Shown here piece by piece: positions 1 through 64,000 of a stretch of DNA of 64,000 bases. Made by a program: the position numbers and the translations under genes. Source of the DNA: an uncultured Alphaproteobacteria bacterium (GTDB lineage: Bacteria > Pseudomonadota > Alphaproteobacteria > Rhizobiales > Rhodomicrobiaceae); assembly GCA_963772335.1 (NCBI GenBank), contig CAVYXF010000001.1:1271853-1335852 (forward strand). Direction: 5' to 3'. The stretch's first letter is position 1. Every line of letters begins with the position of its first letter. The notes beneath the pieces are model-generated. The model did no database searches. It saw nothing but the letters and a program-made list of their open reading frames with translations, and was not told the origin of the DNA.

Positions 1-1433
1 TGGAGGACGGCACGCCCCTGGTGACGGCCTCTCAGCTCGGCGAGGGCCAGCTGGTGCTATTCCATGTGACTGGAAATTCGGACTGGTCGAACCTGCCGAT
101 GTCCGGCCTCTTCGTGGAGATGCTGCGCCGGACTGGCGAGCTGTCGAGTCTCTCCAGCAATCCCGAGCGCAGCGAAGCTGGCGCCGGAGGCGGTGCGGCC
201 GCCGATCTGGCCAAGAGCGCGGTCAGCAGCTCACGCACTTCCATGCTGACGCCTTGGCGCACGCTTGATGGCTTCGGCCGCATGGGACCGCCGCCCGTGA
301 CCGCCAATTCCATGCCGGCGGCCAATCCCGATGCCGCCCGGCCCGGTCCTGGCCTGCCACCCGGCTTTTACGGCCCGCCCGGCCGCACCCGTGCGCTGAA
401 CATCATGCGCCCGGAAACCGATCTCGCCGCGCTTGATCCATCTGGGCTCGGCGGGCGTATCCTGACCTATGAGGCACGCAAGCCGCTCATGCTCATGCCC
501 TGGCTCCTGCTCACTGCTTTCGCTCTGTTTGCCCTCGACGCGATGATCACACTTGCACTGATGTCAGGCGGCCTCTTCACCCGCCGCCATGCGCGGGCCG
601 CCGCCAGCCTTGCCGGGTTCCTCATTCTCGCCGCGCTGCTGCCAGGCGGCAGCACCCCCGCCTCGGCGCAGGACACAAGCGCCCAGGATTTTGCCTTGCA
701 GGCGGCGCTCAACACCCACCTCGCTTATGTGCTGACCGGCGATGCCTCGGTTGATGACGTCAGCCGCGCGGGGCTCGTCGGCCTCTCGCGCGTGCTCGCG
801 GCGCGCACGGCGGTCGAGCCGGGCGACCCGATGGCGATCAATGTCGATAAGGACGAGCTGGTATTCTTCCCCCTGATCTACTGGCCGGTGACACAGGAGG
901 CTCAGCCGCTCTCGGAGCATACGCTGGCCAAGGTCGATGCCTATATGAAGCAGGGCGGCATGATCATCTTCGATACCAAGGATTATCAAATGCCGGTAAA
1001 CGGAGGCGGCGGCCTGCTTCCGGGACAGTCGCCAGCGCTGAGCAATCTGCTCGGCCGGCTCGACATTCCGCGCCTTGAGCCCGTCCCCGACGACCATGTG
1101 CTGACCAAGTCCTTCTATCTCATGCGCGGCTTTCCCGGCCGCTGGGATGGCGGCACGCTCTGGGTCGAGGCACAAACGCCGGGCGAGGATGGCGAGAAGC
1201 GCGCGCTCAAGTCTGACGGCGTCTCATCGATCCTGATCACCTCGAATGATTTCGCCGGCGCCTGGGCGCTCGACGACAGCAACAAGCCGATGTTCGCCGC
1301 CGTGCCGGGCGGTGAGGTGCAGCGCGAGATGGCGTTCCGCTCGGGCGTCAACATCGTGATGTACGCCCTAACCGGCAATTACAAAGCGGATCAGGTGCAT
1401 GTGCCGGCGCTCCTTGAGCGGCTCGGCCAGTAA
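1..1433 (+). CDS. DUF4159-type protein (aerotolerance/BatA-like cluster), 5'-partial; the open frame runs to the window edge
   Basis: The ORF is open from base 3 in frame. The C-terminal region (ILITSNDFAGAW, GVNIVMYALTGNYK) matches my recollection of DUF4159/GATase-like proteins that follow MoxR/DUF58/BatA genes. There is an internal hydrophobic segment. Confidence 0.45.
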   Translation, partial: EDGTPLVTASQLGEGQLVLFHVTGNSDWSNLPMSGLFVEMLRRTGELSSLSSNPERSEAGAGGGAAADLAKSAVSSSRTSMLTPWRTLDGFGRMGPPPVTANSMPAANPDAARPGPGLPPGFYGPPGRTRALNIMRPETDLAALDPSGLGGRILTYEARKPLMLMPWLLLTAFALFALDAMITLALMSGGLFTRRHARAAASLAGFLILAALLPGGSTPASAQDTSAQDFALQAALNTHLAYVLTGDASVDDVSRAGLVGLSRVLAARTAVEPGDPMAINVDKDELVFFPLIYWPVTQEAQPLSEHTLAKVDAYMKQGGMIIFDTKDYQMPVNGGGGLLPGQSPALSNLLGRLDIPRLEPVPDDHVLTKSFYLMRGFPGRWDGGTLWVEAQTPGEDGEKRALKSDGVSSILITSNDFAGAWALDDSNKPMFAAVPGGEVQREMAFRSGVNIVMYALTGNYKADQVHVPALLERLGQ

Positions 1434-1442
1434 AGAGTATTC

Positions 1443-3536
1443 ATGAACTGGACCATCGAATTTCTGCCCTTCCTGCCGGTGCCCTATCTTGTCGTGGCGG
1501 CAGGGATCGCTGCGCTCATCGCGCTGGTGCTGTTGTGGCGCGGCCGGCGCGGTTCGCTCTTGCGCATCGCCAGCCTTGCGCTGCTGCTCTTGGCGCTCGC
1601 CAACCCCAATCTGAAGCAGGAGGAGCGCGAAAGCCTCTCCAACATCGCCGTCACCGTGCTCGACGAGAGCGCCAGCCAGCGCATTGCCGGGCGCGGTGAG
1701 CGCACCGAGGCTTTGCGCGGCGAGCTGTCGACCGCGCTGGCCGGCATTCCCAATCTGGAGACGCGCTGGGTCGAGAGCTCCGGCGGTACCACCTCGAGCG
1801 CCGAGGAGACCACGCTGTTCGCCGATCTCAACCGCGCGCTGGCCGACGTGCCGGCCGAGCGGCTTGCTGGCGTCATCATGATCACCGACGGCCAGATTCA
1901 CGACGTGCCGGCCGATGCCAAGACGCTGGGCTTTGACGCTCCCGTCCATGCGCTGATCACCGGCACACCGGACGAGTTCGACAACCGCCTGGAGATCGTC
2001 TCGGCGCCGCGCTTCGGCCTGGTCGGCTCCGAGCAGACGGTCGAGCTGCGCGCCCTCACCACACGCAAGAGCGCGGTTGGCTCGCCCGCAATGCTGAAGG
2101 TGCGTCGCGAGGCGGAAAGCGAGGAGGACATCCCGATCCGCTTCGGTGACACGGTAAAGCTGCCCTTTCCCTTCCCCCATGCCGGCAACCTGATCATGGA
2201 GGTCGAGCTTGCCGGGCAGGACGGCGAGCTGACGCTGGCCAACAACCGCATAGCGCTACAGGCGCAGGGTGTGCGCGAGAACCTGCGGGTGCTGCTGGTC
2301 TCGGGTGAGCCGCATGCCGGCGAGCGCACCTGGCGTAATCTCCTGCGTTCCGACGCCGCCGTGGACCTTGTTCACTTCACCATCCTGCGCCCGCCAGAAA
2401 AGCAAGATGGCACGCCCATCAACCAGCTCTCGCTGATCGCCTTCCCGACCCGTGAGCTGTTTTCCGAGAAGCTGTCGCAATTCGACCTGATCATCTTCGA
2501 CCGCTATCAGCGCCGGGGCGTCTTGCCGCTGATCTATCTCGACAATGTCGCGCGTTATGTCGAGGACGGCGGCGCGGTGCTGGTTGCAGCCGGCTCCGAT
2601 TTCGCCTCGCCGGTCAGCCTGTTCCGCACGCCGCTTGGCGATGTTCTGCCAGCCGAGCCGACTGGCCGCATCATCGAGCAGCCCTTCAAGCCGGCCTTGA
2701 CCGAGGTCGGCGAGAAACATCCTGTGACCGCCGGCCTTCCCGAGAGCAATGCCGAGCCCGGCGAGACCCCGAAATGGGGAAGCTGGTTCCGGCTGATCGA
2801 GACCTCCCCGCTCGACGGCAGCGTGCTGATGAACGGACCGGACAATGCGCCGGTCCTGACGCTGGTGCGCCGCGGCAAGGGGCGCGCTGCGACCTTCATG
2901 TCCGATCATGTCTGGCTGTGGGCGCGCGGCTATGAGGGCGGCGGCCCGCATTCCGACCTGCTGCGCCGGCTCTCGCACTGGCTGATGAAGGAGCCGGACC
3001 TGGAGGAGGAATATCTCAAGGCCACCGCTGACCGGAACGCCATCACCATCGAGCGGCGCTCGATGAAGGACGAGGTCGGCGAGGCGACCGTCACCGGCCC
3101 GACCGACAAGACCTCGACCGTGCCCTTGGAGAAGGTCAGCCCAGGCCTGTGGCGCGGCCAGCTCACCGCCACCGAGCCGGGCTTGCACAAGATCACCATG
3201 GACGGGCTCTCAGCCGTTGCCCTGGTAGGCGCTGCCAACAGCCGCGAATTCTCCAAGGTGGTGGCGACCGACGAGGCGCTCAAACCGATTGCGGACGTGA
3301 CCGGCGGCGGTCAGTTCTGGATGGCCGGCACCAATGGCAAGTCGCCGGTTGGCCTGCCGCGGCTCTCCATGCTGCATTCCTCGACCAAGTTCTACGGTGC
3401 CAATTGGCTCGGCCTGAAGGACCGCGAGGCACATGTGGTGCGCGGTGTGCAATATACGCCGCTGCTGGCGGGCGTGGTGGCGCTTGGCCTGTTCCTGCTG
3501 GCAATCGGCCTGACCTGGTTCAGGGAGAGCCGCTGA
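1443..3536 (+). CDS. Large membrane-anchored protein with N-terminal and C-terminal TM helices, cluster partner of the DUF4159 protein
   Basis: 697-aa ORF starting 10 nt after the previous stop. It has an N-terminal TM (FLPFLPVPYLVVAAGIAALIALVLLW) and a C-terminal TM (LLAGVVALGLFLLAIGLTWF). Codon usage is typical for the genome. Confidence 0.4.
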   Translation: MNWTIEFLPFLPVPYLVVAAGIAALIALVLLWRGRRGSLLRIASLALLLLALANPNLKQEERESLSNIAVTVLDESASQRIAGRGERTEALRGELSTALAGIPNLETRWVESSGGTTSSAEETTLFADLNRALADVPAERLAGVIMITDGQIHDVPADAKTLGFDAPVHALITGTPDEFDNRLEIVSAPRFGLVGSEQTVELRALTTRKSAVGSPAMLKVRREAESEEDIPIRFGDTVKLPFPFPHAGNLIMEVELAGQDGELTLANNRIALQAQGVRENLRVLLVSGEPHAGERTWRNLLRSDAAVDLVHFTILRPPEKQDGTPINQLSLIAFPTRELFSEKLSQFDLIIFDRYQRRGVLPLIYLDNVARYVEDGGAVLVAAGSDFASPVSLFRTPLGDVLPAEPTGRIIEQPFKPALTEVGEKHPVTAGLPESNAEPGETPKWGSWFRLIETSPLDGSVLMNGPDNAPVLTLVRRGKGRAATFMSDHVWLWARGYEGGGPHSDLLRRLSHWLMKEPDLEEEYLKATADRNAITIERRSMKDEVGEATVTGPTDKTSTVPLEKVSPGLWRGQLTATEPGLHKITMDGLSAVALVGAANSREFSKVVATDEALKPIADVTGGGQFWMAGTNGKSPVGLPRLSMLHSSTKFYGANWLGLKDREAHVVRGVQYTPLLAGVVALGLFLLAIGLTWFRESR

Positions 3537-3568
3537 CGGGGTGAGCGTTCGGACCCGCGTTTCCCCTT

Positions 3569-5581
3569 TCACGCGATAGCGCGTTGGTGCCTTGCTGCCG
3601 TAAAATTGTGCACGAGCTCTGCTATTTCCGATTCAGGCACTGGCTTCGAATACAAGAAGCCTTGGGCTGCTGAGCAACCAATCTCGCGCAGCAACGCAAC
3701 ATCGCTGTCTGTGCCCACGCCCTCCGCCACGGTCGTCAGCCCGAGGCTCTTGCCTAAGCTCACAATGGCCGTGACGATCTTGGCGCTCTCGGAGCGAACA
3801 TGCAGCGTTTTGATAAATGATCGGTCGATTTTGAGAGTATCAAACGGCAGTTCAGACAGGTAGCACAGGCTAGAATATCCAGTTCCGAAGTCGTCGAGAG
3901 CCATGCGAATGCCAATTGCCTTCAGTGAGTTGATGACTTCCTTCGCCAAAGCGAAATCAGCCACGAGTGCCTGCTCCGTCAACTCCACCTCGAGCCGCTG
4001 GGGCGCAAAGCCTGTTTCATAGAGAGCCCCACGGATTTTAACTGCGAGCAACTCGTCCTGGAGTTGCTGCGGCGAGATGTTTATGGCGAGGGTCAGGTCG
4101 GTTGGCAGGAGGCTTGCGGCTGTGCATGCTTGTTTCAGTACGGCCAGAGTCAAAGCGCTGATCTGGCCGGTATCTTCAGCCAGAGGAATGAATTGATCTG
4201 GATTGATGAGGCCCCTCGCCGGATGCCTCCAGCGGCTGAGCACCTCAAAACCCCGCAATTCGCCACTCGAAAGGTCAATGAGTGGCTGAAAATAGGGAAC
4301 CACTTCTCCGCTCGAAATGCCTTGTCTGAGTTCCTCCTCGAGCAGAGCACGTGTGTCAATATCCAGGCTTAAATCATAGACGCGCACCCGCCCACGCCCC
4401 TCGAGCTTGGCGCGGTAAAGTGCCATATCGGCCTTGCGGATCAGGTCCTCTTCCCCGACTGCGTTCGCGGGGTAAATCGCAAACCCTGCGCTTGCGCCGA
4501 TCTGGATATGCGTGCCAGCGAGAGTCATGGGAGAAGAAAGTTCCTCGACGATGCGCATTGCTATGGAGCGTGGGATTTCGTCATCCGCTTCGTATTCAAC
4601 CAGCGCGACAAACTCATCGCCGCCATAACGTGCTCGAAGCTCACCCTCGCGCAGCACTTTCGCGATCCGCAGCGCCACCTCTTTGAGCACCAGGTCACCG
4701 ATGAGATGGCCGTGACGATCATTGATTGGCTTGAATCGATCCAGGTCGATCATCAGCAGTGCCAACTTGGATCCATTGAGATTGGCCCGCTCAATCGCGA
4801 CGTGGAGGGCGTGTCGCATCGAGACGCGATTAGCCAATCCGGTTAGCATGTCGTTAAGCGCTAAATGATTGATTTGTTCTTCTGTCGCCAGGAAAGCATT
4901 TGCCGATCTTGTCAAGCTCGTATTGAAGATCCGCCATACCACCAGTCCACCAGCAATAGAAATAAGCAGCGCTGCGCCGATAATGACCAGGGCGCGCTGC
5001 TCAACTTGCGTGAGATCACTCCCAACGGAATTGATGACACTCTCAATAAAGCGTGATGTTCCGTCACTGAGGACTTTCTTGTGAAAGGCGTAGTCATCTC
5101 CATCGAGAATTCTTCTGGCGCCTACTGAGTCTTCCGAGCGAACTTTCGCAAAAGAATTACGCTCCAGCTCGACAAGGTGATCGTTGGAGGCACGCGTTTC
5201 TTCATTAAATCGCGCCACGACAGCGGGCGAGGCAAGTTCGCTCGCGGCAGCGATGCCTTGATCAATCAATGGGAGATTGTCGTTGTAGCGCTTTATCCAG
5301 CGCTCCTCGCCGGCTGCTGCCGCCATGTTTGCTGACATGGTGAGGCGCTCATCGGCGAGGAGGATCTGGTCTGCGGCGAGATGGGCCTGAAGTAAACGTT
5401 TGTATGCCGCGCGGAATTCGCTCTGGAAAACGAAGCGCTCCGCGACTAAACCCGCGGCGATCACAGCAATGCCTATCAGCGCCGCGAGTACGGCACGACG
5501 AGCCTTAGTCGCAGATTGCTTTGCAATAGACCCGGAGTGCATTGGCAAGGTTCCACTCCGACGGACTATGGCTGAATTCAA
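3569..5581 (-). CDS. Membrane sensor diguanylate cyclase/phosphodiesterase (GGDEF + EAL domains)
   Basis: N-terminal TM segments plus a periplasmic/sensor region. The GGDEF motif is intact (RYGGDEFVAL). The EAL-domain motifs are EVLSRW ... DDFGTGYSSL. Confidence 0.85.
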   Translation of the reverse strand: MNSAIVRRSGTLPMHSGSIAKQSATKARRAVLAALIGIAVIAAGLVAERFVFQSEFRAAYKRLLQAHLAADQILLADERLTMSANMAAAAGEERWIKRYNDNLPLIDQGIAAASELASPAVVARFNEETRASNDHLVELERNSFAKVRSEDSVGARRILDGDDYAFHKKVLSDGTSRFIESVINSVGSDLTQVEQRALVIIGAALLISIAGGLVVWRIFNTSLTRSANAFLATEEQINHLALNDMLTGLANRVSMRHALHVAIERANLNGSKLALLMIDLDRFKPINDRHGHLIGDLVLKEVALRIAKVLREGELRARYGGDEFVALVEYEADDEIPRSIAMRIVEELSSPMTLAGTHIQIGASAGFAIYPANAVGEEDLIRKADMALYRAKLEGRGRVRVYDLSLDIDTRALLEEELRQGISSGEVVPYFQPLIDLSSGELRGFEVLSRWRHPARGLINPDQFIPLAEDTGQISALTLAVLKQACTAASLLPTDLTLAINISPQQLQDELLAVKIRGALYETGFAPQRLEVELTEQALVADFALAKEVINSLKAIGIRMALDDFGTGYSSLCYLSELPFDTLKIDRSFIKTLHVRSESAKIVTAIVSLGKSLGLTTVAEGVGTDSDVALLREIGCSAAQGFLYSKPVPESEIAELVHNFTAARHQRAIA

Positions 5582-5732
5582 CTTACGATTGCGTTAAGGA
5601 GCCTGCCATCGGGGTAATTGGACCGAACTTGCTCGTGCTTTTACCCATGGCATCGAGGTCGTCGCCTCGGCTCTTGGAAGTGCCTATACGGCGGCATCGC
5701 TCGGAAAGCGACGCAGGCGGCGCCGAAATAAC

Positions 5733-6242
5733 TCAGCTGAACCCGCTATTGTCCGCCGCGATCATGCCGCTGCACCCGGCCAGGGCGCCCGGCTCCAGTT
5801 CCACGGCCAAGATCCGCGCCGGATCGGCGGGGCCGGGCAGCACGATCTGGCCGGCCGACACGGCCGCAAAACCGGCACGTGCGTAGTAAGGCAGGTCCCC
5901 GACCAGCACGACGAGTGACACCCCCCGCAGCCGCGCCTCGGCAAGGCTGTCGAGGATCAGCCGCAGCCCGGCGCCCCTGCCCTTATAGGCCGGCGCAACG
6001 GCAAGTGGGCCGAGCAGCATGGCGCCAGGCTCGGCGCCGATGGTTACGCTGGTCAGCTGGATGGCGCCGACCAGCACGTCTCCGTCCCAGGCGGTGAAAG
6101 CGATGGCCGGGCCCCTCGATGCCTCGCGCACGCGATAGGCGCTGCGGGCGAACCGCCCTGGGCCGAAGGCCTGCTCGTGAAGCTGGAATACCACCGCATC
6201 ATCGCCCGGCTCTTGCCGCCGGACCGGATAATTATAGGTCAT
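5733..6242 (-). CDS. GNAT family N-acetyltransferase
   Basis: Acetyl-CoA binding motif RGRGAGLRLIL and ~169 aa from the internal Met MTYNYP. The upstream 21 codons of the track ORF are probably not translated. Confidence 0.7.
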   Translation of the reverse strand: MTYNYPVRRQEPGDDAVVFQLHEQAFGPGRFARSAYRVREASRGPAIAFTAWDGDVLVGAIQLTSVTIGAEPGAMLLGPLAVAPAYKGRGAGLRLILDSLAEARLRGVSLVVLVGDLPYYARAGFAAVSAGQIVLPGPADPARILAVELEPGALAGCSGMIAADNSGFS

Positions 6243-6509
6243 GAGAGCTTCCCGCTCGAAAACGGAATGAGGAGAAGAGGAGCTTTCGAGAGGCGGGGGA
6301 TTCAACGCCGCTAGCGTTGATGGGCGGTCATCGCCTGCCCAAGGCCACGCGAAAGCACGAATAGCGCGCGCCGGCGTCGTCGCGCTGCGTATGCGCGGCC
6401 GGCAACTTTCGCATGGCTTTCACGTTTCTGGCTCATAGCGCAGCGCCTATATCACTGGCGATGTGTGCCGTCCAGCGGCAATTTCCCACCCGACAATCGT
6501 AAAGGAGCC

Positions 6510-7499
6510 ATGATGGGCGTTCTCGTTGACGGCATATGGCGCGATCAGTGGTATGACACCGAAAAATCCGGCGGGCGCTTCGTGCGGGAGGAGTCCACTT
6601 TCCGCAACTGGGTCACTGCGGACGGCAGCGCCGGCCCGAGCGGGGTGGGCGGCTTCAAGGCGCAAGCCGGCCGTTATCATCTCTACGTATCTTATGCCTG
6701 CCCATGGGCGCACCGCACACTGATCTTCCGCGCCCTCAAGGGCCTGCAGGACATGATCTCGGTCGATGTCGTGCATCCGCTGATGGCAGCCGAGGGCTGG
6801 ACGTTCTCCGACGACTTCCCCGGCGCAACGGGTGACCGGGTGAATGGCCGCGCGCGCCTCTATGAGGTCTATCAGCTCGCCAAGCCCGACTACAGCGGAC
6901 GCGCCACCGTGCCGGCGCTGTGGGATAAGGAGCAGCGCACCATCGTCTCGAACAAGTCCGCAGAAATCATCCGCATGCTCGGCAGCGCCTTCGACGGACT
7001 CGGCGCCAAGCCCGGCGAGTATTATCCGCCTACACTGCGCGAGACGATCGACGAGATCAACGCGCGCGTCTACGACAAGATCAACAACGGCGTCTATAAA
7101 TGTGGCTTTGCCACGCGCCAGCGCGCTTATGAGGCGGCTTTCAGCCCCCTTTTTCACGAGCTCGACGCCCTGGAGGAGCGGCTCGCGCTCCAGCGCTATC
7201 TCGCCGGCGATCGGCCGACCGAGGCGGACTGGCGGCTGTTCACCACGTTAATTCGGTTCGATGCGGTCTATTACAGCCACTTCAAATGCAACCGCCAGCG
7301 CATTACCGATTATCCGAACCTCTCGGGCTATCTGCGCGATTTGTATCAACAGGACGGTGTCGCGGGGACCGTGCATATGGACCACATCAAATTCCACTAT
7401 TACGCCTCGCACCGTAACATCAATCCGACCGGCATCGTGCCGCTCGGCCCGGCGCTCGACTTTTCTGCGCCGCATGACCGGGACCGGTTTACGGGCTGA
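6510..7499 (+). CDS. Glutathionyl-hydroquinone reductase (Xi-class GST, YqjG/ECM4-like)
   Basis: AAGGAG RBS 7 nt upstream of ATG. Diagnostic motifs YHLYVSYACPWAHRTLI (Cys-Pro-Trp-Ala) and the C-terminal region of YqjG-type GSTs. Confidence 0.75.
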   Translation: MMGVLVDGIWRDQWYDTEKSGGRFVREESTFRNWVTADGSAGPSGVGGFKAQAGRYHLYVSYACPWAHRTLIFRALKGLQDMISVDVVHPLMAAEGWTFSDDFPGATGDRVNGRARLYEVYQLAKPDYSGRATVPALWDKEQRTIVSNKSAEIIRMLGSAFDGLGAKPGEYYPPTLRETIDEINARVYDKINNGVYKCGFATRQRAYEAAFSPLFHELDALEERLALQRYLAGDRPTEADWRLFTTLIRFDAVYYSHFKCNRQRITDYPNLSGYLRDLYQQDGVAGTVHMDHIKFHYYASHRNINPTGIVPLGPALDFSAPHDRDRFTG

Positions 7500-7545
7500 C
7501 GCGGGCTGGCGTTATAGGCGCGTTCGGCGCCGGCGCAGACGGCCG

Positions 7546-8001
7546 CTACCAATGCTGGCCGACCGGCTGGCCTTCGAAGATCTCGGCGAGCCGCCGCGTG
7601 GTGCTGCGGGCGACGTCGGGAGGCGGGGCATTGATCGGGAAGAAGCGCTGCTCCAGGATCTCAAAGCTTGGCGCAGGGACGCGCGGCTGCTCCCAGTGAC
7701 GCACGATGAACAGGGCCACGTGATCGCTTGGCGAGATATGGAAATTGGCAAAAATGCCATGCAACACCGGCGTGCCTTTGACGATCACGCCAGTTTCCTC
7801 CTCGACCTCGCGGGCGAGCGCGGCGATCAGCGTCTCGCGCCATTCGACCCCGCCGCCGGGAAAATGCCAGCCGGGCTGGTAGCCGTGGCGCACCAGCAGC
7901 ACCTCTTTGCTGTCTTTGAGGATCACCCCCTGGGCGCCGAGGGTCATGCCACGACGCAGCCGCCAATACGGCATCAGCATTTTCACGACACGTCGTTTCA
8001 T
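7546..8001 (-). CDS. NUDIX hydrolase
   Basis: Nudix box GGGVEWRETLIAALAREVEEETGV. The exact start is uncertain. Confidence 0.75.
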   Translation of the reverse strand: MKRRVVKMLMPYWRLRRGMTLGAQGVILKDSKEVLLVRHGYQPGWHFPGGGVEWRETLIAALAREVEEETGVIVKGTPVLHGIFANFHISPSDHVALFIVRHWEQPRVPAPSFEILEQRFFPINAPPPDVARSTTRRLAEIFEGQPVGQHW

Positions 8002-8215
8002 GCCCTGCTCCCCCCTCGCGCCGCTTATGGCTCATTTGGGGCTGAAATGTGTTACCCGCGCACCTGGCGCGGATTTTCTGATTCCCGGCCGCAAGGCAGC
8101 ACGGTTTTACTGCACGGCGCAATAGGGCAGAAGGTGGATTGCGTTTGCTTCGGTTAGGAGGCGGGACGGTGGCCGGGTAGGCGAGTGGCGGCCGTTTACG
8201 CGGGGAATGCCTGGG

Positions 8216-9763
8216 CTATTCCATGACCTCGACAACACCGGCGGGTGCGCGGCGGGGCCCTTCCATCAGGAGCAGCAGCGGGATGACCGCTATCACTATC
8301 CACATCATGGCGCGGAAATCGTTGAGATAGCCGATGGTGGCGGCTTGGCTGGTGACGACCTGATTCAGCGCTGCCGCCCCCGCCGGGCTGTGCCAATCCC
8401 AGACATGAGGCAGCCAGGGCTGCTGCATAGCCGTGCGGAACGGCGTCAGATGCGCGGCAAGGCTCGAATGCACCACCTGCGTGGTCTGGGTCAGCATGGT
8501 GATCATCACCGAAATGCCGATCGAAGAGCCGATATTGCGCATAAGTGAGAACATCGCCGTGCCGTCATTGCGGTATTGCGGGTTGAGGGTGGCGAAGGTG
8601 ATAGTCGAGAGCGGCACGAACACGAAGCCGAGGCCAATGCCCTGGATGACGCCGGTGGTCACGATGGTCGCGATGCTCACGTCAGTGGTGAACCCCGCCA
8701 TCTGATGCAGCGCGACCGCCATCATGATGAAGCCGAACAGGATGAGGTAGCGCACATCCACCCGGCCGATCATCCGCCCGACGGCTATCATGGCGATCAT
8801 TGAGCCGATGCCGCGGGGGGCGAGCACCAGACCGGCGGTCACGACGGGAAAGCCCATCAGCTCCTGCAGGAAAGGCGGCAGCAGCGCCAGCGTCGCCAGC
8901 AGCACAATGCCGACGATGAAGATCATCGCGAGGCCCACCGCGAAATTACGGTCCTTGAACAGCGCCGGCCGCAGGAACGGGTTCCTCGCGGTGAACATCT
9001 GCACGAAGAACATGTAAAGGCAGACGGCGAAGACCGCGCCTTCGATGATGATCTCGGTCGAGGAGAACCAATCCTGGGACTGGCCGCGGTCGAGCATGAT
9101 CTGTAGCGCGCCAATCGAGAGGCTGAGGAGCGCAAAGCCGAACCAGTCAAAGGGCAGGCCCGGACGCTTCTCGGTCTCCGAGACGAACGCGATGATGCCG
9201 GCGAGCGCAAGGATGCCGACCGGCAGGTTGATATAGAAGGTCCAGCGCCAATCATAATATTCGGTGAGCCAGCCGCCGAGCGTCGGCCCGAGGATCGGCC
9301 CGAGCATGACGCCCAGCCCCCACATCGCCATCGCCGAGCCATGCTGCTCGCGCGGATAGGTGTCGAGCAGCACGGCCTGCGACAATGGCACGAGGCCGGC
9401 GCCGAATGCACCCTGCAGGAGACGGAAGATCACCATCTGCGGCAGCGACGTAGCCGCGCCGCAGAGCATGGAGGTGAGGGTGAAGCCGGCGACCGAGACG
9501 ATGAACAGCCGCTTGCGCCCGAAGCGCGCGGCCAAATACCCGGTCGGCGCGGTCATCACCGCGGCGGCGACGATATAGGAGGTCAGCACCCAGGAGATCT
9601 GGTCCTGGGTGGCCGACATCGAACCCTGCATATGGGGCAAGGCGACGTTGGCGATGGTCGTGTCCAGCGCCTGCATGATGGTCGCCAGCATGATCGGAAT
9701 GGTGGTGAGCAGTCGGTCGAGAGCCGTCGGCTCCGACCGGCCGGAGAGGGCCGCGGCAGTCAT
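8216..9763 (-). CDS. emrB: MFS drug efflux transporter, DHA2/EmrB-QacA family (14 TM)
   Basis: 515 aa with repeated TM helices and MFS signature motifs (GRKRLFIVS, LQGAFGAGLVP). It overlaps the upstream HlyD gene by 4 nt. Confidence 0.85.
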   Translation of the reverse strand: MTAAALSGRSEPTALDRLLTTIPIMLATIMQALDTTIANVALPHMQGSMSATQDQISWVLTSYIVAAAVMTAPTGYLAARFGRKRLFIVSVAGFTLTSMLCGAATSLPQMVIFRLLQGAFGAGLVPLSQAVLLDTYPREQHGSAMAMWGLGVMLGPILGPTLGGWLTEYYDWRWTFYINLPVGILALAGIIAFVSETEKRPGLPFDWFGFALLSLSIGALQIMLDRGQSQDWFSSTEIIIEGAVFAVCLYMFFVQMFTARNPFLRPALFKDRNFAVGLAMIFIVGIVLLATLALLPPFLQELMGFPVVTAGLVLAPRGIGSMIAMIAVGRMIGRVDVRYLILFGFIMMAVALHQMAGFTTDVSIATIVTTGVIQGIGLGFVFVPLSTITFATLNPQYRNDGTAMFSLMRNIGSSIGISVMITMLTQTTQVVHSSLAAHLTPFRTAMQQPWLPHVWDWHSPAGAAALNQVVTSQAATIGYLNDFRAMMWIVIAVIPLLLLMEGPRRAPAGVVEVME

Positions 9764-10950
9764 TTTGCGGTCTCGACGGTGCTGGCCTTGGCGGCCCCAT
9801 CGCCGAACCAGGACAGGGCGGTTTTGACGAGGCCCGGCAGCTCGCGCTGGTGGTGGGTGTCGATCTCAACCTCGGTGCTCATGCCGGCGCGCAGGATTTC
9901 GGCGTCCTGCGAGGCGTCAACCGCGATGCGCACGGGGATGCGCTGCACGACCTTCACCCAGTTGCCGGTGGCGTTCTGGGCTGGGATGACCGAAAACTCC
10001 GCGCCAGTCGCTGGCGCAAGACTCTTCACCGTGCCGTGCCAGACCTTGTCTGGATAGGTATCAACCCAGATGTCGACCTTCTGGCCAGGCTTGACGTAGG
10101 TCAGCTGGATTTCCTTGAAATTGGCATCGATCCAGAGGTTCTGCGCCGAGACCAGGCTCATCACCGCGCCGCCCGGGGCCACATATTGGCCGGGCTGCGG
10201 CAGGTTCGAGGCAACGCCGTCGAACGGCGCCTTGACGTTGGTGTGCGCAAGGTCAAGCTGGGCCTTATCCAGCGCGGCCTTGGCCTGGAGATATTGTGGA
10301 ATTGCCTCGACCGCGGTATCGGCGCTGCCGCCGAGCTTGGCGAGCGTGGTCTGCATGGCTTGGCTGTCGAGTACGACCTGCTGGCGCGCGGCATCGAGCG
10401 CGTTCTTGGTGTCGTCCAGCGTCTGCTGGGAGACCACGCTGTTTTTCTCCAGCGCTGCCTGCCGGTCGTATTTGCGCTGGGCGTAGTCGAAATTGATCTT
10501 GGCGAGTGCGAGGCTTTCCTGCTGCTGCTTGTAGGTTTCTTTCAGCGCGTTGAGGTCCTGAGCTGTTTCCGCGAGATTGGCCTTGGCCTGCTCGACGGCG
10601 ATCTCAAAGGGGCGGCGCTCGACATGGAACAGCACATCGCCCGCCTGCACATGCTGATTTTCATGCACGGCGACGTCGGAAATCGATCCGCTGATCTGCG
10701 GGCTGACCGCAACCATATCGGCCTGAACATAGGCGTTGTCGGTCTCGACATAGCGCCCGCCGGTGTAGTACCACCACGCGCCGCCGATGATCACGGCAAG
10801 CGGGCCGGCGATCAGCAGCAGCGGGCGCAGCCAGCGCCGCCGCGCTTTTGGTTTTACCGGTGTGAGAAGCACCGCAGGAGCTGCGGTCGCTGCCGGGTCG
10901 GCATCCTCGACCTCCGGCGCAAGGCCGGTTTCTGTGACTCTTTGGTCCAT
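9760..10950 (-). CDS. emrA: HlyD-family membrane fusion protein (EmrA-like)
   Basis: N-terminal single TM, coiled-coil segment, and a C-terminal beta-barrel/lipoyl-like region typical of EmrA/HlyD. Operonic with the MFS gene. Confidence 0.8.
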   Translation of the reverse strand: MDQRVTETGLAPEVEDADPAATAAPAVLLTPVKPKARRRWLRPLLLIAGPLAVIIGGAWWYYTGGRYVETDNAYVQADMVAVSPQISGSISDVAVHENQHVQAGDVLFHVERRPFEIAVEQAKANLAETAQDLNALKETYKQQQESLALAKINFDYAQRKYDRQAALEKNSVVSQQTLDDTKNALDAARQQVVLDSQAMQTTLAKLGGSADTAVEAIPQYLQAKAALDKAQLDLAHTNVKAPFDGVASNLPQPGQYVAPGGAVMSLVSAQNLWIDANFKEIQLTYVKPGQKVDIWVDTYPDKVWHGTVKSLAPATGAEFSVIPAQNATGNWVKVVQRIPVRIAVDASQDAEILRAGMSTEVEIDTHHQRELPGLVKTALSWFGDGAAKASTVETAK

Positions 10951-10960
10951 GGTTTTCGCT

Positions 10961-11446
10961 TCAGTCTTGTTCTGCTGGAAGGGCCTGGGGCAATTTCTTC
11001 GCCTCGGCCTCGCAATCGATCAGGTTCTGGCGCATGTGCTGCAGCGCCTCGACCATCATGGCCAGTGTCTCAGGGGGAAGCCCCGCAAGCGCATCGGCGC
11101 GGGTCTCGGCCGCCAGGTTCCACATCGTGTCGATGAGCGGCGCGGCCGTTGCGGTGAGATAGAGCTGCACCGCCCGGCGGTCGGCAGGATCGGGCCGGCG
11201 CTCGACCAGGCCCGCCTCTTCGAGGCGGTCGATCAGGCGGGCGAGCGAGATCGGCTGGATTTCCATCAGCTCCGCAAGCGTCGCCTGATTGATGCCTTCG
11301 CGGCGCGACAAATGCGCAAGTGTCTGCCACTGCGTCTCGGTCAGGCCGAGGTCGCGTGCGCGGCGCGTGAAATTGCGCCGCATCAGACGCGAGACGTCTT
11401 TCATCAGGAAGCCGATATTCTGTTCGGGGTCGCGCCTTGCGGCCAT
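10961..11446 (-). CDS. MarR-family transcriptional regulator (likely repressor of the efflux operon)
   Basis: 161 aa with a winged-helix region (LTETQWQTLAHLSRREGINQATLAELMEIQPISLARLIDRLEEAGLVERRPDPADRR). It is the first gene of the marR-hlyD-mfs operon. Confidence 0.8.
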   Translation of the reverse strand: MAARRDPEQNIGFLMKDVSRLMRRNFTRRARDLGLTETQWQTLAHLSRREGINQATLAELMEIQPISLARLIDRLEEAGLVERRPDPADRRAVQLYLTATAAPLIDTMWNLAAETRADALAGLPPETLAMMVEALQHMRQNLIDCEAEAKKLPQALPAEQD

Positions 11447-11470
11447 GACCTCCCCTCCGATTGCATACCA

Positions 11471-11485
11471 AGCTTATAGTAAGCT
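11471..11485. promoter_or_regulatory. Perfect inverted repeat AGCTTA-tag-TAAGCT in AT-rich promoter region upstream of marR; candidate MarR operator
   Basis: Seen directly in the sequence. 6-bp arms with a 3-bp spacer, embedded in the only AT-rich stretch, 25 bp upstream of the marR start. Confidence 0.3.
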
Positions 11486-11808
11486 ACATATATTATATAT
11501 TGCGCTTACATTCAAGCGACCGCTGGATCGCCGCCTTGGCTGTTCCGGCCTGATGGGAGGAGAGAGATGGGCCTAGACAAGGGGAAGGAATCACTGAGGC
11601 TTGGGACAGCTGCGTCAGCAGTCCAGCCTATTGAGATGCGGCATGAAAAGAAGTTTTGGCTTGATGATTATGATCTTTGAGCTTAACCAGCAGCTTTACA
11701 TTATCCGAGTTAAAGCAATGTACTCGTAGCGATGCGTGGAAGCGGCGGAAGAATGACCGCGCCGGCTAATACCCCGCGGGCGGATTGTGTGTTGAAGGAT
11801 TTGATCCC

Positions 11809-14226
11809 ATGCCCACTCCCTTTGTTCACGAGCAGATCAATTTCGCCGACTATCAGGTCAAGGATAACGAGTTCGCCCATCTCTCCCTGCGCGATCTGCT
11901 CGAAGCTCGGGACCTTTATCATGTACATTTGATGCGCCATCCCAACGTCGTTGCGACCGCGGTGGGGCGCTACCGGATTCGCAAAGGCGACAGCTGGCCC
12001 AACGATCCACACAAGCGCAAAGGCACAGGCGTGCGGCGGCTCGACAACTCCGAGATCCGCCCCTATTCCTGGCCTTGCATCCTGGTCTTCGTCGATCAGT
12101 GGGAAGACAAGAAGGCGTTCGCCGAACATCCCGAGGACATGGTGCCGAAGACCCTATTCACGCCGCAGGGCGGGAAGGTGCCGGTCTGCGTGGTCGAGGC
12201 ACCCCGGGAGACGGTCAGCGCGAGGGAGGCGCCCGATGTCCTCTACCCGCTGAACAATGTCGGCCCCGGACACCCGATCATCGCCCGTATCCAGGGCCGG
12301 GAATTCGTCGCAACAATTGCATGTCTGGTAAGCGACGGACACAAGGTCTATGCGCTAACCAACAGGCATGTGACGGGCAGCGGGGGCGAGGTGGTGTTCA
12401 CCGATCTCGGCGGCGTTCGCAAGCCGATCGGCACAAGCGCGGCAAAGCAGCTCGGCCTGGTGCCATTCTCTAAGCTCTATCCGAATTTCCCCGGCCGCGA
12501 CACCTTCGTGAACGTCGATGTCGGCTTGATCGATCTCGACGATGTGACCGATTGGACCTCGAAAATCCGCGATCTTGGCGTGATGGGGCCGATGGCGGAC
12601 TTCAGCGCCGGCAGTATCTCGCTCTCGCTGATCGGCTGTCAGGTGCGGGGCATCGGAGCGGCGGGCGGCGATATGCGCGGTGAGATCCATGCGCTGTTCT
12701 ATCGCTATAAGGCGAGCGGCGGCTTTGAATATGTCGCGGACCTGTTCATCGGCCCGCGCAGCCCGCGCGAGGACCGGACGAAATATGAAGGTGACGACGC
12801 CCATTTCGACACGCTGCCCGGCGATTCCGGAACGCTCTGGCTGCTCGAGCCGATCGAGCCGGCCTCCGCCAGAAAGCCGGCAGCGAATAAGAAATCTGCA
12901 GAGAAGGAGGAGTGCAAGCTTCTGCCGCTCGCGGTGCAGTGGGGCCGGCATAGGCTTAATTCCGCGAGTGAGCATCCGGCGCAAAGCTTTGCCCTGGCGA
13001 CGCTGATCTCGCGCGTGTGCGCCGAGCTGGAGGTCGATATCATTCGCGACTGGAATGTCGACCAGACCGATACCTGGGGATCGATCGGGCATTACTCGAT
13101 TGCCAATCGCGCGCAATTCGCCCTGTCGGAGCGATTTCCCAAGCTGGTCGAGCTAGTGGCAAACAACGCATCTCTCATCAGTCACGACGATGCAACTATC
13201 CTCACTTCCAATTTCAAAGGCACGGGCAAGCAGCCGTTCGTCGCCATGGCGGATGTGCCGGACTTCTTCTGGAAGGCAGGCATTGCCAAGCAAGGCTTTG
13301 CCCGTGCGAATGAGAAACCGAACCACTTTGCCGATATGGACCAGCCGGGGCCGGACGGGCGCACGCTTCTCGACCTTACCAAGGACGACGACTTTATTGA
13401 TCCCGACAAATGGCAGGTCTTCTATGACAGCGTCACCGATGCTCTAAGCGGCGCGCCGATTTCACTCCAGCATCGAGGTCTTCTTCCGTTCCGGGTCTGG
13501 CAGATTTTCGACGACATGGTTGAATTCGCCAGCGACGGGGATGCCGCGCGATTCATCTGCGCGGCCGGGGTGCTGACCCACTATATCGGCGATGCCTGTC
13601 AGCCCCTGCACATCTCCTTCATGCATGATGGCGACCCGACGCGGCCGGTCGAAACCGTGATCACGAAAGGCGCGCATGCCGGGGAGACCAGATTGCACGC
13701 GCTTGGGGAAGGCGTTCACTCAGGCTATGAGGACGAGATGGTGAACGACAACCGCAAAGCGATCCTGGATGCACTCGCGAAGGTGCCGAAAACGGAAGAG
13801 TCCGAATGGATCAACAGCGGCTTTGCCGCTGCGCGCGAGACGATCCGGCTGATGCGCCGAACCGTCAAGACCATTGCGCCGCGTGATTTGGTGGACGCCT
13901 ATGTCGCGGCGGGCGGCAAGACCAACAACAAGTCCGCGGCTGTGCTCTGGCGCGAATTCGGCCCCCGGACCATCAAGGTCATGAAGGATGGCACGCATTT
14001 GCTGGGTGTGCTGTGGGAGAGCGCCTGGGCGGCGGGCAATGGCGAGAAGCACGTCAAGGCAACCGCCCTTGTCGACGGTATGAGGATCGTCCGGGATGAC
14101 GGCTTTCTGCCCTCGATGACGATCAAGGATATCGGATCAATCCTGAAGCACCGCCCTCAATCCATAAGGACCGCGCCTGCTACGCCAGCACCGATCCCGG
14201 CGCTGGCGGAGGACACGGTCAGATAA
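11809..14226 (+). CDS. Fusion protein: N-terminal unknown region + chymotrypsin-fold serine protease domain + C-terminal S1/P1-nuclease / Zn-dependent phospholipase-C superfamily domain. No signal peptide.
   Basis: Protease triad in canonical order: His in YALTNRHVTG, Asp in NVDVGLIDLDD, Ser in LPGDSGTLW (GDSG). The C-terminal domain begins TWGSIGHYSIANRA (WGxxGH zinc-ligand start of S1/P1 nucleases) and carries HFADMD, HYIGDACQPLH and HSGYEDEM. The N-terminus is hydrophilic. Confidence 0.7.
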   Translation: MPTPFVHEQINFADYQVKDNEFAHLSLRDLLEARDLYHVHLMRHPNVVATAVGRYRIRKGDSWPNDPHKRKGTGVRRLDNSEIRPYSWPCILVFVDQWEDKKAFAEHPEDMVPKTLFTPQGGKVPVCVVEAPRETVSAREAPDVLYPLNNVGPGHPIIARIQGREFVATIACLVSDGHKVYALTNRHVTGSGGEVVFTDLGGVRKPIGTSAAKQLGLVPFSKLYPNFPGRDTFVNVDVGLIDLDDVTDWTSKIRDLGVMGPMADFSAGSISLSLIGCQVRGIGAAGGDMRGEIHALFYRYKASGGFEYVADLFIGPRSPREDRTKYEGDDAHFDTLPGDSGTLWLLEPIEPASARKPAANKKSAEKEECKLLPLAVQWGRHRLNSASEHPAQSFALATLISRVCAELEVDIIRDWNVDQTDTWGSIGHYSIANRAQFALSERFPKLVELVANNASLISHDDATILTSNFKGTGKQPFVAMADVPDFFWKAGIAKQGFARANEKPNHFADMDQPGPDGRTLLDLTKDDDFIDPDKWQVFYDSVTDALSGAPISLQHRGLLPFRVWQIFDDMVEFASDGDAARFICAAGVLTHYIGDACQPLHISFMHDGDPTRPVETVITKGAHAGETRLHALGEGVHSGYEDEMVNDNRKAILDALAKVPKTEESEWINSGFAAARETIRLMRRTVKTIAPRDLVDAYVAAGGKTNNKSAAVLWREFGPRTIKVMKDGTHLLGVLWESAWAAGNGEKHVKATALVDGMRIVRDDGFLPSMTIKDIGSILKHRPQSIRTAPATPAPIPALAEDTVR

Positions 14227-14230
14227 CGGC

Positions 14231-14509
14231 CTAAGCAGCGTTCCGGAGGGGGGTGGCGGGCTGGGCATTTGGCTCGGAGGCACTGCCCGCCAGCTCCGTC
14301 GTCTCGCGGAGCATCAGATAACCCTGCCGGTGGAAGCGCCAGCGGTCGGCGGGCTTCAGCGCGCCAAGCGCCCCGTACCCGTTGCCGGTCCAAGGGGCGG
14401 CGAGCCGGATTTCAAATGGCAGTCCCTCAAAACGGCCCTCGGCGAAAATCAGCAAAAGGGATTTGTCGCGCCCAGACCGGGCGAATTCGTAACGTTCGGA
14501 CATAAGCAC
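14231..14509 (-). CDS. Small hypothetical protein (~90 aa), convergent with the protease-nuclease gene
   Basis: GC-rich coding-like ORF with an AGGTG SD-like motif before GTG/ATG. It directly follows an AT-rich putative promoter region. No recognizable motif. Confidence 0.3.
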   Translation of the reverse strand: MLMSERYEFARSGRDKSLLLIFAEGRFEGLPFEIRLAAPWTGNGYGALGALKPADRWRFHRQGYLMLRETTELAGSASEPNAQPATPLRNAA

Positions 14510-14756
14510 CTGCCGGGAATTTTAGAACAAAAAGAGAACAACACAATTCTCTCCGGCTGTCAAACGGGAGTGTACGCGTCCTCGATAACGATCATAAAGG
14601 CGATAGGTTCCTTTATGGCGGATTAACAACTTACTGAGAAATTTAAGAAAATTTGATTTGCGCGCTGCGCAAAGGCTGGATGCAACGCGCGCTGCCAGCG
14701 ACGATCGCTCTCGACATTGAAAATCGGCGCTTGGTCGTTTGGCCCCGGAGCTCTTC

Positions 14757-15662
14757 TCATGGTGGAGCGAAGAAATTGATCAGTTCATCGGCTGTCTGTT
14801 GCGGTATTTCCTCGGCAAAGAAATGACCTCCTGGGAGTGCCGCTCCTCGCACATCGTGAGCCCAATCTCGCCACAAACCAAGTGGACCGCCGGCGTCTGA
14901 ATACCAGTCATTCAGGCCCCCCTGTTTGCTCCAAAGTACGAGAACGGGACAAACGATGCGCCGGCCTCCCGTTTGATCGCTAAGGTCATGCTCATGATCA
15001 ATTGTTGCGCCGGCTCGGTACTCTTCACAAATCGCGTGCACCCGTGCAGGATCACGCAGCTGTTCGACATAGGCCCTGTGGATCTCTGGACCGAACGCCT
15101 CCGACGCCGAACCCCAATTGCTAAGCGCATCCGAGATAACTGCCTCCGGAGCAGCGGAGAGAAGCTTTTCCGGTAGCGGCTCGGGCTGCGCCAGCAGGGA
15201 CCATGGCCAATAGCCGATGGTCAGCCTCTTATCGGCGCGCTTCCAGGCCTCGGCGATCGGAATGACGTCAAGAACGGCGAGCCGCTCGATCACGTCCGGG
15301 TGATCGAGGGCCATGCGGTAGGCCACTCGGCCGCCGCGATCATGCCCCGCGACCGAGAACCGCGAGAACCCAAGTTTTTCCATCATGGCAATCAAGGCCG
15401 CTGCCATTGCTCGCTTCGAAGCCTGGGCGTGATCCGGGCGAGAGACAGGAATGCCGCTACGGCCATAGCCGGGCAGATCGGCGCAGATGACTGTGAAGCT
15501 GCGGGAAAGCAGAGGCGCCACCGATCGCCACATGAGATGCGTCTGCGGAAAGCCGTGCAGCAAGAGGACGGGCCGGCCGGAGCCAAACCGGCGCAAGAAG
15601 ATGGTAGTCTCGCCGGCCAGCACTTCGACAGTTTCGAATTCGTCGAACGGTGGGAGGGTCAT
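14757..15662 (-). CDS. Alpha/beta hydrolase, haloacetate/fluoroacetate dehalogenase-like (epoxide hydrolase family)
   Basis: LLLHGFPQTHLMWRSVAPLL ... ADLPGYGRS ... VAGHDRGGRVAYRMALDHPD closely resembles DehH1/fluoroacetate dehalogenase (nucleophile Asp in HDRGG). Confidence 0.7.
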   Translation of the reverse strand: MTLPPFDEFETVEVLAGETTIFLRRFGSGRPVLLLHGFPQTHLMWRSVAPLLSRSFTVICADLPGYGRSGIPVSRPDHAQASKRAMAAALIAMMEKLGFSRFSVAGHDRGGRVAYRMALDHPDVIERLAVLDVIPIAEAWKRADKRLTIGYWPWSLLAQPEPLPEKLLSAAPEAVISDALSNWGSASEAFGPEIHRAYVEQLRDPARVHAICEEYRAGATIDHEHDLSDQTGGRRIVCPVLVLWSKQGGLNDWYSDAGGPLGLWRDWAHDVRGAALPGGHFFAEEIPQQTADELINFFAPP

Positions 15663-15820
15663 CGCAAGCTCTCGCCATCATTTTGCAGGGCGCTACGTTA
15701 CCGGCAATCCAATCTTGTTCCCGCTGGCATTTTTTCCAGTTGAAACCGCAGACCGCCAGCTGGCGGTACGGATGAAAGCCGGCGTTCACAGCCGATGCGA
15801 TCGCCCTTCACCGGCCGTCA

Positions 15821-16381
15821 TCACAGCGCAACGCAGCAGAACGGCCCTTCGCGCACCGGCGAGGGCACCGCAAGGGCGGAGCAGGCTGCGACCATTCGCC
15901 CCTCCCGGCCCATGATCTCGTCCGCGAGCCGCACCAGGAGGCGGTTCGGCTTGGCGGGAGCGCTCGCCGCGCGCAAGCGCTGGGCAAGCTCGTCTTCGGC
16001 AATCTGCGGGCACAGCAGGCATAGCGCGATGAAGACCGCGGCCGGCGAGCGGCTAATGCCGGCATGACAATGGATGAGAAGCGGCGTGTCTTGGTCCCAG
16101 CCTTCGAGAAAATCGATGAGCTGATGGATGTGATCGGCGTCCGGCGCGATCAGCCCTTCGGCCGGATGATCGATATCGTTCATAATTAAACGCAGATGGT
16201 CTGCCGCCTGGAGATGCGCCGGTGTCACAATATCGGCCATCATCGGTCCATTGATGAGGGTAATGGCGCGCCGCGCGCCGACCTCTTCGGCTCTCTCGAG
16301 CGACCAGATCGGCCCGACAAAAATTTTGCCCGATCCCCTCACGCCTTTGCTCTCCATCAATTCCCGCAGCCTTTCGCCCAT
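15821..16381 (-). CDS. Protein tyrosine/dual-specificity phosphatase family protein
   Basis: CX5R P-loop HCHAGISRSPA. Confidence 0.6.
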   Translation of the reverse strand: MGERLRELMESKGVRGSGKIFVGPIWSLERAEEVGARRAITLINGPMMADIVTPAHLQAADHLRLIMNDIDHPAEGLIAPDADHIHQLIDFLEGWDQDTPLLIHCHAGISRSPAAVFIALCLLCPQIAEDELAQRLRAASAPAKPNRLLVRLADEIMGREGRMVAACSALAVPSPVREGPFCCVAL

Positions 16382-16523
16382 ATATCCTCAATTCGCCGCA
16401 TTCGCAGCTTCGACGATACAGCTTGAGATCAAATTCCTGTTCTATGCTTCGACGAAGGAGCGATTGCAGGGCTGAAAAAGCGTCGACATAATGCGGTAAA
16501 CAGAATTTGGGGAGGAAGTCCCG

Positions 16524-18473
16524 ATGACCGAAGCTCAGGTTTATCCTGTTCCAGATGTTTGGCAGAAGACGGCCTATGTCGATAGCACACGCTATTACGA
16601 GATGTATGAGGCGAGTATTGCCAGCCCGGACATCTTCTGGGGCGAGCACGGGCATCGGATCGACTGGATCAAGCCGTACACCAAGGTGCGCAACGTCTCA
16701 TTTGCGCCCGGCAACGTTTCGATCAAATGGTTCGAGGACGGAACGCTGAATGTCTGCGCCAATTGCGTGGACCGGCACCTCGCCAAGCGCGGCGACAAGG
16801 TTGCGCTAATCTGGGAGGGCGACGATCCTTCCATGGACCTCAAGATCACCTACCGCCAGCTTTACGACCGCGTCTGCCGCTTCGCCAATGTGCTGAAGAA
16901 ACACGGCGCCAAAAAGGGCGACCGCATCACAATTTACCTGCCGATGATCCCCGAGGCAGTCTATGCCATGCTCGCCTGCGCGCGCATCGGGGCGATCCAT
17001 TCCATCGTATTCGGCGGCTTTTCACCAGATAGTCTCGCCAACCGCATCGAGGATTGCGACAGCAACATCGTCATCACCGCCGACGAAGGCCTGCGCGGCG
17101 GCCGCAAGGTGCCGCTCAAAGCCAATGCCGATGAGGCGCTGGAGAAGTGCCCGTCGGTACAGACGGTGATCGTCGTCAAGCGCACCAATGCGCCGGTCGC
17201 GTTCAAGCCGGGGCGGGACGTGTGGTATCACGAGGAAGCCGATACCGTTGCGGCCGAATGTCCGCCCGAGCCGATGAACGCCGAGGACCCGCTGTTCATC
17301 CTCTACACCTCCGGCTCGACCGGCAAGCCGAAGGGCGTGCTGCATACATCCGGCGGCTATCTCGTCTATGTTGCGATGACGCATCAATATGTGTTCGACT
17401 ACAAGGAGGGCGATGTCTATTGGTGCACAGCCGATGTCGGCTGGGTAACCGGTCACAGCTACATCGTTTATGGCCCGCTCGCTAACGGCGCCATATCGCT
17501 GGTGTTCGAGGGCGTGCCGAACTACCCGTCCGCCTCGCGCTTCTGGGAGGTCGTCGACAAGCATAAGGTTAACATCTTCTATACTGCCCCGACCGCGATT
17601 CGGGCGCTGATGGGCGCCGGCGATGAACACGTGAAGAAGACCTCGCGCGCTTCGCTCAAACTGCTCGGCTCGGTCGGCGAGCCGATCAATCCCGAGGCCT
17701 GGGAGTGGTACTACAATGTGGTCGGGGACAAGCGTTGCCCGATCGTCGATACCTGGTGGCAGACAGAGACCGGCGGCATCCTGATCACGCCGCTGCCCGG
17801 CGCTATCCCGACCAAACCCGGCTCGGCGACCAAGCCGTTCTTCGGCATCAAGCCGGCGCTGGTCGATCCCGAGGGCAAGATCCTGGAGGGTGCGGCCTCC
17901 GGCAATCTGGTGATCCTCAATTCCTGGCCGGGGCAGATGCGCACGGTCTACAAGGATCACGAGCGCTTCGAGCAGACCTATTTCTCCGCCTATAAGGGGA
18001 TGTACTTCACCGGCGATGGCTGCCGGCGCGATGAGGACAGCTATTACTGGATCACCGGCCGCGTCGATGATGTGATCAACGTATCCGGCCACCGGATGGG
18101 CACGGCGGAGGTGGAATCCGCCCTTGTCGCCCACCCCAAGGTCGCCGAAGCCGCCTGTGTTGGCTATCCGCATAGCCTCAAGGGCCAGGGGATCTATGTC
18201 TATGTGACGCTGATGGCCGGCGAGCAGCCGACCGAAGAGCTGCGCAAGGAGCTGCGTGATTGGGTGCGTCATGAAATCGGCGCTATCGCCGCGCCCGACC
18301 TCATCCAGTTCGCCCCCGGCCTGCCGAAGACGCGCTCCGGCAAGATCATGCGCCGCATTCTGCGCAAGATAGCCGAGGATGATTTCTCCAATTTGGGCGA
18401 TATTTCCACCCTTGCCGAGCCGGCCGTGGTCAACGACCTGATCGAGAACCGGATGAACCGCCACGGCACTTGA
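16524..18473 (+). CDS. acs: Acetyl-CoA synthetase (AMP-forming acetate-CoA ligase)
   Basis: 649 aa. Motifs [53 protein letters not shown] and the C-terminal [17 protein letters not shown] (the conserved acetylatable Lys). Confidence 0.95.
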
Positions 18474-18512
18474 GGCTGGCGGGCTAAATAGCAACGCGAA
18501 ATGCGCCGCGAG

Positions 18513-18549
18513 CTGCTCCGCCAGGGCCTACTGGCGGAGCAGTTTTTTG
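18513..18549 (+). terminator. Rho-independent terminator after acs
   Basis: CTGCTCCGCCAG-ggccta-CTGGCGGAGCAG followed by TTTTTTG. Confidence 0.5.
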
Positions 18550-18772
18550 TGCAGATCGCTTACTCGGGCAGGACTTGCTGCTCACGCACGAACCGCCGCG
18601 GCGCGAGAAGAGCTGGCAAGCGAGGCGCCGGCGTTGCAACACCCGTTCGGCGGGTTTATTCGGCGGCTACGCTGACATTCGGCAATCTTGTGACGGCGGT
18701 CACAACGGCAGGGCGTCAATCCCCCTAGGTTCCATCAGAACATGATGTTCAGATAAAACCAAGGGATCGACA

Positions 18773-19279
18773 ATGACCAAACTTCATCGCCTATGTGCTC
18801 TCTTCATCGCAGCTGCGGCGCTCGCTGCCTCGGCCCTCGTCGCCGACGCTTCTGCAAAGCCGCTCTCGGGCAATAACCAGCCGAATGTGGTGTGCATCCG
18901 TGCACCTTGCCCCGGATCCACTCTGCCGAAGGTGGAAAAGCCGCATAAGCCTGACGTGGTGTGCATCCGCGCGCCTTGCCCCGGCTCCTTTCACCCGAAG
19001 GTGGAAAAGCCGCACAAGCCCGACGTGGTGTGCATCCGCGCGCCCTGTGGTCCTTTCAAGCCAATCGTCCGTGACCACCGCAAGCCGGTGACCGATCCGA
19101 TTGTCCGTGACCACCGTACCGACCCGATCGTGCGCGACCATCGCACCACTGTGAATGATCCGATTGTACGGGATCATCGCACGACGTCCCCGGCCAATGC
19201 GCCGGTCGTTCGCGATCACCGCGATCAGGTGGTAGTCCGTGATCACCGCAATGACGTCGTCGTCCGCGACCATCGCTAG
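18773..19279 (+). CDS. Secreted low-complexity repeat protein (signal peptide; 3x VVCIRAPCPG-containing ~20-aa repeats; ~9x (I/V)VRDHR repeats)
   Basis: N-terminal signal peptide MTKLHRLCALFIAAAALAASALVADASA. Tandem repeats are visible in both DNA and protein. Confidence 0.6.
   Translation: MTKLHRLCALFIAAAALAASALVADASAKPLSGNNQPNVVCIRAPCPGSTLPKVEKPHKPDVVCIRAPCPGSFHPKVEKPHKPDVVCIRAPCGPFKPIVRDHRKPVTDPIVRDHRTDPIVRDHRTTVNDPIVRDHRTTSPANAPVVRDHRDQVVVRDHRNDVVVRDHR
18880..19270 (+). repeat. Intragenic tandem DNA repeats (3 x ~60 bp; ~9 x 24-27 bp GATCCGATTGTCCGTGACCACCG-like units)
   Basis: Direct reading. Repeated ccgcataagcctgacgtggtgtgcatccgcgcgccttgccccgg units and gtccgtgaccaccg units. Confidence 0.6.
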
Positions 19280-19935
19280 GAGAAATGAGTAAGCCTGCGG
19301 TCTCCGGCCGTCATTCGGCGGATGCAGCCTCCAACCAGCACTTTCTTAGTATGATCATCCTCCAAAAGCGATCCGCGAGTTGCTCCGCCTGGGCAACTCG
19401 CGGATTTCAGCTTATCGACGATCGTCAAGGCCGGTCAGCGGCCTCAAGGCCCCGATTGAGCCAGGGAGCTGCTCGAACCGGAAGTCAGCCGCGAATGGGC
19501 TGTACCCCCGGGGCGGAGCGGATATCGACAGATGCTCGGGCTTGGCAAGGCAGATTGCCAACCAGGTGAGGGAGAAAGGGCGGCATTGCTGTCGTCTATC
19601 CGTTGAGGCCTCTCGGCCGCTGACGAGACCATCATGTCGACACAACTTTAGGTTGTCAAAAGCGGCAGGCAGTTTTTCCCCGATCCCAACATTGCGGGTT
19701 TATCCTTATCGGCTATTACTTGACTTTGCGGGTCATTCTTGCGCCGGCGCGCATGAGACAGCCTCATCGTTCCAGCCCGCCGGCACTGGTGCCGAGCATG
19801 TGTCGCACCCATATGTTGGCTTGAGAATTTCCTCGCCGAAGCAGCTTGACAATCTCGTACAAAACAGGAACATTTGCCCTCCGGTTTGTACTCGGCCGGA
19901 AGCATTTTCCGGCCACCTCACGGGTGGGACATGCC

Positions 19936-22257
19936 ATGGACGACAGCACCTTTCCGGCCCTCTCGCGCCAGATTTGGGAAGAGAAATACCGCTATGCGCC
20001 AGGCGGCGGCGCGCCAGAGACGAGCCTTTCCGAGACGTTTCGGCGCGTGGCCACAGCTGCAGCGGAGGCGGAAGCCGAACCCGACCGTGCGCTGTGGGCT
20101 GAGCGTTTCTACGAGCTGATCGCCGGACTCGAATTCCTTCCTGCCGGCCGCATCCTTGCCGGGGCGGGCACCGGCCGCACCCGGGTGACGCTGTTCAACT
20201 GCTTCGTGATGGGTACGATCGGCGATGATCTAGGCGCGATCTTCGAGAACCTTAAAGAGGCCGCGCTCACCATGCAGCAGGGCGGCGGCATCGGCTATGA
20301 CTTCTCGACGCTGCGCCCGCGCGGCGCGCCGGTGAGGGGCGCCGGCGCCGATGCTTCCGGCCCGGTGAGCTTTATGGATGTGTGGAACGCCATGTGCGCC
20401 ACCATCGTCTCGGCTGGCGCGCGCCGCGGGGCGATGATGGCGACGCTCGCCTGCGATCATCCCGACATCGAGGCTTTCATCGAGGCCAAGTCCGACCCCA
20501 GCCGGTTACGGATGTTCAACCTCTCCGTCCTTGTCACGGACGCCTTTATGGATGCCGTAACGCGGGACGCGAGCTGGGACCTCGTCTTCGAGGGCAAAGT
20601 CTATAAGACCCTGCCCGCCCGGGCGCTCTGGGACAAGATCATGCGCTCGGCCTATGCGTTCGCCGAGCCGGGCGTAATCTTCATTGACCGCATCAATGCT
20701 GAGAACAACCTTTCCTATTGCGAGACGATCCGGGCGACCAACCCTTGCGGGGAGCAGCCTCTGCCGCCCTATGGCGCGTGCCTGCTCGGCTCGGTCAATC
20801 TGGCCCGGCTGGTGCGACACCCCTTCACCGCCGATGCGCAGCTCGATGAGGACCGCTTGCGCGAGGTGGCGGGGCTCGCCGTGCGCTTCCTCGACAATGT
20901 CATCGACATCTCCCGCTTTCCGTTCGAGGCCCAGCGCGCGGAGGCCATGGCCAAGCGCCGCATCGGCATCGGGGTCACCGGTCTTGCCGATTGCCTGATC
21001 ATGTGCCGTGAGCGCTATGGCAGCGAGGAGGCCGCTGCGCTCGCCGGGCGCTGGATGGCGCTGATCCAGGATGCCGCCTACCGCGCCAGCGCCGCGCTCG
21101 CCGCCGAGAAGGGCTGCTTCCCCCTCTATGAGGCGGCGGCATTCCTTGCCGCGCCTGGGGTGCGCCGGCTCGGTGTGGAAACCCAGAAGCTGATCGCCGA
21201 GAAGGGCATGCGCAATGGGCTCCTCACCTCGATCGCGCCAACCGGCACGATCTCGCTGCTTGCCGGCAATGTGTCGAGCGGCATCGAACCGGTTTTCGAC
21301 CTCGCCTACGACCGGCGCATTCTCATGCCCTCCGGCGAGAAGCGCACCGAACATGTCGAGGACCACGCCTATCGCCAGTTCCACGAGGCGTTTGGTGCAG
21401 GCGCCGTCTTGCCGGACTATTTCGTCACCGTGCAGGATCTAGAGCCCGGCGACCATCTGCGCATGCAGGCCGCGCTTCAGCCCCATGTCGATGCTTCCAT
21501 CTCCAAGACCGTAAACTGCCCCGAGGCGACCGATTTCACCGCCTTCCAGACCATCTATAGGGAAGCCTATGCGCTGGGGCTGAAAGGCTGCACGGTCTAC
21601 CGGCCAAATGCCGTCACCGGCAGCGTGCTGGTCCGCGCGCCGGAGGAGATGGCAAGCCTTGAGCCCGCGCCTGAGCAGACGCCTGGCCCTCCGGCTGTGC
21701 CGGTCGCGGCGCGGGAGGACCGACGGGCGGACGTCGTCTATATGGCGAAGCCCTTGGAGCGCGATCCGGTGCTGGCCGGCGCAACCTACAAGCTGAAATG
21801 GCCGGATTCCGACCACGCCCTCTACGTCACCATCAACGACATCGTCCAGGACGGCCGCAAGCGTCCGTTCGAGATCTTCATCAACTCCAAGAACCTGGAG
21901 CATTACGCCTGGACGGTGGCGCTGACGCGGATGATCAGCGCCGTGTTCCGCCGCGGCGGCGACATCACTTTCGTGGTGGAGGAGCTCAAGGCCGTGTTCG
22001 ATCCGCGCGGCGGCCAGTGGATGGGCGGGCGTTATGTTCCGAGCCTTCTCGCCGCAATCGGCGACGTGATCGAAAAGCACATGCTCAGCACAGGCTATCT
22101 GCAGCGGCCGGACGCACCGGAGAAGGAGCGCCGGCTGGCCGTGAACGAAAGTGTGGGCCGCCTGCCCGGCGCTTGCCCGCGCTGCGGGGCGGCCGCGCTG
22201 ATGCTGCAGGAAGGTTGCCTGCGTTGCCGGGATTGCGGCTATTCCAAATGCAGCTAG
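19936..22257 (+). CDS. nrdJ: Class II (adenosylcobalamin-dependent) ribonucleotide reductase
   Basis: Conserved blocks: FNCFV, MQQGGGIGYDFSTLRPRGA, TNPCGEQPLPPYGACLLGSVNL, and the C-terminal CPRCG...CLRCRDCGYSKC zinc ribbon. Start taken at the in-frame MDDSTF. Confidence 0.9.
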   Translation: MDDSTFPALSRQIWEEKYRYAPGGGAPETSLSETFRRVATAAAEAEAEPDRALWAERFYELIAGLEFLPAGRILAGAGTGRTRVTLFNCFVMGTIGDDLGAIFENLKEAALTMQQGGGIGYDFSTLRPRGAPVRGAGADASGPVSFMDVWNAMCATIVSAGARRGAMMATLACDHPDIEAFIEAKSDPSRLRMFNLSVLVTDAFMDAVTRDASWDLVFEGKVYKTLPARALWDKIMRSAYAFAEPGVIFIDRINAENNLSYCETIRATNPCGEQPLPPYGACLLGSVNLARLVRHPFTADAQLDEDRLREVAGLAVRFLDNVIDISRFPFEAQRAEAMAKRRIGIGVTGLADCLIMCRERYGSEEAAALAGRWMALIQDAAYRASAALAAEKGCFPLYEAAAFLAAPGVRRLGVETQKLIAEKGMRNGLLTSIAPTGTISLLAGNVSSGIEPVFDLAYDRRILMPSGEKRTEHVEDHAYRQFHEAFGAGAVLPDYFVTVQDLEPGDHLRMQAALQPHVDASISKTVNCPEATDFTAFQTIYREAYALGLKGCTVYRPNAVTGSVLVRAPEEMASLEPAPEQTPGPPAVPVAAREDRRADVVYMAKPLERDPVLAGATYKLKWPDSDHALYVTINDIVQDGRKRPFEIFINSKNLEHYAWTVALTRMISAVFRRGGDITFVVEELKAVFDPRGGQWMGGRYVPSLLAAIGDVIEKHMLSTGYLQRPDAPEKERRLAVNESVGRLPGACPRCGAAALMLQEGCLRCRDCGYSKCS

Positions 22258-22307
22258 CCAGCACACCCAGCCGGCGAAGCATTACGGCCAATCGGCCAAG
22301 ACGAGGC

Positions 22308-23093
22308 TCAGCCAGGCTTCCGGGTAGGGGGTGACCCCACGACCAGACGGCCGGACGGCGTGCGCTCCACGGTGAGCGGCACGCCGTAAAGCCGAGTGAG
22401 CTGCTGGGCGTTCAGCACAGTGTCGACCGGGCCGGTCGCGAAGTGATTGTCGCGGCCGATCACCGCGACGCGGTCGGCGATGGCGAAAGCCTGTTCCGGC
22501 TCGTGGGTAGAGATCAGCACCGCAAGGCCGTCCTCGGCGAGCGCGGCGACGCGGTCCAGCACCAGCAGCCGATTGGCGAGATCAAGGCTGGCGGTCGGCT
22601 CATCCATCACCACGGCGCCGGCCTGCTGGGCGAGCGCGCGGGCGATCAGCGCGAGCTGGCGCTGGCCGCCAGAAATGCGGTTGGCGTCCTGCTGGGCGAG
22701 GTTCGCAATGCCGAGGGCAGCGAGCGCCTCCATGGCAATGGCGTAGTCGGCGCGTCCCGGTGCCGCGAAGGCGCCGAGATAGGCGGTGCGACCCATCACC
22801 ACGAGGTCAAGCACGGTGTAAGCGAAGTCGCTGACATAGGCCTGCGGCACATAGGCGACCTGGCGCGCGACGGCGCTGCGCGGCAGGTCGGCAAGATCTT
22901 CGCCGCCGATCCGCACCGTGCCGGCGAGCGGCGGGATCAGGCCGAGCAGCGTCTTGAACAACGTGGTCTTGCCGACGCCGTTCGGGCCGAGCAGGCAGGT
23001 GATGCTGCCCGGCTCCAGGGCGAGGCTGATGCCGCTCGCGACCACGGTCGCACCATAGCCGATGGTCAGATCGTCGGCGGCGAGCATCGTCAT
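22308..23093 (-). CDS. ABC transporter ATP-binding protein (FecE/BtuD/HmuV type)
   Basis: Walker A GPNGVGKTT, signature SGGQRQ, Walker B VVMDEPT. Overlaps the permease gene by 4 nt. Confidence 0.85.
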   Translation of the reverse strand: MTMLAADDLTIGYGATVVASGISLALEPGSITCLLGPNGVGKTTLFKTLLGLIPPLAGTVRIGGEDLADLPRSAVARQVAYVPQAYVSDFAYTVLDLVVMGRTAYLGAFAAPGRADYAIAMEALAALGIANLAQQDANRISGGQRQLALIARALAQQAGAVVMDEPTASLDLANRLLVLDRVAALAEDGLAVLISTHEPEQAFAIADRVAVIGRDNHFATGPVDTVLNAQQLTRLYGVPLTVERTPSGRLVVGSPPTRKPG

Positions 23094-24244
23094 GGCAGCT
23101 CGCGGTGCCGGCGCCGGGCCAGCAGCCAGACGAAGGCCGGGCCGCCGATCACGGCGGTGAGCACGCCGAGCGGGATCTCGATCTTTGCCGCCGAGCGGGC
23201 GAGAGTATCGACCGCAACCATGAAGGCCGCGCCGAGCAGGATCGATGCCGGCAGCAGGCGGTCGAAGCGCGGACCGACCAGTAGCCGCGCCATATGCGGC
23301 ACCATCAGTCCGACCCAGCCGATCACTCCGGAAATGGCAACCACGCTGGCGGTGACCAGCGTTGCGGCGGCGATCACCAGCGCACGCAGCCGGCTGACAT
23401 CGACGCCGAGCGCACGCGCCTCGTCATCCCCGAGGGAGAGCACGCCAATCCGCCAGCGCAGCAGGATCAGCGGCAAGAGGCCGAGGAGGACGACCGGCAG
23501 CACCGCGCCGACATCGGCCGGCTTGACGCCGGCAAGGCTGCCGAGCAGCCAGAAGGTGATCGCCGGGAGCTGGTCATAGGGGTCGGCGAGCACCTTCACC
23601 AGCGAGATCGCGGCTCCCGCCAGCGCGCCGACCACGATACCAGCGAGCACCAGGACCAGAACATCGCCGCCGCCGCGCAGCGTGCGCGCCAGCAACAGCA
23701 CGACAGCGACGGTCGCGAGACCGCCACCAAAGCCGAGGAACTGGATGGCGGCGACAGGCAGCCCGAGCAGGATGCCGAGCACGGCCCCGAGCCCTGCCCC
23801 CGTCGAGACGCCGAGGATATCCGGCGAGACCAGGGGATTGCGGAACAGGCTCTGATAGGCGGCTCCCGCTGCGGCGAGCGCCGCGCCGACCAGCATGGCG
23901 GCGAGCACGCGCGGCAGGCGGATGTTGAACAGCACGGTGTCGATCGGGCCGGCGGCGGTGCTGCCGACCGCGCGGCTGATGATGGCCGCGAGGACGTCGA
24001 GCGGGGCAATGCGATAAGGCCCGATCCCGGAGGCGATCAGCACTGTCGCGAGCAGGAGCAGTGAAAGGATGAGCAGCATCGCCGCCGCGCGGCCTGTGCC
24101 CTGCCCCATGGCGGAGGGGCCGGCCTGCGGGGGCGGGACATGGCCTCGGCGCGGCAACCCGCGCGCCGCCCGCCGCGGCTCTGCTTCGGCCGGAGCAGGC
24201 GCTGACATCTCGGGCGCGGGGCGTCTATCCGCTGAATCGTCCAT
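23090..24244 (-). CDS. FecCD-family ABC transporter permease (iron-siderophore/cobalamin type)
   Basis: Multi-TM, with FecCD/BtuC-like blocks (LLGAAFMVAVDTLAR, IPLGVLTAVIGGPAFVWLL). The start codon is uncertain; the N-terminal ~55 aa are low complexity. Confidence 0.8.
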   Translation of the reverse strand: MDDSADRRPAPEMSAPAPAEAEPRRAARGLPRRGHVPPPQAGPSAMGQGTGRAAAMLLILSLLLLATVLIASGIGPYRIAPLDVLAAIISRAVGSTAAGPIDTVLFNIRLPRVLAAMLVGAALAAAGAAYQSLFRNPLVSPDILGVSTGAGLGAVLGILLGLPVAAIQFLGFGGGLATVAVVLLLARTLRGGGDVLVLVLAGIVVGALAGAAISLVKVLADPYDQLPAITFWLLGSLAGVKPADVGAVLPVVLLGLLPLILLRWRIGVLSLGDDEARALGVDVSRLRALVIAAATLVTASVVAISGVIGWVGLMVPHMARLLVGPRFDRLLPASILLGAAFMVAVDTLARSAAKIEIPLGVLTAVIGGPAFVWLLARRRHRELP

Positions 24245-24321
24245 GTCGATGCTTTAAGGCAGCTCGCGCCTGTGACATACGGATTTCTTTGCCCTCGGGC
24301 GGCATCCCGGACAGGCGACGT

Positions 24322-25356
24322 TCAATTGCTCAAGAGCGCGTCGATGTCCGCCTCGCTCAAATCCACCTGATAGAATAGTCGGAAGAAGTCACGCACCTGG
24401 TCGCGCAGCTGGCCCGGTGCCTGGGCCGGATAGAGCGTGTGCAGCAGCCAGGTAAGCCCGATCAGGCGATTGACTGAAGGGGGCGAGTCGATGAAGCCGA
24501 AGGGCAGGTTCGGCGCCAGGAAGATGTGGCCGTTCGCAACGGCCGGCACCGGCTGCCAGGCCGGCGTGTCCTGCACCGTCTGGCGGAAGCGGCTGTCGAG
24601 GGTGACGATAGTGTCGGGCGCCCAGGCGATGACCTGCTCGGCCGAGGCATTGACGATGCCACCCTTCTCGCGCAGCCCCTCCACCACATTGACCGCCCCG
24701 ACCCGCTCGATGATCTCGGTGTTGATCGAGCCGCGCGAGCCGGTCTCCAGCCCTTCCGGGCCACGGGCAAGATAGACGCGCGGTCGCTTCTCGGCCGGCA
24801 CCGCCGCAACGATCTTATCGACATCGGCAAAGATCGCCTCGGCGGCCTTGGCCAGCGTTTCGCCGCGCTCCCCAACGCCGAGAATATTGCCGACGAGGCG
24901 CAGCGCCGCCACTGTGTTGGCGAAGCGGCCGTCGATCAGCAGATAGGGAATGCCGGTCTGGGACTGAACGCGGTCGGCGAGCGAACGATAGGTGTCGTTG
25001 ATGGTGCCGAAATCGATAGCGAGGTCGGGTTTTTCCGCCAGCAGGCGCTCGAGATTCAGCGTATCGCCGCGCCCGGTGAGGCGGCCGAGCTCGGGCAGGT
25101 CGCGGGTTGCGGGCAGCAAATACAGCTTCTCGCGCTCGTGCGGCGCGCGCACCCAGCCGATCATCTGTTCCGGCGCGACCACATAGAGCAAGGTCGAGGC
25201 CGGCGGGCCGGCTGCGAAGACACGGGTGACCTTGTCGGGAATCTCGACGATGCGGCCGGCGGAGTCTGTAACGCTGCGCGCCAGCACCGGCGCCGCGAGC
25301 GTCATCACCAGCACCGCCAGAAACCAGCGCGAACGCCGAAAAGCACCAGCGATCAT
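24322..25356 (-). CDS. Periplasmic substrate-binding protein, class III (BtuF/FepB-like)
   Basis: Signal peptide, and its position at the head of the permease/ATPase genes. Typical FecB/BtuF fold-length (344 aa). Confidence 0.7.
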
Positions 25357-25850
25357 GGCTCGCCGACGTGGCTGTCACCGGGCGTCGGCGGCGCGAGCGG
25401 GGTGAATTCGCAGCGGTCCGGCTTGATGTCGATCAGCGGCGTGGCGTCGAGACAGTCGAGCCCGCGCACCAGGAGCGTCGATCCCTCGATGCCGACGAGC
25501 GCAACCAGCGAGGTTCCGATCGGATTGGGTCTCACCGGGGACCGGAGCGAGAACGTGCCGCGCGTCTTGCCGTCGCTAGCGGGACTTTGCAGGACGAGGT
25601 CGCGGCGCGAGCGGTGCAGCCAGTAGAGCACCTCGATCCGGTGGTAGCCCTCCAGCCCGGCCAGCGCCTCGGCCCAGGGCTCGAACACCTCGATTCGGCA
25701 GACCGGGCCATCTGGGCGGCCCTGGCGCGGACAGTCGAGCCGATCCGTCCAGGGCGTGCGGATCCGGCCGATGAAAACCAGGCCGGTATCGCTAGCGCCC
25801 GGCCAGGGAATCGCCTTTTCGCCGGCACGCATCTCATCTTCCTGGGCCAT
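25353..25850 (-). CDS. TsaA/YaeB-like (TrmO family) SAM-dependent methyltransferase domain protein
   Basis: IGRIRTPW ... PRQGRP ... VRPNPIG ... [11 protein letters not shown], the YaeB/TsaA signature. Overlaps the SBP gene by 4 nt (same operon). Confidence 0.65.
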
Positions 25851-25853
25851 ACG

Positions 25854-26063
25854 TCAACCTTCGACGCCAACCATCACGTCCGAGGCTTTGACGACCGCGA
25901 TCGCCGGCTGGCCTGTTGCGAGCTTCAATTCATCGATCGCCTCATTGGTGACCGACGCCGTGAGGATAGCACCGCCGATATCAATGCGTACATGCGCCGT
26001 GGTGGCGCCCTTGACGATCTCCACCACCGTGCCCTTGAGCTGGTTGCGTGCGCTGAGCTTCAT
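25854..26063 (-). CDS. mop: Molybdopterin-binding (Mop/TOBE) single-domain protein
   Basis: 69 aa. MKLSARNQLKGTVVEI ... ASDVMVG is the typical Mop/TOBE sequence. Confidence 0.7.
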   Translation of the reverse strand: MKLSARNQLKGTVVEIVKGATTAHVRIDIGGAILTASVTNEAIDELKLATGQPAIAVVKASDVMVGVEG

Positions 26064-26105
26064 GGTCCGTTCCGATTTTCGTTGTTTTCCGCTGCGCTCT
26101 GAGCG

Positions 26106-26139
26106 GCTATATAGGGCTATATAGCATGACTATATAACC
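26106..26139. promoter_or_regulatory. Candidate ModE operator: three CTATATA motifs (GCTATATAGGGCTATATAGCATGACTATATAACC) in the mop / modE divergent region
   Basis: Seen in sequence. It resembles the ModE-box TATAT-N7-TAYAT architecture and is located between the divergent mop operon and modE. Confidence 0.45.
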
Positions 26140-26155
26140 GAACACGACCCTTGTC

Positions 26156-26947
26156 ATGTCGATCGAAGCCCTGGTCAGTCTCGCCGGCGAGCAGCGAACG
26201 GCAGTCGGACGCGAGCGTATCCGCCTGCTGGAGGCGGTCGCGCGCGAGGGCAGCATCACGGCCGGCGCTAAGGCGGTCGGCCTGACCTACAAGGCCGCCT
26301 GGGACGCGCTCGACGCGATGGCCAATCTGTTCGGCCAGCCGCTGCTGGCGACGCGGGCTGGCGGTAAGGCCGGTGGCGGCGCCGTGCTCACACCCACCGG
26401 TCTGCGCGTGATCGAGGCGTTCCACCGGCTCGAGGCAGAAATGGCGCGGGTGCTGCGCGCGCTGGAGCCCGAGCTCGCCGGCACGGGGATTTCGCCGCTC
26501 AATCTGGTTTCGGGGTTCCTGATGAAGACCAGTGCCCGCAATGCGCTGCGGGGCCGGATCACGGCCATCGCCGCGGATGTCATCACCGCCGAGATCGCGG
26601 TTCAGGTCTCGGACGACACCACCATCTACGCCTTAATCACCAATGACAGCGTACGCGATCTGGGGCTCTGCGTCGGGCGCGAGGCCATCGTCCTGATCAA
26701 GGCGCCTTTCGTGCTGATCGCGCCAGGCGAGGCGCCGCCCGCCACTTCGGCCCGTAATTGCGTGCGCGGCACGGTCACGCGTTGCGAGAAGGGCACAGTT
26801 AATGCCGAGGTCGTGCTCGATATCGGCGGTGGCAAGACGCTCGCCGCAACCATCACCGCTCATAGTGCCGGAGTGCTCGGGCTTGCACCGGGCAAGCCGG
26901 CCTTCGCGCTCATCGACGCCGCCCACGTCCTGATTGCCATCGACTGA
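26156..26947 (+). CDS. modE: Molybdate-dependent transcriptional regulator ModE (HTH + two TOBE domains)
   Basis: N-terminal LysR-like HTH (LLEAVAREGSITAGAKAVGLTYKAAWDALD) and two C-terminal TOBE repeats (SARNALRGRITAI ... ; SARNCVRGTVTR ...). Confidence 0.8.
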   Translation: MSIEALVSLAGEQRTAVGRERIRLLEAVAREGSITAGAKAVGLTYKAAWDALDAMANLFGQPLLATRAGGKAGGGAVLTPTGLRVIEAFHRLEAEMARVLRALEPELAGTGISPLNLVSGFLMKTSARNALRGRITAIAADVITAEIAVQVSDDTTIYALITNDSVRDLGLCVGREAIVLIKAPFVLIAPGEAPPATSARNCVRGTVTRCEKGTVNAEVVLDIGGGKTLAATITAHSAGVLGLAPGKPAFALIDAAHVLIAID

Positions 26948-26966
26948 GTTCACTGGAGGAGAGTTC

Positions 26967-27722
26967 ATGAAACCGATGAGATTGCTCGCTGCTGCCGGGA
27001 TCCTATTGCTGTCGCTCGGCGGAGCGGCGTCTGCCGGCCAGACCAATGCCGCTGTCGCGGCGAACTTCACCGAGGCCGCCAAAGAAATCGCCGCTGCGTT
27101 CAAGGCGAAGACCGGGCATGAGGCGGTGCTGAGTTTCGGCTCGTCGGGCCAGCTCTACACCCAGATCACCCAGGACGCGCCGTTCCAGGTCATGCTGTCG
27201 GCCGATGCCGAGCGCCCGCAAAAACTCGTGAAGGATGGCCTGGGCCTCGCCGACAGCCGGTTCACTTATGCCATTGGTAAGCTGGTGCTGTGGAGCAAGA
27301 CCGACGGCCTGGTCAAAGGCGAGGACACCTTGAAGAGCGGCAGCTTCGCCAAGATCGCCATCGCCAATCCGACAGCGGCGCCTTATGGCGCGGCAGCGGT
27401 CGAGACGATGAAGAAGCTTGGGGTCTATGAGACGTTACAGGCCAAGATCGTGCGGGGCAACAACATCTCCCAGACATTTCAATTCGTCGATACCGGCAAT
27501 GCCGAGCTTGGTTTTATTGCGCTGTCGCAGCTTGCCAGCGTAACGGGGGGCTCGCGGTGGCTGGTACCGCAGAACCTCTACACGCCGATCAAGCAGGACG
27601 CCGTGCTGTTGAAGAAGGGCGCGGGCAATGAGGCGGCAACGGCCTTCATGACCTTCCTGAAGGGCCCGGAGGCGACCGCAATCATCAAGAGGTTTGGCTA
27701 CGCCGTGGAAGGCGAAAGCTGA
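26967..27722 (+). CDS. modA: Molybdate ABC transporter substrate-binding protein
   Basis: GGAGGA RBS, signal peptide, and ModA-like blocks (SFGSSGQLYTQI, APYGAAAVE). Confidence 0.85.
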   Translation: MKPMRLLAAAGILLLSLGGAASAGQTNAAVAANFTEAAKEIAAAFKAKTGHEAVLSFGSSGQLYTQITQDAPFQVMLSADAERPQKLVKDGLGLADSRFTYAIGKLVLWSKTDGLVKGEDTLKSGSFAKIAIANPTAAPYGAAAVETMKKLGVYETLQAKIVRGNNISQTFQFVDTGNAELGFIALSQLASVTGGSRWLVPQNLYTPIKQDAVLLKKGAGNEAATAFMTFLKGPEATAIIKRFGYAVEGES

Positions 27723-27728
27723 GGCGCG

Positions 27729-28415
27729 ATGGACGGCTTTCCGCCCGATATCTGGCAGCCGATCCGCCTTACCCTCGAGCTGGCGGCAATCAATACGATC
27801 GTACTGATCGCCGTCGGCACACCGGTCGCTTGGTGGCTGGCGCGCTCCAAGGCCTGGTGGAAAGAGGGTGTGGCGGCCATCGTCGCGCTGCCGCTGGTGC
27901 TGCCGCCGACCGTGCTCGGCTTCTATCTGCTGCTGCTGCTCGGGCCGAATGGCCCGGGCGGTGCATTCGCCTCGCTCTGGGGAGCGCGGACGCTAGCGTT
28001 CACTTTCGAGGGGCTGGTGATCGGCTCGGCGGTTTATTCCATGCCGTTCGTGGTGCAGCCGATCCGCAGCGCCTTCGAGGCGATGGGCGAGCGACCGCTG
28101 GAAGTGGCGGCGACCTTGCGGGCCTCGCCGACACGCGCCTTCTGGACCGTGGCGGTGCCGCTCGCCATGCCAGGTTTCTTGAGCGGCGCCGTGCTCGGCT
28201 TCGCCCATACCGTCGGCGAGTTCGGGGTGGTGCTGATGATCGGTGGCAATATTCCGGGCGTCACCAAGGTGCTCTCGGTCGCGATCTACGACTATGTCGA
28301 GACCTCGCGCTGGCATGAGGCAACCATCCTCGCCGCCGGCATGGTGGTGTTCGCCTTTGCCGTCATTCTCGCGATGACGCTGATCGAGAAGCGCGCCCGG
28401 CGGGCCGGCGAATGA
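27729..28415 (+). CDS. modB: Molybdate ABC transporter permease
   Basis: 5-6 TM helices with the ABC permease EAA-like loop ([18 protein letters not shown]). Gene order is modABC. Confidence 0.85.
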
Positions 28416-29521
28416 GCCCCGTTCCCCAAATCCGCGCGGCCTTCCGGGGCACGCTCGGGCGGTTCAATCTCGATGCCGCCTTCGATGTGCCCGCGACCGG
28501 CGTCACCGGCCTGTTCGGGCCATCCGGTTGCGGCAAGACCACGGTTTTGCGCTGCATCGCCGGCCTGCAACGGCTGGGCAAAGGCCATTGCGCCATCGAT
28601 GGCGATGTCTGGCAGGATGGGCCGCTGTTCCGGCCAGCGCATCGGCGGCCGGTCGGCTATGTGTTTCAGGAGGCGAGCCTCTTCCCGCATCTCTCCGTCG
28701 AACGCAATCTGCTCTATGGCGCACCGGATGGCCGCCCGCCCGAAGGCGGCAACGGAGCGATCGGTTTCGGCGAGGTGGTTGAGCTGCTCGGCCTTGCCGG
28801 TTTGTTGACGCGGGCGCCGCAGAACCTCTCCGGCGGCGAGCGTCAGCGGGTGGCCGTGGGCAGGGCACTGCTGTCGCAGCCGAAGCTCCTGCTTATGGAT
28901 GAGCCGCTGTCTGCGCTGGACAGGCAGACCAAGGACGAGATCCTGCCCTTCCTCGAGCGCCTGCATGCCGGCCTGTCGCTGCCGATCCTCTATGTCAGCC
29001 ACGACATGGCGGAGGTGGAGCGCCTCGCCGACCATCTCGTGCTGATGGAGGCAGGGCGCGTGCGCGCGAGCGGTCCGCTGAACGTGCTGCAGAGCGATGT
29101 CTCGCTGCCGCTCGCGACCGCAAGAGACGCGGCCGTCAGCCTCGACGCCACGATCGTTGCCTGCGATGCCGCCTACGGCCTAGTTACCTTCTCGGTCGAG
29201 GACGCGCCTTTCATCGTTCCGACGGCGCCGGGGGAGATCGGCGAGCGCCGGCGGCTGAGAATCGTGGCCGGCGATGTCAGCCTTGCGCTCAAGCGCCCGG
29301 AAGCGACCACGGTGATGAACATCCTCCCCGTGCGCATCCTGACCGCAGCCCGCCTCGGCGAGAACGAGATCCTCGCGGTGCTGAGCCTTGCCCCTGGCGG
29401 TGAGGGGCCGCGGCTGCTGGCGCGCGTGACCCGGAGGTCCTGGGAGCGGCTCGGCCTCGCCGATGACATGAAGGTCTTCGCACAGATCAAGAGCGTGGCG
29501 CTCGCGCCGTCCTCGCGCTGA
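28412..29521 (+). CDS. modC: Molybdate ABC transporter ATP-binding protein with C-terminal TOBE domain
   Basis: Walker [37 protein letters not shown], and a C-terminal Mop/TOBE-like region. Confidence 0.85.
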
Positions 29522-29527
29522 ATAGAA

Positions 29528-31150
29528 TCACCGATCTGGCTTGAAGGCGAATTTCTGTTCGGGCCCGGTAACACTCGCAGGAACCGTAATGGTCATTCGG
29601 GGCTCATCGGCACCGCCGGTGAACGTTACCGTCGCGCCATATGTCTCCGAAAACAGCGATAGCGGCGGATCGTACAGCAGATAGGTGTTCTGCGCATTGC
29701 CGCCCGCGGGCGGTCGCAGCTCCGAGTTGATTTCGCCTGTATCCAGAACGAGGCGGTCACCCCGCAACGACAGCGACACCTCCCCCAGCTCGGCATTGTC
29801 ATAGCGGCCCAGATAGGGCGCGACTGCGGCAGGTTCGACCTTGCCCAGCGTTCGGGGTGAACGGGCGGCCGCCAAGGCTTTGGCCTGCGTCATCATCTGC
29901 GCGTCGATCTCGGCAGGTTGGTCGAAGAGGAGCTCGAACAGCCGTAGCTCCACGGCGAATTGAAAGCCGAGCGGAATTGGAGAGAGCGAGATCGCGTTGA
30001 TGAGGATGACGATCCCCAACCGGGCGTCTGGCAGGAAGGCGATCTCGGAGGCATATCCCCCCGTCCCTCCGGCATGGCTGACGATGCGCAGGCCGCGATA
30101 CGCGCCATTCGACCAGCCGAGGCCGTAGCGCGTCATGGTCGCCGCCATCTCCGGCGGGCCACCGTAGAAGTTGGGCACCGACACTCCCGGCGCCCAGGTC
30201 GCCTTCAGGTTTTCGGCCGACACAACCCGTGTGCCTCCGGGTGCAATGCCGCGAGCCAACTCGGTCTGCAGGTAACGCGCCATTTCCCGCGCGCTCGACC
30301 AGAGCGCGCCCGCGGGTCGATAGGGCAGCAGGACGTGCTCGGCTGCCAGCGGCAGCGGTCGCAACGCTCCGGAGAGGTCGGCGGCGTGCGGCAGGGCATA
30401 GTCGCCGTCCGCCAGTACGGTCTCCGGACCGAAGGTGGAGCGCTCCATCCCAATCGGACCGAGGACACGCTCGCGCAGCGCCAGGTCATAGCCGAGGCCA
30501 AGGTCGCCCCCGCCACCGCCGTTCGTCACGCCGAGCGCATAGCCGCCACTGCTGATGAGCAGGTTGTTATAGATGAACTGTTCGCCATAGCCGGCGGTGG
30601 GCTTCACGTGGGCCAGTGCTGTCACTACGCTTTCGGGCGTCAGGCTTTTGAAATAGCTATTGAGATTCAAGCTGGGGATCCCCGAGCAGTTGCAGAACGC
30701 ATCGCGGATCGTCAGCCGCTTGGTGAGCGCCGGATCGCCGACGGCGAAGTCGGGGAGCAGGTCGACGAGGCGGGTCTCCCAAGCGAGGCGGCCGTCATCG
30801 ACAAGCGTGCCAGCCAGCATGGTGGTCATCGACTTGGTGATGGAGCCGATCATCATCAGCGTATCGGGCGTGACCGGCCGTGTGCCGCCGAGCTTTTTCA
30901 CGCCAAAGCCGTTGAGGTAAACAAGATCCCCGTTCTGCACCACCGCGACCGCCGCGCCGGGCACGTCAAACCGATAGAGCGCATCAGCAACATAGGCCTG
31001 GAATGCGGCTCGGCGCTTTCCGGTGAGCGGCAGTGGCGTGGCGCCGGTCAGATCGGGGCGCGAAGCCGGCTGCGCCACTGGCTGAGCGCCGTGGGCCGGT
31101 GCTCCAGTCGTGAGCGAAAACAGAACGGCGATGATGACAAGGATCGGCAA
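29528..31150 (-). CDS. Serine hydrolase, beta-lactamase/PBP-related family (class C-like) with C-terminal extra domain
   Basis: Signal peptide; SxxK (SITKSM), YxN (YNN) and an HxG-type third motif; 540 aa. Confidence 0.7.
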   Translation of the reverse strand: MPILVIIAVLFSLTTGAPAHGAQPVAQPASRPDLTGATPLPLTGKRRAAFQAYVADALYRFDVPGAAVAVVQNGDLVYLNGFGVKKLGGTRPVTPDTLMMIGSITKSMTTMLAGTLVDDGRLAWETRLVDLLPDFAVGDPALTKRLTIRDAFCNCSGIPSLNLNSYFKSLTPESVVTALAHVKPTAGYGEQFIYNNLLISSGGYALGVTNGGGGGDLGLGYDLALRERVLGPIGMERSTFGPETVLADGDYALPHAADLSGALRPLPLAAEHVLLPYRPAGALWSSAREMARYLQTELARGIAPGGTRVVSAENLKATWAPGVSVPNFYGGPPEMAATMTRYGLGWSNGAYRGLRIVSHAGGTGGYASEIAFLPDARLGIVILINAISLSPIPLGFQFAVELRLFELLFDQPAEIDAQMMTQAKALAAARSPRTLGKVEPAAVAPYLGRYDNAELGEVSLSLRGDRLVLDTGEINSELRPPAGGNAQNTYLLYDPPLSLFSETYGATVTFTGGADEPRMTITVPASVTGPEQKFAFKPDR

Positions 31151-31405
31151 GTGCAGGGCGCTCCTCTTGACGTGGGTAGGCGTGCACTCTCACCAGCGGT
31201 CAGATAACGTCATCGATGGGGCAAAGGTGCCATCTCCGCGCGAATTCCAGATCCTCGTCGGTCCAGAATAGGTCCGGTTCGAAGCGTGGAAACTTGCGCA
31301 ATGCGCTGGCCGGCGGACCTCCGGCTCTCCTCGGCTCGGACCATCATCGCATTGCTATGCCGGACTCCAAACAACACAGCATCTCTTGGCGAAGGGCGTG
31401 CAAAC

Positions 31406-32596
31406 CTACTTAGGCGAAGCCTCTAGCCCCCGTCCGTCAGTACGGGTACCGGGCTCCTCGGTGCTAAGGCTATAGAGCTTGTTCAAGAGCACGTCGAAAC
31501 CGCCGGCGCCGCCGGCATGCAGATCGATGCGGCCGACCTTCTCCACCAGCTTCTCCAGCGCCTCCAGCTCCTTGAGCCGCAGCAGGAGGGGATTGTTCTC
31601 CATCAGCTTGGCGGTGTTGAGCAGCGAGCGTGTCGCAGCGGTCTCCTCCTGGCGGCGGATCAGATTGGCCTTGGCGACGCGCTCGGCCTCGACCACCTTG
31701 TTGAGGAGGTCGCGCACATCGCCGGGGAGGATCACGTCCTTCACCCCGATCTCGCCGACCTCGGCGCCGAGCGCCTTCGCGCGGTCCTCGACAAAGGCGC
31801 GCACCTCCTGGTCGATGGTGTCGCGCGCGGCGAGGATGTCGTCGAGGGTGCGCGTTGCCACCGCCTCGCGGATGGCGAACTGCACCAGCCGGTAGAGCGT
31901 GTTCGCAAGATCGGCGGTGCTGGTCGCCGCGCGCACGGCATCGGTCACCCGGTAGAAGGCGGTGAGCGTGACGCGGATCGACACCCGATCCTTGGTCAGG
32001 ATCTCCTGCGCCGTCACCTCCAGAGGCTGAGGCCGCAGATCGATCTTCTGCAAGCGCACCACGCGGCCGACCTGCCAGAAGCCGTAGCGCCCTGGGCCGA
32101 GCTGTTCCTTCAGCGCACCGTCGACGATGAGGAGCGCGGCCTCATGCGGCTCGACCACGGCGCTGACGGCAATGGTGGTGCGCGCAAGATCGATCTTGTC
32201 CATATGCGCCTTGGAGATGCGCATATCCTGCGCCGTGTCGATCATCTCGACATCGACTTTGGTGAGCGTCTTCCAGAACACGCGGGTGGTGTTGGGCAGC
32301 ACGAGGTGCTTGGGGTCACCGTCGAAGAAGACGAGCGCCACCTCGTTCGCTCCGGCCTGAACGATGGCGAAATTCTTCTCGGCCAGCCCCGGATTGGTGC
32401 GTGCGAGCAAAAGCGCCTTCTCGGCCGGGATCTCGGCGCGCAGCACCTTCACCACCTCGACGGAGAGCTCGCGGAAAAAATCGAAGACCGAATGCTTGCC
32501 CGGCTCGAGCAGCTTCGTGAAGCGCCCGTTGCGCGTCAGCAGCCCGCGCTCATCGTCCTTGATCACCACCTCGAACCAGAAACCACGCCTGGTCAT
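31406..32596 (-). CDS. SPFH/band-7 (slipin/stomatin-like) domain protein lacking an obvious N-terminal TM, with an N-terminal partial-duplicate beta region
   Basis: EILTKDRVSIRVTLTAFYRVTD and the coiled-coil tail are typical of SPFH. I see no hydrophobic N-terminal helix. Confidence 0.65.
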   Translation of the reverse strand: MTRRGFWFEVVIKDDERGLLTRNGRFTKLLEPGKHSVFDFFRELSVEVVKVLRAEIPAEKALLLARTNPGLAEKNFAIVQAGANEVALVFFDGDPKHLVLPNTTRVFWKTLTKVDVEMIDTAQDMRISKAHMDKIDLARTTIAVSAVVEPHEAALLIVDGALKEQLGPGRYGFWQVGRVVRLQKIDLRPQPLEVTAQEILTKDRVSIRVTLTAFYRVTDAVRAATSTADLANTLYRLVQFAIREAVATRTLDDILAARDTIDQEVRAFVEDRAKALGAEVGEIGVKDVILPGDVRDLLNKVVEAERVAKANLIRRQEETAATRSLLNTAKLMENNPLLLRLKELEALEKLVEKVGRIDLHAGGAGGFDVLLNKLYSLSTEEPGTRTDGRGLEASPK

Positions 32597-32902
32597 TATG
32601 CATCCCCTCGTATTCTTCTATGCCCCTCGTCTCGCACATGCCGCCCGAACGGCAGGTTGCCGGCCACCGCCCGACACTGAGGACGCGGGCCGAAGCTTGA
32701 GCCGCGCCGCTTGGCCGTCTGCACCGGGTTGCGGCCATGACCCGCCCGCAGGCAGATCATGCCGGTGCCCGGGCTCGGGCTTTGCGTGCGCGGCGGTATC
32801 CGCCCCGGCACAGAGCGCCTTAGCGCCTGCCTCTCCCCACCCTTTGGCCGAAGCCTCCAGGCGGCGAGCGGCTGGGAAGCGGCCGGCTCCCCGTATGCAG
32901 TT

Positions 32903-32975
32903 GGCTTTGACCTGGGAGTCGAACCCAGTACCCAAGGAACCTAAATCCTTTGCTCTACCCAATGAGCTAGTCGTT
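32903..32975 (-). tRNA. Degenerate tRNA-like element A: D-arm, anticodon arm (loop UUUAGGU, anticodon UAG) with short variable loop, T-arm and 3' acceptor strand present. The 5' acceptor strand is missing/mismatched; it abuts the CCA of element B.
   Basis: Reverse complement reads ...TAGCTCATTGGGTAGAGCA AAGGA TTTAGGT TCCTT GGGTA CTGGG TTCGACT CCCAG GTCAAAGC CAA. The expected 5' strand CTTTGAC is replaced by CAACGAC. Confidence 0.3.
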
Positions 32976-33046
32976 GGTGCAGTTAAAGGGAATCGAACCC
33001 TCGACCTCCGGCGAAACAGGCGCTCTACCACTGAGCTATAACCGCG
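32976..33046 (-). tRNA. Degenerate tRNA-Ala-like element B: 7-bp acceptor stem with G3:U70, D-arm, T-arm and encoded CCA, but the anticodon arm is collapsed to a 14-nt unpaired stretch
   Basis: Reverse complement GCGGTTA TA GCTC AGTGGTA GAGC GCCTGTTTCGCCGG AGGTC GAGGG TTCGATT CCCTT TAACTGC A CCA. No complementary pair for an anticodon stem exists. Confidence 0.35.
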
Positions 33047-33321
33047 GGATCCCCGCTTAACGCGGAACACGCCGCCGCAGACCGGCGCGCGCCAGCTGGG
33101 TCTCAGCGAGCCCTCGCCCATGCGTCATGCAGGGAGGCCAGCCATAGCACAGTTCTCCCGCTTCATGCAGCGCTGGCGATAGCTTGGGTGATGGCTTCGC
33201 AAGCTGGCGAAACCTGCCGGAGCAGCCGACCGTTGTCCCCGAAGGCGTCCCGCGCTATGGCCATCGGCGAAAGGGCGGCAAGACGCCCTCTTTTAGGCCT
33301 CCTCGCGATCCTGGAGTTTAG

Positions 33322-34284
33322 ATGCCAGCTCTCATTGCCAAGATAGTCCGGGCTATGCTCGGCGCATTGATGCTGATCGTCCTCCACCATCCTGCCAATG
33401 GGCAGGATAAGGGCGATGCGGACAAGCTCCGCGCGCTCGCCCTCGAGCTCGTCAATAAGGCACGGGCCGAGCATAAGCTGCCGCCACTCAAGTTCGGCAA
33501 GGACATCAACGAGGCTGCCAAGATGCATGCGGCCGACATGCTGCGCCGGGACTACTTCGCGCATCAATCGCCGGAGGGCAAGAACGTCCAGGACCGCTAT
33601 CTCAAGGCCGGCGGCAGCCGCTGGCGGCTCACGGCGGAGAACATCGCGTATTGCAAGGGCTGCGATTTGAGCACGGCTACGCTGGAGCAGCTGCAGCGCG
33701 GCTGGATGAACAGCAAAGGCCACCGCGAGAACATCCTGCGCAAGGGGCTGACCGAGTTCGGCTTCAGCATGGTGACGGAGCCCGGCCATCCGGTCTATGC
33801 GGTGCAGACTTTCCTTGGGCCCGGAATTCCGAACGGCCTTGGCGCGAATGAGAAGGCCAAGCGCCTCTCCGATGCCGAGCTGGCGGGGAAGGCGCTCGAT
33901 GCGTTCAACACGGTGCGCAAGCAGGCCGGCCATCCTGCGCTCGCTCAGAGCCCGGCTTTGGACAAGGCGGCGCAGTCGCTTTTACCGAAGAAGAACATGG
34001 AGGACTTCGATCTGTCGAAGATGGGGAAGCTGACGGAGGCGCTTTCCGCGGCCGAGCGCGGCAACTGGCAAAAGCTCACCATGCTGGCTGCGGCCTGCGG
34101 TGGCTGCGGCGCAGAGCCTACGGGTGCGGATGTGCGCTCGTTCGTCCAGCAATGGCTCGACAAGCCACAGAACAAGGAGATGGTGCTCAATCAGGGCGCG
34201 ACGCATCTCGGATTTGCGCTCGCGGCGAGCGGCAAGGGCGAGAAGATCGCGCTCGCTGTGATCGGCAAAAAGCAAGAGAAGTGA
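33322..34284 (+). CDS. Secreted CAP/SCP (PR-1-like) superfamily protein, apparently two tandem CAP domains
   Basis: Signal peptide. YFAHQSPEGK ... ENIAYCKG ... GHRENIL in the first half, and a weaker repeat in the second half. Confidence 0.6.
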   Translation: MPALIAKIVRAMLGALMLIVLHHPANGQDKGDADKLRALALELVNKARAEHKLPPLKFGKDINEAAKMHAADMLRRDYFAHQSPEGKNVQDRYLKAGGSRWRLTAENIAYCKGCDLSTATLEQLQRGWMNSKGHRENILRKGLTEFGFSMVTEPGHPVYAVQTFLGPGIPNGLGANEKAKRLSDAELAGKALDAFNTVRKQAGHPALAQSPALDKAAQSLLPKKNMEDFDLSKMGKLTEALSAAERGNWQKLTMLAAACGGCGAEPTGADVRSFVQQWLDKPQNKEMVLNQGATHLGFALAASGKGEKIALAVIGKKQEK

Positions 34285-34593
34285 CGCGTTGGAATATTGG
34301 TCCGGTGAGGCGATTTGGGTGCCCAACCCTGGCGCTTCCCTGCTGGTCGTGCTGAAAGCCCCTCACCCGGCTCGGCTAACGCCTCGCCGCCCTCTCCCAC
34401 AAGGGGAGAGAGCTACTCCTGTCGCATGGATGAGCAGCGGTAATTGCGCAGCGATAAATCCTCTCTGCGTTGCAGTTGGCCACTGAGATCTTCATGGGCA
34501 CGGCGTGCCCTCTCCCCTTGCGGGAGGGCGACCGCGAAGCGGTCGGGTGAGGGGGTTTTGTGGTCCGCCTTCTGCAGAGCCGGCGAGACCGCG

Positions 34594-35340
34594 CTAACCA
34601 CGCGCCTCGAGTAATCGGTTCAGCGTCTCGATTGTCGAGTGGTCGGCGCGGCCACTCACCAGCGCCGGGCGGAAATGGCGCTGAAACGCCGTAACGACCA
34701 GCTCGGTGGCTTCATCGAACACGCCGGTCGCTTCGCTGCGATAACCGTAAGCCGAGAGCCGCTGCTGCAGGCGCTCAACCTCCAAACCCTCATCGCCTGC
34801 GCCAAAGCCCGCGTCGCCCTCGATCCGCGCCGGTTCGACCCAGCGGCCGATGCCGACGCCGGCCAGCCGTCCCCAGTCGAATTTTTCGCCGGGATCGCGC
34901 TTGCGCCAGGGCGCCACATCGGAATGCGCCAGCACATGCTCTGGGCGGATGCGATGCCGGCCGACAATATCGAGGCAGAGCGCCTCCACGGCCCGCATCT
35001 GCTCTTCCGGGAAGTTGGGGTAACCGAGGCCGTGGCCGGGATTGTGGATCTCGATGCCGATCGAGGCCGAGTTGATGTCGGTCTCGCCGGCCCAATAGGC
35101 ATCCCCCGCATGCCAGGCGCGCATCGCCTCGCTGACCATCTGCGTGATTCGCCCCGCCTCATCGATCAGATAGTGGCAGGAGACGCCCGAATCCGCGACG
35201 CAGAGCCAGCTCAGCGCCCGCTCCGCGCTCTCCATTCCCGTGTAGTGGAGCAGCAGAATGTATGGCCGCAGGCCCTCGCGCCGCGGCTCGAAATTCACCG
35301 CCGGGTGGCAGATGGCCGGAAGGAAGGTGTCGGGCTGCAT
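34594..35340 (-). CDS. N-acetylmuramoyl-L-alanine amidase (AmpD/PGRP family 2) with C-terminal peptidoglycan-binding domain
   Basis: LLHYTGM ... HYLIDEAG ... RAWHAG ... NSASIGIEI ... HSD Zn-amidase motifs, plus a PG-binding-1 like tail (LQQRLSAYGY). Confidence 0.75.
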   Translation of the reverse strand: MQPDTFLPAICHPAVNFEPRREGLRPYILLLHYTGMESAERALSWLCVADSGVSCHYLIDEAGRITQMVSEAMRAWHAGDAYWAGETDINSASIGIEIHNPGHGLGYPNFPEEQMRAVEALCLDIVGRHRIRPEHVLAHSDVAPWRKRDPGEKFDWGRLAGVGIGRWVEPARIEGDAGFGAGDEGLEVERLQQRLSAYGYRSEATGVFDEATELVVTAFQRHFRPALVSGRADHSTIETLNRLLEARG

Positions 35341-35532
35341 AGCAAGGCCTATCGCCCGGCAAGGTGACGAACAGATGACATGGGCTACAGCGCGGTCACC
35401 TCAAGCGGAAATGTTTCATACGGCACAGCAACTCCTCTCCCGAAGGCGAACGTTTTATCGTTCGCCGTAAAGGCTCACGATGGAGAGGGTAAGACCGTGC
35501 CAGATCAAGCGTCTCATCTCGTCTGATCGCCC

Positions 35533-36246
35533 TCAGAGACCGCGCTCCCTGCGGATTTCGGCATAGGCTTCGTTGATCGCGGCGATCTTGCGAGTGGCGA
35601 TGTTGATGAATTCCTGCGGCATGCCGCGGGCGATCAGCCTGTCGGGGTGATTGTCCTGAACGAGCCTATGATAGTGGCGGCGGATATCTTCGTCCGACAC
35701 TTCCGGGGCAACGCCCAGCACCTGATATGGGCTGGTCCGCTCGGCAGGGATATGCCGGGCGAGGATGTAGCGGAACTCAGCCTCGCCTATGCCGAAATGC
35801 TTGGCAACAGCCGCGAGGTAGTCGCGCTCCGCCGCGCCAAGATTCTGGTCGGCTTCGGCGATGTGAAACAAACCTTCCAGGATGTTGTGCAGCATCTCCG
35901 GATCGTTCTTAAACAGGCCGGCAAGCTGCTTGGCATAGGATTCAAATCCGGCAATATCCTGCTTGGCCAGATCGAACACGCGGGCAACATTGTGCGCCTC
36001 GCTGTCCGGGACTTTGAACACCTCCTTGAACGCGCGCACCTCGTTCCGTGTGACCTGGCCGTCGGCCTTGGCCATCTTCGCGCCGAGCGCGATCACGCCG
36101 ATGGTAAAGGCGACCTGCTTGTCGGGCTCGGCATCATTCTCGCGGTCAACGATGAGATGTCCGGCGACGCCACCGACCAGCGCGCCGATCGGTCCCCCGA
36201 CCGCCAGCCCTGCCGCCGCACCCGCCAGCTTTCCCCAAATCGACAT
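35533..36246 (-). CDS. djlA: DjlA-like co-chaperone: N-terminal TM, TerB-like domain, C-terminal J domain
   Basis: C-terminal J-domain YQVLGVAPEVSDEDIRRHYHRLVQDNHPDR. The N-terminal region is glycine-rich hydrophobic. Confidence 0.6.
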   Translation of the reverse strand: MSIWGKLAGAAAGLAVGGPIGALVGGVAGHLIVDRENDAEPDKQVAFTIGVIALGAKMAKADGQVTRNEVRAFKEVFKVPDSEAHNVARVFDLAKQDIAGFESYAKQLAGLFKNDPEMLHNILEGLFHIAEADQNLGAAERDYLAAVAKHFGIGEAEFRYILARHIPAERTSPYQVLGVAPEVSDEDIRRHYHRLVQDNHPDRLIARGMPQEFINIATRKIAAINEAYAEIRRERGL

Positions 36247-36618
36247 AGCCGCACCTTACCGTGATTTTTGCCGATTGCACCGCTAAAAATGGGATGATTT
36301 TCGAAAGCTAGACCGCGCGGGACCCAGGTTTGGGGAGCCGTGCCCCGCACAGCTGATGCAGCCTTGCGGCGCCGGCGCTCCAATTTCTCAGGCCGTCGTA
36401 CAAATACTTGCCGAAACGCGGAACCATGTCACACTCACACCATTTCTTCCGCGCGTCAAAGAAGTGCGTTGGGGAATGAATTGGGGGGTCAGCCGCAAGG
36501 GGGCGGTTCTGGGGGCAATGATCGCCGGGGTGTTCAAGAGTTCCAAGTAAAAAACGCCAGCGCTCTATCGTAAGCGATCCGGAATTGCAATGCGCCTGAC
36601 AGGTCATGGAGTTGAGAT

Positions 36619-36963
36619 ATGCAGTTCCTGAATCAGCTTCTGAATTTCCTGCAGCAGGGCATCGCCGCGATTTTCAGCTTCATCCGGTCGATCTGGGCCT
36701 GGTCGGACGCCCAGATCCGTGCCGTGCCCTGGGATCATCTAAGCGCATTGCCGATCTGGAAAATCGTCCTGCTGATCATCGTCGCGGCGCTGATTATCTA
36801 TCTGGTCTATCAGGCGCTGCGAGAGCTGCTCGAGGCAGGGCAGAGGGCGCTTGCCGCCTTCGCGACGCTGCTGTCGGTGTTCGTGCAGACGCTGGTTCCC
36901 GTGCTGCTCGCCGGCATCACCGCTGCCGTCGGCGCCTGGATCGTCAACAATGTAAGCTTTTGA
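36619..36963 (+). CDS. Small hypothetical membrane protein (2-3 TM)
   Basis: ORF with hydrophobic helices. No motif. Confidence 0.35.
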   Translation: MQFLNQLLNFLQQGIAAIFSFIRSIWAWSDAQIRAVPWDHLSALPIWKIVLLIIVAALIIYLVYQALRELLEAGQRALAAFATLLSVFVQTLVPVLLAGITAAVGAWIVNNVSF

Positions 36964-37062
36964 TCGCAGGTAGTAGCGGTCCCGCTCACCGAGAGCAAAT
37001 GCCACTGCTTCTGTGCCATCCTATGTTATTGCTTTCGCGAAGCAATTCGAAGGAAGCAAAAC

Positions 37063-37995
37063 ATGCAACGAGCCGTGCGGCTTGAGACTTCGCTTTCGGG
37101 CACGCAGCGCCGGGCGGAGCTGGAAGGCCTTGCGCTCGGCTTTGCCGGCGTGGTGATCTTCGGGCTCACTTTGCCGATGATGCGCGTTGCGCTGACCGGG
37201 CTCGATCCATATTTCGTGGGCATCGGCCGTGCCATTCCGGCCGCTTGCGTGGCCGCGCTGTTACTCGCCGTAACGCGCCAGCCCTTCCCGCCGCGCACGA
37301 GCTGGCCGCAGCTCGCGATCATTAGCCTGGGCGTGATCTTCGGCTTTCCGCTGCTCGCGACGCTGGCGATGCAATATGTGCCCTCCGCTCATGGCGGGGT
37401 CGTGCTGGCGATGCTGCCGCTCGCGACCGCCATGGCGGGCGCCGCCATCGCAGGGGAGCGGCCTTCGCTTGGCTTCTGGCTGACGGGAATTGCCGGCTCG
37501 GTAGCCGTACTCGTCTTCTCGGTGATGGAGGCGGGCCATGTTGCCGCTATCGGCTGGGGCGATCTCCTGCTCATCGCTTCGGTCGCCTGCGCAGCGATCG
37601 GCTATGCCGTGAGCGGCGTGCTCGCGCGGCAGATCGGCGGCTGGCAGGTGGTCTCCTGGGCATTGGTGCTGTCGAGCCCCGCGGTCGTGCTCACGACCTT
37701 CTTGCTTTCCGGACCGATCAACTGGCACGCTCCGGCGGAAGCCTGGGCCGCCTATGCCTATCTGTCCCTGATGAGCCAGTATTTCGGTTTCTTCTTCTGG
37801 AATCGCGGCATGGTACTGGCGGGCGTCGCCAAGACCGGACAGGTGCAGCTCCTGCAACCCTTCGTCACGCTCTCCGCCTCGGCGCTGCTGCTGGGCGAGA
37901 TGGTTGGCTGGCGACATCTCATCTTCGCGCTGATCGTCGTCGGTTTGGTGGCGCTCGGAAGACAGATGCGTGTGGCAAGGAGGAGAAGCACATGA
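37063..37995 (+). CDS. DMT superfamily (EamA-like) transporter, 10 TM
   Basis: Two EamA repeats, 310 aa. Confidence 0.75.
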   Translation: MQRAVRLETSLSGTQRRAELEGLALGFAGVVIFGLTLPMMRVALTGLDPYFVGIGRAIPAACVAALLLAVTRQPFPPRTSWPQLAIISLGVIFGFPLLATLAMQYVPSAHGGVVLAMLPLATAMAGAAIAGERPSLGFWLTGIAGSVAVLVFSVMEAGHVAAIGWGDLLLIASVACAAIGYAVSGVLARQIGGWQVVSWALVLSSPAVVLTTFLLSGPINWHAPAEAWAAYAYLSLMSQYFGFFFWNRGMVLAGVAKTGQVQLLQPFVTLSASALLLGEMVGWRHLIFALIVVGLVALGRQMRVARRRST

Positions 37996-38438
37996 GCGCG
38001 CCCAATCCACGCGCAGCATTCGGAGAGCGCGCCGACTACCGCCATTTCCTCCTCATCCCGACCCGCTGGATGGACAACGACGTCTATGGCCATGTCAACA
38101 ACGTGGTCTACTATTCCTATTTCGATACGGTGGTGAACCGTTACCTGATCGAGGCAGGGGCGCTCGATTTCGTGCACAGCCCGGTCATCGGCCTAGTGGT
38201 GGAGACGAGCTGTCGCTACGGCAAGTCGCTCACCTTCCCCGATATGGTGACGGCGGGGCTTCGCGTTGCCCGCCTCGGCACCAGCTCGGTGCGCTACGAG
38301 ATCAGCCTCTTCCGCGAAGACGATAATGAAGCGGCCGCCGAAGGCCATTTCATCCATGTCTATGTCGATCGCGCGAGCCGCCGTCCGGTCCCGCTGCCGG
38401 ATGAGCTACGGCGGGCGCTGGCGCCGCTGGTGGTTTAG
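37992..38438 (+). CDS. Hotdog-fold acyl-CoA thioesterase (YbgC/4HBT-like)
   Basis: 148 aa. DNDVYGHVNNVVYYSYFDT, the thioesterase catalytic region. Overlaps the DMT gene by 4 nt. Confidence 0.7.
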   Translation: MSAPNPRAAFGERADYRHFLLIPTRWMDNDVYGHVNNVVYYSYFDTVVNRYLIEAGALDFVHSPVIGLVVETSCRYGKSLTFPDMVTAGLRVARLGTSSVRYEISLFREDDNEAAAEGHFIHVYVDRASRRPVPLPDELRRALAPLVV

Positions 38439-38462
38439 TCGGACTGGCGCTGCTCGCAACGG

Positions 38463-39845
38463 CTATCCCGGCGGCCGGATGTTCTGGTTGATGCGGAAGA
38501 AGTTGGTGGGGTCGTATTTGCCTTTCAGCGCGACCAGCCGGTCGTAATTCTCTCCGTAGGTCGATTTGAGCCGGCTATCTCCTTCGTCGCCCATCATAAA
38601 ATTCACATAGCCACCGCCATCGGAGTATGGGCGAAGCGCCTCCCAATAGCGCTTGGTCCAGCCGGTGATCCGGGCGGCTTTGTGCGGGTCCTTGTCGATG
38701 CCGACGATAACCATCGACCAGGTTGCAGCGCGCGTGTTCCAAGCGGTGTCACCCTTGGCCACGCGATGCACAGCGCCATCGATCGGATAGAGATGCATCA
38801 TTGACAGCGCGCTCGGCAGCTCCCGCGCCTGGGCAATGTGAGCGTCGATGGCCTCGTCGCCGAGTTCGCTGACGAAATCGCCGCGCCAGTACCACTGCAT
38901 GCCCTTCGGCAGGAACGGATCGAACAGGGCTTGCAGCGCCGGGAAAGGCATTTCGCTCATCCAGTTGAAGAGCGGCGGGGGAAGCTCGCGCAACAGCCTG
39001 TCCATCACGGCCGCCCCTTCTGTCGCCGAACCGTTATAGCAGGCGACGATGGCGCAGGCCGGCTTGCCGCGATGCTCGGGCGGAAAGGGATCAACGGGAA
39101 GGACCGTCTTCAGACCGACGAAGGCGCCGAGTTCCTCCGGGGCCGTGGGCAGGAAATCCCGATATTTCCGCATTACGGTCCGGGCATGCTCCAGATCCCA
39201 GAAGATGGGACCGGCGAACACCTGCTTCACCGGATGTGCGCGGAACAGAAAGCTCGTCACGATGCCGAAATTGCCGCCGCCACCGCGCAGGCCCCAATAT
39301 AGATCGGCGTTGCGGGATGCATTGGCAGTAACGATTCTGCCGTCGGCGAGCACGACATCGGCCTCCAGCAAATTGTCGATGGTCAGGCCATATTTGCGGC
39401 TCAGATAGCCGATGCCGCCACCGAGGGTCAGACCGGCAACGCCCGTCGTCGAGACGATACCGAAGGGAACGGCCAGCCCGAAGGCGTGAGTGACATGATC
39501 GACGTCACCCGATGTGCAACCTGCCTCGACGCGCACCGTGGCGTTTGCCGGGTCAACCCGCACGCCCCTCATCATCGACATATCGATCATCAGCCCGTCA
39601 TCGACGCTGCCGAGGCCCGGCCCGTTATGCCCGCCACCTCGCACCGCAACACCGAGGCCTCTCTCCCGAGCGAACTCGACGGCGGTGACAACATCGACGA
39701 CGTCCGCGCACCTCGCGATCAACAGTGGGCGCTTGTCGATCATGGCATTGTAGAGTTTGCGCTGCTCGTCATAGTTGGAATCGTCCCGCTTGATCACCCG
39801 TCCGCGAAGGCTTTGTCTGAATTGCGCGATGAAATCGTCCTGCAT
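38463..39845 (-). CDS. FAD-linked oxidase (PCMH-type FAD-binding, berberine-bridge-enzyme-like)
   Basis: RGGGHN ... GGGNFGIVT FAD-binding domain-4 motifs, plus a BBE-like C-terminus. Confidence 0.8.
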   Translation of the reverse strand: MQDDFIAQFRQSLRGRVIKRDDSNYDEQRKLYNAMIDKRPLLIARCADVVDVVTAVEFARERGLGVAVRGGGHNGPGLGSVDDGLMIDMSMMRGVRVDPANATVRVEAGCTSGDVDHVTHAFGLAVPFGIVSTTGVAGLTLGGGIGYLSRKYGLTIDNLLEADVVLADGRIVTANASRNADLYWGLRGGGGNFGIVTSFLFRAHPVKQVFAGPIFWDLEHARTVMRKYRDFLPTAPEELGAFVGLKTVLPVDPFPPEHRGKPACAIVACYNGSATEGAAVMDRLLRELPPPLFNWMSEMPFPALQALFDPFLPKGMQWYWRGDFVSELGDEAIDAHIAQARELPSALSMMHLYPIDGAVHRVAKGDTAWNTRAATWSMVIVGIDKDPHKAARITGWTKRYWEALRPYSDGGGYVNFMMGDEGDSRLKSTYGENYDRLVALKGKYDPTNFFRINQNIRPPG

Positions 39846-40017
39846 TGATCCGCTCCGTGAAAACGCTCCTGGAGAGCGCGAGTAATGGCGCGGATACTAG
39901 ATCGGGATAGCAGGATCAGATATGCTCTGTCATCCAGATCTATTGATCTAAAGTTCAGCAATTGCAAGTGGTTGCTCATGCGTCCAGGTGAATTGATCGA
40001 TCGTCCGGAGAGGCGGC

Positions 40018-41016
40018 ATGGATGTGCTATCGGATGTACTGCTAGCCGTGCGGCTGACCGGAGCGGTCTTCTTCGATATTGAGGCGCGATCGCCTTTCGC
40101 GACCGAGAGTCCGCCGGTACAGGCCATCAGCGCCCGCGTGATGGCCGGTGCCGGACACGTGATTAGTTTCCATACCATGCTGGAAGGGTCGTGCTGGGCG
40201 GAAGCGATCGACCTGTTCCAGCCACCGGTGCATCTCATCGCCGGCGAGATCATCATCTATCCGCTAGGCGATCCCAACGTCCTGGCGTCTGCTCCCGGCA
40301 TGCGCGGCGAGCCCGATCCGGCGCTATACTACCGGCCGGCAAACCAGCAACTGCCATTCCCCTTGATGATGAACCTGGATACCGGCGCGGACAAATGCCG
40401 GTTCGTGTGCGGCTTTTTCGGCTGCGATGCACGTCCGTTCAATCCGTTGCTCACCGCCCTGCCGCGCATCCTTCATGCCCCACTCTCGGCGCAAAGCAGA
40501 GGCTTGCTGGAGAGCTTGATCAGCGTGGCGGTCCAGGAAAGCGAATATCAGACGGCCGGCCGCGAAGCGATGCTGGCGAAGGTTGCGGAATTGATGTTCG
40601 TCGAGGCGATGCGCAACCACATAGCCCGCCTGCCGGAGGACGCGCGGGGATGGTTTGCTGGACTGCGCGACGCGCAGATTGGCGCCGCCCTGCGCTTGAT
40701 CCATGCCCGCCCGTCCGAGGCTTGGACGCTGGAAAGCCTGGCGCGCGAGATCGGGATGTCACGGTCATCCTTTGCGCAGCGCTTCACCGCCTATATGGTG
40801 ATGCCTGCCATGCAATATCTCGCAAGATGGCGGCTGCAAGTCGCGGCCCGGCTTCTTGAAGCGCCGCATGTCAGTGTCGCCCAGGCGGCGGCTGAGGTAG
40901 GCTATCAGTCCGAAGCGGCATTCAATCGTGCGTTCAAGCGATATGCGGGCATCGCACCGGGCGCGTGGCGACGCGAACGTAGAGAACCGACCGCGTCGGC
41001 TGGCAAGCTCGGGTGA
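40018..41016 (+). CDS. AraC-family transcriptional regulator (N-terminal cupin/AraC-binding domain + C-terminal HTH)
   Basis: C-terminal HTH_18 motifs (WTLESLAREIGMSRSSFAQRF ... AAFNRAFKRYAGIAPGAWRR). Confidence 0.8.
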   Translation: MDVLSDVLLAVRLTGAVFFDIEARSPFATESPPVQAISARVMAGAGHVISFHTMLEGSCWAEAIDLFQPPVHLIAGEIIIYPLGDPNVLASAPGMRGEPDPALYYRPANQQLPFPLMMNLDTGADKCRFVCGFFGCDARPFNPLLTALPRILHAPLSAQSRGLLESLISVAVQESEYQTAGREAMLAKVAELMFVEAMRNHIARLPEDARGWFAGLRDAQIGAALRLIHARPSEAWTLESLAREIGMSRSSFAQRFTAYMVMPAMQYLARWRLQVAARLLEAPHVSVAQAAAEVGYQSEAAFNRAFKRYAGIAPGAWRRERREPTASAGKLG

Positions 41017-41165
41017 CAGCTGAGGTGGAGCAAGATTGGCTCTTCCGGGAGGACGGCAAGACCGCCACAGACGGCGATTTCATCCATGTCTATTTCGATC
41101 GCGCGAGCCGCCGCCCTGTCGCGCGGCCGGATGAGCTGCGCAAGGGTTTAGCGCCGCTGGTGTAA
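41017..41165 (+). pseudogene. Orphan 3' fragment (~48 codons) of a thioesterase paralog, ~85% nt-identical to the 3' end of the gene at 37992-38438
   Basis: GDFIHVYFDRASRRPVARPDELRKGLAPLV* versus GHFIHVYVDRASRRPVPLPDELRRALAPLVV* of the intact gene. It starts immediately at the AraC stop codon. Confidence 0.55.
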
Positions 41166-41181
41166 GCGGGATGGTCCCGTG

Positions 41182-42327
41182 TTACCGCCCGGTTTTGGGG
41201 CGATGCAGGTGCGGCGCGCTACTCAGTTCTCTCACCGAGCCGATGGCCGGCGGGGCGATCGAGGCGCGCTCGATCAGGGGGCACTCGAGCTTGGTCGGGC
41301 GGAACCGGGCTGCGGTGCTGGGTGTGAGCGACAGCGCCTTCTCCACCGCCCAGCGGCCCATCTCGCGATGCGGAAGCACCAAGGTGGTCAGTGGCGGCGT
41401 CAAATGCCGCGCGACCTCCTCGTCGTCATAGCCGATGACCGAGACGTCCCGCGGAATCGCGAGGCCGCGCTCTTTCAGCGCCTCGTAGCAGCCGACGGCC
41501 ATGCGATCGTTGGAGCAGAAAATCGCCGTCGGCGGGTCGGCTAAGTCCATCAGCGCATTGGTGTGCTCATAGCCGGCGCTGGTCTGCCAGTTGCCTTCAC
41601 GCACAAGGACAGGATCGAAGGGTATGTCGGCAGTGGCCAGTGCCTGGCGATAGCCCTGCAGCCGGTCCTTGGCGGCGTCCATCCACATTTCCCCGGTGAT
41701 GTGCGCGATCCGCCGATGCCCGGCGACGATCAGCACGTCCGTCGCCCGGTGGCCACCCGCAATCTCTCCAGGAAGGATGGTCGGGAAGGCATTGTCGCTC
41801 GAATAGCAATTCAGGAGCACCACGGGAATACTGACCTCGTGCAGGATCGGCGGGATCTCCACCTGCCGGGTCATGATGGTGGCATAGATGATAGCATCCA
41901 CCCCATTTCCGAGCGCCGCGCGGATTGTGAGCGGCTCCATCTCCGGATCATGGAACGTCTGGAAAGCGCAGACGATGTGCTCCAACTCCCAGGCCGCTTC
42001 CCACGCTCCGTCGATCGAGACCACCGCCTCTGGGCTTGTGGCGATGCGATCGAAGATGACGGCGATCTGCTGGATTTTGCTCACCGGTGCGGATCTGCTC
42101 TTCTGAGGGCGATAGCCAAGCTCTTCGATCGCGGCGAGGACCCGGTTGCGGGTCTCGGCTGAAATCTTGATTCTCGGCGTGTTGTTGAGCACCACGGAAA
42201 CCGTCGACTGCGAGCAGCTGGCGGCGCGGGCCACATCGGTCATGGTCACGCGCTTGCCGAGCCGGCGCTCGGCGATGTCGGCGCCGACGTTGTGCGAAAG
42301 GCTGTCGCTGTCGTTCTCGTGCATCAA
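41182..42327 (-). CDS. LacI-family transcriptional regulator
   Basis: N-terminal HTH (VTMTDVARAASCSQSTVSVVLNN) and a periplasmic-binding-fold sugar-binding domain. Divergent from the sugar ABC operon. Confidence 0.85.
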   Translation of the reverse strand: MMHENDSDSLSHNVGADIAERRLGKRVTMTDVARAASCSQSTVSVVLNNTPRIKISAETRNRVLAAIEELGYRPQKSRSAPVSKIQQIAVIFDRIATSPEAVVSIDGAWEAAWELEHIVCAFQTFHDPEMEPLTIRAALGNGVDAIIYATIMTRQVEIPPILHEVSIPVVLLNCYSSDNAFPTILPGEIAGGHRATDVLIVAGHRRIAHITGEMWMDAAKDRLQGYRQALATADIPFDPVLVREGNWQTSAGYEHTNALMDLADPPTAIFCSNDRMAVGCYEALKERGLAIPRDVSVIGYDDEEVARHLTPPLTTLVLPHREMGRWAVEKALSLTPSTAARFRPTKLECPLIERASIAPPAIGSVRELSSAPHLHRPKTGR

Positions 42328-42772
42328 GCCCGTCTTACGATGACATCACGGAATGCGGCCTGCGGAGGCTGCAAAAAATACTAATGAAAGTTTACAGATA
42401 TTAGTCCCTAATAGCTAGCACGGGGCAGCTCTGGCTTGTACGATCGCTGCGGCTCAGGAGCCCAACGGGAGGACGTGCCGCTCCAGGCATCCTATAGTAT
42501 TATTATTTGAGATTTGACTTGGCGGGCACCTTTCAGGATTCTGTTGAGCACGCCGCCGGGATAGGAAGTTAGACAATGGCACCCGCGCCAAACATCAAGG
42601 AGGACAACAAACCACGAGAAGCATGGCACGGCTGCCAGCATCACGGCTTTGCCCTTGCACGCAAGGGTGAGCGTCCGGTCCAAACCCGTTCGATGCTGTG
42701 ATGGCGCGCAGCAATTTCACACCAGCAATGAAGACCAAAGAGGCCATGAGCCTCAAAGCCTGGGAGGTTGAC

Positions 42773-43828
42773 ATGAAACGCATCATACTTACCGGCGTCG
42801 CCGCGATCGTAGCTCTCGCGGCTGTTACGGCGAATGCGCAGGAGAAAAAGAGCCTGGCCTTCGTCGTCAACGGGGCGTCGGACTTCTGGAAGATCGCCGA
42901 AGCCGGCGTGAAGAAGGCTCAGAGCGAGCTTCCGAAATACGAGCTTTCGCTGAAATATCCGGAGCAGTCCTCCGCCGCGATCCAGCAGCGGCTGATGGAC
43001 GACCTCGTTGCCGCCGGCACGGCTGCGATCATGGTGAGCGCCGTCGATCCGAAGACCTCAACAGAAGCCCTCAACCGCGTGGCAAGCCATGTGCCGCTGT
43101 TCACCACGGATAGCGACGCGCCGGACAGCAAGCGCATCGCCTATATCGGCTCGTCTAACGTCGATCTCGGCAAGGATGCGGGCGGGCTGATGAAGAAGGC
43201 CTTACCGAATGGTGGCAAATGCATGGGCTTCGTCGGCCTGCCGGGCGCCGACAATGCCCGCGAGCGCATCGAGGGTATCCGCGCAGCCCTCAAGGGCTCG
43301 AAAGTCGAGCTGGTGGACGTGCGCGGCGACGACATCGACCAGACCCGCGCCAAGCGCAATGTCGAGGACGCCCTTGCCGCCAACAAGAATATCGACTGCA
43401 TGGTCGGCATTTACTCCTATAACACCCCGCGCATTTACGAGGTGCTGAAGGAAGCCGGACAGCTGGACAAGATCAAGATCATAGGCTTTGACGAGGATCC
43501 GATCACACTCGGCGGTGTTCGCGAGGGCACCATCGTCGGCACCGTCGTGCAGAACCCCTATCAGTGGGGCTATCAGGGCATGAAGCTGATGGCCGCCTAC
43601 CTCGAAGGCGACAAGTCCGGCATCCCGTCCAATGGCCTGATCATCGTGCCGGGTCAGGTGATCGAGAAAGCCAATGTCGATGCATTCGAGAAGGAGCTGA
43701 AGGCCCAGAGTCAGCGGCAAATAGACGAGGAGAGGCCGGCGGAGCGTTTGGCGCAGCGCCGGCCTCAGGTCTTTGGCCCGGAGCGCCCATCCGGGCTGCT
43801 TCGGTCCGCTGTTCCTCCTGCCACGTGA
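42773..43828 (+). CDS. Sugar ABC transporter substrate-binding protein (RbsB/monosaccharide type)
   Basis: GGGAGG RBS, signal peptide, PBP type I fold. The C-terminal ~35 aa low-complexity tail may be over-extension. Confidence 0.75.
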   Translation: MKRIILTGVAAIVALAAVTANAQEKKSLAFVVNGASDFWKIAEAGVKKAQSELPKYELSLKYPEQSSAAIQQRLMDDLVAAGTAAIMVSAVDPKTSTEALNRVASHVPLFTTDSDAPDSKRIAYIGSSNVDLGKDAGGLMKKALPNGGKCMGFVGLPGADNARERIEGIRAALKGSKVELVDVRGDDIDQTRAKRNVEDALAANKNIDCMVGIYSYNTPRIYEVLKEAGQLDKIKIIGFDEDPITLGGVREGTIVGTVVQNPYQWGYQGMKLMAAYLEGDKSGIPSNGLIIVPGQVIEKANVDAFEKELKAQSQRQIDEERPAERLAQRRPQVFGPERPSGLLRSAVPPAT

Positions 43829-43834
43829 GCTGCC

Positions 43835-45325
43835 TTGCTGGATCTCGTCAATATTTCCAAGACATATCCGGGCGTCGTCGCGCTCGACCATGTGGATTTC
43901 TCCGTTCAGCCGGGGGAGGTCATCGGGCTGGTCGGTGAGAACGGCGCCGGCAAATCGACGCTGATGAAAATCCTCGGCGGCGTGGTCGCCCCGAGCACCG
44001 GTGTGATAAGGCTTGATGGCACGAGCTATCCGGCTCTGACCGTAGCCGACGCCATGGCGGGCGGCATCGCCTTCGTGCACCAGGAGCTCAACCTCTTCGA
44101 AAACCTCGATGTCGCCGGGAATATCCTGATTGGCCGCGAGCCGCTTCGAGGCGGTCCCTTCCGATTGATGGACCGCCAGGCCATGGAGGCCCAGGTTCGC
44201 CCGATCCTTGAGCGGCTCGGCGCCGACTTCAGTCCGAACGCACCGCTCTCCGAGCTGTCTCTCGCGCAGATGCAATTGGTGGAGATCGCCAAGGCACTCT
44301 CCCTGAATGCCCGGCTTGTAATCCTCGATGAGCCAACGTCAAGCCTGACACTCTCGGAGACCGAAAGGCTGCTCCGCGTGATCGGCGAGCTGAAGGCCAG
44401 CGGCGTCGGTGTGGTGTTCATCTCGCACCGGCTTCATGAGGTCGAGCGCTGCTGCGACCGGGTCGTCGTGCTGCGCGACGGGCGAGTCGTCGGGACGCTG
44501 ACTGGGGAGCGCATCCAGCATGAGGAGATGATCCGGCTGATGATCGGGCGCGATCTGCGCTCGCTTTACATCCCGCCGCAGGCACAACCGGGCGATGTTA
44601 TGCTGGAAATCGAGGGCGTGCGGACCTCAACCTATCCCGATCAGACCGTCGGCCTCGCGATAAGGCGCGGCGAGATCGTCGGCCTTGCCGGCCTTGTTGG
44701 ATCGGGCCGCACCGAGCTGGCACGCGCCATCTTCGGCATTGACCGGATGCTGGACGGTCAGGTCCGGCTTGGCGGTGAGCCGATCCGGATCAGTTCGACA
44801 CGCGATGCTATCGACCACGGGCTGTTCCTCGTGCCCGAGGACCGCAAGCGCGCCGGCGTGCTGCTCGACCTGCCGGTCGCGGCGAATATCACCCTGCCGG
44901 ACCTCGTCTCCTATTCCCCTGCCTATATTGTGGATTTGGCTCTGGAGACGACGCGCGCCGAGCAGCAAAAGCGCAGCCTTGGCATCCGTGCACCATCGGT
45001 TGCGACGCTGGTCAAATCCTTGTCGGGCGGCAATCAGCAGAAGGTGGTTCTAGCGAAATGGCTGGCGATGCGTCCGCGTGCCTTGATCTTCGATGAGCCG
45101 ACGCGGGGCATCGATGTCGGCGCCAAGGGGGAGATCTATGGACTGATGCGCAACCTCGCTGATAACGGCGTCGCCATTCTCATGATCTCCAGCGACATGG
45201 AAGAGGTGATCGGGGTGAGCGACCGGGTTCTGGTCATGCATGAAGGTGCGATCAGCGGCCGGCTCGCCCGGGAACAGCTCAGCGAGCAGAACATCCTGCG
45301 GCTTGCCGTCGGAAAGAGGATTTAG
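43835..45325 (+). CDS. Sugar ABC transporter ATP-binding protein (duplicated ABC domains, RbsA/MglA-like)
   Basis: Two Walker A/signature sets (GENGAGKST ... ; GLVGSGRTE ... LSGGNQQK). Confidence 0.85.
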   Translation: MLDLVNISKTYPGVVALDHVDFSVQPGEVIGLVGENGAGKSTLMKILGGVVAPSTGVIRLDGTSYPALTVADAMAGGIAFVHQELNLFENLDVAGNILIGREPLRGGPFRLMDRQAMEAQVRPILERLGADFSPNAPLSELSLAQMQLVEIAKALSLNARLVILDEPTSSLTLSETERLLRVIGELKASGVGVVFISHRLHEVERCCDRVVVLRDGRVVGTLTGERIQHEEMIRLMIGRDLRSLYIPPQAQPGDVMLEIEGVRTSTYPDQTVGLAIRRGEIVGLAGLVGSGRTELARAIFGIDRMLDGQVRLGGEPIRISSTRDAIDHGLFLVPEDRKRAGVLLDLPVAANITLPDLVSYSPAYIVDLALETTRAEQQKRSLGIRAPSVATLVKSLSGGNQQKVVLAKWLAMRPRALIFDEPTRGIDVGAKGEIYGLMRNLADNGVAILMISSDMEEVIGVSDRVLVMHEGAISGRLAREQLSEQNILRLAVGKRI

Positions 45326-45401
45326 CCATGCAAGGCGGGGCTGAGCGGATGATACACTTAATGAGACCGAGGCTTGCCGAACTGCCAGCGAGAGCTGCCA
45401 T

Positions 45402-46397
45402 ATGCTGAAAAAGGATCTAGGTCTTCTCCTCCTGATTTTGATCGTCGGCGCGATCGTCGCCACGATTAATCCGCGCTTCCTGTCTCCCATCAATCTGTCG
45501 AACACCGCCAATCTGATCGGGCTGTTTGGCCTGTTCTCGCTGGCACAGGCCTTTGTCATCATCTCGGGCGGCATCGAGTTGTCGGTTGGATCGATCATCG
45601 CGCTGCTTGGCGTCGTCTTCATCGACCTGATCGCCAATGTCGGCGTTCACTGGACGCTCGCCGTTCCGATCGTGGTGCTGATTGGCGTTGCGATGGGCAT
45701 GGTCCACGGCCTGCTGATCACCCGGATGGGAATGCAGCCTTTCGTCGTGACGCTTTGCGGCCTCTTGATCTATCGCGGCATCGCCCGGTTCTACACCAAG
45801 GATGCCACGGAAGGTTTCGCCTTCGGCCAATCCTTTCCGACGTTGGAATGGCTGACGACGGGGCGCACCTTCGGCGTGCCGCACAGTGCCATCGCCTTTG
45901 CGATCGTGGCGCTCGCGCTCGCCGTTCTGCTGCACCGCTCCGTCTATGGCAGATACCTGTTTGCCGTCGGCAAGAACGAGGAGGCAGCGCGTTATTCCGG
46001 CATCCGCACCCACCGCATCACCATCGCGGCCTATGTGATCTGCTGCGGCCTCACGGCTTTTGCGGCGATCTTCATCGCCATGTACACCCGCTCGATCTCG
46101 CCGGCCTCGCACGGCAACTTCTATGAGCTTTATGCGATCGCCGCCGCCGTGCTTGGCGGATGCTCGCTGCGTGGCGGCGAAGGCTCGGTGCTTGGTGTCG
46201 TGCTGGGCACCATCCTGCTGCAGGTGTTGCAGAACCTCGTCAATCTGCTCGGCATCCCCTCATCGCTCAACTTTGCGGTGATGGGCGGCGTTATCCTGCT
46301 TGGCGTGCTCGCCGACCAGCAGCTCATCGCCTACCGGCAGCGCTCTGCCAGCACCCGCCCGGCACGGGCGCAGACGTCGCCGGCAGCCACGGCGTGA
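45402..46397 (+). CDS. Sugar ABC transporter permease (RbsC/BPD_transp_2 family)
   Basis: Multi-TM, with branched-chain/ribose-type permease blocks. Confidence 0.8.
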   Translation: MLKKDLGLLLLILIVGAIVATINPRFLSPINLSNTANLIGLFGLFSLAQAFVIISGGIELSVGSIIALLGVVFIDLIANVGVHWTLAVPIVVLIGVAMGMVHGLLITRMGMQPFVVTLCGLLIYRGIARFYTKDATEGFAFGQSFPTLEWLTTGRTFGVPHSAIAFAIVALALAVLLHRSVYGRYLFAVGKNEEAARYSGIRTHRITIAAYVICCGLTAFAAIFIAMYTRSISPASHGNFYELYAIAAAVLGGCSLRGGEGSVLGVVLGTILLQVLQNLVNLLGIPSSLNFAVMGGVILLGVLADQQLIAYRQRSASTRPARAQTSPAATA

Positions 46398-46692
46398 GGG
46401 GCTCGACGCGCTCGCTGAGCCACGGAGTGAGGTGAAACGGCCGCAGCGATGGCTCTGGAGGTGAGCATGAAGGTGACGACGTGGTGCCACGCGCTTGGCC
46501 CCGCGCGGCAATGACAAACCACGACACGTTTACCCGCCGCTGAAGCGGCGCTTCGCGATGCTTCAGATGCCCCCTATCGTTGTTGGGTAAGAGAGGGCGG
46601 AAGACGCGCCGAACGGCAGCGCGCCCGAATCCGTGTTCGCGGAACCCCAAACTGTCGAATTCATTCGGCGTGGAAGGAGAACAGCAGCTGGC

Positions 46693-47877
46693 ATGGACGC
46701 GCTGAAGATTATCCTCGGCACAAGTGGGGGGATCGCGTTCCTGGCGGTCGTCACGGCCGCCCTACTCGTGCCCCGTCGGCGCACGGCCAACACCCCTGCG
46801 CCCGTGCCGATCGACCCATCTGAGCACGCCAAAGTGATCTCGGCGTTGCGGCCACCAAAACGTGAGCGGCCGGTCGTCGCCATCGTGGCGTCGAACGAAG
46901 CAACCGAAATCAGCGATTTCCTCTCCACCTACGGCGTGCTTTCCCGCTCCGGGGTCGCTGATGTCACCGTGGTCGCCGCCCGGGCAGCGCCGGTGCGGCT
47001 CGATCCACTCAGTCTCGCACCAGTGCGGCTCTATTCTGGAACGCTCTGGGTCGAGCCCCAGGCGACGATGGGCGACTTCGATCTGCGCCATCCGGGCGGC
47101 GCCGACTACGTCGTCGTGCCAGCCATTGAGCCGAGAGATGACCCTGCGATCACGACCTGGATCGCTGCCAAACCCCGCGAGGGCGCGAAGATCGTGGCGG
47201 TCTGCAACGGCTCGCTCACACTCGCTGCGGCCGGCCTGCTCGACGGCCGGCGGGCCACCGCGCATGGAGCGGCATCGCACTGGAGCGGCATCGCGCAGCT
47301 CCTGAAGGCACATCCGACCATGCAGTGGGTGCGGGACCGGCGCTATGTGATCGACGATGGCGTCATGACATCGACGGGGATCACGGGGTCGATCCCGGCG
47401 ATGGTGGCCCTTGTGGAGGCAATCGGCGGGCAGCCGAAAGCCGAACAACTTGCCACCGGTCTTGGGCTCGACCACTGGGACGAGCGCCACCAAACTTCGG
47501 CGTTCCAGCTTACCGGTGAGCACCGGAAGACGTTCGTGCGCAACCTGCTCTCCCTCTGGCGACATGAAACCGTGGGCGTTCCCATCAGCGAGGGCGTGGA
47601 CGAGACCGCGCTGGGTCTGATGGTTGATGTATACGCGCGCACGGGGCTGGCCAGGGTCGTCACGGTTTTCGGCGGCCGCAATGCGGTGCGCAGCAGGCAC
47701 GGTCTGATCATCCGCGCAGAAACGTCGTCTTCGGCCGCAAAGGTTGACCTGCTGCTGCCGCCACTGCCTCCGGAGAAGCCGGCACAGGCGATCGAGTGGC
47801 ATCTGTCGCAAATCGCCGCGCGCTACGGCCGCGCGACAGCTGCGTTCGTGGCCCTCACGATGGAGTATCCCTGGTAA
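46693..47877 (+). CDS. DJ-1/PfpI (class I glutamine amidotransferase-like) domain protein with N-terminal TM and C-terminal unknown domain
   Basis: VAIVASNEATEISDF ... IVAVCNGSLTLAAAGLLDGRRATAH is the DJ-1/PfpI nucleophile-elbow region. Confidence 0.55.
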   Translation: MDALKIILGTSGGIAFLAVVTAALLVPRRRTANTPAPVPIDPSEHAKVISALRPPKRERPVVAIVASNEATEISDFLSTYGVLSRSGVADVTVVAARAAPVRLDPLSLAPVRLYSGTLWVEPQATMGDFDLRHPGGADYVVVPAIEPRDDPAITTWIAAKPREGAKIVAVCNGSLTLAAAGLLDGRRATAHGAASHWSGIAQLLKAHPTMQWVRDRRYVIDDGVMTSTGITGSIPAMVALVEAIGGQPKAEQLATGLGLDHWDERHQTSAFQLTGEHRKTFVRNLLSLWRHETVGVPISEGVDETALGLMVDVYARTGLARVVTVFGGRNAVRSRHGLIIRAETSSSAAKVDLLLPPLPPEKPAQAIEWHLSQIAARYGRATAAFVALTMEYPW

Positions 47878-48525
47878 GCAACGACGACAGCGGAGGTGCG
47901 GGAGTGATCCGTTTCAGGCAATAGCGAACTGCGCCGCTTGCCACTCTATCGACCGCATGCCTTTGTTGTGGAGGTCGTCGTCGATAAACGCCGCCCGCCA
48001 GCGGCCGTTTCGAACGCTTTACGAGCGCCGATTTCCAAGCAAAATCCGCAACTCGACCTGCCGGAGCTTGGCGAAGCTAAGCCTACGGCTCCAACTGGTC
48101 TGGCGAATGTCCGGCTCCGTACATTGTGTTCAAAACGGCCCAAAAATAATCTACGAATGTCATGAAGTTGGCCTCATTTGGAAGAATGCGAGCAGGAAGC
48201 CAGCGGATCGTGTGAGACGCATCCTCCTCTGCCGTGGCCCTTCTCCGGCACCGGTCAGAAGCCGACAGCTCGGATCGGCGCCGCACGCGGCCTCTCACGT
48301 CGTCACTGTTCTCAGTCGTCATATTCCAAATCGGTCAGCTTTCCTGATGGACGGCACCGTTCCGTCTTGATCATCGGCGACACAGTCTCGCCCCCTCTTT
48401 GGGACTGTGTCCGGGCGCCTCTCCCCTCGGAGGCGTCAACAGGCCTGGTGCAGCAGGCTCGGACCATCCACCCCGACCGCTGCATAAGGTCATAATTTGG
48501 AGAGCGATCTGTGCACCGATGAGGT

Positions 48526-48981
48526 TTGGCATTGCGTCATCCGATCCTACTGAAGGAAACGCCAATTTTGCTGAAGGGGGCGCCCGTCCTGGTCGCGGAG
48601 GACGACCTCCTTCAGGCCCTCGACATTGCGGAATCGCTGAAGGAGGCCGGAGCAACGGTAATCGGCCCGGTTTCCCGTCTTGATGACGCCCTGCTGCTGG
48701 TGCGGCGCGGCAAGTGCAGTGCGGCAATTCTCGATTTTCGCTTAGGCGATGCAAACATCATCCCGCTCGGCCAAGAGCTCTTTCGCCGCAACATCCCGTT
48801 TGTGATCCATACCGGTTATGACTGCACTGGCGTGCTCCCCGGCCAATGGCGCGGCTGCAAGCTGATCTGGAAGCCGGCCAATATCCGCTACCTCGTGCAA
48901 ACCGTGGCTGCCCTGGTGCGCTGGACACGCTGCCTTGCGTACACGTTCCGGGAGACAGCCCAGGCCCACAGCCCGTTCTAA
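48526..48981 (+). CDS. Orphan single-domain response-regulator receiver protein
   Basis: VLVAEDDLLQALDIAESLKEAGATVIGPV ... AAILDFRLGD ... VIHTGYD is the receiver-domain pattern. The start codon (TTG at 48526 or internal) is uncertain. Confidence 0.5.
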   Translation: MALRHPILLKETPILLKGAPVLVAEDDLLQALDIAESLKEAGATVIGPVSRLDDALLLVRRGKCSAAILDFRLGDANIIPLGQELFRRNIPFVIHTGYDCTGVLPGQWRGCKLIWKPANIRYLVQTVAALVRWTRCLAYTFRETAQAHSPF

Positions 48982-49196
48982 AAACGTATCCGCTGCGCGG
49001 AAATCGACGTATCGAGACTTCAGGCTTGCAGCGCTGATCCCCCCCGCGCAGGTGATAAGTGACAAAAGGCCTTTGTCTTAGAACCTTTCCGCCGCCAATC
49101 CGTTAAAATTATATGCAGGCGCGCAAGGTCCGCAGTTGAGCTGCGATTGTCTAGTTGCGCGCCATTTCACCCGACACGAAAGGAGGAACACGCGTC

Positions 49197-50021
49197 ATGC
49201 GACGACCTATGACCTTTTTTGCGGCGGCACTGCTCTCCAGCGCGGCAATTCCTGCGATCGCAGCCGCTGATACAGCCCAGGTGACGACCGATCTCAACAT
49301 GCGCGCCGGACCGAGCACTTCGTTCCCGGTGGTGCGCACGCTCCCCGACGGCGCCACAGTCGATATCTATGGCTGCGTGGGCGGCTATAGCTGGTGCGAC
49401 GTATCCTGGTCCGGCAGCCGAGGTTGGGTTTATGCCGATTACCTGACCTCGTCCTACGAAGGCCGCGTGGTGCCGATCGTCGAATACGGCTCAGAAATCG
49501 ATTTGCCGATCCTCACCTTCAGCATCGGCAGCTATTGGGACGACTATTATCGCAATGAGCCCTGGTATCACCGCCGCAGTCATTGGCGGTCAGTCTGGGA
49601 TCGCCACGATCACGACCGCGGGCATCGCCGGCGTGAGGGGCGCGCAGAGCACCGCGACCGCGACCACGGCGACCAGCATCGCGCCGATCGGCGCCGGGAG
49701 CGCCGTGACGATGTTCGTGAGCGCCGTGCCGAGCACCGGGAGCGTGTCAGGGAGCGCCGCACTGAACGCCGAGAGCGCGTTCGCGAGCGCCGCGCTGAAC
49801 GCCGCCAGAACGTGAGAGAGCGCCGTGCTGAACACCGCCAGCGCATCCGCAATCGCCGGGCCGAGCACCGTGAGCACAACCGCAGTGAGCGCAGGTCCTT
49901 CAGAGTGGAGCGCGGCAATCGCGGCCACGAGGCGCGCGGCAATTTCCGCAATCGTGGCGATCACCGAGGCGGCGGATCTCGCCGCGAGGCCGGTGCGCGC
50001 TTTGAGCGGCACGGCGGCTAA
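49197..50021 (+). CDS. Secreted SH3b-domain protein with long Arg/Glu/His-rich low-complexity repeat tail (RERR/RAEHR units)
   Basis: AAAGGAGG RBS and a signal peptide. The SH3_3-like region is NMRAGPSTSFPVVRTLPDGATVDIYGCVGGYSWCDVSWSGSRGWVYADYL. The C-terminal ~150 aa is made of ERRAEHRERVRERR-type repeats. Confidence 0.6.
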   Translation: MRRPMTFFAAALLSSAAIPAIAAADTAQVTTDLNMRAGPSTSFPVVRTLPDGATVDIYGCVGGYSWCDVSWSGSRGWVYADYLTSSYEGRVVPIVEYGSEIDLPILTFSIGSYWDDYYRNEPWYHRRSHWRSVWDRHDHDRGHRRREGRAEHRDRDHGDQHRADRRRERRDDVRERRAEHRERVRERRTERRERVRERRAERRQNVRERRAEHRQRIRNRRAEHREHNRSERRSFRVERGNRGHEARGNFRNRGDHRGGGSRREAGARFERHGG

Positions 50022-50068
50022 CTTATCCGTTTGATGTCCGCAAAGCGCCGAATAGTCTCGGCGTAGAA

Positions 50069-50101
50069 AGCAGGCCCTGTAGCTTCTCGTTGCGGGGCCT
50101 G
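50069..50101. terminator. Inverted repeat GCAGGCCC-N16-GGGCCTGC between convergent genes; possible bidirectional terminator
   Basis: Seen in sequence. No clear T-tract. Confidence 0.25.
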
Positions 50102-50114
50102 CGCCCTATCTGGC

Positions 50115-50609
50115 CTATCCTCCGCTGGCCAGGGAGCGGGTCTCCCCAGGGGCGATGGCCTCCTCCTCCAGCGCGATCGACTTCATGAGCGTGAGCACGC
50201 GTTCGCTCTCCAGGCGTTTGGCTTCAAAGCCGGTGGCATCGCCGAGATGGCCGAACAAATCCTCTCCCTCGCGCGAGCGGCCGATGAACGCCATCGACCA
50301 GGACGGGAACTGCCGCTGCGCGACCTTCTCGAACGCCAGTATGTGAACATCGCCGTGGCGGGGATCGCGCTGAATCTTTTCAAAGAGCGCCTCGATGCCC
50401 TGCTGCGGTCCTTCCAGCACCTGTGCAAAGATGCCGCTGTTAAAAACCAGCGCTCCGGTCAGCCCGAGAAGGGGATTGCTCCGCCGCGCCGCTGTGAGGA
50501 TATCGTCTATTTCCGTCGCGATGCCCGCAGCGCTGCCAGCGATGCGATTCCGGCTGAAGTAGACCAGCCGGTAGAGGTCTGGGCTCTCGCGTTGGGCCAT
50601 TTCGACCAT
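50115..50609 (-). CDS. BLUF-domain blue-light photoreceptor (short, stand-alone)
   Basis: YRLVYFSRN ... IDDILTAARRSNPLLGLTGALVFNSGIFAQVLEGPQQGIEALFEKIQRDPRHGDV is the canonical BLUF sequence (Tyr, Gln, Asn/Trp-Met region). Confidence 0.75.
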   Translation of the reverse strand: MVEMAQRESPDLYRLVYFSRNRIAGSAAGIATEIDDILTAARRSNPLLGLTGALVFNSGIFAQVLEGPQQGIEALFEKIQRDPRHGDVHILAFEKVAQRQFPSWSMAFIGRSREGEDLFGHLGDATGFEAKRLESERVLTLMKSIALEEEAIAPGETRSLASGG

Positions 50610-50644
50610 GAATTTTCTATCCCTTTCGCGCGGAACAGCCGCAG

Positions 50645-52402
50645 CTAAGCGGCTGACAATGCTCCATCGATCCTTGGCGGATGGCTAAGAAACTCATCCA
50701 GCTTGTCGGCTGCTAGCGGTTTGCTGATCAGATAACCCTGGACGTCGGTACAGCCGCTTGCGGCAACGAGGGCGAGTTGCTCGTCCGTCTCGACACCCTC
50801 GGCAATTGTCTTGATCCCAAGACTGTGCCCCAGCGCAGCAATTGCGTTGACGATCGCTCTGGCCGTCGAGTCGTCGGGCTGGGTGCGCACGAAAGACTGG
50901 TCGATCTTGATCTTGTCGAATGGAAAGCTGCGCAGATAAGACAACGACGAATAGCCGGTGCCAAAATCGTCCATCGCCACCCGCAGGCCGAGGCTGCGGG
51001 CATTGTTCAGCAGCTTGAGCGCAACTGCATGGTCAGAAACCAGGACGCTTTCCGTGATCTCCAGCTCAAGGCGAGCTGGGTCCAAGCCCAATTCAGCCAG
51101 TCCCGAGACGATGGTCGGCGTCAGATCGGCGCTGCGGAACTGGATGGCCGAGACATTGACGGCAACAGTTAACGGGCTCGGCCAGCGTGCGGCCGCTCGG
51201 CAGGCGGTCCTGATCACCCATTCGCCGATCGGCACGATGAGGCCGAGCTCCTCGGCCAGCGGGATGAATTCGCCTGGAGAAACGCTGCCACGCTCGGGGT
51301 GATACCAGCGCAGCAACGCCTCAAAGCCGGTGATCTGTTTCGATGCAAGGTTGTATTGCGGCTGGTAAACCAGCGCCAATTCCCGAAGTGCCAGCGCCCG
51401 GCGCAGGTCGATCTCCAGGTTGCGCCTGGCCTGGATCTCCTCATTCATGGCCTCGACAAACAGCTGATAATGGCCGGGTCCCGCCTGCTTGGCATGGCGC
51501 AAGGCGAGCGTGGCGTTCTTCAGAATCTCATCGCAATCGGTGCCGTGCGCGGGCACAAAGGCCATGCCAACGATCGCGGCGAGGTTCACCGGATGTCCTT
51601 CGACGATGTAGGACCGACCGATGAGATCGATGAGGCGTTCGGCAAACGCGGGAACGGAGTGCGCTTGCCCATCCGGCTCAAGGATGGCGAATTGGCCCGC
51701 CCCGAAATGTGCGACATGCGCCTCCCCGCTAACGGCAGAGCGGAGCCTACCGGCGACCAGGCGAAGAAGCTTGCTGCCGATCCCCTCCCCGAGCGCATCG
51801 TTGATCATGTCGTACCGGTCGAGATGGATCAACAGCACAGCCGCCGGCTCGATCATGACCGCCGGCCCCGCCAAGAGGGCCCTCAGGTGCTCGCGAAAAG
51901 CCTGGCGATCGCTGACCTGCAAAGCCGGTTTGCTGTGGATCTGTGTTCCGCCGCCGAGGGCTTGCGCGATCTTGTGGGGGAGGCAATCGGCCGTTACGAG
52001 CGATCCCTCGGCAAGCTGAGATATCTCCAGAAAGAAAACGCGGCCATCCTCCGCGGTCACCGGATACAGCGCCGCAGGATTGGGCCCCATCGCCAGATAG
52101 CGACGAAGTTCGGCCGCCCGCGTCGGCTCCGCGAACAGCGCTGCAAAGCTTGAATTGTGATAGAGCGCGCCGCCGTCGGAGCTGATGACAGCAAGCGGTC
52201 GGTCAAGCGCATTTACCGCCTTGAGCGCCAGCTCTGGAGCGCCAAAGCCGCCGGCCACTTGGGGAGCAGGATCGTTTATCCCGTTTTCGCTTTGCCGGTG
52301 TGAGAGGAACGCCATGACTGACTGTCTCGGCTTTATTCGTGAACGCCTGCCCCTTAGGCTAGAGGCAGGGCGTTGCCAAAAGGTGAAGCTAGAGCGCTGC
52401 AA
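50645..52402 (-). CDS. c-di-GMP phosphodiesterase with degenerate GGDEF domain (HFGAGQF instead of GGDEF) and intact EAL domain (EALLRW); N-terminal PAS-like region
   Basis: Motifs read directly: EAL-domain EALLRW ... DDFGTGYSSL ... KIDQSFV. The GGDEF-domain position carries HFGAGQFAIL. The start is uncertain (internal Met at 52315). Confidence 0.8.
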   Translation of the reverse strand: MQRSSFTFWQRPASSLRGRRSRIKPRQSVMAFLSHRQSENGINDPAPQVAGGFGAPELALKAVNALDRPLAVISSDGGALYHNSSFAALFAEPTRAAELRRYLAMGPNPAALYPVTAEDGRVFFLEISQLAEGSLVTADCLPHKIAQALGGGTQIHSKPALQVSDRQAFREHLRALLAGPAVMIEPAAVLLIHLDRYDMINDALGEGIGSKLLRLVAGRLRSAVSGEAHVAHFGAGQFAILEPDGQAHSVPAFAERLIDLIGRSYIVEGHPVNLAAIVGMAFVPAHGTDCDEILKNATLALRHAKQAGPGHYQLFVEAMNEEIQARRNLEIDLRRALALRELALVYQPQYNLASKQITGFEALLRWYHPERGSVSPGEFIPLAEELGLIVPIGEWVIRTACRAAARWPSPLTVAVNVSAIQFRSADLTPTIVSGLAELGLDPARLELEITESVLVSDHAVALKLLNNARSLGLRVAMDDFGTGYSSLSYLRSFPFDKIKIDQSFVRTQPDDSTARAIVNAIAALGHSLGIKTIAEGVETDEQLALVAASGCTDVQGYLISKPLAADKLDEFLSHPPRIDGALSAA

Positions 52403-52466
52403 GATGTTACTGGATGTATTTTTTCAGGCTTAATGCGTGCTCAGGCCGATCCAGATCGCGCTTTGG

Positions 52467-52480
52467 TTGACCAAAGTCAA
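52467..52480. promoter_or_regulatory. FNR/FixK-family box variant TTGACcaaaGTCAA (TTGA-N6-TCAA) in divergent region between the EAL operon and uspA
   Basis: Perfect palindrome, ~55 bp upstream of the usp start. Confidence 0.4.
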
Positions 52481-52536
52481 AGCAGGCCTAATAGGCGGGG
52501 CTTAAGGTTTTAGGCGCTACTCTGAGAGGGTCCGCC

Positions 52537-53358
52537 ATGTACAAGACGATTTTGCTCTATTTACCGTCATCTCAATCCGCCGAGGCCGTTTGTGTCGAAG
52601 CTGCGCAGCTCGCCCAGCAGCACGGCGCGATGCTGATCGGTGCGCACAACACCGTCAAGATTACCGTTTATGGCGGCATTCCCCAGGACATTCTCGCCGA
52701 GCACAACGATCGCGAGCGCAAGGAGGCGGAGGCTGTCCGGTTCATCTTCGAGGATGTCGCCAAGCGCCATGACGTTGCCCATGAATGGCGGAACCGGCCG
52801 GCGAAGGACACCGACGCTTTCAAGGATATTATCGCGCAATCCCATGCCGTTGATCTTGTCGTCGCGCCGGGCAAGGACTTCCGCGACCCGCTCGGCCACT
52901 GGTTCGACCTGCCGGAGCGGCTGGCCATGGAGACCGGCCGTCCGCTGTTGTTGCTGCCGCGGGACCGGGCCGTGGAAAGCTTCGGCAAACGGATTCTGGT
53001 TGCCTGGAATGGCTCGCGTGAGTCCGCCCGCGCCGGTTTCGATGCACTGCCGATGCTGAGAATGGCGGAATCGGTTTACGTGGTAGCCATTGCCGACAAT
53101 ATGGAGAGCCCGCTGATGCGCTCAGCCGAAGAGTTCTACCAAACGCTCAAGCGCCAGGGCGTGAAGGCTGAGCTCGACTGCGTGGGAGCTACCGGCAAGC
53201 CGGATGGAGAGCAACTGCTCGCCCGCCTCGCCGAGCGCAATTGCGACATGCTGGTGATGGGCTTCTACGGCCATTCACGGCTGCGCGAAATGGTCTGGGG
53301 CGGCGTCACCCGCCATCTGCTGAAGGCAATGAACATCCCGGTTTTCACCTCGCACTGA
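52537..53358 (+). CDS. Universal stress protein (tandem UspA domains)
   Basis: Two Usp domains, with the ATP-binding motif G..GHSRLREMVWGGVTRHLL in the second. Confidence 0.8.
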   Translation: MYKTILLYLPSSQSAEAVCVEAAQLAQQHGAMLIGAHNTVKITVYGGIPQDILAEHNDRERKEAEAVRFIFEDVAKRHDVAHEWRNRPAKDTDAFKDIIAQSHAVDLVVAPGKDFRDPLGHWFDLPERLAMETGRPLLLLPRDRAVESFGKRILVAWNGSRESARAGFDALPMLRMAESVYVVAIADNMESPLMRSAEEFYQTLKRQGVKAELDCVGATGKPDGEQLLARLAERNCDMLVMGFYGHSRLREMVWGGVTRHLLKAMNIPVFTSH

Positions 53359-53381
53359 GCACAGCAAAACGAGGGGCATAT

Positions 53382-53921
53382 ATGATCTTTGCCGTGATTG
53401 CCTCCACCGTTCTGGTGATCGCGACAACATTGATCCTTTACGAGACACTGCGCCTCACCTCATATCACCTGGCGGAGCTGCCCCTGCCGCCACGGGCGCG
53501 GATCATCGTCGTGGTGCTCGCCTCCTTCGTCGGTCATACGATGGCGGCGTGGATCTACGCTTTCGCATATTGGCTGATAGCGGGCTATCTCGGCGGCTTT
53601 GCCGGACTGCCCGTCAACGATTTCATGGACTGCCTTTACTTCTCCGCGGTGACCTATACCTCGCTGGGATTCAGCGATCATGTGCCGCTCCTGGATGTCC
53701 GGCTGATCGCCGGCGTCGAGGCGCTGAACGGCCTGTTGCTGATCAGCTGGTCGGCGTCGTTCACCTATCTGGCGATGGAGCGGTACTGGCCGATGCACGA
53801 GGTACGGCGCGGCAGGGCAAAGCGCAGAGCATCGCATCGACCTGCCCGCAACGCGCAAGGCCCCGAACTGGTCAGCACCGCGGAGCATCCGCCCGCTCCC
53901 TCCTCCCGCCTTCCCGATTGA
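53382..53921 (+). CDS. Two-TM ion-channel family protein (Ion_trans_2-like pore: TYTSLGFSD)
   Basis: TM1, pore-helix/filter-like TYTSLGFSD, TM2. Confidence 0.45.
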   Translation: MIFAVIASTVLVIATTLILYETLRLTSYHLAELPLPPRARIIVVVLASFVGHTMAAWIYAFAYWLIAGYLGGFAGLPVNDFMDCLYFSAVTYTSLGFSDHVPLLDVRLIAGVEALNGLLLISWSASFTYLAMERYWPMHEVRRGRAKRRASHRPARNAQGPELVSTAEHPPAPSSRLPD

Positions 53922-54074
53922 GCTGCATCAAGGCCTGCGAGTAGGTGACCAGACCTGGCTTAGCCGGCGCTGAGGCGAAAGCTGCTGGCATGGCCAGTAC
54001 AAGGGAGGCAGTGTACTGTCACATGGCTGCGGGATAAAGCTTGCCACCATATAACCCTACGGCGACGGTGATCG

Positions 54075-56780
54075 ATGACGATTCGCAATCTGGACCATGC
54101 GTTCAAGCCTGCATCCGTAGCACTGATCGGAGCAAGCAACAGGCCGCATTCGCTTGGTCTCACCGTCATGCGCAATTTGCGTAGCGGCGGGTTCGCTGGC
54201 CCGATCTGGCCGGTTAATCCCAAACGTGCCGAAATCGATGGGGCGCCCTGCTTTTCGAACGTCGCCGCCTTGCCGGCAGTGCCCGATCTGGCCGTGATCG
54301 CGACACCCGCGCGGACGGTACCCACTCTCATCGGCGAACTTGCCGGGAAGGGCACGCGCGCCGCCGTCGTGTTAACGGCCGGCATCGACCAGGCAAGCGG
54401 TCTGCGCCAGGCCATGCTCGATGCTGCTCGCCCGACCACCTTCCGCATTATCGGCCCGAACTGCCTCGGTATCTTCCTCCCCAATCTGGGGCTGAATGCC
54501 AGCTTCTCCCATCTTTCGCCGATCAAAGGCAAGCTTGCGCTCCTGTCGCAATCGGGCGCGGTTGCCAGCGCCATTCTCGACTGGACCCTGGCGCGCAGCA
54601 TCGGATTCAGCCATATCGTATCCATGGGCGATATGGCCGACGTCGATGTCGGCGACCTGCTCGATTATCTTGCCGGCGATGGCATGTCGCGCGCGGTGCT
54701 CATCTATCTCGAAACCGTCACCAATCCGCGCAAATTCCTGTCCGCGGCGCGCTCCGCCGCGCGCGTGAAGCCGGTCGTGGTGATCAAGGCGGGGCGCAAC
54801 GCGGCAGCCGCCAAGGCGGCAGCGACACACACCGGCGCGCTTGCCGGCAATGATCACGTCATGAACGCCGCCTTCCGCCGCGCGGGTCTGCTTCGGGTTC
54901 AGGACCTGGAGGAGCTGTTCGACGCTGCCGAGACCCTTACGCGGGTCGGAGGCATTGCCGGTGATCGCCTCGCCATCGTCACCAATGGTGGCGGTGCAGG
55001 CGTGCTGGCGGTCGACAGTCTCATGGATCTGAACGGGACGCTGGCCGAGCTTGCGCCCGAGACCATGGCGCGGCTGAACGATTTGCTGCCGCCGACCTGG
55101 TCGAAGGCCAATCCGGTCGACATCATCGGCGATGCCGGTGCCGAGCGCTACGCGGCTGCGGTTGAGGCCGTGCTCGATGATCCCTGCACGGACGCGCTCC
55201 TGGTGCTCAATTGCCCGACAGCGCTCGCCTCCTCAAGCGAGGCGGCTGCAGCCGTAGTCGGGGTCGTGCAGAAGAGACGCAGCGCACATCGGCCGCTGAA
55301 GCCGATCCTTACCAACTGGCTCGGCGAGAGCACGGCCCAGCAGGCGCGCCTACTTTTCGATGCAGCAAACATTGCTTCCTACAAGTCGCCGCAGGACGCG
55401 GTGCGCAGCTTTGCCCATCGGCGCGCGCACGCCAAGGCGCACGAAGCAATGATGCGCACCCCGCCCAGCCTGCCGCAGCATTTCACCGTCGAAAACGAGG
55501 CGGCAAAGCGGGCGATGGCCGCTGCCAGGGAGGCAAGACATGTCCTTTTGACCGAGCCGGAGGCCAAGCATGTTCTGGCGGCCTACGGCCTTCCGGTGGC
55601 GCGCACCGAGATCGCCCGCGATGCAGCGGAGGTTGCCGATATCACCGCAGAATTGCTGCGCGAGGTCGATGCCGTCGCGGTCAAAGTGCTGTCGGAGGAC
55701 ATCCCGCATAAATCCGATGTCGGCGGCGTCATGCTCGACCTGATCTCGGCCGAGGAGGCGAGGCGCGCGGCCGTGGAGATTGCGGCGAAGGTAGCCCGGG
55801 CACGCCCTGACGCTCATATCCAGGGCTTCACCGTGCAGGATATGATCCGGCGGCTCGGCGCCCATGAGCTAATCATCGGCGTCGCCGACGATCCGATCTT
55901 TGGCCCGACTATCTTGTTCGGGGCCGGCGGAACGGCGGTCGAGGTGATCCGCGACACCGCAGTCGCCCTGCCGCCGCTCGATCTGAAGCTCGCCCGGGAT
56001 CTGATCGAGGAGACACGCGTCGCAAGGTTGCTCGCCGGCTATCGCGACCGCCCTGCCGCCGATATCGACGCCATTGCCATGACGCTGGTGCGCGTCTCGC
56101 AACTGATCACCGATCTGCCGGTCATCACCGGCCTGGATATAAACCCGCTTCTAGCCGACGAGAAGGGCGTTATTGCTCTCGATGCGCGCATCACGCTGGA
56201 CTGGGCTTATGCCGGGCTCACCGCACCCAATCCCCGATTTGCCATTCGTCCCTATCCGAAGAACTGGGAGAAGGAGGTCGTGACGACGCGCGGCCGTCGC
56301 CTGCTGCTCAAGCCCATTCAGCCGACCGATGAAGCGCCCTACCGCGCCTTTATCGCCGCGATCACGCCGCAGGATTGGCGGCTCAGGTTTTTCGCCCCGT
56401 CGAAGAACATCTCCCCCGAATTCATTGCTCGCTTCACCCAGATCGACTACGCCCGCTCGATGGCCTTCATCGCAGAGGAACCGCAAACCGGCGATATCCT
56501 CGGCATCTCGCGGCTCACCGCCGACCCCGACTATGTCAGGGGCGAGTATGCCGTCCTGGTGCGCAGCGATCTAAAGGGTCAGGGCATCGGCTGGGCGCTG
56601 ATGCAGCACCTCATCACTTATGCGAAGGCTGAGGGACTTACGCTGATCGAAGGCGAAGTCCTGACCGAGAACACGCAGATGCTCGCAATGTGTCAGGATC
56701 TGGGTTTCGCGGTATGCTCCGATCCCGCCGATTACGGTGTCTGCCACGTCACCATGCCGCTGGCCCCGACGGAGAGCTGA
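54075..56780 (+). CDS. pat: Pat-type bifunctional protein: NDP-forming acyl-CoA synthetase-like (CoA-binding + ATP-grasp) domains fused to C-terminal GNAT acetyltransferase (protein lysine acetyltransferase)
   Basis: 901 aa. The N-terminal CoA-binding/succinyl-CoA-synthetase-like region is VALIGASNRPHSLG ... GPNCLG. The C-terminal GNAT motif is VRSDLKGQGIGWALMQHLITYAK. Confidence 0.8.
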   Translation: MTIRNLDHAFKPASVALIGASNRPHSLGLTVMRNLRSGGFAGPIWPVNPKRAEIDGAPCFSNVAALPAVPDLAVIATPARTVPTLIGELAGKGTRAAVVLTAGIDQASGLRQAMLDAARPTTFRIIGPNCLGIFLPNLGLNASFSHLSPIKGKLALLSQSGAVASAILDWTLARSIGFSHIVSMGDMADVDVGDLLDYLAGDGMSRAVLIYLETVTNPRKFLSAARSAARVKPVVVIKAGRNAAAAKAAATHTGALAGNDHVMNAAFRRAGLLRVQDLEELFDAAETLTRVGGIAGDRLAIVTNGGGAGVLAVDSLMDLNGTLAELAPETMARLNDLLPPTWSKANPVDIIGDAGAERYAAAVEAVLDDPCTDALLVLNCPTALASSSEAAAAVVGVVQKRRSAHRPLKPILTNWLGESTAQQARLLFDAANIASYKSPQDAVRSFAHRRAHAKAHEAMMRTPPSLPQHFTVENEAAKRAMAAAREARHVLLTEPEAKHVLAAYGLPVARTEIARDAAEVADITAELLREVDAVAVKVLSEDIPHKSDVGGVMLDLISAEEARRAAVEIAAKVARARPDAHIQGFTVQDMIRRLGAHELIIGVADDPIFGPTILFGAGGTAVEVIRDTAVALPPLDLKLARDLIEETRVARLLAGYRDRPAADIDAIAMTLVRVSQLITDLPVITGLDINPLLADEKGVIALDARITLDWAYAGLTAPNPRFAIRPYPKNWEKEVVTTRGRRLLLKPIQPTDEAPYRAFIAAITPQDWRLRFFAPSKNISPEFIARFTQIDYARSMAFIAEEPQTGDILGISRLTADPDYVRGEYAVLVRSDLKGQGIGWALMQHLITYAKAEGLTLIEGEVLTENTQMLAMCQDLGFAVCSDPADYGVCHVTMPLAPTES

Positions 56781-57290
56781 GCTCCGTCAGAATCAGATCG
56801 GCGCGCTCTGACACACTCGTCTTCGGCAACACAATCAGCTCATAGCCTAAAAAGGCATAGGCACTGAGAATGCGATCGTAGTCGGCAGTTGCCTTGTCAA
56901 AGCCATGACGGCGCTCGGCATCGGTTACATAGATCTCGGGCCAGGGGGGCACCAAAAAAGCCCGCCGATGATAGGGATGCAATCGGGCGAGAGGCGCAAG
57001 CACGGCGTCTCCCGTCACGTGCTCAAGGCCCGCGGCAGCATCGACCAGCCCTCTGTCGAAGAAGACCCATCCCTTCATCCGGCTCGCCGCTTCGCGGTCG
57101 GCGAGGGAGAGGTCGGCCGCGCGGCGAAGGAAGGCAGCCGAATCGACCCAAGGAAAGGCCGAGCCGCCGTTCTGCAGCTTCTGTCTTACGAGTTGGCGGC
57201 CAGGCTCCTCAACGATCGCAAACCCACGCCGGCCAAACTCTTCGAGCAAAGTCGACTTGCCGCCACCCGAACATCCCGAGTGGACGACGA
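56749..57290 (-). CDS. Small P-loop NTPase (AAA/ATPase-like)
   Basis: Walker A HSGCSGGGKSTLLEEFG, found by extending the track ORF upstream. The start codon is uncertain. Confidence 0.45.
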
Positions 57291-57320
57291 ACCGCTCCGT
57301 ATCGAGCGGAACCGGCGCGC

Positions 57321-57776
57321 TCAGACGGCCTTCCCAGTGAGGTGTTTCTCGATCTCGTAGACCGGCATTTTGACATAGTCTTTGGCGATCTCCTCCCTCA
57401 CCGCCTTGCGCACGGCTGGCGATAACGCCTCGCGCAGCATGCCGAGCGCGCGCGGCGCGGCGACGACGATCAGCTCCTGGGCTTCGCCGTGGGTGAGAGC
57501 CTCATCCAGCCGCTTGGCGAGCGCGGTAAGAAACGCCTGCTCGTTCTGATCATGCCAGTCGGTCTGTGCGACGCTGCTGCGCCCGGTGGTTGCCAATTCG
57601 TGAACGCGGCCCGGGTGGTCGCTTCCCTGCTCGCTGGTCTTCGGGTTGGTCTGCTCGTGCGTCTCCTTGGTCCGCAGGTTCGGGTAGACCTCATCACCCT
57701 CATTCTCAAGTATCAGTGCCTTGCCACCGTCGCACACGACGACCCAATCACCGGCTTTGATCTTCACAGGGTTCAT
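57321..57776 (-). CDS. Host-attachment-protein family protein (~151 aa)
   Basis: MNPVKIKAGDWVVVCDGGKALILENEG ... resembles the Caulobacter-type host attachment protein family. The internal Met was chosen as the start. Confidence 0.45.
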   Translation of the reverse strand: MNPVKIKAGDWVVVCDGGKALILENEGDEVYPNLRTKETHEQTNPKTSEQGSDHPGRVHELATTGRSSVAQTDWHDQNEQAFLTALAKRLDEALTHGEAQELIVVAAPRALGMLREALSPAVRKAVREEIAKDYVKMPVYEIEKHLTGKAV

Positions 57777-57898
57777 GCCTTCCTCTCCTTCTTCTCGCCC
57801 TTCTCCAACCAGCCACGATCGGACCGGTTCCCCCGGTTCACCTTTGAGCGCCGGGACCGCGCCCCCCGGAGGATAGTTCTGAAGACGAAGCACTTTGC

Positions 57899-57912
57899 TT
57901 GATTCAAATCAA
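57899..57912. promoter_or_regulatory. Perfect FixK/FNR anaerobox TTGATtcaaATCAA upstream of ccoN
   Basis: Seen in sequence ~80 bp upstream of the ccoN start codon. This is the classic placement for fixNOQP promoters. Confidence 0.6.
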
Positions 57913-57989
57913 CGTGGAATACACCGGGACCTGTCAAACCTGATGGCGGCCGGCCGAAGGGCGGATGCCGGCGCGCTTAGAGGTGCTCA

Positions 57990-59669
57990 ATGACAGATGT
58001 TCGCTCTACGAGAGATGAGTTCCTGGCCTTGTCGGATCTGCTGGCGATCGTCGGCACGTTGGCTGGTGCCATACTTGGTCTGGTGCTGGTGTTTCAGGCG
58101 GCTGACCCCGTCATGGCTTTCCATGGCGCCGTGTTCGGTGCGGCCGGCCTTGGTGCCTGCTTTTTCCTTCTGATTAAAACTTTTGATAACGGCACGCTGG
58201 CCGGCAAGCGCTTCAAGGCTGATGACAGTCCCTATAATGACGGAGTGGTAAAGGCCGGAGCCATTGCCACGGTGGCCTGGGGCATTGTCGGCTTCCTGGT
58301 CGGCGTCATCATCGCCTGGCAGCTCGCCTTCCCGAACCTCAATCTGGACCTTCCCTGGACCAGCTTCGGGCGTCTGCGGCCGGTGCACACTTCCGCGGTG
58401 ATCTTCGCCTTCGGCGGCAATGCGCTGCTCGCAACCTCGTTCTATGTCGTGCAACGCACCAGCCATGCGCGGCTCGCCGGACGCTGGGCACCCTGGTTCG
58501 TGTTCTGGGGTTATCAGCTGTTCCTGGTAATCGCGGCATCGGGCTATATCCTCGGTGTTACCGAGGGCCGCGAATATGCCGAGCCGGAATGGTACGCCGA
58601 TCTTTGGCTCACCGTCGTGTGGGTCGTCTATTTGCTCGTTTTCTTGGGCACCCTCGCCAGGCGGAAAGAGCCGCACATTTACGTGGCGAACTGGTTCTAT
58701 CTCTCCTTCATCGTCACGATAGCGATGCTGCACATCGTCAACAATCTCTCGCTGCCGGTCTCCCTCACCGGCACCAAAAGCGTGAGCGCGTTTTCCGGCG
58801 TGCAGGATGCGATGACGCAGTGGTGGTACGGCCATAATGCGGTGGGTTTCTTCCTCACCGCCGGCTTCCTCGGCATGATGTACTACTTTATCCCGAAACG
58901 CGCCGAGCGGCCGGTCTACTCCTACAAGCTCTCCATCGTGCACTTCTGGTCGCTGATCTTCCTCTACATCTGGGCCGGCCCGCATCATCTGCACTATACG
59001 GCTCTCCCCGACTGGGCGCAGACGCTGGGCATGACCTTCTCGATCATGCTGTGGATGCCGTCGTGGGGCGGAATGATCAACGGTCTGATGACGCTGTCAG
59101 GTGCCTGGGACAAGCTGCGCACCGATCCGGTGATCCGCTTCCTGGTGGTCTCCGTCGCCTTTTATGGCATGTCGACCTTCGAGGGGCCGCTGATGAGCGT
59201 GAAGGCAGTGAACTCGCTCTCGCACTACACCGACTGGACCATCGGCCACGTGCACTCCGGTGCTTTGGGCTGGGTGGCGATGATCTCCTTCGGCGCGGTC
59301 TATTGCATGGTGCCCTGGCTGTGGAAGCGCCCGCGCCTTTACTCCATGCGCCTCGTCGAATGGCATTTCTGGGTCTCGACCCTCGGCATCTTGCTCTACA
59401 TCACCGCGATGTGGGTGTCGGGTATCACGCAGGGCCTGATGTGGCGCGCCTATGACAGCCTCGGCTTCCTGCAATACGCCTTCGTCGAAACGGTGGAAGC
59501 CATGCATCCCTACTATGCGATCCGCGCAACTGGCGGGACGCTGTTCTTCCTCGGCTCGCTGATCATGGCCTACAACATCTGGCGCACCATTCGCGGCGAT
59601 CTTGCCGAAGCGCTCGAGGAGACGCCGCAGGCCATCCCCAGCAGCGCCGTGTCAACCGCCGCTGAATGA
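57990..59669 (+). CDS. ccoN: cbb3-type cytochrome c oxidase subunit I
   Basis: 12+ TM, with heme/Cu ligand His residues in conserved contexts ([16 protein letters not shown] ...). Confidence 0.95.
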
Positions 59670-60415
59670 GGAGCACTCCAATGAAACTATCGCATGCAAT
59701 TCTGGAGAAGAACTCCATCCTGCTCCTCGTCGGCATTCTCATCGTCGTTGCCGTCGGCGGACTGGTCGAGATCGCACCCTTATTCTGGATCGGCTCGACC
59801 ATCGAGAAGGTGCAGGGTATGCGGCCCTATTCGCCGCTGGAACTGGCGGGCCGTGACATCTATGTCCGGGAAGGCTGCTATCTCTGCCATAGCCAGATGG
59901 TCCGCTCGCTGCGCGACGAGGTGGAGCGCTATGGCCACTACAGCCTTGCCGCCGAGAGCATGTACGACCATCCGTTCCAGTGGGGCTCCAAGCGCACCGG
60001 CCCGGACCTCGCCCGCGTCGGCGGCAAGTATTCGGACGACTGGCATGTCGCGCATATGACCAACCCGCGCAGCGTCGTGCCCGAATCGGTGATGCCGTCC
60101 TATTCGTGGCTCGGCAAGCGCAAGCTGGACTACGCCGATGTTGCCGAGAAGCTGAAGACGCATCGCGCGGTCGGGGTGCCTTATAGCGAGGAGATGATCC
60201 AGAACGCCAAGGCTGACGTCGAGGCACAGGTCAATCCGGACAGCGATGGCGCCAAGGCGCTCGCCGCACGCTACCCGAAGGCGCAGGTCCGCACCTTCGA
60301 CGGCGGCGATCCCTCGCGTGTCACCGAGCTTGATGCCCTGATCGCCTATCTGCAGATGCTCGGCACCCTCGTCGATTTTGCCAAATTCGACGAGGAAGGA
60401 CCCAACCTGCGTTAG
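59666..60415 (+). CDS. ccoO: cbb3-type cytochrome c oxidase subunit II (monoheme)
   Basis: N-terminal TM and a CYLCHS heme-binding motif. Confidence 0.9.
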
Positions 60416-60426
60416 AGGGGCCCGCC

Positions 60427-60612
60427 ATGACCTACGAAGCGATACGAAGTTGGGCCGGTATGGCTGGCCTCTTCATCTTCATTGCCCTGTTCATCCTTGT
60501 GCTCGTCTATGTGTTCTGGCCCGGCAACAAGGACAATTTCGAGCGCGCCCGGCGCGTTCCCCTGGAAGAAGATCCCGACGAAATTAAGCGGAGTGAAGAC
60601 CATGGCCGTTAA
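60427..60612 (+). CDS. ccoQ: cbb3 oxidase small subunit CcoQ/FixQ
   Basis: 61-aa single-TM protein between ccoO and ccoP. Confidence 0.6.
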   Translation: MTYEAIRSWAGMAGLFIFIALFILVLVYVFWPGNKDNFERARRVPLEEDPDEIKRSEDHGR

Positions 60613-61468
60613 ACAAGACGTTGATCATGTGACTGGCGTCGAAACCACCGGTCATGAGTGGGACGGCATCAAGGAGCTGAACAAGCCTCTGCCGAGCTGG
60701 TGGCTGTGGGTGTTCTACGCAACCGTTGTCTGGTCGATCGGCTATTGGGTCGTCTATCCGGCCTGGCCGACGCTCTCCGGCTATACGCAGGGCATCTGGG
60801 GCTATAGTCAGCGCCAGCAGGTGATGGAGAGCGTCGCCGCCGCCAAGGCTGCCCAGGCTGGCATGGGCGATGCGCTCGCCAAAGCTTCGCTTGCGGAAAT
60901 CAAGGCTGATCCCAAACTGCTCGAAGCTGCGATCGCCGGCGGGCGCACGGCTTTCGGCGACAATTGCGCACCATGCCATGGCCGCGGCGCGCAGGGAGCG
61001 AAGGGCTACCCCAATCTCAATGATGACGACTGGATTTGGGGCGGCACGCTCGAGGACATTCACCAGACCGTCACCAATGGCATCCGCAACGGCTCGGCCG
61101 ATGCGCGCGATAGCGCCATGCCGCGCTTCGCCGACGGCATGCTCGATGCCAAGCAGATCTCCGATACCGCCGAATATGTGCTCTCCCTTTCCGACAAGAG
61201 CACGGATGCCGCGGCCGCCGAGCGCGGCAAGGCGCTCTTTGCCGACAATTGCATCGCCTGCCATGGCGATGACGGCAAGGGAAATCGCGATGTCGGCGCG
61301 CCCAATCTGACAGACGCGATCTGGCTTTATGGCTCGACCAAGGCCGATGTCGCCAAGAGCATCGAAACCGGCCGCGGCGGCGTGATGCCGAACTGGGCGG
61401 CGCGGCTGGATGAGGGCACGATCAAGAAACTGGCCGTCTATGTCCACTCGCTGGGTGGCGGCCAATAA
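60602..61468 (+). CDS. ccoP: cbb3-type cytochrome c oxidase subunit III (diheme)
   Basis: Two CxxCH motifs (CAPCHG, CIACHG) and an N-terminal TM. Confidence 0.9.
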   Translation: MAVKQDVDHVTGVETTGHEWDGIKELNKPLPSWWLWVFYATVVWSIGYWVVYPAWPTLSGYTQGIWGYSQRQQVMESVAAAKAAQAGMGDALAKASLAEIKADPKLLEAAIAGGRTAFGDNCAPCHGRGAQGAKGYPNLNDDDWIWGGTLEDIHQTVTNGIRNGSADARDSAMPRFADGMLDAKQISDTAEYVLSLSDKSTDAAAAERGKALFADNCIACHGDDGKGNRDVGAPNLTDAIWLYGSTKADVAKSIETGRGGVMPNWAARLDEGTIKKLAVYVHSLGGGQ

Positions 61469-61571
61469 ACCGTCCGAATGGACGGTGGAGGCTGAGCGAT
61501 CGGCTGCATCCCGGGGGGAAGGCCTTGAGCGCTCAGCCTCGCACCCTTGCGGACCCGAGCGGAGGTTAGCA

Positions 61572-63095
61572 ATGACTGCCTTGCCAAGCGCAATTGACAC
61601 GAAATCGCCGCGCCAAGCGGTAACCGGGGAGGCTGCTCCAGGTATTGCGAGAGCCGAGGCGGAGGCCGTGAACGCGCGCGAGACGCGCTCGCTCTATGCA
61701 GCCCGCGAGCCGATCTATTCCAAGCTCGCCTCGGGAAAATTCCGGCGCATCAAATGGGCGGTGATGGGGGTCACGCTCGGCATCTATTATCTGCTGCCCT
61801 GGCTGCGCTGGAATCGCGGCCCGAACCTGCCCGATCAAGCCTTCCTGCTCGACTTCGCCCATCAGCGCCTCTATCTGTTCGGCGTCGAGATCTGGGCCCA
61901 GGAGCTGTATTTCATCACCGGCATCCTGATCCTATCGGCGCTGGCGCTGTTCCTCGTTACTGCGCTCGCCGGCCGCGTCTGGTGCGGCTATGCCTGTCCG
62001 CAGACGGTGTGGACCGACCTGATGATTGCGGTGGAGCGCTTCTGGCAGGGCGACCGCAATGCGCGGATGCGTCTCGCCAAGGCGCCATGGAGCTTCGAGA
62101 AAGTCTGGAAGCTGGGCGTCACCCATCTTTCCTGGCTGGGGATTGCGCTCGCAACGGGCGGCGCCTTCGTCTTCTATTTCCGTGACGCGCCGACGCTCGC
62201 TTATGAGTTTCTCACCTTCGACGCTCCGGCGATCTCCTATGTGTTCCTCGGCGTTTTCACCGGCACGACTTATCTCCTCGGCGGCATCGCCCGCGAACAG
62301 GTCTGCACCTATATGTGCCCGTGGCCGCGCATCCAGGGCGCCATGTTCGATGCCGACTCCTTGCTGATCACCTATCGCGGCTTCCGCGGCGAGCCACGCG
62401 GTCCGCACAAGAAGGGCGAGAGCTGGGAAGGACGGGGCGATTGCATCGACTGCAAGCAGTGCGTGGCGGTCTGCCCGATGGGCATCGACATCCGCCATGG
62501 GCCGCAGCTCGAATGCATCCAGTGCGCCCTGTGTATCGATGCGTGCGACGAAATCATGGACAAGGTCGGACGCCCCCGGAAACTGATCGCTTACGATACC
62601 TTTCGCAATCTGGAAGCCGAGAGCCACGGCGACCTCGCGCCGATCCGGCTGATCCGGCCGCGCACGATGCTTTACAGCGCGATGCTGGCGATCGTTGCGG
62701 CGGTGATGCTGCTCGCCTTCTCGCATAAGAGCGTGCTCGATGTGAATGTGCTGCGCGATCGCAATCCGCTTTATGTGCAGCTTGCCGATGGCGGCCTGCG
62801 CAACGGCTACACCATCAAGCTGCTCAACAAATCCTATGAGACGCGCAATTACCGCCTCTCCCTTGACGGCCTCCCAGGTGCGACGCTTACTATTGTCGGC
62901 GTGGAGAATGGAGCCCAGTCCAAACTGGCCGTCGCTCCCGACGATCTGCGCGCCGTCAAAGCCTATGTGATGCTGCCGCGCGATGCGGCGCGCCAGTTGC
63001 CTGCTGCGCAGAATGCGATGGCCTTTGTCATCGAAGACCTCAGCGCTGGCAGTCAGACCCGCCACCCGACCACCTTCCGGGGACCTGAGAAATGA
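61572..63095 (+). CDS. ccoG: cbb3 oxidase accessory 4Fe-4S ferredoxin-type membrane protein
   Basis: CGYACPQ ... CTYMCPWPR ... CIDCKQCVAVCP ... CIQCALCIDACD cysteine clusters. Confidence 0.9.
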   Translation: MTALPSAIDTKSPRQAVTGEAAPGIARAEAEAVNARETRSLYAAREPIYSKLASGKFRRIKWAVMGVTLGIYYLLPWLRWNRGPNLPDQAFLLDFAHQRLYLFGVEIWAQELYFITGILILSALALFLVTALAGRVWCGYACPQTVWTDLMIAVERFWQGDRNARMRLAKAPWSFEKVWKLGVTHLSWLGIALATGGAFVFYFRDAPTLAYEFLTFDAPAISYVFLGVFTGTTYLLGGIAREQVCTYMCPWPRIQGAMFDADSLLITYRGFRGEPRGPHKKGESWEGRGDCIDCKQCVAVCPMGIDIRHGPQLECIQCALCIDACDEIMDKVGRPRKLIAYDTFRNLEAESHGDLAPIRLIRPRTMLYSAMLAIVAAVMLLAFSHKSVLDVNVLRDRNPLYVQLADGGLRNGYTIKLLNKSYETRNYRLSLDGLPGATLTIVGVENGAQSKLAVAPDDLRAVKAYVMLPRDAARQLPAAQNAMAFVIEDLSAGSQTRHPTTFRGPEK

Positions 63096-63592
63096 CGGCC
63101 ATATCCATCAAAGAGCTCACGGGCAAGCATGTCCTCATCGTCTGTTTCGCGTTTTTCGGCGTCATGCTGGCGGTGAATAGCCTCTTCGTGTTCTATGCGG
63201 TCTCGACCTTTAATGGTGGCGAGGGCGGCAGGGCCTACCAGAAAGGGCTCGACTACAATCAGACCATTGCTGAGGCCCGCGCCCAGGATTCTCTCGGCTG
63301 GTCCTATTGGATCGAGGCCGGTATAGCCGGCCAAATCGCCATCGTGCTGAAGGACAAAGGCGGCGCGCCGGTCACGGGCCTGGTGCTCAGCGGCGAGATC
63401 GCACGGCCGGTCTCAGAGAAGTTTACCCGGGCGCTCACCTTCCGCGAGGCGAAGCCCGGCACCTATGCCGCTGACGTGGGACCTCTCAATGCCGGGAGCT
63501 GGATCGCAAGCTTTACGGCATTGCGTAGCGCCGAGGCAAAGGACATCGTCTACCGCGGCAAGGAGCGGTTATGGCTGAAGCCCAACTCTTAA
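63092..63592 (+). CDS. fixH: FixH/CcoH family protein
   Basis: Single N-terminal TM, ~165 aa, positioned between ccoG and the P-type ATPase. Confidence 0.7.
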   Translation: MTAISIKELTGKHVLIVCFAFFGVMLAVNSLFVFYAVSTFNGGEGGRAYQKGLDYNQTIAEARAQDSLGWSYWIEAGIAGQIAIVLKDKGGAPVTGLVLSGEIARPVSEKFTRALTFREAKPGTYAADVGPLNAGSWIASFTALRSAEAKDIVYRGKERLWLKPNS

Positions 63593-64000
63593 GTCGCGTC
63601 CCGGCCGCCGCCGGGCGGGATGAGGCCGTCTCGCAGTCCGCGACGTTCAGCGTCGAGAACATGAACTGTGGCGGCTGCATGGCCAAAATCGAGCGTGTGC
63701 TGAATGCGCAGCCCGCCGTTGCCGCGGCCCGCGCCAATCTCAGCGCCAAGCGGGTGACGGTCACCTTCGATCCGCAGCGCAGCACGACAGCGATGCTGCT
63801 CACGGTGCTCGAGGCGGCCGGATTCACCGCCGCCGAGTTCATCGCGACCGATATGAGCGGGGAGGAAAAGCTCGCCCGAGAATTTCTCGGCCGCCTGGGC
63901 GTTGCCGGCTTCGCGGCGATGAACATCATGCTGCTTTCTGTCTCCGTCTGGTCGGGGGCGGAAAGCATGGACCCGGCGACGCGCAGCCTGTTCCACTGGC
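63571..64000 (+). CDS. ccoI: Copper-translocating P-type ATPase FixI/CcoI, 3'-truncated by window edge
   Basis: N-terminal HMA metal-binding domain with MNCGGCMAKIE. The frame is open to the window end. Confidence 0.8.
   Translation, partial: MAEAQLLSRVPAAAGRDEAVSQSATFSVENMNCGGCMAKIERVLNAQPAVAAARANLSAKRVTVTFDPQRSTTAMLLTVLEAAGFTAAEFIATDMSGEEKLAREFLGRLGVAGFAAMNIMLLSVSVWSGAESMDPATRSLFHW

Follow-up and report, generated by a model that had tools for sequence, protein, structure and literature searches.

A NAL1-like serine protease fused to a zinc domain of the S1/P1-nuclease and phospholipase C fold: a possible cis-encoded zymogen in an uncultured alphaproteobacterium

What a cytoplasmic protein might gain from joining a serine protease to a zinc enzyme of a normally secreted kind is the question raised by a gene at positions 11809..14226 of the stretch of DNA analyzed here (64,000 nucleotides; hereafter, the window). 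The gene is the single long plus-strand frame that ends at 14226 in the list of open reading frames, and it codes for 805 amino acids and a stop codon. The 813 residues given for it in the first-pass annotation correspond instead to a TTG start at 11785, which was discarded because the ATG at 11809 is favored by a Shine-Dalgarno-like GAAGGA located 9 nt 5' of it (11794..11799, by direct reading of the sequence), by the database gene call (P0001) and by the N-termini of homologs. All features of the gene described below lie on the same strand, and its GC content (0.609) and GC3 (0.75) are near the values of its neighbors. Every motif on which the initial description relied (NRHVTG, GDSGTLW, TWGSIGH, NHFADMD, HYIGDACQPLH and HSGYEDE) is found in the translation. 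No hydrophobic, signal-like stretch is seen at the N-terminus, in agreement with the reported absence of a signal peptide, and the product is predicted to be cytoplasmic. The architecture is as unusual as first proposed, since this is a real gene encoding two enzymes whose folds are both backed by sequence profiles, AlphaFold models and fold searches, and no description of a protease fused to an S1/P1-type zinc domain was found in the literature searched. The full-length AlphaFold model has a pTM of only 0.55, so that the placement of one domain relative to the other is not fixed by it, and the C-terminal tail (residues 786-805; 14164..14223) is of low confidence (pLDDT <50), poorly conserved and variable in length and sequence among homologs.

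The first part of the protein (residues ~25-415; 11881..13053) is a protease module composed of an N-terminal domain, a two-barrel chymotrypsin fold and a C-terminal subdomain. The whole ~400-residue module superposes on rice NAL1 (NARROW LEAF 1; PDB 7y77, 8pmg and 8has) in Foldseek searches (E 7.5e-20, ~410 aligned columns, TM by target 0.62-0.75), and NAL1 is also found by a profile search against PDB sequences (1.2e-16). The Pfam families Nal1_C and NAL1_N are above threshold in relatives, but below it in the protein itself (21.8 versus 26.1 bits for Nal1_C). Both profile and Foldseek results identify the initial ~150 residues, previously described as a region of unknown function, as the N-terminal domain of this module. 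The catalytic triad aligns with H234, D291 and S385 of NAL1 and is formed by His187 (NRHV; 12367..12369, codon checked), Asp237 (FVNVDVG; 12517..12519) and Ser340 (GDSG; 12826..12828), all invariant in 36 diverse homologs, with G[DN]SG present in 73 of the 74 homologs from fetched loci. The triad proposed earlier is hence intact and its His and Ser were correctly placed, but the Asp had been assigned to GLIDLDD; that candidate was rejected in favor of Asp237, whose NAL1 counterpart lies 57 residues past the His. The bacterial protein is only ~23% identical to NAL1, and a folded zinc enzyme replaces the disordered tail of the latter. By analogy, the N-terminal 415 residues probably constitute an active NAL1-type serine protease that is oligomeric like NAL1. 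NAL1 assembles into a hexameric cage, outside of which its triad is not competent, and this dependence suggests that an oligomerization switch might also operate in the fusion protein.

The second part (residues 423-785; 13075..14163) is a domain with the trinuclear-zinc phosphoesterase fold that contains an inserted beta-hairpin and is extended by helices at its C-terminus. Its predicted zinc ligands are W423, H428, D485 (or D482), H506, H591, D595, H601, H637 and E641, and these nine positions are invariant or almost so among homologs at 40-66% identity. The family profile places WGxxGH on residues 1-6 of mature ENDO2, SmNuc1 and S1 nuclease, the other ligand motifs align too, and W423 is thereby the counterpart of residue 1 in mature S1/P1 nucleases. 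Profiles, models and fold searches thus bear out the zinc-ligand signature of the S1/P1 nuclease and Zn-PLC superfamily that had been recognized at first, and the domain is interpreted as a phosphodiesterase with three zinc ions and the phospholipase-C/P1-nuclease fold. It differs from the S1/P1 nucleases (A. oryzae S1, P. citrinum P1, Arabidopsis ENDO2 and S. maltophilia SmNuc1) in that these are secreted and their Trp1 is exposed by signal-peptide removal, whereas the equivalent Trp is here residue 423 of a cytoplasmic chain. With some 150 extra residues, it forms a third, divergent branch within the fold. Another divergent branch, the Het-C (Tox-HET-C) domains of polymorphic toxins, is likewise proposed to have a PLC or S1/P1 fold and metal site, and it acts as a toxin; these domains, however, sit at the C-termini of toxins exported via T2SS, T6SS or PVC systems, and the protein analyzed here has no match to Pfam Het-C.

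The position of W423 is of particular relevance, a point overlooked in the first reading of the locus. In every characterized member of the phospholipase-C/P1-nuclease fold, residue 1 of the mature enzyme is a Trp that coordinates one of the zinc ions through its free amino group and its carbonyl. Methionine aminopeptidase leaves Met in place when a bulky residue, Trp among them, follows it, and hence a cytoplasmic protein can gain an N-terminal Trp only through endoproteolysis. Because W423 is internal, the full-length protein should therefore lack phosphodiesterase activity, and the fused protease would constitute a built-in activation gate. Listeria PC-PLC provides an illustration of this requirement, for it is made as an inactive proenzyme whose 26-residue propeptide is removed by the protease Mpl, and a single residue added before W1 suffices to abolish activity (PMC10576769). 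The stretch preceding the Trp (N416-V-D-Q-T-D-T422/W423; 13054..13077) is where cleavage is proposed to occur, at the bond that precedes W423. Residues 415-423 have pLDDT values below 50 in the full-length model, which predicts a flexible junction, and W415 and W423 are separated by the same distance in 74 of 74 homologs. In these same sequences P1 is only Thr, Tyr or Ser, the most frequent P2-P1 pairs being DT (38), EY (10), DY (10) and YS (4). No intact zinc domain without the protease was found, and the shorter database entries inspected begin mid-domain, as metagenomic fragments do.

Taken at face value, the invariant triad, the ligand alignment and the flexible junction of fixed length argue for a self-contained, cis-encoded zymogen in which a cut before W423 activates the phosphodiesterase, a reading to which we give about an even chance. 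The protease would cut the [D/E]-[T/Y/S]/W-G junction in cis or between the subunits of an oligomer, and the resulting N-terminal Trp would complete the zinc site and uncover the cleft. The released enzyme might then degrade cytoplasmic nucleic acid, which is somewhat likelier, or phospholipid. A nuclease that activated itself constitutively in the cytoplasm would kill a cell that has no immunity gene against it, and an additional control step is therefore needed. The trigger may be oligomerization, since the NAL1 triad is competent only as a hexamer and the HamA protease is activated in this way. Several considerations go against the zymogen. The junction lies only ~7 residues past the point at which conservation in the protease module ends, a gap that may be too short for cleavage in cis, in which case cleavage in trans within an oligomer would be required. 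The NAL1 cleavage sites reported in FZP, at H117 and H195, bear no resemblance to [DE]-[TYS]/W. Finally, an internal Trp might serve a modified site, for instance a binuclear one, in this divergent branch.

Precedents for such gating are available. In Hachiman and AVAST, trypsin-like proteases switch on pro-nucleases by site-specific cleavage (PMC12799240), and in the wider set of gated pro-nucleases that includes Lamassu and DRT (HamM-HamA; Tuck et al. 2025) oligomerization controls the protease; their nucleases, however, are of the MBL fold, gated by internal insertions and encoded by a separate gene, and their proteases are fused to a sensor or defense protein within known defense operons, none of which applies to the gene analyzed here. 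Effectors fused to trypsin-like proteases are also known from CARD-NLR systems, among which Caulobacter LypC offers a similar layout, one chain in which a flexible linker connects an N-terminal trypsin-like peptidase (~335 aa) to a C-terminal endonuclease, but the latter relies on a His/Asn pair (H471 and N505), its activity is dispensable and LypC depends on the adjacent CARD-protease LypA and NLR-like ATPase LypB, which have no equivalents beside this gene. In Listeria monocytogenes PC-PLC (PlcB), the short propeptide contrasts with a 'propeptide' that is here a 415-residue serine protease, and the activator, Mpl, is a separate secreted metalloprotease in an extracytoplasmic, pH-triggered process. 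The fusion would be an uncharacterized variant of the protease-gated effectors.

The resemblance to these systems suggests a more specific role, compatible with the zymogen mechanism, as a stand-alone anti-phage or abortive-infection effector that would sense infection, activate itself, destroy nucleic acid or membrane lipid and kill or arrest the cell. The PADLOC model PDLC03017 ('trypsin-like'), which may derive from CARD-NLR operons, matches the protease module (E 2.6e-38) and 36 of 36 diverse homologs (best E 1.7e-46), although the match spans only positions 11-256 of the 611 in the model. A search for homologs yielded 1901 sequences, the best 120 of which are mostly full-length. Relatives are encoded, in a patchy manner and across many phyla, in 225 of ~185,579 species genomes, and their distribution clashes with taxonomy: the query shares 54-62% identity with gammaproteobacterial, verrucomicrobial and Deinococcales copies, and only 43-52% with some from Bradyrhizobium. 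On a conjugative plasmid of Sphingobium fuliginis the gene adjoins a ParDE toxin-antitoxin pair, Tn7-like genes and a dGTPase annotated as anti-phage, and its neighbors in Ensifer canadensis are a recombinase and an IS91. One relative carries DUF4062. Conversely, no neighbor is conserved across the fetched loci, the largest neighbor cluster comprising five loci and reflecting Bradyrhizobium synteny, and in 35 loci the four nearest ORFs belong chiefly to metabolic and transport families, with sporadic defense matches (one DpdF, one PsyrT and generic cyclases and kinases). The window harbors no defense genes, only ABC-ATPase cross-matches, the protein has no obvious sensor domain and no relatives were found in viral contigs. 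The candidacy as a defense or stress effector put forward at first is thus compatible with the protease module and its discordant spread, but the variable-island context invoked for it finds no support, and the anti-phage role must be deemed doubtful.

A similar degree of doubt attaches to the notion that the zinc domain, rather than being a nuclease, attacks the inner leaflet of the cytoplasmic membrane as a phospholipase C. PC-PLC is the top Foldseek match for this domain in the full-length model, and CARD-NLR systems include known phospholipase effectors. The last ligand (H637-x3-E641) is a Glu, as in B. cereus PLC, where S1/P1 nucleases have an Asp. Sequence profiles, on the other hand, retrieve only S1/P1 nucleases (ENDO2, 5e-5; SmNuc1, 0.002; S1, 0.05; P1, 0.14) and no PLC up to an E of 10, and Pfam S1-P1_nuclease (22.7, gathering score 29.5) outscores Zn_dep_PLPC, both being below their gathering thresholds. 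The W-x4-H spacing and the H-F-x-D motif also fit the S1/P1 pattern, F81 and D83 forming the nucleoside-binding site of S1 nuclease (PMC5201275).

The gate might instead be a constitutive maturation device, with one cut soon after folding producing the N-terminal Trp of a benign cytoplasmic enzyme, such as a single-strand-specific nuclease/3'-nucleotidase or other phosphodiesterase used in nucleotide and phosphate salvage or in stress turnover. The fused protease would here replace the signal peptidase step of the secreted relatives. The methionine aminopeptidase argument accounts for a fused endoprotease without any conflict role, the neighborhoods are ordinary chromosomal ones with no immunity, antitoxin or sensor gene, the hosts are chiefly large-genome soil bacteria and S1/P1 enzymes natively scavenge nucleotides and nucleosides (PMC5201275). 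Presence in ~0.1% of species, at odds with taxonomy, is nevertheless atypical of a salvage enzyme, a single cut would come at the high cost of a 415-residue cage-type protease and the strict conservation of the NAL1 module, including the N-terminal domain needed for NAL1 hexamerization, suggests regulated rather than one-off activity, all of which renders this reading rather unlikely. Least probable is that no processing occurs and that the protein is an intact bifunctional hydrolase, or its zinc domain a binding or regulatory module for a protease with other substrates (a parallel with plant NAL1, whose substrates are transcription factors), because, even though LypC function needs protease activity and not its nuclease catalytic residues (PMC13236601) and the zinc domain is divergent and scores below both Pfam thresholds, near-invariant ligands with Trp and His at the exact S1/P1 spacing point to a catalytic trinuclear site, which in this fold an N-terminal extension inactivates (PMC10576769). 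The family is widespread in soil bacteria but unstudied.

The first-pass annotation had depicted an islet of one gene, set between the only strongly AT-rich intergenic stretches of the window, but the flanks are moderately AT-rich (200-nt GC minima of 0.49 upstream and 0.455 downstream, versus 0.63 for the window), seven stretches below 0.50 GC occur within the window and no direct or inverted repeats were found flanking the gene; the islet or defense-island reading is weak, and a discrete islet is not demonstrated. The small convergent ORF (14231..14509, minus strand; 92 aa) exists, has a GC3 of 0.75 compatible with coding and matches no Pfam, PADLOC or NCBIfam family, as had been anticipated, but a partner role finds no support, since tblastn finds it only in an identical contig and in none of 80 homologous loci, and it is probably outside the system. 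No Rfam family reaches its gathering score in the flanks, and a promoter scan of the 5' intergenic region (11447..11808) gave no significant match. This region is shared with a divergent MarR gene (10961-11446, minus strand), beyond which lies an MFS/HlyD-type efflux pair, confirming the drug-efflux neighborhood described earlier. An AT-rich near-palindrome at about 11470-11510, beside the MarR gene, reads as an ordinary promoter/operator region and provides context rather than a mobile-element boundary.

The plus-strand gene at window positions 11809-14226 encodes an 805-aa protein that joins a NAL1-like serine protease to a zinc domain of the S1/P1-nuclease and phospholipase-C (PLC) fold, and its main interest lies in a conserved, uncharacterised architecture to which we give even odds of being a zymogen gated in cis. 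The first-pass annotation had assigned 813 aa to these coordinates. The long plus-strand open reading frame ending at 14226 does comprise 813 aa when listed from a TTG codon at 11785, but the ATG at 11809 is favoured because a GAAGGA motif (11794-11799) lies 9 nt before it, the database gene call (P0001) is an identical 805-aa protein and the N-termini of homologues begin at the equivalent position. Residues are numbered here in the 805-aa frame, the codons of which were verified. Every sequence motif quoted in that annotation is present, and it was right that a signal peptide is absent: the N-terminus (MPTPFVHEQINFADYQVKDNEF...) contains no hydrophobic stretch, and a folded protease lies ahead of the zinc domain.

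Against Pfam, the matches of the protein to Nal1_C and NAL1_N are both sub-threshold; for Nal1_C (PF25819) it scores 21.8 bits against a gathering cutoff of 26.1, while many close homologues carry PF25819 in precomputed Pfam annotations and scanned relatives score 29.6-39.3 bits. NCBIfam gave no meaningful match. In a sequence search of the PDB, chains of rice NARROW LEAF 1 (NAL1) were the sole meaningful relatives, and a family profile matched NAL1 chains at E 1.2e-16 over residues 89-399. A full-length AlphaFold2 model built from 35 homologues (pLDDT 78.4) retrieved with Foldseek 33 NAL1 chains at E 7.5e-20 to 1.6e-16 and a 34th chain at 3.8e-14, with about 410 aligned columns and target-normalised TM-scores of 0.62-0.75. 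The predicted structure contains the three parts of the NAL1 fold (N-terminal domain, chymotrypsin-like barrels and C-terminal subdomain), and after NAL1 it is the alpha-lytic and Streptomyces griseus-type proteases that match the barrel core. Since the structural match spans some 410 NAL1 columns, the N-terminal region of about 150 aa, which had been noticed earlier as a region of unknown function, corresponds by fold match to the NAL1 N-terminal domain. The triad of NAL1 consists of H234, D291 and S385, its His and Asp lying 57 residues apart in the chain. The complete chymotrypsin-fold triad read previously from the sequence had its His and Ser correct but placed the Asp in GLIDLDD, the Asp residues of which are not invariant among 36 homologues (40-66% identity). 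In these, H187, D237 and S340 are all invariant; H187 (in NRHV) and D237 (in FVNVDVG) pair in phmmer alignments with the NAL1 His and Asp, S340 sits in GDSG, and the predicted triad H187/D237/S340 is equivalent to that of NAL1.

Modelled alone from W423, the internal Trp that matches residue 1 of mature S1/P1 nucleases, the zinc domain (pLDDT 89.7, pTM 0.90) is predicted to adopt the phospholipase-C/P1-nuclease all-alpha fold. The fold-search values are 16.8 for clostridial alpha-toxin (1olp), 16.5 for B. cereus PLC (1ah7), 16.2 for both S1 nuclease (5fb9) and Listeria PlcB (8cqm), 15.8 for SmNuc1 (8qjl) and 14.8 for ENDO2 (3w52), the next match after ENDO2 standing at 5.5; as modelled, the domain forms a third structural branch that stands no nearer to phospholipases than to nucleases. 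The family profile finds S1/P1 nucleases only (ENDO2 5e-5, SmNuc1 0.002, S1 0.05, P1 0.14), with no PLC chain at E up to 10. Among Pfam families, S1-P1_nuclease (PF02265) matches residues 423-698 at 22.7 bits (cutoff 29.5; E 1e-4) and Zn_dep_PLPC (PF00882) reaches 16.8 bits (cutoff 26.8), likewise sub-threshold and below the S1-P1_nuclease score. Although the protein falls below the Pfam thresholds of S1-P1_nuclease, Zn_dep_PLPC and, for this particular sequence, Nal1_C, its membership of both superfamilies is clear at the level of fold and ligands. Membership of Het-C was dismissed for want of a Pfam match.

HMMER alignments place WGxxGH on residues 1-6 of mature S1/P1 nucleases, HYxGDxCQPLH on HFMGDIHQPLH and VHsaYE on LHHIWD, so that the earlier assignment to the S1/P1-nuclease and zinc-PLC group is borne out by ligand motifs as well as by the modelled fold. 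Nine ligands are predicted: W423, H428, D485 (or D482), H506, H591, D595, H601, H637 and E641. HMMER pairs W423/H428, H591/D595/H601 and H637/E641 with nuclease ligands, D485 (or D482) and H506 being assigned by motif only; the ligand positions are invariant in the 36 homologues, H591 being at least 90% conserved. The last ligand is a Glu (E641) in place of the Asp of S1/P1 nucleases, which we take to be a PLC-like trait after the ligands of B. cereus PLC, and the fold and zinc ligands of zinc-dependent PLC also appear in the modelled domain. The W-x4-H spacing and the HF-x-D motif follow the S1/P1 pattern, and the sequence leads us to lean, by a modest degree, towards a nuclease over a phospholipase.

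To our knowledge, work on the S1/P1-nuclease and zinc-PLC superfamily has dealt exclusively with secreted enzymes, in which removal of a signal peptide or propeptide exposes the zinc-binding Trp. Here, this Trp is residue 423 of the translation product and not the first residue of the chain, and a free alpha-amino Trp like that of S1/P1 nucleases would arise only after the proposed cleavage. Methionine aminopeptidase cannot expose Trp, and hence a cytoplasmic member of the fold needs an endoprotease; an endoprotease module is fused immediately upstream of the W423 domain. A precedent exists in Listeria, where PC-PLC is an inactive proenzyme from which the Mpl protease removes a 26-residue propeptide (PMC10576769).

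The junction, which links the last conserved protease element (R-D-W415-N) to W423, has a pLDDT below 50 at residues 415-423 of the full-length model, and its length is identical in all 74 homologues from fetched loci. The residue just before W423 (P1) is always Thr, Tyr or Ser in these homologues and the one preceding it (P2) is mostly Asp or Glu, the P2-P1 pairs including DT (38), EY (10), DY (10) and YS (4). Given its disorder, strict length and limited P1 residues, this linker looks like a recognition site. The alpha-lytic/SGPB protease group, to which the nearest non-NAL1 structural relatives of the module belong, can accept small or aromatic residues at P1, and the division into T-type and Y-type P1 residues tracks the deepest phylogenetic split of the homologues. 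Natural split versions of the fusion were looked for and rejected: instead of genuine protease-only or zinc-domain-only genes, the short database entries inspected either begin in mid-domain, as expected of metagenomic fragments, or represent truncated or chimeric variants. A metagenomic chimera, P0211 (906 aa), keeps the protease intact and the zinc domain as far as NHFADMD (its first half), after which comes a SAM-dependent methyltransferase domain (Methyltransf_25, E 4.9e-6). Another metagenomic entry, P0271 (583 aa), has an N-terminal DUF4062 (E 6.5e-24) ahead of a NAL1-like module that has other residues in place of the catalytic His and Ser (SLRT, GNDG), and no zinc domain follows a vestigial DWATRFH; it resembles a pseudo-protease variant that carries a defence-associated domain at its N-terminus.

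From the internal Trp we infer that nuclease activity would require cleavage by the fused protease, and a zymogen mechanism encoded in cis has, in our estimation, roughly equal chances of being right or wrong. According to this mechanism, the full-length protein would be an inactive pro-enzyme, the NAL1-type module would cleave before W423, the resulting N-terminal Trp would complete the zinc site, and the freed domain would hydrolyse nucleic acid or phospholipid. Because the junction is short, the cut would most plausibly be made in trans within an oligomer. The NAL1 triad is competent in the hexamer only, and in Hachiman it is likewise oligomerisation that activates the HamA protease (PMC12799240), which makes oligomerisation a reasonable candidate for the switch. 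If it became exposed, the new N-terminal Trp could act as a ClpS-type N-degron limiting the lifetime of the activated enzyme. The domain identities, the equivalent residues and the conserved junction are direct findings of this analysis, while the cut, the enzyme making it, the substrate and the trigger are inferred.

An internal Trp, a sub-threshold Pfam score and the lack of a signal peptide set this protein apart from secreted S1/P1 nucleases, which have a free Trp1. By analogy, the closest known system in working would be the Listeria proPC-PLC/Mpl pair, with the same fold and the same Trp gate; the activating protease, however, is here fused in cis instead of being secreted separately. 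A further likeness is with the pro-nucleases that are gated by proteases in Hachiman and AVAST (PMC12799240), but the pairs of Tuck et al. 2025 have an MBL fold gated by insertions, whereas the fold here is that of PLC and P1 nuclease, which differs both from HamM (MBL) and from LypC (His/Asn catalytic pair). PADLOC and Pfam neighbour scans revealed no Hachiman, AVAST, Lamassu, DRT or canu operons around homologues. A protease and a hydrolase effector in one chain is a layout shared with CARD-NLR systems and Caulobacter LypC. The gene lacks an adjacent CARD protease, NLR ATPase or other sensor gene: the window holds no CARD-containing protease or NLR-like/STAND ATPase, no neighbour is conserved across the fetched loci, and neither a STAND ATPase nor a second protease appears among the top 25 Pfam families of neighbours at 35 loci. 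Hence, the protein is a member of none of the Listeria pair, the Hachiman/AVAST pairs or the CARD-NLR systems, and the literature searched contained no paper on this fusion or on a cytoplasmic S1/P1-type enzyme.

A conserved cytoplasmic branch of the superfamily, present in more than 200 species of many phyla, appears to meet the Trp requirement through a dedicated protease fused in cis. If so, it would be a compact case in which proteolysis gates a hydrolase that could be lethal, extend the recently recognised protease-activated pro-nucleases of bacterial immunity to a new nuclease fold and a single-gene format, offer a first way into the function of bacterial relatives of NAL1, a plant protease of agronomic importance, and provide synthetic biology with a small, self-contained protease-triggered nuclease/lipase switch.

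Searches for homologues returned 1901 matches, the best 120 being mostly full-length at 56-66% identity, and clustering at 50% gave 1228 representative clusters, of which 321 match with an E of 1e-30 or better; the full-length architecture is therefore common in databases, though unnamed. A relative is encoded in only 225 of about 185,579 species genomes, so that a housekeeping core gene was rejected, and the hosts are mostly soil bacteria: Bradyrhizobium, Rhizobium, Mesorhizobium and Devosia, together with Acidobacteriota, Gemmatimonadota, Bacteroidota, Planctomycetota, Verrucomicrobiota, Myxococcota, Deinococcales and Methylomirabilota. Identities to the query are discordant with taxonomy (62% for a gammaproteobacterial copy, 54-55% for Deinococcales, only 43-52% for some Bradyrhizobium) and point to an accessory, horizontally moving gene. 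A phage origin was discarded, as viral contigs hold no relatives and the BFVD fold matches are generic viral chymotrypsin-like proteases.

The proposal that the gene is a defence or abortive-infection effector receives no guilt-by-association support from its neighbours. All-vs-all clustering of neighbour ORFs from the fetched loci yielded no conserved operon partner, the largest cluster (5 loci) reflecting local Bradyrhizobium synteny, and among the four nearest ORFs at 35 loci, molybdopterin oxidoreductases, monooxygenases, transporters and cyclases predominate; in Bradyrhizobium sp. 195, for instance, the homologue lies among Nramp, MFS and cyclase genes. Neighbourhoods so largely metabolic or transport-related lend no support to a variable island. 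PADLOC and Pfam scans of those 140 neighbours gave sporadic defence matches (one DpdF, one PsyrT) and found no defence genes in the 64-kb window, so that a defence-island context is not supported. PADLOC does recognise the protease part (residues 25-310) through its 'trypsin-like' model PDLC03017 (E 2.6e-38), as it does in all 36 homologues with the same partial coverage (best 1.7e-46), the match spanning profile positions 11-256 of 611 and not the full length. With no conserved partner and only sporadic defence matches, a defence role is possible but doubtful. A more specific version, in which one polypeptide would form a death or immunity module, is more doubtful still: a NAL1-like cage would sense a phage protein or a stress-induced change driving hexamerisation, cut itself at [D/E]-[T/Y/S]|W and free a three-zinc nuclease or phospholipase, with no sensor gene. 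Were it true, the superfamily would gain its first cytoplasmic member gated in cis, and a bacterial relative would supply functional context for the plant NAL1 protease fold. We consider it similarly unlikely that cleavage is constitutive and the protease a maturation device for a benign salvage nuclease, which would even so illustrate a route to an N-terminal Trp that does not involve secretion. A bifunctional protein that is never cleaved is the least probable of these readings.

Among the loci seen, the most defence- or mobile-like context is that on conjugative plasmid p1 of Sphingobium fuliginis (L085, 4777-12383), where one flank of the homologue holds a ParDE toxin-antitoxin pair and an annotated anti-phage dGTPase, and the opposite flank a CYTH-domain gene and Tn7-like genes (TniQ/TniB/Mu-transposase). 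In Ensifer canadensis, the homologue adjoins a recombinase and IS91. Of the five plasmid copies, two are annotated in pieces, as two consecutive CDSs in Sinorhizobium sp. B11 p1 (L087, 6980-9330) and four in Neorhizobium galegae pNgVX (L088, 6983-9279), and are either decaying pseudogenes or assembly frameshift errors. A RidA-family gene lies about 0.5-0.6 kb upstream of the homologue in Ralstonia wenshanensis (L086, 5881-6348) and Neorhizobium galegae (L088, 6110-6490); elsewhere it was not seen as a conserved neighbour, and the adjacency may be coincidence.

The gene is real, but these data do not demonstrate the discrete single-gene islet formerly proposed. Its flanks, then described as the only strongly AT-rich stretches in the window, are only moderately so (the lowest 200-nt stretches have a GC of 0.49 on the upstream side and 0.455 on the downstream side, the window as a whole having 0.63), and seven comparable stretches occur in the 64 kb, six besides its 5' flank. 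The latter is a 362-nt region common to the gene and to a divergent MarR gene (10961-11446, minus strand). No direct or inverted repeats flanking the gene were found, and its GC (0.609) and GC3 (0.75) are near those of its neighbours; together with a 5' flank that reads as the divergent MarR promoter/operator region, this led us to reject a mobile islet. The earlier description is confirmed with corrections at the protein level, whereas its islet and defence framing is largely unsupported. A regulatory RNA in the 362-nt leader was likewise set aside, no Rfam family reaching its gathering score, and a promoter/terminator scan of the flanking DNA gave nothing above chance. An AT-rich near-palindrome, tatagtaagctacatatattatatattgcgcttacat (11470-11510), lies just upstream of the MarR gene; it probably serves the marR-HlyD-MFS efflux operon (8216-11446) as MarR operator/promoter, and in this genome an effect on the protease-nuclease gene is conceivable as well.

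At the 3' end, a 92-aa orphan ORF (14231-14509, minus strand) converges on the gene, with 4 nt between both stop codons. Its GC3 (0.75) is compatible with coding; with no Pfam, PADLOC or NCBIfam match and no homologue in 80 related loci, it was rejected as an immunity or partner gene. Further on, a minus-strand gene (15821-16381) encodes a 186-aa protein with weak, sub-threshold matches to dual-specificity and PTP-type phosphatase families, among them the polymorphic-toxin-associated Tc-R-P model (E 1.8e-5). One window protein, which is none of the ten 140-170-aa ORFs scanned individually, matches baeRF_family12 (E 1.8e-42) and Host_attach (E 4.7e-44); eRF1-like domains of bacteria attract attention in the context of conflict and translation rescue. 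The window also carries a stand-alone BLUF blue-light sensor protein (50118-50609, minus strand; E 3e-28), an EAL-domain protein and cbb3-oxidase/FixH genes (63092-63589).
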